20,000 nt of DNA. Origin: an uncultured virus (IMG/VR IMGVR_UViG_3300024500_000029). Taxonomy: Duplodnaviria > Heunggongvirae > Uroviricota > Caudoviricetes. This document shows, one piece after another, positions 1 through 20,000 of this stretch; position 1 is the stretch's first letter; each line of letters begins with the position of its first letter. The stretch lies in IMG/VR virus record IMGVR_UViG_3300024500_000029. The stretch is one strand, 5' to 3'. A program made the translations under genes and the position numbers. The notes under the pieces were generated by a model. It made no database searches and had not been told where the DNA came from. It saw only the letters and a list, made by a program, of their open reading frames with translations.

Positions 1-1
1 T

Positions 2-415
2 GACTTAATAGATAGTGGTGAGTTTCCCTTACACTCGGCTTATTTCGAAGCATTGATGATAGCCAAGCCTAACCAGTATTTTTTACAGAGCGATTTTGAC
101 AAAAAATGGCCTGAGTATGGATACAGAGATCTAGGTAGTGAGGGTCAGGGCATACTCAACTGGGCTAACGATCATATGAACTTTGACCAGGCTAGAGAAA
201 AGAAAACAGAACTAGTGACTAGGTTGCAGCAAAGCAGTCGTTACCATATCCCTGGGCAAACCGCCTGGGCTCTAATGAACTATAATAATTTTACGCTGGA
301 CAGAGTGCAAAATTTAAAAAACATAGAAATAGACTGGCAGGAAGTCAAGGACAGCAAACAGGCTTTTGTAACAGAATACAAGCAGAAAATGCTTGCTTTT
401 TTAGCAACTAATTAG
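2..415 (+). CDS. Hypothetical protein, C-terminal part (truncated by window edge)
   Basis: The frame is open from position 2 to the TAG at 413-415. The ORF-track start at 53 is a TTG and probably not the true start. Confidence 0.7.
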   Translation, partial: DLIDSGEFPLHSAYFEALMIAKPNQYFLQSDFDKKWPEYGYRDLGSEGQGILNWANDHMNFDQAREKKTELVTRLQQSSRYHIPGQTAWALMNYNNFTLDRVQNLKNIEIDWQEVKDSKQAFVTEYKQKMLAFLATN

Positions 416-458
416 CAAAATTACAACAGTTGACATTAATGCACCAAATCGTTAAAAT
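392..458 (+). promoter_or_regulatory. Sigma70-type promoter with upstream palindromic operator-like sites
   Basis: TTGACA 430-435, 17-nt spacer, TAAAAT 453-458. CTTGC-N7-GCAAC at 392-408 and a degenerate second site at 412-427. Confidence 0.75.
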
Positions 459-488
459 AGCGGTATAGTAAACGATAAGGAGCAAGCA

Positions 489-731
489 ATGTTAACAACT
501 AAACAAGCACGTGAAATTGTTAATAAACAAATTAAATATTTTCAGAGCTGGACGGATAAAAGTCGCGCTAGTGATGGTGAAGCGATGCGTAATGTTTGTT
601 TTCACGTGGGCTACCTTACTAAAGAAAGTGATATTGCTAAAATTAAAAATAGTCTAGAGCTTGCTGGGCATACTGGCAAGACTAGGTTGATGGGTGGTTA
701 TCTGCGTTTAACCAACTTGGAAATAAATTAA
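489..731 (+). CDS. Hypothetical protein (80 aa)
   Basis: AAGGAG RBS just upstream, own promoter, ATG to TAA. Confidence 0.8.
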   Translation: MLTTKQAREIVNKQIKYFQSWTDKSRASDGEAMRNVCFHVGYLTKESDIAKIKNSLELAGHTGKTRLMGGYLRLTNLEIN

Positions 732-743
732 TTAAAAAAGTAG

Positions 744-772
744 TTGACAGTAATTGCACTAGATGATATAAT
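744..772 (+). promoter_or_regulatory. Consensus sigma70 promoter for the tRNA-Leu/ncRNA transcript
   Basis: TTGACA 744-749, 17-nt spacer, TATAAT 767-772. Confidence 0.85.
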
Positions 773-839
773 ATAAGACTGCACTAAACGATGCAGCCCA
801 AGTAGTAGAAAAAAGTTCTATAACAATTAGTAAAACAAT

Positions 840-923
840 GCCCTGGTGGTGGAATGGTAGACACGCTAGTCTTAGGAACTAGTATCGCAAGGTGTGGGAG
901 TTCGAGTCTCCCCTGGGGCACCA
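840..923 (+). tRNA. trnL: tRNA-Leu (TAG)
   Basis: Cloverleaf; anticodon arm CTAGT-CT TAG GA-ACTAG; long variable arm; TTCGAGT T-loop; encoded CCA. Confidence 0.95.
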
Positions 924-1148
924 TATTAAAATATATTAGGTTACCTAGCCAGTAGGGGGCCTAGAAGAGGATAACCACTTGACGGAGTGGCTCTTGCTAG
1001 GTCTCACGAAACCTTGAGATAATATCAGGAGGACGCTGGAACAACTAGGAACGTAATGTGTGACACAGACAAATCCGTGGACGGCACGGTTGGGCAGAGT
1101 TCAAAGGCTGCGATCTCTGTGAAGCATCCTAATATATTTTAATATGGT
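920..1148 (+). ncRNA. Stem-enclosed structured RNA cassette A
   Basis: Perfect 21-bp inverted repeat ACCATATTAAAATATATTAGG (920-940) / CCTAATATATTTTAATATGGT (1128-1148). Interior has several helices (CCTAG/CTAGG, CCAG/CTGG, CCACT/AGTGG, CCGTG/CACGG, CAGAG/CTCTG). Confidence 0.65.
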
Positions 1149-1314
1149 ACAAGACTGTTCATATAACACTGCAATGGGATATGACAGGCTGCGTAAGTGT
1201 ATTGGCTGGCACAGAAGCCCCAGTAGCGGAGAGTTGAAGCACTTGCAGGTGTGGATGAGTTCCGTGACCGGGCGTCTAGGTTGGGTTCGAATCCCATCGC
1301 ATTTGTTTGCACCA
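1146..1314 (+). ncRNA. tRNA-like RNA with expanded anticodon domain
   Basis: D-arm GTGT/GCAC (1197-1212); anticodon-like stem 1213-1220/1270-1277 enclosing 49 nt; T-arm TGGG-TTCGAAT-CCCA; TGCG/CGCA short acceptor helix; 3' ACCA at 1311-1314. Confidence 0.55.
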
Positions 1315-1448
1315 TATTGAAGCACATTTCTGTCATTGCCGTGCCAGCTTCACGGTGAGTACAAGAGTACGGAAGTAGCTACCCGACAGGTTGTACAAAG
1401 TTACAAGTGGGTTAATGACAGCCCCTTGGGAGTGTGTTTCAATATGGT
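1311..1448 (+). ncRNA. Stem-enclosed structured RNA cassette B
   Basis: 20-bp stem ACCATATTGAAGCACATTTC / GGAGTGTGTTTCAATATGGT with 3 G-U pairs; inner helix TGTCATT/AATGACA. Confidence 0.65.
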
Positions 1449-1450
1449 GG

Positions 1451-1479
1451 TTGACATTAAAAGAATTTAGCTGTAATAT
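1451..1479 (+). promoter_or_regulatory. Sigma70-type promoter for the large ncRNA
   Basis: TTGACA 1451-1456, 17-nt spacer, TAATAT 1474-1479. Confidence 0.7.
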
Positions 1480-1485
1480 AGATAC

Positions 1486-2370
1486 TTAGGGAGTTTAATC
1501 TCTTGTTAGGCGGTTCGCCGTCTAACTAAGGATAAGTGGCGTGAGTCACCCAAAGCAGAATCCTCCTACAGGACTGCGCCAGAGATGGTCCAGTTAAACA
1601 AGCCTGCTCACTACCGCGAGGTAGCGATCACTGATAAGACCGGTGGTTGTAACAATGAAGCTGGTGTAGTGGAAAGAACTTGTATCGACTAGCCCGCAAG
1701 GGAACTAGGGTGCAAGGAAAGTAACAGGTGGTGCTGACTTCACTACAAAACCAACCAGTTAGTTGGTATGAGAAAGGGTAGTGCATTTGTCCAAGGTTTC
1801 GCAGCCAAGGGCTTGTGTGCAGTATGAATGGTACTTGGGGCTGCTGTGAGGCGTCACAAGAATCGTGAAATACTACTGAGTAGCCGGCAGGCGAAAGGTA
1901 CGTGGTGTGTTGTATCGTGTATTCCAAAAGAGTATGCGGCAACTGGAGCAGCACATCATAGTAGGTTGATATAGCTCATTGGTAGAGCAACAGTCCTTTT
2001 AAACTGTAGGCAGTTGGTTCAAATCCAACTATCATTAAACAAAAACGCAAAGACTGCTCCGGTTGTATGTGAAAAGCATCTAACACTTAGGGCGTAAGCT
2101 AACTAAGTTCAGTCTAACCCGCAAGGTGAAACTGATTTGTACTAGAAGATTCGTAGCTCGCAAGGCTTAATGGACCGCAAGTTCAACGGGTAATAAGGTA
2201 CAGAGTAGCATACAATGACAAGACTACTGCCTGTCTTTAAACGGCGATGCTGCAAGCAGACTGGATCACATAGCGATATGGATCTTGTGGATGTCGTGGA
2301 GAAGATTGGCTCGCAAGGCTGACTATAATACCCGAGGTGCTTGTAGTTAAGATGTAATCTCAGTCTTAAC
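1486..2370 (+). ncRNA. Large ornate ncRNA, GOLLD-like (~885 nt)
   Basis: No credible ORF; GC-richer than flanks; many GNRA-capped hairpins (CCC-GCAA-GGG, CTACC-GCGA-GGTAG, GC-GTAA-GC); 13-bp helix 1939-1951/2054-2066; terminal hairpin 2346-2370. Size, phage tRNA-cluster context and internal tRNA-like domain match what is known of GOLLD RNAs. Family not verified by covariance search; ends approximate. Confidence 0.65.
1965..2036 (+). tRNA. tRNA-Lys-like domain embedded in the large ncRNA (8-nt anticodon loop, no CCA)
   Basis: TAGCTCATTGGTAGAGC D-arm; ACAGT-CCTTTTAA-ACTGT anticodon arm; GTTGG-TTCAAAT-CCAAC T-arm; imperfect acceptor GTTGATA/TATCATT. Confidence 0.7.
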
Positions 2371-2461
2371 ACTTTCTAAAACACATTGTAGTGGATTTCA
2401 CAAGTATGAGTCGCATTCTAAAGAGTGCCCTTGAGATTGGATATAGTGTGTTTCAGAAAGT
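2371..2461 (+). ncRNA. Stem-enclosed RNA cassette C
   Basis: ACTTTCTAAAACACATTGTA (2371-2390) pairs with TATAGTGTGTTTCAGAAAGT (2442-2461), with one A-C mismatch and G-U pairs. Same core as cassettes B and E. Confidence 0.6.
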
Positions 2462-2470
2462 CAAGAATCC

Positions 2471-2654
2471 GGTTACTACTTTCCTAAAAGTAGCGTATGG
2501 CACACGACAAGGCCCGGTGGCTAGGGCACCGTTAGCGTTACTAGAGACAGACGACCTAGCAGCGTGGACACTTCGTCGGCCGTCTGCCAAACAGTGTTCG
2601 GACAGGGTAACAACTCCAGGATAGGGGCGACCGTGGAAAAGCGTGGCCTAACCA
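2471..2654 (+). ncRNA. Unknown structured ncRNA (~184 nt)
   Basis: GGTTA/TAACC end pairing and 3' ACCA; hairpins CTACTTT/AAAGTAG, CGGTG/CACCG, CTAG/CTAG; possible pseudoknot CAGACG/CGTCTG. Confidence 0.5.
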
Positions 2655-2655
2655 A

Positions 2656-2814
2656 TATATTAGCAAGTGTTATCGATGAAACATTGGGTATCGTAAACTG
2701 ATCATTTACTATGCGGGCCTAACTGGCGTGGAACAGGTCCTGACATAACCAGCCATACGCTCTGGAACGGAAGCACCGGACTCCTAAATTGGCACGATAG
2801 CACTTACTAATATA
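2656..2814 (+). ncRNA. Stem-enclosed RNA cassette D
   Basis: TATATTAGCAAGTGTTATCG (2656-2675) pairs with CGATAGCACTTACTAATATA (2795-2814); 19 of 20 positions paired, including one G-U. Confidence 0.6.
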
Positions 2815-2826
2815 ATACTAATATAA

Positions 2827-2901
2827 GGTTCCATAGTATATCGGTTAGTACACCGCCCTGTCACGGCAGAAGGAGGGGTTCGACTCCCCTTGGGACCGCC
2901 A
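2827..2901 (+). tRNA. trnD: tRNA-Asp (GTC)
   Basis: GGTTCCA/TGGGACC acceptor, CT GTC AC loop, TTCGACT T-loop, GCCA end. Confidence 0.92.
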
Positions 2902-2976
2902 AGTTTCTCTACACTACATCTAAGCCTTGATAGGTAGGGGAAGGCAGGTGGCTTAGGCTTGCCGAGAGTTTTTATT

Positions 2977-3053
2977 GCACCGTTAGACATCTGGTTGAGG
3001 TCACCACCCTTTCAAGGTGGCTAGAGCGGGTTCGAATCCCCTACGGTGTACCA
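2977..3053 (+). tRNA. trnE: tRNA-Glu (TTC)
   Basis: GCACCGT/ACGGTGT acceptor, CCACC-CT TTC AA-GGTGG arm, CCA end. Confidence 0.92.
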
Positions 3054-3164
3054 AGATGCACAGTGTCGCTTTACGCTGTGGCAGGACGGCCTCTGTATCC
3101 TAGGACTCAAGCCTCTCAGACTGCAACTAGAGTTCTCGCAAAAGAACATAGCAAGATTTAGATT

Positions 3165-3251
3165 GGGTGCTTAGTCCCGTAATGGTATCGGGGGCAGACT
3201 GTAAATCTGTTGTCTTTGGCCTTCTCTGTTCGAATCGGAGAGCACCCACCA
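3165..3251 (+). tRNA. trnY: tRNA-Tyr (GTA)
   Basis: GGGTGCT/AGCACCC acceptor, GCAGA-CT GTA AA-TCTGT arm, long variable arm, CCA end. Confidence 0.92.
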
Positions 3252-3267
3252 AGTTAAGAAAGTAGAT

Positions 3268-3471
3268 ATGTATAAAGTATATTGGACCTACGGTGATGAA
3301 ACCTACGGTCAAGAATTTGAAGATATGACAGAAGCACTTAATTATTGTCAGCATCTTAGAAGTACTGGTAGAAAGTATGTTACTATGTGCAGCGAGCTTG
3401 CTGATATGGTTGGCGAGTTTGGTGTAACGGAAACTGGACCTGGTTATGATTGGAAAAAACGTAGAGATTAA
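3268..3471 (+). CDS. Hypothetical protein (67 aa)
   Basis: Fills the gap between two tRNAs exactly; protein-like composition. Confidence 0.75.
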   Translation: MYKVYWTYGDETYGQEFEDMTEALNYCQHLRSTGRKYVTMCSELADMVGEFGVTETGPGYDWKKRRD

Positions 3472-3472
3472 T

Positions 3473-3550
3473 CCGTCCTTAGCTCAGTAGGATTAGAGCA
3501 TCAGGCTACGAACTTGAAGGTCGGGGGTTCGACTCCCTCAGGACGGTCCA
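3473..3550 (+). tRNA. trnR: tRNA-Arg (ACG)
   Basis: CCGTCCT/AGGACGG acceptor, CT ACG AA loop, CCA end. Confidence 0.93.
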
Positions 3551-3561
3551 AAAATAATTAA

Positions 3562-3807
3562 ATGGATTTAATAAAAAACATTTCAGAGAAAGCCAAGGAG
3601 TCAGTGCCCAAGGGAGTACTGGCTCCTGACCTTTGGATAGAACATTATAATAAAATATTTGCTAGGTTAGTTGTACAGGAATGTCTAGACATTTTAAATG
3701 AACACATTCGGGAAGACAGTAAAGAAGAGAGGGATATATACTTAAAAAGTTTTAGACAGGATCTAAAACAACATTTTGGTCTAGGGAGAAATCAAGACAA
3801 TGAATAG
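3562..3807 (+). CDS. Hypothetical protein (A-x-L-V/I-V-Q-E-C paralog 1)
   Basis: ORF in an overlapping gene chain; FARLVVQECL ... KQHFGL shared with the next ORF. Confidence 0.75.
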   Translation: MDLIKNISEKAKESVPKGVLAPDLWIEHYNKIFARLVVQECLDILNEHIREDSKEERDIYLKSFRQDLKQHFGLGRNQDNE

Positions 3808-4096
3808 CAATCTATTGGACGACCTTATGTATCAAGCAGGTATGACTGCTCAGGGTTGCTGGGACAATCTTGACGATTATGATAAAGAGGCCATACTGAG
3901 ATTGGCTAAATTAATAGTGCAAGAGTGTGTAAAATCTTGCGGTAGCCAGGCAGACAAGGCTAACATCTTAAAAACTTTTGGCCTGCCTGTGGAATCCAAT
4001 GTTAAATATATTAGTCCTGAAGCATCAGGTAGTGTGGACTCTCAATATAGAAGAAGATATAACCTAGCACCCACTCAGGGAGTAAATAATGACTAA
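3800..4096 (+). CDS. Hypothetical protein (paralog 2)
   Basis: LAKLIVQECV ... LKTFGL; overlaps the previous gene's end. Confidence 0.75.
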   Translation: MNSNLLDDLMYQAGMTAQGCWDNLDDYDKEAILRLAKLIVQECVKSCGSQADKANILKTFGLPVESNVKYISPEASGSVDSQYRRRYNLAPTQGVNND

Positions 4097-4238
4097 GAAA
4101 AAAGTCAAAACTGATACTGAACTAGATAAAAAATGTAATGCAGCAATAAAAAGAGTTAATAAACATATAGATACACTTGTTGCACGACATTTAAAAGAGA
4201 TGGGACTTGTCGTAACTGATACTAAAAAAATAATTTAA
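4089..4238 (+). CDS. Small basic hypothetical protein (49 aa, MTKKKVKTDTELDKKCN...)
   Basis: Below the ORF-track cutoff. GGAG RBS; its TAA overlaps the next ATG (TAATG). Confidence 0.6.
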   Translation: MTKKKVKTDTELDKKCNAAIKRVNKHIDTLVARHLKEMGLVVTDTKKII

Positions 4239-5290
4239 TGAAACCCAGTCATTTTTATTTCGACGATAAAATATTAGAACGCGAACAATTACTTTTTAAA
4301 CAGGCAAGATATCTAGGACACGAACTATCTGTCAATAACTATCGCACACTTCCACAGGACAATAGTGGTAGAGTGTTAGTTAAAAACAACAACGGTATAG
4401 AGTGTATAGAAAATGTCTGCCGCCACCGCCAAGCAGTAATGCTAACAGGCAGTGGAGAAACATCAAACATTATTTGTCCATTACACGGCTGGACCTACAA
4501 TCTAGAAGGCGAACTTGTTGGCGCCCCACATTTTGATCCTTGCCCTAATAGACCACTAAGAAAATTTAGCACACAGAGCTGGAACGGTCTATTTTTTGAA
4601 TCAGGTAAGTTTAACATTGTTCGAGATCTTATTGGTATGAGAGCTGGTAAGTATTTTGATTTTAACAATTACCAGTACCATAGCACTCAGGAACATCATT
4701 GTGATTACAACTGGAAGACCTTTATAGAAGTCTACCTAGACGATTATCACGTGGTACCTTTCCATCCTGGCCTTGGTAATTTTGTAGATTGTAATAAACT
4801 AGACTGGCAGTTTGGTGACTGGTATAGTGTGCAGACTGTGGGAGTTCATAATGAATTGCGCACTCCCGGTACACCAGTTTATCGTCGCTGGCACGATGTA
4901 TTAATGAATTATCGTAAGGGACAAATACCTGAATTTGGGGCAATATGGCTGACCATCTATCCTAATGTAATGGTGGAATGGTATCCTGAAGTTTTAGTAA
5001 TTTCTAGTCTGTGGCCGGAAACACCACAGCGCACAAAAAATATTGTTGAATTTTATTATCCCGAGGATATAGCTTTATTTGAACCTGAGTTTGTTCAAGC
5101 TCATCAGGCTGCCTATATGGAAACCTGTTATGAAGATGATGAAATAGCAAGGCGTATGGATCAGGGTAGATGTCATCTTAATAACAATAATTATAGTGAT
5201 TACGGACCTGTACACAATCCTATGGAACTAGGTCTAGAATATTTTTACAAGTATTACAACAATTATGTTTTTGGTTTATTTGGCGAATAA
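4238..5290 (+). CDS. Rieske non-heme iron oxygenase alpha subunit (ring-hydroxylating / choline monooxygenase-like)
   Basis: Rieske ligands CRH ... CPLHGW; catalytic motif NWKTFIEVYLDDYHVVPFH; C-terminal EDDEI. Confidence 0.9.
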   Translation: MKPSHFYFDDKILEREQLLFKQARYLGHELSVNNYRTLPQDNSGRVLVKNNNGIECIENVCRHRQAVMLTGSGETSNIICPLHGWTYNLEGELVGAPHFDPCPNRPLRKFSTQSWNGLFFESGKFNIVRDLIGMRAGKYFDFNNYQYHSTQEHHCDYNWKTFIEVYLDDYHVVPFHPGLGNFVDCNKLDWQFGDWYSVQTVGVHNELRTPGTPVYRRWHDVLMNYRKGQIPEFGAIWLTIYPNVMVEWYPEVLVISSLWPETPQRTKNIVEFYYPEDIALFEPEFVQAHQAAYMETCYEDDEIARRMDQGRCHLNNNNYSDYGPVHNPMELGLEYFYKYYNNYVFGLFGE

Positions 5291-5294
5291 CAAT

Positions 5295-5323
5295 TCGACT
5301 TAATAAACTTTTAGTAGTAAAAT
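5295..5323 (+). promoter_or_regulatory. Putative sigma70 promoter for tRNA-Val/Asn
   Basis: TCGACT, 17-nt spacer, TAAAAT ending 7 nt before the tRNA. Confidence 0.5.
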
Positions 5324-5330
5324 GTTATAT

Positions 5331-5406
5331 GGGAAGTTAGCTCAGTTGGTAGAGCGTCTGCTTTACACGCAGAATGTCGGCGGTTCGATCCCGTCACTTC
5401 CTACCA
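5331..5406 (+). tRNA. trnV: tRNA-Val (TAC)
   Basis: TCTGC-TT TAC AC-GCAGA arm, canonical cloverleaf, CCA end. Confidence 0.95.
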
Positions 5407-5413
5407 ATTTTAT

Positions 5414-5489
5414 TCCAGCGTAGCTCAGTGGTAGTAGCAGTTGACTGTTAATCAATTGGTCGTTGGTTCGATCCCAACCGCTGGAGCCA
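5414..5489 (+). tRNA. trnN: tRNA-Asn (GTT)
   Basis: TCCAGCG/CGCTGGA acceptor, CT GTT AA loop, GCCA end. Confidence 0.95.
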
Positions 5490-5508
5490 ATTTTATAAGG
5501 GGAAAGTA

Positions 5509-5718
5509 ATGCTAATAACGGAAGCTCAGGGTTATAAACTCTATTGTGAAGTCACGCCAGTGGATTTTCCCCCGGCACTTTTTAGAGTGCATATTTTTAC
5601 TAAGTTCGACTGGGCCAAGGACCCCGAGGCCATACAGACCAAGATGGAACTGTTTTTTGATGAGGCTGAACTGGAAGCTTTTAGAACCGCTTTGAGCGTA
5701 CCACGCCTAGATCAGTAA
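5509..5718 (+). CDS. Hypothetical protein (69 aa)
   Basis: AAGGGG RBS; ATG to TAA. Confidence 0.7.
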   Translation: MLITEAQGYKLYCEVTPVDFPPALFRVHIFTKFDWAKDPEAIQTKMELFFDEAELEAFRTALSVPRLDQ

Positions 5719-5737
5719 TTCCCTGTTAAATACAGGT

Positions 5738-5986
5738 ATGAAAGACCTGTTAAAGAATTTACCTCAAATATTAAGTGCTCTTCCCGAAATAGTTAAGTAT
5801 TTAAAATATATACCTATTTTAATGTTACTAGCGGGCATAGGCTATGGGGTATTGTATTATATGGACAATCACAAAGATCCCTACAAATGTGTCAATAACC
5901 ACGTTTTTGAACAGTTAAGAATAGACAGTGATGTCTATGTGTTCAAGGGCGGTACTTGCATTGATGCCAAGGACCTAGAACAATGA
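5738..5986 (+). CDS. Hypothetical membrane protein
   Basis: Hydrophobic segment IPILMLLAGIGYGVLYY. Confidence 0.7.
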   Translation: MKDLLKNLPQILSALPEIVKYLKYIPILMLLAGIGYGVLYYMDNHKDPYKCVNNHVFEQLRIDSDVYVFKGGTCIDAKDLEQ

Positions 5987-6267
5987 TAGTTTACCGTGTG
6001 CCTAGTTCTTTACTAACTGACTATGCTCAAGTTGGCCAACATCAACAAGTGTTAGCCAAGTATAAAAGACAAGATGCTGAATTACAAAATTACAACGAAC
6101 TTGTCAAGCTTATTTCTATGCAGGAAGGTCTTAGGTTATTAAGAAATTACAATTATATGAAGGACACTGAATTTTTAACTCAGTATGCCTATGCCGAAAG
6201 CATCAAGGAACAACGACTAGTACAAAGAGCTGCTAGTGTTGGTCTCTATATAGACAGATACATATAA
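5983..6267 (+). CDS. Hypothetical protein (94 aa)
   Basis: ATGA overlap with the previous gene. Confidence 0.7.
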   Translation: MIVYRVPSSLLTDYAQVGQHQQVLAKYKRQDAELQNYNELVKLISMQEGLRLLRNYNYMKDTEFLTQYAYAESIKEQRLVQRAASVGLYIDRYI

Positions 6268-6288
6268 TATTATCGCGTGTGAGGAAGT

Positions 6289-6374
6289 CGCCTTTACTGA
6301 CGGCGTACAGTAGGATAAATTGTCAGTAGTCTACAGACCCCGTCTTAGCAGTCTCGGACGATAAACGAGACTGC
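6289..6374 (+). ncRNA. Putative pseudoknot plus hairpin element
   Basis: CGCC/GGCG stem whose loop TACTGAC pairs with GTCAGTA (6322-6328); perfect 9-bp hairpin GCAGTCTCG/CGAGACTGC (6348-6374). Confidence 0.4.
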
Positions 6375-6440
6375 ATATTGAAGCACATTGCGATGCCGTT
6401 CCGCGGCGGCGACCACAACGAGAGTAGTGTGTTTCAATAT
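6375..6440 (+). ncRNA. Stem-enclosed RNA cassette E
   Basis: ATATTGAAGCACATTGC / GTAGTGTGTTTCAATAT, 17 bp with 3 G-U pairs; 15 nt of each arm identical to cassette B. Confidence 0.6.
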
Positions 6441-6976
6441 TAATACCAAAGATGGTAAGGTTCAGGTTTAAATCTCATTGAGAATATAGCTCTAAGTTTA
6501 TCCTGGTTATTTTCCACACTGTGTGGTATATCTACTCTAACTAGATGTGGTGTGGTAAGAGCAAGGCCAGCTAATTTAATTTTATTCTCACCGTCCATTT
6601 TGGCAATATTGTTACCGTAGGATTGATGACTACGATATTCCACAATATCTACATTATCCCACCAGATCATTTCCGACTGATCGCAGTTTAGTAGTGGTAA
6701 GTTAAGACTAAAAATTCTGGAAACTTCCGAATTTCCGTCTACGTGGATGTATAACCCATCTCTAGGTGGAGTTACAAAAAATCTTCCTACATCTAGTACA
6801 AGATTGTTTGCGTTAAAAAACTTTACTAGTTCTGGGCAATATTGTTCTATAAGATCGTGACTGGTAGCCTTGGTGTTTGTAGAATCGAAGTCTGTGATAG
6901 TCTTGTACATAAGATCTATCAGCTTAGGTTTAATAATTTGAAAGTCAGGAAGGTCTATGGCTTTGTAGGGAAGCAT
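6440..6976 (-). CDS. Cupin / 2OG-Fe(II) oxygenase-like protein
   Basis: IHVDG (HxD) ... LNLP ... IPHSVEN ... RAIFSMRF. Confidence 0.65.
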   Translation of the reverse strand: MLPYKAIDLPDFQIIKPKLIDLMYKTITDFDSTNTKATSHDLIEQYCPELVKFFNANNLVLDVGRFFVTPPRDGLYIHVDGNSEVSRIFSLNLPLLNCDQSEMIWWDNVDIVEYRSHQSYGNNIAKMDGENKIKLAGLALTTPHLVRVDIPHSVENNQDKLRAIFSMRFKPEPYHLWY

Positions 6977-6981
6977 AAAAA

Positions 6982-6989
6982 TATTTATA
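6982..6989 (-). promoter_or_regulatory. T4-like late promoter motif TATAAATA
   Basis: The minus strand reads TATAAATA-TTTTT-ATG, directly into the 6976 start; no RBS. Confidence 0.55.
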
Positions 6990-7014
6990 GTGAGTTGTTA
7001 TAGTAAAAGAAAAT

Positions 7015-7090
7015 GGGGGTGTAGCTCAGCTGGGAGAGCAGGACCTTTGCAAGGTCAAGGTAGCGGGTTCGAGTCCTGTCACCTCCACCA
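7015..7090 (+). tRNA. trnA: tRNA-Ala (TGC)
   Basis: G3:U70 pair, TT TGC AA loop, CCA end. Confidence 0.95.
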
Positions 7091-7106
7091 TTTTAAGGAG
7101 TGTATT

Positions 7107-7502
7107 ATGTGGATAGAAAATGTAGCCGCCATTGATGTCAAAAACGGGCATCATTTCGATGCTGGCCCCAATAGTATGTTGATACAAATAGCCGATCCTG
7201 CAGGCTGGTTTCCTACCCCCAAACACTCTTTTAAAGAAGTCCATAGGTTTGAATTTCTAGATGCCGACGATCAAGATGGCTTCCCTGAAGAAACCAAGAT
7301 ATCTAGAACACAGGCACAGGATATCACTTTGTTACTTAAACGTGCAGTGTCTGACAGAATGAATGTAGTAGTACATTGCACAGCAGGTCTCTGTCGTAGT
7401 GGTGCAGTTTGTGAAGTAGGTATTGTTCTAGGACTAGCTGATACTGGAAAGTTTAGACTACCCAATGTGCGTGTCAAAAAGTTTTTGTTGGATGCCATTT
7501 AA
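7107..7502 (+). CDS. Cys-based (PTP/dual-specificity-like) phosphatase
   Basis: HCTAGLCRS CX5R motif; AAGGAG RBS before ATG 7107. The track's 6990 start runs through tRNA-Ala. Confidence 0.8.
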   Translation: MWIENVAAIDVKNGHHFDAGPNSMLIQIADPAGWFPTPKHSFKEVHRFEFLDADDQDGFPEETKISRTQAQDITLLLKRAVSDRMNVVVHCTAGLCRSGAVCEVGIVLGLADTGKFRLPNVRVKKFLLDAI

Positions 7503-8135
7503 CCGTAGCCAATCCTCATAAAACTTTATACTAGTATTGGTAAAGGGAAATCCTAAAGTTTCTAGCCAGTTGTTAAATTTTTGCGGGTTAATAAGGTCTA
7601 AATAATCTATAGTATAGTCTGAATCTAAATTAAAACAAGCAGGCAATAATTCTTGTTCATCAAAACTTTTAAGATAGTATTGTTTAAGTTCTTCTAGAGT
7701 TAGATTTTCTAGATTAAATTTATCCTGTGGTGTTATTTCTATACCTGAAGTCTTTAAAAGATGTATGTGATGATCCACAAGGTGTTCTAATAAAGCGGGA
7801 TAACTTCCTTGTGTGTAGGTTACTGCCAGAGTACAACATCTATCCTGGTACTTTGCTACTATAAAGTTATACTGTTCTAGAGAATTAGTTCCAAACATAA
7901 GATGTTTACCCTGCTTAAATGCAGTATTAATTATACTATCTAGATAATCTTGACTAGATTGCCAGTCAACATTACGGAAGTTTCTGTAATTGCCTTCAAT
8001 TCTTGGTAAAAAGTTTGTAACGATTTCTCCCAGGGCACGTATTTTTAAAAATTTGTCCTCTAGAATATAATCACATATATTATAAAATTGATCCGGTGCA
8101 TTTTTAATAATTTGAGCTCCAGCTATTTCAAACAT
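7458..8135 (-). CDS. Hypothetical protein
   Basis: Long ORF; start at 8135 (MFEIAG) or 8177; TATAAATA on the minus strand at 8199-8206. Confidence 0.7.
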   Translation of the reverse strand: MFEIAGAQIIKNAPDQFYNICDYILEDKFLKIRALGEIVTNFLPRIEGNYRNFRNVDWQSSQDYLDSIINTAFKQGKHLMFGTNSLEQYNFIVAKYQDRCCTLAVTYTQGSYPALLEHLVDHHIHLLKTSGIEITPQDKFNLENLTLEELKQYYLKSFDEQELLPACFNLDSDYTIDYLDLINPQKFNNWLETLGFPFTNTSIKFYEDWLRLNGIQQKLFDTHIG

Positions 8136-8170
8136 ATTAAGTCTTTGTGTTTTGAATAGATAGATAAAAT

Positions 8171-8199
8171 TTGACATCTTGATAGTTTAATAGTAAAAT
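8171..8199 (+). promoter_or_regulatory. Sigma70-type promoter
   Basis: TTGACA 8171-8176, 17-nt spacer, TAAAAT 8194-8199. Confidence 0.6.
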
Positions 8200-8222
8200 A
8201 TTTATAATAAGAGACTTGTATA

Positions 8223-8855
8223 ATGAACAAAATACCAATCTGGCTGCATCAGCCCGCGAATATAGATCCTAATGCGTTAGCTGATATAAAACTAGAAATT
8301 TTAAATCTGTTCAATGAAACTAAGACAAGTAGGTTATTCAGCGAAAAAACAATGGGATACAGTACTAAAGATCTCTACAGTAAAGTAGAGCTACTGAAAA
8401 AATTGCCAAGTTTGACGAGAGAATTGAATAGGTTAAAAATTTTAAAATACTTTGACGTGCTGTGTTTATTCTGGCTGAGACCAGAATATTCCGAATTACC
8501 AATACATATAGACGATCCTGAATTTAATGTTAATGTAGCTCTTAATATACCCGTGCAAGGTTGCACAGGCAGTTACACAGTGTGGTACGATGCTGAAATA
8601 GATTTTAATGCTAAAATACCCGACTATGCCACTGATGGTATCTATGATCCTGGCGGCAGAACAATCACAGGTACTGCAAAAGAAATAGCTAGAATTGACA
8701 GCGGAGTGCCCAGCTGGGTAAATATTGCTGTACCACACAGAGGTATGTATATAAGTGGTCAGGAAAGAATAAACGCTAGTTTAAGATTTACTTCTGAAAT
8801 ATATGATATTTTAGACAGTGAGTTTTTTAACCAGCAATTAGTTATGCGGGCGTAG
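8223..8855 (+). CDS. Cupin / 2OG-Fe(II) oxygenase-like protein (paralog of 6440-6976)
   Basis: IHIDD ... LNIP ... VPHRG ... RINASLRF. Confidence 0.65.
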   Translation: MNKIPIWLHQPANIDPNALADIKLEILNLFNETKTSRLFSEKTMGYSTKDLYSKVELLKKLPSLTRELNRLKILKYFDVLCLFWLRPEYSELPIHIDDPEFNVNVALNIPVQGCTGSYTVWYDAEIDFNAKIPDYATDGIYDPGGRTITGTAKEIARIDSGVPSWVNIAVPHRGMYISGQERINASLRFTSEIYDILDSEFFNQQLVMRA

Positions 8856-8921
8856 CTCAGTTGGTAGAGCACTTGCCTTCCAAGCAAGACGTCGAGAGTT
8901 CGAACCTCTTCGCCCGCTCCA
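8846..8921 (+). tRNA. trnG: tRNA-Gly (TCC)
   Basis: GCGGGCG/CGCCCGC acceptor, CT TCC AA loop, TCCA end. Confidence 0.95.
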
Positions 8922-8940
8922 AGTTTCAAGGAGATAGTAA

Positions 8941-9123
8941 ATGAAACCTATTACATTTATTGTAGAACGTAGTAAAGAACGTGTGATATGTGAGAACACT
9001 CGCGATGTTCGTGTGATAGATGGCGTAGAATATCTCACTGTTCACAAAGAAAACAATCCTAGACCTTTCCTAATGCGGCGTGACAGTCTTAAAAAACTTG
9101 AACGCAAGTCAATCAATTTTTAA
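8941..9123 (+). CDS. Hypothetical protein (60 aa)
   Basis: AAGGAG RBS. Confidence 0.75.
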   Translation: MKPITFIVERSKERVICENTRDVRVIDGVEYLTVHKENNPRPFLMRRDSLKKLERKSINF

Positions 9124-9128
9124 TCAAT

Positions 9129-9208
9129 GTTGCTAATATTGTAACTTTTTTATTGTTAAAAAAGCAACAAAAATTCTGGTTGACATTATCCCCCAAATAG
9201 GTTATAAT
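9129..9208 (+). promoter_or_regulatory. Consensus sigma70 promoter with two palindromic operator-like sites
   Basis: GTTGC-N7-GTAAC 9129-9145; ATTGT-N7-GCAAC 9152-9168; TTGACA 9180-9185, 17-nt spacer, TATAAT 9203-9208. Confidence 0.8.
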
Positions 9209-9238
9209 AGCGGTATAGTAATTAACAAGGAGCGGGCG

Positions 9239-9520
9239 ATGGAAATCTTCGCATATATCGGAATGGTAGCAGTGGGTATGGGAATATTTGGTATTGCCTG
9301 CGTGTTATATAGTTTGATCCGCGCCCTGTTTCTAGCACACGATTTTATTATGTGGCAGTATGCTATGAGCAAAGAGAGCAATCCTGACCTTAAGTTTGAA
9401 TTTAAACTGTACTTCCGTGGCATTGCCAAGAACTGGATTGATATGATAGGATACACATCTGACAGCTTTACCTGCCGCATTGGGTCTAGCGAGTGGTCAG
9501 GTTGGAGATCCTGGCGATAA
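9239..9520 (+). CDS. Hypothetical membrane protein
   Basis: AAGGAG RBS; N-terminal hydrophobic helix. Confidence 0.75.
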   Translation: MEIFAYIGMVAVGMGIFGIACVLYSLIRALFLAHDFIMWQYAMSKESNPDLKFEFKLYFRGIAKNWIDMIGYTSDSFTCRIGSSEWSGWRSWR

Positions 9521-9687
9521 TGTGGATCTTACTTAATATTTTACTAATTGCTGGACAGCCCGACATCACAGTAGTTGCCAAAACTACCACAATGACGGAA
9601 TGCATTAACCTACTGAAACAGCAGCCCAGAAACTCTGGCCATTATTGTGTCTATGCAAAGACAGGTGACAAAACAAATGAGAAGTAA
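9520..9687 (+). CDS. Small hypothetical protein (MWILLNILLIAG...)
   Basis: TAATG coupling with the upstream stop. Confidence 0.6.
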   Translation: MWILLNILLIAGQPDITVVAKTTTMTECINLLKQQPRNSGHYCVYAKTGDKTNEK

Positions 9688-9955
9688 ATTTTCAATATAC
9701 GACATTGATAGAGACCGTAAAATTATTTTTATTGAAGATGACAACGGCCCTGTCTCAGTTACAAATGATGCAGAAAATGTTCTTCGATCTGTGCGCAATG
9801 CAACAGGAGATAGCTATCGTGTAGTGTATAAAGACAGCACGGGTGAGTGGTGGGAAATTGTTGAGAATCGCACCACTTGGATGGGCACAGGCATTGGATT
9901 CGAACCTTGGAATGGGTTAGCCTGGGACATACTAAACACCGAGGAGCCGCAATGA
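9677..9955 (+). CDS. Hypothetical protein
   Basis: AGGTGA RBS before ATG 9677; part of an overlapping gene chain. Confidence 0.7.
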   Translation: MRSKFSIYDIDRDRKIIFIEDDNGPVSVTNDAENVLRSVRNATGDSYRVVYKDSTGEWWEIVENRTTWMGTGIGFEPWNGLAWDILNTEEPQ

Positions 9956-10149
9956 ACAAATTTGAACAATGGATGCTAAAGCGTATTATCAGACAAGAAG
10001 TGCGCCAGGGAGGCCATCCCGAACGAATAGTTAAACTCTACGCAATGATACGTGAAGCCTGTGAGCAAGAGTTTTATGAAGACAATATACCAACATTAAA
10101 TTATTCCCTCTGTGGATGGTTTGAAGATAGTTTAAGAAAATTAAAATAA
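9952..10149 (+). CDS. Hypothetical protein
   Basis: GAGGAG RBS and ATGA overlap at 9952. Confidence 0.7.
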   Translation: MNKFEQWMLKRIIRQEVRQGGHPERIVKLYAMIREACEQEFYEDNIPTLNYSLCGWFEDSLRKLK

Positions 10150-10159
10150 GGAGAGCAAA

Positions 10160-10723
10160 ATGCCAGCAGTGTTTTTAGTAAGTGACACGCATTTTGGTCA
10201 CGCTGGCGTTTGCCGCTTTATGCGGAACGATGGAGTAACCAAACTGCGCCCCTGGGACAACCCCGAGGAAATGGATGAGTTTATGGTCAAAGCCTGGAAC
10301 GAACGAGTTAGGCCCAACGACAAAGTCTATCATCTTGGTGACGTTGTTATTAACCGTCGAGCACTTGCTACACTTGCACGCCTAAACGGTGACAAAGTCT
10401 TGATACGTGGTAACCACGATATCTTCCGTGATGACGAATATAGAAAGTACTTCCGTGAACTACGTGCGTACCACGTTATGAACGGAATGATACTGAGCCA
10501 TATTCCCATCCACGAGGAAAGCCTGGGTCGTTTTGGTACCAACATACACGGTCATCTTCACGCAAACCGCGTAATGAAAGATGGTGTAGTTGATACTCGC
10601 TATCACTGTGTGTGCGTAGAACAAACAGACTTTCGTCCCATACTGTTTGAAGATGTCATCAAGCGTATCGAGGCTGAGGGTGGTTCAGTGGGTTTTAAAA
10701 ATGGGAACGGTCCTATTATGTAA
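10160..10723 (+). CDS. Calcineurin-like metallophosphoesterase
   Basis: DTH, GD, GNHD, SHIP and HGHLH motifs; AAGGAG RBS. Confidence 0.9.
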   Translation: MPAVFLVSDTHFGHAGVCRFMRNDGVTKLRPWDNPEEMDEFMVKAWNERVRPNDKVYHLGDVVINRRALATLARLNGDKVLIRGNHDIFRDDEYRKYFRELRAYHVMNGMILSHIPIHEESLGRFGTNIHGHLHANRVMKDGVVDTRYHCVCVEQTDFRPILFEDVIKRIEAEGGSVGFKNGNGPIM

Positions 10724-10750
10724 ATACTAGGACTGTTTTCCAGGATTTTT

Positions 10751-11311
10751 ATGAAAAAAGACGAAAATTTTGATGCTAGGCAACGTATTGAATTAAAGTT
10801 ACTGGAAAATTCCACACATTATATCTACGGTGAAATTAACTCAGAAAACATAGCTGAAGCAATAAAATGGATTCTTTATGAAAATTTGCAAGCCAAAGAA
10901 CAAAAAACACTGACGTTATATATTAACAGTATAGGGGGAGATCTTTATGATGCCTTCGCTCTAATAGATGTTATGAAGAACAGCCCACATACTATCAGGA
11001 CCGTGGGCATTGGGTCAGTGATGTCATCAGCATTTCTAATTTTTTCTGCAGGAACAAAGGGGGAACGCTGGGCCAGTGCCAATGCAAGTTTTATGAGTCA
11101 TCAGTATTCTGACAATCTCAGTGGCAAGCATCACGATCTCAAGGCCACGATGAAAGACGGAGAACTTATGAATCAGCGTATGATTGATCTGCTTAAAACA
11201 GTCACCGGGCTACCCGCAAGCAAGGTTAAATCTAAATTATTACCACCCACGGATGTTTATCTGACTGCACAGGAGATCATTGACCTTGGTGTAGCGGATC
11301 ATTTAATATAA
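10751..11311 (+). CDS. clpP: ClpP-like serine protease subunit
   Basis: LYINSIGG, GSVMSSA (Ser), FMSHQ (His), DVYLTAQE (Asp), LGVADHL. Confidence 0.85.
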   Translation: MKKDENFDARQRIELKLLENSTHYIYGEINSENIAEAIKWILYENLQAKEQKTLTLYINSIGGDLYDAFALIDVMKNSPHTIRTVGIGSVMSSAFLIFSAGTKGERWASANASFMSHQYSDNLSGKHHDLKATMKDGELMNQRMIDLLKTVTGLPASKVKSKLLPPTDVYLTAQEIIDLGVADHLI

Positions 11312-11312
11312 T

Positions 11313-11388
11313 GCTGCTATAGCTCTAGTGGTAGAGCGCCGCCTTGGTAAGGCGGAGGTCACTGGTTCGAATCCAGTTAGCAGCACCA
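11313..11388 (+). tRNA. trnT: tRNA-Thr (GGT)
   Basis: GCTGCTA/TAGCAGC acceptor, TT GGT AA loop, CCA end. Confidence 0.95.
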
Positions 11389-11407
11389 AATAATTCAAGA
11401 GGCGTAA

Positions 11408-11881
11408 ATGGAAAGAAAACTTGATATCGATGCAGTAAAAAAATTTATAGACCAACAAAGTGATAGTACCAAAATTTATATCGGTGCAGACAGTGCCAGA
11501 TATAAAGTTGGTAATAAGTGGTATGCTGATTATACACTGGCTGTGGTAGTGCATATTGATGGTTGTCACGGTTGTAAGATTTTTGGTGAAGTACAGACAG
11601 AAGTTGATTATGATCACAAAGCCAGCCGTCCCAGTATGCGTCTTATGAACGAAGTCTACAAGGTGGCAGAACTCTATCAGAAGTTGGTAGACGTAATTGG
11701 TGATCGTGAGGTACAAATACATCTTGACATTAATCCTGATGAGCGCCATAATAGCAGCATTGTGATACAACAGGCTGTGGGTTATATTCGTGGTGTGTGC
11801 AATGTGATACCAATGGTGAAGCCTCGTGCCTTCGCTGCTAGTTATGCAGCAGATAGGTTAAAAGAAGTCCTAGCAGCCTAG
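11408..11881 (+). CDS. RNase H-like YkuK (DUF458) family protein
   Basis: IYIGADS, RLMNEV, IHLDIN, VKPRAFAASYAAD motifs. Confidence 0.8.
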   Translation: MERKLDIDAVKKFIDQQSDSTKIYIGADSARYKVGNKWYADYTLAVVVHIDGCHGCKIFGEVQTEVDYDHKASRPSMRLMNEVYKVAELYQKLVDVIGDREVQIHLDINPDERHNSSIVIQQAVGYIRGVCNVIPMVKPRAFAASYAADRLKEVLAA

Positions 11882-11887
11882 AAATAA

Positions 11888-11962
11888 ACTTCGGTGGCAG
11901 AATGGTTGATGCTCCCATCTCTAAAATGGGCTAAATGGGTTCGAATCCCATCCGAAGTACCA
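11888..11962 (+). tRNA. Amber suppressor tRNA (anticodon CTA)
   Basis: ACTTCGG/CCGAAGT acceptor, CCCAT-CT CTA AA-ATGGG anticodon arm, ATGGG-TTCGAAT-CCCAT T-arm, ACCA end. Confidence 0.88.
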
Positions 11963-11968
11963 TAATTT

Positions 11969-11995
11969 AACCGCCCCTAGGGGCGGTTTTTCTTT
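11969..11995 (+). terminator. Rho-independent terminator
   Basis: AACCGCCCC-TA-GGGGCGGTT palindrome running into a T-tract. Confidence 0.85.
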
Positions 11996-12055
11996 GACTA
12001 TTTTTTTAATAACCTGTAAACTAAACGTTAAATACACTATATTTTCAACTACCCT

Positions 12056-13033
12056 ATGTTAAAAAATCAAATATTAAAATATAGTAGGCAAACTACTATG
12101 GCTCCACTGGGAGCTTGGTTTGATCAAACTCTTGACAAACTTATCTATAAAAATACCTACGTCTACGAAGATACTTTAAAAGTGTTTCAGGAACGCCTTG
12201 TACAAGGGCTTCGTGATTACCGTGACAAATATAAAATAGAAAATGTTGCATTGGGAATGAGTGGTGGTGTAGATAGTGCTCTTACTGCTGCATTATTTAA
12301 ACAAGCAGGATGGAATGTATTGGGCGTAACAATGCCTATACATCAAAATCCTGAAGAAACTGCCCGCGGTATTGAAACAATACAGGCATTAGGTATAGAA
12401 CATAAACATATAGATCTAACTGAAGATTTTGATAGGTTATATAATAGTTTCCTAGCCCGAGACTTTAGTCTAGGCAATAGTCCACTGCGCAGTGGTAATC
12501 TAAGAGTTCGTCTGCGTATGATGACAGTTTATAATGAAGCTTCACGCATTGGGGGACTAGTAGGCAGTACTGACAACTTTAGCGAACTAGCAGCAGGTTT
12601 TTGGACACTACACGGTGACGTTGGTGATCTAGCACCCATACAAAGTTTAAACAAAAGTTGGGAAGTTCCTAAACTTGCTGAAATGGCCGGTGTGCCTGAT
12701 TCCACAGTGTTTGCAAGACCCACCGACGGACTAGGCATTAGCAATGGTGATGAAGAACAGTTTGGCTTTAGCTATCTTGAATTTGATATTGTTTTATTGT
12801 CTCTAGTCACGGCAGTTGCAAGGCATAATCTAAAAACTGCTGATCAGATTTTACTAATGTTAGAGGTAGATCCCTCTGATCAAGATACAGTAACTCGTGT
12901 TAAAAAAATTCTGGATAGAATTAAATCAAGTACTTTTAAACGAGCTAACCCCTATAATCTTGCTCATCCTATTGATAGTTATAGGTATCAAGGACTAGCC
13001 AATCTTGACCAAGCTCTTAGATCTAATCTATGA
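12056..13033 (+). CDS. nadE: NH3-dependent NAD+ synthetase
   Basis: GMSGGVDS PP-loop, GNLRVRLRM, STDNFSE, GFWTLHGDVGDLAPI, PTDGL; no glutaminase domain. Confidence 0.88.
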   Translation: MLKNQILKYSRQTTMAPLGAWFDQTLDKLIYKNTYVYEDTLKVFQERLVQGLRDYRDKYKIENVALGMSGGVDSALTAALFKQAGWNVLGVTMPIHQNPEETARGIETIQALGIEHKHIDLTEDFDRLYNSFLARDFSLGNSPLRSGNLRVRLRMMTVYNEASRIGGLVGSTDNFSELAAGFWTLHGDVGDLAPIQSLNKSWEVPKLAEMAGVPDSTVFARPTDGLGISNGDEEQFGFSYLEFDIVLLSLVTAVARHNLKTADQILLMLEVDPSDQDTVTRVKKILDRIKSSTFKRANPYNLAHPIDSYRYQGLANLDQALRSNL

Positions 13034-13842
13034 AAAAAATAGCCATACTTGGTGCCAATGGCACTCTGGGAAATTTACTCGGCGTTCTACTTAAAGATGT
13101 TGGCACTATATTACCAGTAACTAGAAAAGATCTCGACTTATTAAACTACACTGCTGTTTATGACTGGCTACAACGAGAACACCCAGATGTAATTATTAAC
13201 TGTGCTTTCAGTGGCGGTAGTGTTAATACCACCGATGTTAATTTAAGTGATTTGCAGAGAAATATGCAGATGTTCCTTAATTTTTATCATCAGCCATCTA
13301 AATTTAGATATATTAACTTTGGTAGTGGGGCTGAATTCGATAGAGCTAGGGATATCAATAATGTCCAAGAACTGGAAATTACAGAACGTAATCCCATAGA
13401 CACCTATGGGCTCGCTAAAAACTATATTGCCCGCACTATTTGGAAAAGAGACAATTTTTATACATTAAGACTATTTGGTTGTTTTGGTTACAATGAGCCT
13501 AGTTCCAGATTATTTAAGAGACTTCTAAACACAGGCAAACTTAGCGTAATTGATCGTAAATTTGATTTTTTTAGTCATAGAGATATGGCCACTGTCGTTA
13601 AACACTACATAAATGCAGATCAAAAAGACTTAATCAAAGACATTAATTTAGTCTATAAAGAAAAATACAGTCTATACTATCAGGCATTATTGTTTGCTGA
13701 CACACATTGCCCAACAGGGGAAGTTTTACTACAGGGATCTAGTGATCTAAATTATACTGGTAACAGTGACTTATTATATAGTCTTAATCTAGATTTACAC
13801 GGTTTGAAACAGGGAATAGAGGATTATAAACCCAATGAATAA
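13030..13842 (+). CDS. NAD-dependent epimerase/reductase (extended SDR, RmlD-like N-terminus)
   Basis: GANGTLG, INCA, YGLAK (YxxxK). Confidence 0.85.
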   Translation: MKKIAILGANGTLGNLLGVLLKDVGTILPVTRKDLDLLNYTAVYDWLQREHPDVIINCAFSGGSVNTTDVNLSDLQRNMQMFLNFYHQPSKFRYINFGSGAEFDRARDINNVQELEITERNPIDTYGLAKNYIARTIWKRDNFYTLRLFGCFGYNEPSSRLFKRLLNTGKLSVIDRKFDFFSHRDMATVVKHYINADQKDLIKDINLVYKEKYSLYYQALLFADTHCPTGEVLLQGSSDLNYTGNSDLLYSLNLDLHGLKQGIEDYKPNE

Positions 13843-14779
13843 TAAAAAAATAGTATACATAACTGGATGTCTAGGCTTTATAGGAAGCCACCTAACCAGG
13901 CAATGTCTTAACCTAGGGTGGTACGTTTGTGGTGTAGATAAACTTACCTATGCAGCCAATCAACAATTTCTACCCGAATTTAAAAATTATCCTAATTTCA
14001 AATTTATAGAAAGCGACATTAATGATCTTGATATGCTCTATGAATGTGATTATGTAATCAACACTGCGGCAGAAAGTCACGTGGATAACAGTATTGAAGA
14101 TAGTGACAGTTTTGTACATTCCAACATTAATGGTGTTCATAATCTACTAAAACTTATAGCCAAAAAGAAACAACGTCGTCCTATATTTTTACACTACAGC
14201 ACAGACGAAGTTTATGGAGATATTGTAGAAGGCAGTCATAGTGAAAAAGATTTACTCAAACCTAGTAATCCCTATAGCGCAACCAAGGCTGCTGCTGATC
14301 AACTAGTGCTAGCCTGGAGTAGAACACACGGTATTAACTACATCATTGTTAGGCCTACCAATAATTATGGTATTGGACAATACGTGGAAAAACTTATACC
14401 CAAGAGTGTTAAATTTCTGGAAATAGGTAGAAAGATAGACCTACATAATAACGGGACACCTATTAGGACCTGGTTACACGCTGCCGATACAGCTAGGGCC
14501 ACCATACACATTATTAATTCTGGTGTAGTAAACGAAATCTATAACATAAGCGGCAATCTAGAATTACCAAACATAGAAGTGGTTAAAAAGATTCTTGGTC
14601 TTTTTGGTATAGAAGAAAACATACAGGATTATATTGAGCCCAGTATGAGGCAGGGGCAGGATGTAAGGTACAGCATTGATGATAGTAAATTGAAGAATCT
14701 GGGCTGGCAACCTCAGGCAATATTTGACACAGAGCTAGAAAAAATAGTAGAATACTATAGAAATAATTTTGTGTGGTAA
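13835..14779 (+). CDS. rmlB: NDP (dTDP)-glucose 4,6-dehydratase
   Basis: TGCLGFIG, AAESHVDNSI, STDEVYG, PSNPYSATK, NNYG. Confidence 0.88.
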   Translation: MNNKKIVYITGCLGFIGSHLTRQCLNLGWYVCGVDKLTYAANQQFLPEFKNYPNFKFIESDINDLDMLYECDYVINTAAESHVDNSIEDSDSFVHSNINGVHNLLKLIAKKKQRRPIFLHYSTDEVYGDIVEGSHSEKDLLKPSNPYSATKAAADQLVLAWSRTHGINYIIVRPTNNYGIGQYVEKLIPKSVKFLEIGRKIDLHNNGTPIRTWLHAADTARATIHIINSGVVNEIYNISGNLELPNIEVVKKILGLFGIEENIQDYIEPSMRQGQDVRYSIDDSKLKNLGWQPQAIFDTELEKIVEYYRNNFVW

Positions 14780-14781
14780 CA

Positions 14782-15525
14782 ATGACAGTAAAAAACTATA
14801 TAGTAAATTCAGTAAGGCCCATACGTAACGGCTGGATGCTGGAAAAAAATCGTGATCTCTACCTAGCCTACCAAAAAATGTCACAATACAGTCGAGCTAG
14901 CTATGAGCATTATGTGGAAGAGCCTTTTGAATACATACAGCTTACAGAAGAAGTAGACGATAATGATACTTACACTCTAGCTGTCTGGGAGGATATTAAA
15001 CGTATCTGGAATCAGGAGCCCTGTAATATATTCTTTGCAGGTGCTGATACAATTATGATAAGACCCACCTCACTGTTTGGGGATAGATTTAAAGAGTATA
15101 GGATGTTTAACTATACAGATCCTAAAAGCGAAGGTGAATTCCAGCATTATTTTAATGATGATATACAGTATTATCCTCATACAATGAGTCGGACAGTCTG
15201 GGACCTAGGCGAACAACTATGGTCACAGAGAGTGGGTCATCCTTATCAACACTGGGGATTTGATCAGGTTAGGCATAATTATATGTTCTGGAGTCAGGAT
15301 ATACCAATGGAGGATAGATTCCATCCTGAGTTGGCTTACCAAGCTATGAACCTAAGGGCACTAACAGAACAGGCCATTGCCTGGCATAATTCCTGGAACG
15401 GTATTGATATTAATGCAGCACACATACTACACTTCCACGCTAGTCGTGGCAGTCAACAAGTAATAGATCTTATGAAATATTTTTGCGACTATTTAGAAAT
15501 TCCCTATGACAACTCCAACACTTGA
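14782..15525 (+). CDS. Hypothetical protein, possibly a diverged glycosyltransferase
   Basis: Inside the sugar operon; IFFAGADT at a DxD-like position and C-terminal ILHFH resemble GT-A fold enzymes (weak). Confidence 0.55.
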   Translation: MTVKNYIVNSVRPIRNGWMLEKNRDLYLAYQKMSQYSRASYEHYVEEPFEYIQLTEEVDDNDTYTLAVWEDIKRIWNQEPCNIFFAGADTIMIRPTSLFGDRFKEYRMFNYTDPKSEGEFQHYFNDDIQYYPHTMSRTVWDLGEQLWSQRVGHPYQHWGFDQVRHNYMFWSQDIPMEDRFHPELAYQAMNLRALTEQAIAWHNSWNGIDINAAHILHFHASRGSQQVIDLMKYFCDYLEIPYDNSNT

Positions 15526-16840
15526 TAAAATATTAGAATTAGTAGAACAACATTATAAAGAACGTCAGGAATCCCGTACCTGGACTGCGGGTCGAGATTT
15601 TGTAAACTATGCTGGCGCCTACTACGATCAGGAGGAATATCTAGCAGGTGTCAAAAGCCTACTTAGTGGCTGGTTGGCAATGGGTAATGAAAGTTTAAAA
15701 TTTGAACGACAGTTCCCCAAACAGTTTGGAAAAAAACTTGGTATAGTTACTAATTCAGGTAGCAGCAGTAACCTATTAATGATGGCAAGTCTTACCAGCA
15801 AACGTGGATACAATTTACCTAAAGGCACCAAGGTTCTTATGCCTATTGCAGGTTTTCCTACTACACTAAACCCTACATTGCAAATGGGTTTTACGCCAGT
15901 GTTTGTGGACATAGAGCTTGATACTCTCAACCTAGATCTTGATCAGGTGGAGGCTGCACTTAAACAAAATCCTGATATTAGAGTCATTACCTTTGCGCAC
16001 GTACTGGGAAATCCTCCCAATATGGATAGAGTAATGGAAATAGTTAAAAAATATGATCTTATTCTATTAGAAGATTGCTGCGATGCTCTAGGAAGTACCT
16101 ATAGAGAGAAACCACTGGGTAGTTATGGTCTTATGGCTAGTTGTAGTTTTTATCCTGCTCACCATATGACTATGGGCGAAGGTGGTTATGTAGCCACTGA
16201 TGATCCCGAACAAGATATTATTTTAAGAAGTTTTAGAGAATGGGGTCGCGGCTGTTATTGTGTGGGACCTGAAGCTAATAAACTAAAATGTGGCACTTGT
16301 GGAACTAGATTTAAAAATTGGATACCCACTATGCCGGATGAAATTTTTGATCACAAATATGTATATGATGAGATTGGATACAATCTTAAGCCAATCGAAC
16401 TACAGTGTGCAATGGGCATCAAACAACTGGATAAGTTGCCGGAAATACACGCACTACGTAGACGAAACTACCAACTATTATTTTCCATATACGAGAAATA
16501 TGAAGAATATTTTCATCTTCCTAGAGCTCAGGAACACAGCGACCCCAGCTGGTTTGCTTTTCCACTAACAGTAAGATCAAACGCTCCGTTTACTCGTGCG
16601 GATATAGTTGACTACCTGGAAGAAAAATTGATTCAGACTAGACCCTACTTCGCTGGTAACATTATGTTGCAACCAGCTTACAGTCATTTAATGGATCAAA
16701 ATTTAGCAAAAAATAATTTCCCCAATGCAACACTAGCAATGACCAACACCTACTTCCACGGCACTAGCCCGGTAATCACTCCCGAGCAGATTGCCTATAT
16801 TGGAGAAGTAGTAGACGGATTTATGAGTCTGTTCAATTAA
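15506..16840 (+). CDS. rfbH: NDP-4-keto-6-deoxyglucose 3-dehydrase (RfbH/DdhC, E1; DegT-like PMP enzyme)
   Basis: NSGSSSNL, EDCCDALG; SFYPAHHMTMGEGG has His in place of the catalytic Lys; WGRGCYC...CGTC Cys cluster. Confidence 0.88.
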   Translation: MTTPTLDKILELVEQHYKERQESRTWTAGRDFVNYAGAYYDQEEYLAGVKSLLSGWLAMGNESLKFERQFPKQFGKKLGIVTNSGSSSNLLMMASLTSKRGYNLPKGTKVLMPIAGFPTTLNPTLQMGFTPVFVDIELDTLNLDLDQVEAALKQNPDIRVITFAHVLGNPPNMDRVMEIVKKYDLILLEDCCDALGSTYREKPLGSYGLMASCSFYPAHHMTMGEGGYVATDDPEQDIILRSFREWGRGCYCVGPEANKLKCGTCGTRFKNWIPTMPDEIFDHKYVYDEIGYNLKPIELQCAMGIKQLDKLPEIHALRRRNYQLLFSIYEKYEEYFHLPRAQEHSDPSWFAFPLTVRSNAPFTRADIVDYLEEKLIQTRPYFAGNIMLQPAYSHLMDQNLAKNNFPNATLAMTNTYFHGTSPVITPEQIAYIGEVVDGFMSLFN

Positions 16841-16855
16841 TTACAGAGGAACACT

Positions 16856-18616
16856 ATGAGAGGCGATCAATACGTAGCACAATTTTTAAAAGCAATTAAT
16901 AGCAACAAGGTATTTTTAGTACAGGGCGGAGCTTGTGCCTTTATGCTAGATGCAGTGGGCGAAACACCTGGAATGAGTTATGTGGCCTTCCAGCACGAAC
17001 AGGCAGCGGCTATGGCGGCTGATGCACTCTGGCGAACCAGCGGCCAGCTGGGGGTGACATTCTGCACCAGCGGACCAGGCGCAAGTAATCTATTAACAGG
17101 CATCGCCTGCGGCTACTACGATAGCATACCCAGCCTACATATCTGTGGTCAGGTGAACGGTAAAGAGGTAGCACAGTATAAAGGTGCCAAAGTAAGACAG
17201 GCTGGATTCCAGCAGATGGACATTGTAAGTATGGCCAAGCCTGTATGTAACTATGCCGTGGCAGTGACCAAGGCCAGTGAGCTACCACTTGCTCTTAAAA
17301 CTGCTGTGGAACAGGCGTTTACTGGCAGAATGGGACCAGTGTTAGTGGACATTCCTATGGACATACAGACGGAAGACATAGGCACAGATGAAATATTGTT
17401 ACCAGAAATTAAAGTTCCCAGTATTGCAGATGATCAAACACAAATTATTGCTAATAGCGTAAATGAATTTTTCCAGTCAGGTCAAAGGCCCTTGGTTGTA
17501 TTAGGAGCTGGTGTTGAACTAGCAGGCAGACAACAAGAGATGGTAGACTGGTTACAGAAAACTCGAACACCGTTCGTGGCCAGCTGGAGTGCTCTAAATA
17601 TTTTTGATCATAGTATGCCTAACTATCTAGGTCATTTTGGTGTCTACGGTAACCGTGGTGGTAACTATGTAATACAAAACGCAGATCGCATTCTGGTATT
17701 AGGCAGCAGACTGGATAATCGTCAGACTTCAGGCAACGTGGATAATTTTGCGCCCAGTGCTAAACTAATGGCCCTGGATATTGACGGCGAAGAATTAATA
17801 AAGTATCCTGATAGATTTACAGGTATACAAGTTAACCTTACACACCTTGATAAAATTTTACCTAATGTTGCTGCGCCAGAAGCTAGTTCAGACTGGCTGG
17901 AATATACTAATAGAATTAGAGAAAAATATCTAAACACCGATATTAGTCAGGAAAGTGAAAAATATAACAGTCTTAATCCCTACAGTGTAGTTAGAAAGAT
18001 AACTAGTCTGCTTGATGATGATGCGCACATCTTTGCTGATGCTGGTGCCAACCACGTTTGGCTCTATCAGATGTGGAATCGTAAAGGTAGACAAAAATTA
18101 TTTACTAGTAGCGGTCACTATGCAATGGGTTACAGTCTACCTGCTGCTATTGGTAGCCTAATAGGAAATCCTGAAGTTCAGGCAGTCAGTTTTAATGGTG
18201 ATGGTGGTGTACAGATGAACATACAGGAACTACAGACTGCAAGAGAATATGGTCTAGACATCAAAGTGGTGGTATTTAATAACCAGGGTCTGGGTATGAT
18301 ACGTCAATTCCAGAATAGTTATATGGGTGGACGCCATCACGCCACCACACAGGGTCAGGGACCAGGTGTTCCTGATTTTGAAAAACTAGCTGCCGCCTAC
18401 GGTATGAAATATACCAAGGTTGTGGACCTTAAGCAATTAGACAGTGACTTATTCCAGCAAGGTTCAAGATTAATAGAATGTGTGATTGACCAACGAGTGC
18501 TTATTGAACCCAAATTGGAAATGGGAAGACCAATTAATGATCAGTTCCCCTACGTCACTGACGAAGAATTTTTAGAAAACAACCAATTTGTGGAATACAC
18601 CCACAGAAAAAAATAA
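16856..18616 (+). CDS. ThDP-dependent enzyme (acetolactate synthase family, YerE-like)
   Basis: QHEQAAAMAAD, TSGPGASN, GFQQMD, GDGG...N ThDP-binding motif. Confidence 0.88.
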   Translation: MRGDQYVAQFLKAINSNKVFLVQGGACAFMLDAVGETPGMSYVAFQHEQAAAMAADALWRTSGQLGVTFCTSGPGASNLLTGIACGYYDSIPSLHICGQVNGKEVAQYKGAKVRQAGFQQMDIVSMAKPVCNYAVAVTKASELPLALKTAVEQAFTGRMGPVLVDIPMDIQTEDIGTDEILLPEIKVPSIADDQTQIIANSVNEFFQSGQRPLVVLGAGVELAGRQQEMVDWLQKTRTPFVASWSALNIFDHSMPNYLGHFGVYGNRGGNYVIQNADRILVLGSRLDNRQTSGNVDNFAPSAKLMALDIDGEELIKYPDRFTGIQVNLTHLDKILPNVAAPEASSDWLEYTNRIREKYLNTDISQESEKYNSLNPYSVVRKITSLLDDDAHIFADAGANHVWLYQMWNRKGRQKLFTSSGHYAMGYSLPAAIGSLIGNPEVQAVSFNGDGGVQMNIQELQTAREYGLDIKVVVFNNQGLGMIRQFQNSYMGGRHHATTQGQGPGVPDFEKLAAAYGMKYTKVVDLKQLDSDLFQQGSRLIECVIDQRVLIEPKLEMGRPINDQFPYVTDEEFLENNQFVEYTHRKK

Positions 18617-18692
18617 ACTGAAGAAATTTCCACTTGCAGTATTGATACTTCTATGTTAATATAGGGGTATCAATCACTTATGGGATTTTTCT

Positions 18693-18851
18693 ATGTTTGA
18701 ATCTATCGAAATTCGCAAAGCAGCCAACGGTTTTATTCTAGTAGTGCATACAGAAGATGAAGATCTTGAATACGTTTATGATAGCAGCCGCAAGGCAATG
18801 CGAGTAATTAAACAGTATATTGAAGCTGATACTACTAAAAATTCAGATTAA
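18693..18851 (+). CDS. Small hypothetical protein (52 aa, MFESIEIRKAANGFILVV...)
   Basis: Clean ATG-TAA ORF in the intergenic gap, below the track cutoff. Confidence 0.65.
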   Translation: MFESIEIRKAANGFILVVHTEDEDLEYVYDSSRKAMRVIKQYIEADTTKNSD

Positions 18852-18863
18852 TAATTTATTAAC

Positions 18864-18931
18864 GTTGCAAATTAAGCAACTTAGTTAATAAAATGTTAAC
18901 AGTTGACTTTAACCCCGGGTTCCTGTATTAT
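18864..18931 (+). promoter_or_regulatory. Sigma70-type promoter with two palindromic operator-like sites
   Basis: GTTGC-N7-GCAAC 18864-18880; GTTAA-N7-TTAAC 18884-18900; TTGACT 18903-18908, 17-nt spacer, TATTAT 18926-18931. Confidence 0.75.
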
Positions 18932-18967
18932 TACGAAATAAACTAATAACTACCAAGGAGCCTAACT

Positions 18968-19990
18968 ATGAAACCCATTGTGGAAATTATTGCTGGCAGC
19001 TATCGCGATCAAGACTGTACTGGTATGCAGTTTGAACTAAAACAGCCCTTTACCAACACAGGCAAAAACGCATTTATTGCTGTCAAAAATGATGGACAGA
19101 TTCCCGGCGGTCCAAAAGTGATCCGCATTAATGTTAAAGGTCCTATGGACTATCAATTTACAAATGGTAATTTTGTTGTAGAAGACAACACCAAGCCCAC
19201 ACAGGCTGCACCAGCTGAGACAGACCAAGAAGCAATAGCTCGTATTCGCGAACGTTTTGAAATCCTGCACGAAATGACCAAGGCTGCTACTAACGGCGAC
19301 ATTCGTGCTATGATTGTAAGTGGTCCTCCTGGTGTTGGTAAGAGCTTTGGTGTTGAGCAAGAAATTGAAAAAGCCCAACTTATAGATCAACTTGCTGGAC
19401 GTCGCCTACGTGCAGAGGTAGTAAAAGGCAGTGCCAGCCCAATTGGTCTGTATCAAACTCTCTACAAGTATTCAGATTCGAACTGTGTTATCGTGTTTGA
19501 TGATTGCGACAGTATCCTACTAGACGACGTCGCACTTAACTTGCTTAAAGGTGCTCTGGATTCCGGTAAGAAGCGCAAGATCAGCTGGTTGAGCGAGAGC
19601 CGTGTACTCAAGGACGAAGGTATCCCTTCAACATTTGATTTTAAAGGTAGTGTCATCTTTATCACTAACCTTAAGTTTGACAAGATGAAATCGCAAAAAC
19701 TGCGTGATCACTTGGATGCACTACAATCACGTTGCCACTATCTAGATCTTACCCTGGATACTCAGCGTGACAAAATCCTGCGTATTAAGCAGATTGCAGG
19801 TGACGGTGTATTGTTTGATGGTTATGATTTCAGCAAAGAAGAACAGGAAGAAATCATTGAGTATATGGATGAAACCAAGGACAACCTGCGCGAACTAAGT
19901 CTGCGTATGGCTCTCAAGATTGCTGACCTCCGCAAGAGCTTCCCTAATAAATGGAAGGCAATGGATAATACTACCTGTGTCAAGGTATAA
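18968..19990 (+). CDS. P-loop/AAA-type ATPase
   Basis: Walker A GPPGVGKS, Walker B IVFDD, sensor FITN, ALQSR arginine finger; AAGGAG RBS. Confidence 0.85.
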   Translation: MKPIVEIIAGSYRDQDCTGMQFELKQPFTNTGKNAFIAVKNDGQIPGGPKVIRINVKGPMDYQFTNGNFVVEDNTKPTQAAPAETDQEAIARIRERFEILHEMTKAATNGDIRAMIVSGPPGVGKSFGVEQEIEKAQLIDQLAGRRLRAEVVKGSASPIGLYQTLYKYSDSNCVIVFDDCDSILLDDVALNLLKGALDSGKKRKISWLSESRVLKDEGIPSTFDFKGSVIFITNLKFDKMKSQKLRDHLDALQSRCHYLDLTLDTQRDKILRIKQIAGDGVLFDGYDFSKEEQEEIIEYMDETKDNLRELSLRMALKIADLRKSFPNKWKAMDNTTCVKV

Positions 19991-20000
19991 TATGGCAACA

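Follow-up and report, generated by a model that had tools for sequence, protein, structure and literature searches.

Promoter-led non-coding RNAs and constant-stem hairpins in the tRNA region of an uncultured riverine phage

The DNA between a tRNA-Leu and a tRNA-Asp gene in the window (20,000 nucleotides of the uncultured virus record IMGVR_UViG_3300024500_000029) is best explained as the non-coding RNA part of the tRNA region of a large, uncultured freshwater (riverine) phage. As a preliminary description of this DNA had proposed, positions 924–2826 are tiled by RNA units, all on the + strand, according to folding z-scores, Rfam and covariation. Among them recur hairpins, here called cassettes, whose 17-bp stem is nearly invariant and whose interior changes freely. 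We give a probability of roughly 50% to the reading that, within this promoter-led array, the cassette stem would act in the RNA as a processing module that defines the ends of its neighbours. The features are listed below; the promoter-like sites P1, P2 and P3 are consensus matches only.

744–772, + strand: P1, sigma-70-type promoter-like site (TTGACA, 17-nt spacer, TATAAT, TG before the second hexamer; 12/12 consensus), upstream of tRNA-Leu
840–923, + strand: tRNA-Leu(UAG), 54.1 bits; its CCA (921–923) is the first 3 nt of the 5' arm of cassette A
921–1147, + strand: cassette A, perfect 20-bp closing stem (921–940 / 1128–1147), 187-nt interior; dG −86.1 kcal/mol, z −6.34
1148–1314, + strand: tRNA-derived unit, T-arm-like hairpin at about 1281–1297, ACCA 3' end at 1311–1314; not a predicted tRNA
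1312–1447, + strand: cassette B, canonical, arms 1312–1326 / 1433–1447 (17 bp with two inner pairs), 106-nt interior; z −5.79
1451–1479, + strand: P2, promoter-like site (TTGACA, 17-nt spacer, TAATAT; 10/12), 3 nt past cassette B and leading into GOLLD
1487–2366, + strand: GOLLD RNA, variable 5' domain at about 1487–1901, conserved 3' domain 1902–2366
1965–2037, + strand: tRNA embedded in the GOLLD linker, 59.3 bits, 8-nt anticodon loop (CCUUUUAA); tRNA-??? in ARAGORN
2371–2461, + strand: cassette C, hybrid member with canonical inner and changed outer stem, 5 nt past the end of the GOLLD model; z −5.25
2466–2655, + strand: pseudoknotted RNA of about 190 nt, GGACAGGGUAACAACUC family, with covariation (the "184-nt RNA" of the preliminary description)
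2650–2826, + strand: cassette D, a conserved RNA family of its own whose closing stem covaries, directly ahead of tRNA-Asp
2789–2816, + strand: P3, promoter-like site (TTGGCA, 16-nt spacer, TATAAT; 11/12) in the 3' arm of cassette D, 10 nt before tRNA-Asp
2827–2901, + strand: tRNA-Asp(GUC), 52.7 bits

The region had been described as free of any credible CDS between 924 and 2826, and this was borne out. Its longest open reading frames have 108 aa (− strand, within GOLLD) and 77 aa (+ strand), and 0 of 10 shadow ORFs searched against PHROG and Pfam gave a match at E ≤ 1. The G+C content is 0.43–0.49 over 901–3300 compared to 0.35–0.42 in the coding flanks, and the virus record holds 29 tRNA calls. 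ORFs of 44–108 aa are present on both strands, and one could suppose that small proteins are encoded in part of the region and that the folds are incidental. This is extremely improbable in view of the empty protein searches, of the largest ORFs lying antisense within GOLLD or spanning two separately conserved RNAs, and of alignments in which paired positions change in a compensatory way and indel lengths do not keep to multiples of three.

Comparisons with known sequences single out the tRNAs and GOLLD. When Rfam was searched at E ≤ 10 over 600–3400, curated scores were reached by these only, and weak rows, among them manA and mascRNA, fell far under their cut-offs and were rejected; at gathering score, four further loci (L020, L021, L080 and L064) likewise yielded tRNAs and GOLLD only. 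Among GenBank phages, 443 records matched the query, none over at least 80% of its length, and the matches were confined to tRNAs and to 1877–2128 (GOLLD with its tRNA), the latter in Sinorhizobium phage Phosso and Caulobacter phiCbK-type phages, with no match to the cassettes or the 190-nt RNA. A search for synteny through the Rieske gene found the array upstream of that gene, among 17 loci, only in an identical copy (L004); GOLLD occurred in 0 of 16 Rieske-gene records, most of which are partial, so that its absence there carries little weight. The flanking ORF 2–412, used as query, retrieved the identical copy alone.

Both sigma70-type promoters said to point into the region were matched, with 12/12 consensus positions at 744 and 10/12 at 1451. 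The third site, at 2789–2816, was absent from the earlier list; a comparable TTGGCA / TATTAT arrangement stands ahead of tRNA-Asp in locus L020. The reading of the region as an RNA operon is supported, as the units and tRNAs all lie on the + strand, the promoter-like sites point in and RNA contigs are present. What did not hold is a single polycistron, as there are at least two to three promoter-led units (744, 1451 and 2789). In the arrangement that we propose, two or three host-type promoters would drive stable RNAs from one strand: P744 would lead tRNA-Leu, cassette A, the tRNA-derived RNA and cassette B; P1451 would lead the roughly 880-nt GOLLD and its linker tRNA, then cassette C, the 190-nt pseudoknotted RNA and cassette D; and P2789 would lead tRNA-Asp.

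The stretch is present in six RNA runs (X15–X20), and contigs over 854–2645 were found in four riverine metatranscriptome assemblies. The RNA evidence consists of such assembled contigs, whose word depth cannot rank genes; as a hint only, word depth over 854–1312, 1510–2362 and 2487–2645 is far above that of the coding flanks. The highest-depth contigs cover GOLLD, again with depth that cannot rank genes. Uncovered parts and parts of low depth (cassette D; 1399–1509 in some runs) are not evidence of absence.

The RNA called GOLLD-like in the preliminary description is a true GOLLD, with 214.4 bits for RF02032 against a gathering score of 150, and 1487–2366 is a new member of this family. The 3' domain (1902–2366) aligns with E 9.4e-60 to model positions 1–416 of 416, not truncated and with the pseudoknot included. 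The 5' domain (about 1485–1901) is homologous to the stretch that precedes the GOLLD 3' domain in L080 (E 9e-54), where GOLLD was confirmed at 201 bits (1768–2233), and also in L064. Conservation with L080 begins at about 1491, and we place the 5' end near 1487 from the position of the promoter. The embedded tRNA was left without an assigned anticodon because its anticodon loop has 8 nt (CCUUUUAA, one inserted base). In the accessible part of the GOLLD literature, the RNA is located near tRNA islands and sometimes has tRNAs in its linker, and cryo-EM of another member revealed self-assembly into a 14-mer cage. The RNA described here agrees with the family in the full model above the curated cut-off, the variable 5' half, the linker tRNA and the phage context adjoining tRNAs; nothing essential differs, apart from the 8-nt anticodon loop and a stem cassette 5 nt past the 3' end, here and in L080. 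A cassette directly after GOLLD is not described in the accessible part of that literature. In this locus GOLLD is promoter-led, adjoins tRNAs and is flanked by a constant hairpin that also follows tRNAs; the same hairpin next to both would link GOLLD to whatever handles tRNA ends.

The 184-nt RNA was upheld as a structured unit: it is not unusually stable (z +0.44), yet its structure is supported by covariation. In the GGACAGGGUAACAACUC family to which it belongs, 86.9% of cells are paired compared with 33–48% when partners are slid, 20 of 35 pairs changed on both sides, and covariation supports the helices and the pseudoknot. The family is large and phage-only, with at least 127 viral contigs; it is not in Rfam, and we found no published description of it. 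RNA contigs lie over 2487–2645 of the copy in this locus. Cassette D shows compensatory change in 27 of 37 predicted pairs, and its fold (2656–2814) has z −3.29, with 0 of 200 shuffles as stable. GOLLD, the 190-nt RNA and cassette D are best explained as separately conserved structured RNA genes. At least three families absent from Rfam and confined to uncultured phages meet in this locus: the constant-stem cassette, the GGACAGGGUAACAACUC pseudoknotted RNA and the element preceding tRNA-Asp. Phages of lakes and rivers carry all three widely, and RNA assemblies contain the cassette and the pseudoknotted RNA.

The four stem cassettes had been presented as one class. That class is heterogeneous in that D forms a family of its own, but A, B and C do belong to one hairpin family, with B canonical and A and C hybrid; the outer 11 bp of A are those of the canonical stem and its inner stem is different. 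In the fold test, 0 of 200 shuffles folded as well as the native sequence for each of A, B, C and D. The interiors of A and B, and cassette C, had no homologues in the collected loci, a weak result given the short flanks. In L080 a canonical cassette (2238–2325) occupies the same position after GOLLD as cassette C does here.

In the A4 set of 111 sequences, 13 of 17 stem pairs change on both sides, compared with 2.5 ± 1.3 in shuffles, and 0 of 500 shuffles reach the observed value. The cassettes were gathered by similarity to both arms, which yields 98% pairing by construction. Only paired arms were counted, and unpaired exact 15-mer arm matches may be chance; unpaired near-matches in five complete genomes numbered 6 compared with 9 for a reversed control pattern. 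Read on the tRNA strand, the arm pairs include 143 G.U against 32 A.C; of 149 unique cassettes, 122 have U.G as their first inner pair. This wobble asymmetry indicates an RNA on the tRNA strand.

Cassettes usually start where the upstream tRNA has its CCA, or just past GOLLD, and often end at the next gene or promoter. The start falls within 3 nt of the upstream tRNA 3' end in 75 of 173 family members. Seven of the eight paired cassettes in five 94–100% complete genomes lie inside the tRNA array and the eighth 0.6 kb before it; each of these genomes has one or two copies, all in or at the array. The paired pattern (interiors of 27–57 nt) had no match in 185,579 cellular genomes; a single match to a 17-mer motif in cellular genomes was taken as chance. 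In this phage and three others a cassette follows tRNA-Lys; all 17 positions of the 5' arm with two inner bases agree, as do 14 of the 15 in the 3' arm, and both the tRNA and the cassette interior differ between the four phages. Sequence comparison shows stronger conservation in the stem than in the neighbouring tRNA. No common motif was found in the interiors (a T-loop-like motif occurs in 19 of 149), which form recurring families kept across contigs. The literature yielded no published description of the constant-stem cassette.

The cassettes share features with several known elements. Phage T4 encodes, among its tRNAs and co-transcribed with them, the small stable non-tRNA RNAs of unknown function named species 1 and 2 (rnaC and rnaD). 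Compared by description, the RNAs of this locus are likewise non-tRNA RNAs among phage tRNAs, but they are of greater length, fall into several families and alternate with constant-stem hairpins. Like REP/BIME and MITE-type repeats, the cassettes are short, have conserved inverted sequences at their ends and show wobble pairs specific to one strand. They were rejected as such repeats on the basis of only 8 paired copies in 5 genomes, placed in or at tRNA arrays and not dispersed, and of their absence from the 185,579 cellular genomes; unlike those repeats, moreover, their interiors are not conserved within the family. PeSLs of T4-type phages are short conserved stem-loops, often with a sigma-70-like promoter directly after them, that are linked to swapped modules, lie beside small protein genes in hyperplastic regions and serve as terminators (PMC2839356). 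The cassettes resemble them in being short conserved stem-loops, some with a promoter directly after. We rejected their assignment to PeSLs, as they lack a U-tract, flank RNA genes inside tRNA arrays, start at the tRNA CCA and have RNA-strand wobbles.

The analogy does suggest that the constant arms might be DNA recombination or exchange sites at which interiors and neighbouring RNA genes are swapped, with the RNA hairpin secondary. PeSLs are described as promoter and stem-loop units that bring about modular shuffling and give rise to mini-circles (PMC2839356). In keeping with such exchange, orthologous places have different interiors between the same arms, and identical interiors (for example one of 33 nt) recur behind different neighbours in several contigs. 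In run X19, one strain has the arms and flanks of cassette B with a different 37-nt interior, and another contig has 1311–1448 between different flanks. In L020, L030 and L035, as in this phage (1447, then 1451), the cassette 3' arm also passes directly into a −35 TTGAC. Arms that are inverted repeats, however, would lead recombination within one cassette to invert it and not to excise it, and the conserved G.U/U.G wobbles on the tRNA strand, together with the compensatory changes, indicate a selected single-strand fold. We consider exchange sites rather unlikely also in view of a copy number of one or two per complete genome, with every copy in or at the tRNA array, and of the cassettes flanking RNA genes and not small ORFs.

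The proposal that the stems punctuate the processing of their neighbours is plausible. In rRNA operons and in phage T7 early transcripts, sequences flanking an RNA form long duplexes, and a double-strand cut by RNase III frees the neighbours. The cassettes have comparable duplexes of 17–20 bp formed by flanking sequences, and a continuous duplex of about two helical turns, as in RNase III-type stems, is present in A (20 bp) and in B (17 bp), with further pairs beyond. In contrast to those stems, which covary freely, the cassette stem is almost invariant and flanks a short variable interior instead of a functional RNA, and its cleavage is putative. In the model that we favour, a double-strand-specific endonuclease would cut both arms, freeing the upstream RNA with a short trailer and the downstream leader and releasing the variable interior as a small RNA. 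The endonuclease would probably be host RNase III, which is assumed because no phage copy was found: no RNase III gene was found among 16 records of phages that are related or carry cassettes, of which 5 are 94% or more complete. For processing speak the 75 of 173 starts at tRNA ends, the cassette 5 nt after GOLLD in two different phages (here and L080), a contig joint inside a stem (1138→926, below) and, as a hint only, contigs of two runs that end at 1309–1312. Contigs mainly of cassettes B and D have low depth in most runs and their neighbours high depth, which fits by-products and equally fits poorly transcribed DNA elements.

Against the processing model, signals read by structure only should not require a near-invariant stem sequence. 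RNase III is not known to require a fixed sequence, and the model alone therefore leaves a stem more conserved than a tRNA unexplained. The constant sequence implies that an additional, sequence-specific partner would act on the stem. A duplex more constant than a tRNA gene, and the specific partner that it implies, would offer an experimental handle on the maturation or use of RNA clusters in large phages.

A partner of this kind is also central to a different explanation, in which each cassette would be a small RNA gene of its own, its stem a handle for one sequence-specific protein or RNA partner and its interior a payload that might serve, for instance, as decoy or antisense RNA in the phage–host arms race. 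The stem constraint, stronger than that of the neighbouring tRNA, and the interior families conserved across contigs would fit this, as would, as a hint only, the RNA contigs of cassette A, whose word depth is about ten times that of the coding flanks. A gene for a YkuK-like protein with an RNase H fold (PF04308) occurs in 6 of the 16 phage records, among them 3 of the 5 complete ones, and lies inside or adjoining the tRNA array in all 6; one array-embedded copy spans 11408–11881. It was rejected as a required partner, being missing from 2 of the 5 complete cassette-bearing genomes. With this gap, interiors that share no motif beyond the 19 of 149 T-loop-like cases, and no homologue of the interiors of A and B in the collected loci, we regard separate small RNA genes as unlikely.

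Stable hairpins could also serve without internal cleavage, as insulators, terminators or 3'-end protectors that prevent tRNA misfolding or block 3' exonucleases or read-through. The stems are indeed very stable (z −5.3 to −6.3), and cassette B ends the P744 unit just ahead of P1451. RNase P of E. coli takes off terminator hairpins that directly follow tRNAs (PMC4176162). Yet no U-tract follows the stems, a terminator scan had no entry at the cassettes, roles of this kind require no fixed sequence, and the joint of the permuted contig falls inside the stem; such a role appears very unlikely.

That contig, of 243 nt, comes from one of the four runs (X17) and joins 1069–1138 to 926–1098, which is a head-to-tail permutation of cassette A. 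In this one contig the joint 1138→926 has a 4-nt ambiguity whose range includes blunt and 2-nt-staggered positions. The length corresponds to a 213-nt circle plus 30 nt, which would match a closed word path at a word length of 31. Closure could also have come from a few template switches by reverse transcriptase at TTAA, a 4-nt sequence present on both sides. Taken at face value, the contig leads us to speculate that the cassettes are excision-and-ligation units: the arms would be cut and the ends joined, so that phage tRNA arrays would encode a family of small dumbbell-like RNA circles whose interiors are interchangeable. The invariant stem would be the recognition signal for a putative cutting and joining machinery. 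We hold this to be decidedly unlikely. If true, these would be phage-encoded circular small RNAs, for which we found no paper in the literature searched. Among the same 16 phage records, RtcB was found in 0, T4 Rnl1 in 0 (in a search whose control was silent) and RNA_ligase PF09414 in 1.

The unit at 1148–1314 had been read as a tRNA-like RNA, which we could not confirm beyond its T-arm and ACCA end: default ARAGORN and Rfam RF00005 left it uncalled, and its fold is unremarkable (z −0.08). Nothing convincing came from ARAGORN when introns, lowered thresholds and tmRNA mode were allowed; the only calls at lowered thresholds contain introns and do not end at the CCA. There was no clear homologue in the collected loci, and a two-sequence profile of this unit and a look-alike in L021 found nothing new beyond L243. 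RNA contigs end at 1309 and 1312 (runs X16 and X19). Two further contig joints, 883→3195 and 3003→1278, look like chimeras or relatives with common tRNA parts; the latter, in run X15, belongs to a contig of a related strain with the same T-arm behind a Glu-type anticodon arm.

The stretch corresponds to the minus strand of an IMG/VR virus record of 88 kb. Since this record is estimated to be about 25% complete, it comes from a large phage. In window orientation, 29 ARAGORN tRNA calls are spread over about 24 kb of this record, and the stretch is present in DNA and RNA runs from riverine and freshwater metagenomes. The region from tRNA-Leu to tRNA-Asp is non-coding, as the preliminary description had it: only short ORFs occur there, the longest with 108 aa (minus strand) and 77 aa (plus strand), and none of the 10 ORFs tested had a PHROG or Pfam match at E ≤ 1. 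The G+C content of 901–3300 is 0.43–0.49, compared to 0.35–0.42 in the coding flanks. The accompanying claim that the region is tiled by structured RNAs holds for every unit except the one at 1148–1314.

Features of the region (tRNAs and RNA units on the plus strand; z relative to shuffled sequences)
744, promoter-like site, 12 of 12 consensus positions
840–923, plus strand, tRNA-Leu
921–1147, plus strand, cassette A, z −6.3
1148–1314, plus strand, unit read as tRNA-derived
1312–1447, plus strand, cassette B, z −5.8
1451–1479, promoter-like site, 10 of 12 consensus positions
1902–2366, plus strand, Rfam GOLLD match
2371–2461, plus strand, cassette C, z −5.25
2466–2655, plus strand, pseudoknotted RNA of about 190 nt
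2656–2814, plus strand, cassette D, z −3.29
2789, promoter-like site within the 3′ arm of cassette D, 11 of 12 consensus positions
2827–2901, plus strand, tRNA-Asp

The constant stems, of which cassette B (arms CCATATTGAAGCACA and TGTGTTTCAATATGG) is the canonical example, form a phage-specific hairpin family that is restricted to tRNA arrays, and on the tRNA strand their pairing as well as their sequence is under selection. An exact scan with the 3′ arm found at least 131 stretches, among which single matches may be due to chance. When both arms were required, with at most 3 mismatches per arm and an interior of 15–260 nt, the pair was found at 204 places in 147 loci, some of which overlap; without duplicates, 149 cassettes remain on the tRNA strand. 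A tRNA lies within 50 nt at 104 of the 204 places, and 75 of 173 cassettes start no more than 3 nt from the end of the upstream tRNA, so that the CCA of the arm is the CCA of the tRNA. Arm pairs on the tRNA strand comprise 2403 Watson–Crick, 143 G·U, 32 A·C and 17 other pairs, and the first inner pair is U·G in 122 of the 149 unique cassettes. Of the unique cassettes, 122 have interiors of 30–80 nt; the first 110 of these were aligned together with cassette B of the window, 111 sequences in all. Both partners change in 13 of the 17 stem pairs, compared to 2.5 ± 1.3 in shuffles, and none of 500 shuffles reached the observed value. The 98% pairing is a consequence of how the collection was constructed; this does not apply to the double changes or to the wobble asymmetry. 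Five genomes that are 94–100% complete contain 8 paired cassettes, 7 within the tRNA array and 1 at 0.6 kb before it, and their 6 unpaired near-matches are not above the 9 of a reversed control pattern. A search of the cellular genomes for the paired pattern with 27–57-nt interiors found no occurrence.

The best explanation, about as likely as not, is that the constant stems would define RNA ends as processing modules. The simplest enzyme would be a host double-strand endonuclease, because RNase III, RtcB and T4-type Rnl1 were each found in none of 16 phage records (for Rnl1 the control of the search was silent); an RNA_ligase domain occurs in 1 of the 16. The endonuclease model leaves unexplained the constant sequence of the stem, which calls for a specific partner. 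Cassette interiors range from 27 to 134 nt and group into recurring families. They share no common motif; a T-loop-like one is present in 19 of the 149. On a rival reading the cassettes may be small RNAs with a common handle, which is compatible with processing at the stems. Among the cassettes behind tRNA-Lys in four phages, this one included, the 5′ arm and two inner bases do not vary (17/17) and the 3′ arm is the same at 14 of 15 positions; the tRNA and the interior are different. Cassettes A and C are both hybrids: of the family stem, A has kept the outer 11 bp and C the inner part. On another rival reading, by analogy with PeSL cassettes, the arms may be sites of exchange at the DNA level, and this too is compatible with end definition.

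The stem cassettes A–D were borne out by folding, as none of 200 shuffles was equally good for any of the four. The stems may also be plain insulators, which would likewise be compatible with a role in processing. Promoters had been proposed at 744 and 1451, and both sites match the consensus well; the site at 2789 is a third.

Four riverine metatranscriptome assemblies were compared, as assembled contigs, with 400–3700. Contig word depth, which cannot rank genes and may include DNA present in the RNA libraries, was about 3–17 in the coding flanks, 26–104 at 854–1312, about 700–5000 in GOLLD and 100–1050 at 2487–2645. Adapter letters adjoin contigs at 956 (left side) and at 2352 and 2643/2645 (right side), an orientation that would fit plus-strand RNA if the first mate of the library is antisense. 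In RNA run X17 a contig of 243 nt with a depth of 26 covers 1069–1138 and then continues at 926–1098, so that a 213-nt unit is joined head to tail; the contig begins and ends with the same 30 letters. This joint falls within the stem of cassette A, and its 4-nt ambiguity spans opposite or 2-nt-staggered cuts. In run X15 the same variant is linear through 912–1624. The joint may come from a true circle, or from a linear RNA whose path was closed by a few template switches at a TTAA common to both sides; in both cases an RNA with its ends in the arms is suggested. Run X19 contains the flanks and arms of cassette B around a different 37-nt interior, and also 1311–1448 between other flanks.

The pseudoknotted RNA and cassette D represent two covariation-supported RNA families. 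The former shares 75% identity with a segment of the related phage L020 that separates tRNA-Met from tRNA-Glu, recurs in a second contig (L021) and has no matching Rfam family. Its invariant 17-mer is found in at least 127 viral contigs; with 4 further letters it occurs once in 185,579 cellular genomes. We aligned 31 sequences, namely the window, 29 of 32 unique full-length matches and the contig L138; one identical copy and two near-duplicates were omitted. The structure, with six helices of which one forms a pseudoknot, has 86.9% of cells paired compared to 33–48% with slid partners, both-sided change in 20 of 35 pairs compared to 5–12 in slid controls, and a covariation score of 0.239 compared to 0.04–0.09, reached by none of 500 shuffles; the structure was derived from the same 31 sequences, which favours it somewhat. 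Thermodynamic stability is unremarkable (z +0.44). Cassette D, taken here as 2650–2826, has homologues in 15 of the loci collected, and for an alignment of 13 (one partial match and two matches scoring the same as L020 were left out) RNAalifold predicted 37 pairs, 27 of them with compensatory change. Its closing stem covaries freely, and it is therefore a unit of a different kind from A–C. It directly precedes tRNA-Asp both in the window and in L020. Stable non-tRNA RNAs are known to be encoded in the tRNA cluster of phage T4. The constant-stem cassette, the 190-nt family and the pre-tRNA-Asp element were found neither in Rfam 15 nor in the literature searched.

The RNA described as GOLLD-like is a genuine GOLLD, scoring 214.4 bits against a cut-off of 150 with the entire model covered. 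The 417 nt at 1485–1901 are homologous to the stretch preceding the GOLLD 3′ domain in L080, a phage contig with a GOLLD of 201 bits, and also to the contig L064. Conservation starts at about 1491, directly past the promoter-like site at 1451–1479, from which we infer a promoter-led GOLLD RNA of about 880 nt that would start near this site. In L080 a canonical cassette begins 5 nt past the end of the GOLLD model, the position occupied here by cassette C. The RNA is an added member of a known family whose tRNA context is also known: proximity to tRNA islands, a variable 5′ half and linker tRNAs have all been published for GOLLD. The linker here holds a tRNA (1965–2037) that resembles tRNA-Lys(UUU) with one extra base, giving an 8-nt anticodon loop (CCUUUUAA); it might serve four-base decoding or be a structural insert only. 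The GOLLD-embedded tRNA of L080 is an ordinary tRNA-Asn. Each of the four RNA runs has a second contig that matches the window up to 1915 and diverges beyond, with what look like compensating changes in the first stem of GOLLD, which indicates that a related GOLLD variant co-occurs.

The proposed tRNA-like RNA at 1148–1314 did not hold up: at normal settings neither ARAGORN nor Rfam called it, its predicted fold is no more stable than those of shuffled sequences (z −0.08), and a clear homologue was not found among the loci compared. It retains a T-arm-like hairpin and an ACCA end, and in the contig of a related strain the same T-arm follows a Glu-type anticodon arm (X15 joint 3003→1278); we read the unit as tRNA-derived. 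Contigs of two RNA runs end at 1309 and 1312, at this ACCA end, which is a weak hint. A different tRNA-like RNA, which begins with GGAGUAAUUAACC and has a T-arm but no tRNA call, recurs in other phage contigs and in several of them is placed between constant-stem cassettes.

Occurrences of the GGAGUAAUUAACC RNA
L023, about 1290–1425; L068, about 1380–1500 (minus strand)
L080, 2326–2460; L092, about 1360–1500 (minus strand)

Downstream of tRNA-Asp, two more inter-tRNA spacers lack ORFs, 2902–2976, which includes a terminator-like hairpin at 2943–2963, and 3054–3165, for which L059 contains a homologue (E = 1e-17). At 3165–3251 there is a likely tRNA-Tyr(GUA) whose variable arm is long and which neither ARAGORN nor Rfam called with default settings. 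Its layout is similar to that of the L020 tRNA-Tyr, and two runs have increased RNA contig depth at this place. Around tRNA-Ala, about 2 kb at 6268–8222 have only minus-strand ORFs, none with a Pfam match, and additional non-coding RNAs may lie there. One more constant-stem cassette, its outer pairs slightly degenerate, is located at 6373–6442, and its 40-nt interior is nearly identical to interiors in L030 and L035. A YkuK-like gene with an RNase-H fold (PF04308, E = 4e-16) lies between two tRNAs at 11408–11881; such genes occur in 6 of the 16 phage records, each time within the tRNA array or next to it, and are absent from 2 of 5 complete cassette-bearing genomes. The tRNA at 11888–11962, labelled “Pyl” by ARAGORN, has the anticodon CUA and is of the amber-suppressor type; a strong terminator-like hairpin follows it at 11969–11988.

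Follow-up and report, generated by a model that had tools for sequence, protein, structure and literature searches.

A near-constant RNA helix encloses unrelated cargoes in the tRNA arrays of uncultured phages

RNase III stems occur in bacterial rRNA operons and in the early transcripts of phage T7, where the flanks of the released RNA come together in a long helix. The hairpins described here resemble such stems in having a flank-formed helix of about two helical turns within a polycistronic precursor, where a double staggered cut would be expected. They differ in their near-constant sequence, in starting inside a tRNA's CCA and in their freely swapped cargoes, and cutting is here a predicted step. 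A second precedent is the tRNA cluster of phage T4, which contains small stable RNAs (species 1 and 2) that are structured, co-transcribed and not tRNAs. Compared by description only, these share with our elements the setting of structured RNAs within a phage tRNA cluster, and we know of no common closing helix for the T4 RNAs.

Three further systems bear on the comparison. In T4-type phages, the short conserved stem–loop motifs called PeSL (promoter-early stem-loop), which recur through a myovirus genome, are described as crossover points for unrelated modules (PMC2839356; PMC4122927), and promoters likewise directly follow some of the cassettes described here. However, PeSLs repeat directly between protein genes and combine a terminator with a promoter, whereas the arms here are inverted around RNA cargo within tRNA arrays, and selection acts on their pairing. 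Identity with PeSLs is rejected because the arms form inverted repeats around RNA, because a promoter-like site accompanies only some copies (after cassette B and overlapping element D), and because no T-run comes after the stems. Mini-III RNase is reported to cut double-stranded RNA with a preference for ACC^U, its natural site being the helix formed by the 23S rRNA ends (PMC4357697). By analogy, it provides a bacterial example of a double-strand RNase with sequence specificity, and its site has the same ACC start, with ACCU/AGGU in place of the ACCA/UGGU of the present stems. Archaeal circular RNAs (C/D box sRNAs and rRNA precursors) are described as being cut from bulge–helix–bulge stems and ligated (PMC9014305). 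The likeness lies in the paired flanking inverted repeats and in one contig here that is joined head to tail; the bulge–helix–bulge motif itself (two 3-nt bulges, 4 bp apart) is rejected, since the helix here is continuous in folds and alignment.

The window is the whole 20,000-nt stretch of DNA that was analysed, from an uncultured virus (IMGVR_UViG_3300024500_000029). Its RNA features lie on the + strand, as do the promoters at 744..772 and 1451..1479. The first of these, a sigma-70-like promoter matching 12/12 consensus positions, is upstream of tRNA-Leu(UAG) (840..923) and is probably where the first RNA operon begins. The 3′ ACCA of this tRNA (920-923) takes part in the four outermost pairs of the stem of cassette A (920..1148), whose 21-nt arms (920-940 and 1128-1148) are 100% complementary and enclose a payload of 187 nt. 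Segment X1 (1149..1314) follows, with a T-arm-like stretch and GCACCA at its 3′ end. By itself it gives no fold signal (z 0.03), it has no homologue among the fetched loci, and its reading as a degenerate tRNA-like RNA or a spacer is uncertain. Cassette B (1310..1449) overlaps the ACCA at the end of X1 and encloses a 102-nt payload in the canonical stem, ACCAUAUUGAAGCACAUU paired with AGUGUGUUUCAAUAUGGU; its arms (1310-1326 and 1433-1449) are 94% complementary, and about 20 pairs form in the fold when G-U is included. The promoter-like site at 1451..1479 (10/12) begins 2 nt past stem B, upstream of a GOLLD RNA whose conserved 3′ domain (1902..2366; Rfam match of 214.4 bits, cut-off 150) has a tRNA-like gene embedded at 1965-2037 and whose variable 5′ domain probably starts near 1490. 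Cassette C (2371..2461) begins 5 nt past the last base of the GOLLD match (2366), has diverged outer pairs (ACUUUCUAAAACACAUU with AGUGUGUUUCAGAAAGU) and folds as a single closed hairpin around 57 nt of payload. Next come X2 (2462..2655), a conserved RNA of ~190 nt ending in AACCA, with homologues in five other loci (L076, L053, L063, L116 and L102), and, downstream of it, element D (2656..2814; arms 2656-2675 and 2795-2814, 90% complementary), with a promoter-like site (2789-2816) that runs into its 3′ arm. Cassette E (6374..6441) has the canonical stem minus the ACC/GGU outer pairs and a 36-nt payload; it lies downstream of a small hairpin behind an ORF, and this hairpin is no demonstrated RNA.

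All five closing helices announced in an earlier note on this DNA are found at the coordinates it gave. Relative to dinucleotide shuffles, the fold z scores are −7.9 (A), −5.7 (B), −5.2 (C), −3.8 (E) and −3.3 (the D region, 2650-2820), and the helices persist when the entire 836-1460 precursor is folded. A covariance model (R1) trained on the family matches B (51.8 bits), C (41.1) and E (49.9) and leaves A and D unmatched at E≤1. Both 14-mers are common to B and E exactly, as the note had it. The arms of A fall by eye into the family register (14/18 identical per arm) and, read from the sequence, differ from B and E by the four transitions per arm that it described, with pairing preserved in every one. 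The arms of D do not fit the register, R1 does not match it and, in other loci, another closing stem surrounds the homologues of its payload; the proposed five-member family therefore stands for A, B, C and E, and D is a separate stem-closed RNA. Inclusion of the ACCA in stems A and B was read correctly. What precedes the element is a tRNA at A, the GOLLD RNA at C and a conserved RNA at D; it is of uncertain nature at B and no demonstrated RNA at E.

A scan of viral contigs with a 5′-arm 16-mer returned at least 121 loci; among the matches listed, 108/121 have a matching 3′ arm, and their inserts differ. A second scan, with seven stem positions left free, returned at least 124 stretches. Arm recurrence far exceeds chance, and the hairpin family is frequent among contigs of uncultured phages. 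Besides the giant freshwater phage of the window, many of its uncultured relatives carry it. Three isolate relatives lack the family, and it is nearly absent from cellular genomes; the canonical form has 0 matches in 185,579 species genomes. It also appears to be unnamed, as the earlier note supposed: in Rfam 15 the cassettes are unmatched at the gathering score, and at E≤1 over 700-7200, the only Rfam matches in nine further loci are tRNAs and one group I intron, and a published account was not found in the literature.

The helix is 16–21 bp long and near-constant, with the consensus ACCAUAUUGAAGCACAUU paired with AGUGUGUUUCAAUAUGGU. In 78 sequences among the matches listed, 96.1% of cells are paired, a value inflated because this set and a larger one of 112 stems were filtered for at least 16/18 pairs with G-U counted as a pair. 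In the same 78 sequences, 13/18 pairs are altered on both sides, double-changed cells number 77 against 12 ± 3 when shuffled (0/500 shuffles reach 77), and slid registers pair at 30–52% only. In the second scan, 135/143 unique matches listed pair at six or more of the seven free positions, and pairing is complete in 70 matches listed, compared with 26.5 for shuffled partners. The helix shows strong covariation and is under selection. It is also an RNA-level helix, because the wobble pairs are workable on the tRNA strand only: in the 112 stems among the matches listed, position 12 is G-U in 46, A-U in 39, G-C in 27 and never A-C, and position 17 is U-G in 86, U-A in 14, C-G in 10 and C-A in 1, the filter again inflating the G-U counts. 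These counts agree with the earlier claim of RNA-level pairing on the + strand. In the listed loci, 509 tRNAs lie on the same strand as the hairpin and 21 on the opposite one. Within the 112 stems, A4-U and A11-U are invariant (112/112), and A16-U (110/112), A6-U (108) and U5-A (107) are nearly so. Such constancy goes beyond what pairing needs and suggests a sequence-recognizing reader.

Docking on CCA ends, also claimed previously, recurs among the matches listed, where 40/116 unique elements overlap a tRNA CCA, 16/116 abut the first base of the next tRNA and 79/134 places are docked in a second sample. Many elements have no CCA contact, so tRNA 3′ maturation cannot be the sole role of the helix. 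Cassette E and a family with 51-nt payloads are among these elements away from CCA ends.

The payloads are largely unrelated, as had been noted for the window: 172 unique payloads among the matches listed form 117 clusters. The 43 homologous tRNA-Lys(UUU) genes among the matches listed form one sequence cluster, yet they are followed by 12 stem variants and 36 unrelated payload clusters. Cargo turnover is much faster than that of the frame. Payloads range from 25 to about 200 nt. The shortest among the matches listed has at least 25 nt although 15 nt was permitted. Folding of payloads alone is only a little stronger than that of their shuffles (mean z −0.51; 61/172 above 0). Individual payload families are conserved, with loops kept and stems covarying, as in GUUGAUCGC. 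The payload of A belongs to a family of multi-helix RNAs, about 190–207 nt long, that is conserved and covaries, with compensatory changes at 30/69 predicted pairs in five homologues, and the payload family of E is also present in L029, L051, L054, L081 and L087.

The arms are where whole modules are gained and lost. Locus L076 has B (98% identical to that of the window) immediately after tRNA-Leu; in the window, A and X1 lie between the two, bounded by repeated GCACCATATT. The 51-nt family follows a tRNA in L012 and non-tRNA sequence in L005/L006. Of the two marks that the earlier note had assigned to MITEs, patchy presence is seen, at the conserved arms, but target-site duplications are absent. 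Because these duplications are absent and the interiors are unrelated, the gains and losses resemble the outcome of arm-to-arm recombination more than that of transposing MITEs.

The reading that we favor, with a probability of roughly 0.45, is that the stem is a processing and closure helix in polycistronic tRNA/ncRNA precursors, where a double-strand RNA enzyme of the host would cut it, and that its arms double as crossover points for cargo. Long same-strand transcripts would carry several tRNAs, ncRNAs and hairpins; the helix, which begins in the CCA of the preceding tRNA or tRNA-like RNA and closes around a cargo RNA, would provide the common recognition and cutting site of a host endonuclease of RNase III type. 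A mid-helix cut would release the upstream tRNA still carrying a short tail, which exonucleases could trim to the CCA, and would free the cargo as a stem-capped small RNA. Being identical everywhere, the arms could serve as portable homology through which recombination swaps cargoes and adds or removes modules of a cassette plus the next RNA. The host would have to supply the enzyme, as the RNase III domain (PF14622) is found in 0/13 carrier records, with the control found in 8/14 model genomes. An RNase III-type stem length had been claimed, and intramolecular helices of 16–21 bp fit it. We know of no requirement of bacterial RNase III for so constant a sequence. A role for the YkuK-like protein that the earlier note had put forward is unsupported, its domain occurring in only 2/5 large carrier genomes. 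In vivo, Escherichia coli RNase III is described as making a double cut in intramolecular stems, with G-C preferred between the cuts (PMC6212723); positions 8–9, between the putative cuts, include a G-C in 67/112 stems among the matches listed. Contigs from four riverine metatranscriptome runs cover the region (being assembled contigs, they hide RNA ends and could derive from DNA); one bridges 912-1624 and another 854-1312. The linear A–X1–B form is assembled in 2/4 runs, so excision, if it occurs, is incomplete. In one contig (1/4 runs, likeness setting 90), position 1138 is joined back to 926 with a 4-nt ambiguity, the ends falling at paired positions of stem A (926-930 with 1138-1142). This joint is compatible with a staggered cut at 9|10 leaving a 2-nt 3′ overhang, followed by ligation; it could also be a tandem duplication in a near-identical strain.

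A rather unlikely alternative is that the helix is never cut and acts as a clamp or insulator, sequestering the CCA, letting neighbors fold independently and blocking 3′ exonucleases at unit ends, with the cargo as a tolerated loop. The persistence of the helices in the 836-1460 fold, the position of B and D directly before promoter-like sites, the TTGACA found after several elements in other loci, contigs that span A, X1 and B linearly and the weak average folding of payloads alone would all suit such a clamp. However, a CCA locked in an 18-bp helix would make the tRNA unchargeable, so that the helix would have to be removed at some stage. An irrelevant loop should also often shrink, yet payloads below 25 nt are absent; payload families are conserved and covarying, and the invariant helix bases exceed the needs of stability.

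Those same bases (positions 4, 5, 6, 11 and 16, invariant or nearly so), together with the conserved wobble pairs, would also be expected of a handle for a phage or host dsRNA-binding protein that loads, stabilizes or delivers the cargoes as decoys, aptamers or guides. While tRNA-Lys and the stem stay constant, 43 elements carry 36 payload clusters, an extreme turnover typical of conflict loci, and the conserved loops and covarying stems of payload families point the same way. We hold this, too, to be on the unlikely side and to be compatible with the processing reading. No candidate protein co-occurs with the family (YkuK-like in 2/5, RtcB in 0/13 and an RNA-ligase domain in 6/13 carriers), and payload complementarity to the virus's own 88 kb is not above chance. 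The earlier proposal that payloads are decoys against host defence is unsupported.

More doubtful still is a universal excision–ligation signal that would turn cargoes into circular RNAs, the variable cargo behind tRNA-Lys, -Gln and -Glu acting as anti-defence decoys or guides. Phages would then have a parallel to the archaeal circular RNAs, and the arms would let cassettes be exchanged in an integron-like way. The head-to-tail contig hints weakly at a circular RNA. RtcB is absent from 13/13 carriers.

Least probable is a DNA-level element, with MITE- or attC-like mobile ends or recombination sites and an incidental RNA hairpin: presence and absence among relatives change exactly at the arms, an identical cassette sits in different flanks (L012 versus L005/L006) and single-stranded DNA hairpins tolerate G-T pairs, but the ACC/GGT flanks belong to the helix, target-site duplications are absent, interiors are unrelated among copies within one genome, tRNA co-orientation is strict with a start within CCA, the canonical form is missing from the 185,579 species genomes, and among 106 ORFs of the 88-kb record (25% complete) a transposase or integrase domain is absent, apart from a TnsA-like endonuclease N-terminal domain. 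MITE or TIR transposons are rejected on the duplications, the flanks that pair in the helix and the unrelated interiors; integron attC sites on the lack of an integrase domain in those ORFs, the arm sequence differing from the attC core; and bacterial Y RNA (YrlA) on the absence of an Rfam match and of a TROVE (Ro60) domain in the same ORFs.

Phage tRNA islands, usually read as lists of tRNAs, thus hold a modular system in which one conserved frame carries well over 100 unrelated small RNAs, exchanged among giant freshwater phages. If the helix is a processing signal, it would show how host enzymes mature phage tRNA and ncRNA precursors, GOLLD neighbors included. tRNA-Lys is a target of host anticodon nucleases, and if the cargoes are active, their turnover behind this tRNA would point to an undescribed RNA layer of phage–host conflict. 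The stem could act as a natural, portable scaffold for RNA expression, and its constancy makes it a simple search handle for new phage small RNAs. Two further family members lie just upstream of the window.

All five helices claimed in the earlier note are present in the window. In cassette A (920-1148), bases 920-940 pair with 1128-1148 in a perfect stem of 21 bp; in B (1310-1449), 1310-1326 pair with 1433-1449; in D (2656-2814), 2656-2675 pair with 2795-2814; and C (2371-2461) and E (6374-6441) each fold as a single closed hairpin. The folds of all five are much more stable than those of dinucleotide shuffles (z -3.3 to -7.9). The relationships proposed among the stems also hold: both arms are exactly identical in B and E, and A keeps the same register with four compensated transitions per arm. 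E and some other members, preceded by non-tRNA sequence, are without the outer ACC/GGU pairs. Two further members lie upstream of the window in the same genome, one docked on the CCA of a tRNA-Lys(UUU) and the other 52 nt ahead of a tRNA-Ser. An alternative in which the 3′ arm of one cassette pairs with the 5′ arm of the next, enclosing a tRNA, is possible on paper (77% complementary) but disfavored, because the four compensatory changes in A keep the pairing of its own arms perfect and weaken that between its 3′ arm and the 5′ arm of B.

D had been regarded as a more divergent member of this family. Its closing stem is present, but R1, a covariance model built from the family, does not match it, and homologues of its payload sit inside a closing stem of another type, which makes D a closed RNA of a separate kind. 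The D payload (2676-2794 in the window; 1508-1667 in another locus, L005) is a separate conserved RNA, located in other phages directly after a 51-nt cassette. We also note a 58-codon ORF at 1144-1320, with its ATG within the 3′ arm of A, that spans the segment between A and B (X1, 1149-1314); no ribosome-binding site is seen by eye, and coding is possible.

The family extends well beyond this genome. At least 121 IMG/VR contig stretches contain the 16-mer of the 5′ arm; the matching 3′ arm is no more than 700 nt downstream in 108 of the 121 loci listed and lacking in the other 13. A second scan, in which only invariant bases were fixed and seven stem positions were left free to avoid selection by the canonical sequence, matched at least 124 stretches. 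Of its 143 unique matches listed, 135 are paired at no fewer than six of the free positions; all seven are paired in 70, versus 26.5 with shuffled partners, and five or fewer in 8, versus about 51 in shuffles. In a MAFFT alignment of 78 members, 96.1% of cells are paired, a percentage inflated by the pairing filter used to pick these sequences, and slid registers give only 30-52%. Thirteen of the 18 pairs are changed on both sides, with 77 such cells; shuffles give 12 ± 3, and none of 500 attains the observed count, an excess that the filter does not inflate.

The pairing is at the RNA level, as had been proposed: the helix holds only when read on the tRNA strand. Among 112 stems picked with the same filter, position 12 has G-U, A-U or G-C but in no case A-C, U-G occupies position 17 in 86, A4-U and A11-U show no variation, and U5-A, A6-U and A16-U are kept in 107-110. 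Such near-invariance exceeds the need of pairing alone. Two stem classes are evident, UUGAAGCAC with G9-C and UAAAAACAC, in which position 9 is often an A-C mismatch. The commonest stem variant among the second-scan matches listed carries this central mismatch; the canonical class has G-C there. The suggestion that the family has no name agrees with our searches, in that no cassette has an Rfam match and no description was found in the literature searched.

The window corresponds to bases 22390-42389, minus strand, of an 88,243-bp IMG/VR virus record (completeness 25% by CheckV) whose gene content, including terminase, gp32, UvsX, UvsW and sheath, is that of a large T4-like myovirus; ten positions at 19617-19964, near the window end, differ from the stored genome record. 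Comparison of the large terminase places Pseudomonas phage PA5oct (55.6%), Sinorhizobium phage Phosso and Agrobacterium phage Atu_ph07 closest among isolates (51-56% for the three); in these no element was found by pattern (matches only at control level) or by R1 (0 candidates). R1 matches one to four elements per record in all 13 larger carrier records, and the carriers include one complete 150-kb genome. Four of the five large carriers have terminases 59-67% identical to that of the window phage, and the carriers therefore form a broad but related phage group. The canonical form was found in none of 185,579 species genomes, and a degenerate form matches three MAG contigs. One of these MAGs, assigned to Crocinitomicaceae, also holds a 7,552-bp contig (L165, G007:C15) with an R1 match, 21 tRNAs and eight cassettes, which is probably a mis-binned phage fragment.

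The window contains 11 tRNA genes and one GOLLD RNA (214 bits) that itself harbors a tRNA-like gene; 18 more tRNAs lie immediately upstream. Across the loci listed, elements sit within tRNA arrays and are co-oriented with them (509 tRNAs share the strand of the elements, 21 do not). Docking at tRNA 3′ ends, noted earlier for the window, recurs in both samples: 40 of the 116 unique elements listed in the first overlap a tRNA CCA and 16 abut the first base of the next tRNA, and 79 of the 134 places listed in the second are docked, on Lys(UUU) 43 times, Gln(UUG) 13, Glu(UUC) 10, Leu(UAG) 6 and seven others once each. Lys, Gln and Glu thus make up 66 of the 79 docked elements listed (L166 onward), a bias to which shared ancestry may contribute. 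All three tRNAs carry the 2-thiouridine modification at the wobble position, and anticodon nucleases attack them. In another phage contig (L003, 154-351, minus strand), a group I intron (Rfam, 56.9 bits) adjoins a tRNA and cassette array.

The payloads are as unrelated as first supposed. Alignment-based clustering, used because k-mer single-linkage over-merged, splits the 172 unique payloads listed from the first sample into 117 clusters, with 0 of 9,516 shuffled pairs passing. Lengths run from 25 to 207 nt, though 15 nt was allowed. Behind 43 homologous tRNA-Lys genes listed, a single cluster with 12 stem variants, there are 40 unique payloads in 36 clusters; conversely, one payload family can sit behind different flanks and within different stems. 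Some cargoes are clearly structured RNAs: compensatory changes affect 30 of 69 predicted pairs in the ~200-nt payload family of A (five homologues), several small families keep the loop while the stem covaries, and a T-loop-like motif occurs in 11 of 172 payloads versus none in shuffles. Averaged over the payloads, folding exceeds that of shuffles only marginally (mean z -0.51). A role as antisense to the phage's own genome was rejected, the longest matches (10-12 nt and one AT-rich 15-mer) being at chance level. A hammerhead-like reading of payloads with ...CCGAUGAGU was rejected by eye because their elements follow the wrong order and Rfam gives no match.

The cassettes constitute an uncatalogued RNA helix family with constrained sequence, anchoring at CCA ends, hypervariable cargo and module exchange at the arms. 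Relative to L076, the window has A plus X1 inserted between tRNA-Leu and B, with the repeated GCACCATATT at the borders. We give a probability of roughly 45% to the reading that the helix is a common cut-and-close signal of polycistronic tRNA/ncRNA precursors: a host double-strand RNase would read the constant helix, and the precursor would be cut and closed there. A CCA locked in an 18-bp helix would have to be freed before tRNA charging, which supports cutting. The helix length fits RNase III, its central pairs agree with the E. coli in vivo RNase III rule as outlined in PMC6212723, and Mini-III is described as an example of such enzymes reading sequence (PMC4357697). The constant arms could double as portable homology, like the PeSLs of T4-type phages (PMC4122927).

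One rival is a clamp or insulator, an uncut helix to which the freeing of the CCA is an objection. Another, of similar weight, is a protein-binding handle for active cargo RNAs; near-invariant stem bases and cargo turnover are in its favor, and no partner protein emerged among the candidates examined. The YkuK-like RNase H-like protein put forward earlier is found in only two of five carriers. RNase III domains and RtcB were found in 0 of 13 carriers, RNA_ligase domains in 6 of 13 show no consistent link, and a T4 Rnl1 family search (0 of 13) is uninformative, its control having no match either. The DUF6267 protein of the window genome has no PDB relative, and its ORF is distinct from that of the RNA ligase matches. 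GOLLD as an obligate partner was rejected, only one of five large carriers having it. Weakest is a DNA-level mobile or recombination site, which differences in presence between relatives at the arms might suggest and the co-orientation with tRNAs opposes.

Eighteen runs recorded as RNA libraries (riverine metagenomes) contain the window stretch or part of it; four were compared as assembled contigs, a form of data that neither reveals ends nor proves transcription. A, X1, B and the beginning of the GOLLD unit are joined in one contig (912-1624) and a second spans 854-1312, with depth figures of 66 and 104 versus ~4-12 on neighboring ORFs; these are per-contig values and suggestive only, as are the hundreds to thousands for GOLLD contigs in the four libraries. 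The flanks of A appear uncovered in run X4, and the long contigs listed in three runs do not include E; such contig gaps carry no weight. One contig of one run has a back-joint from 1138 to 926 with a 4-nt ambiguity (TTAA), at a likeness setting of 90, where back-joints are less reliable. Because bases 926-930 are the pairing partners of 1138-1142, the two joined ends sit level with each other in stem A. The joint is exactly what ligation would produce after a staggered cut between positions 9 and 10 with a 2-nt 3′ overhang; tandem duplication in a nearly identical strain would equally yield it.

The window has several other features. The gene embedded in GOLLD (1902-2366; 5′ domain from ~1490) has an anticodon unreadable by ARAGORN. 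At 11408-11962, a YkuK-type RNase H-like protein (PF04308) directly precedes a CUA-anticodon suppressor-type tRNA that ARAGORN calls tRNA-Pyl. A conserved non-coding stretch of ~190 nt (2462-2655) with an AACCA end has no Rfam match; five other phage loci contain homologues at 71-87% identity. A tRNA-Tyr-like sequence at 3165-3251 (GUA anticodon by eye, long variable arm, ACCA end), without an ARAGORN or Rfam call, is 91-95% identical to stretches in two other loci, L053 and L056.
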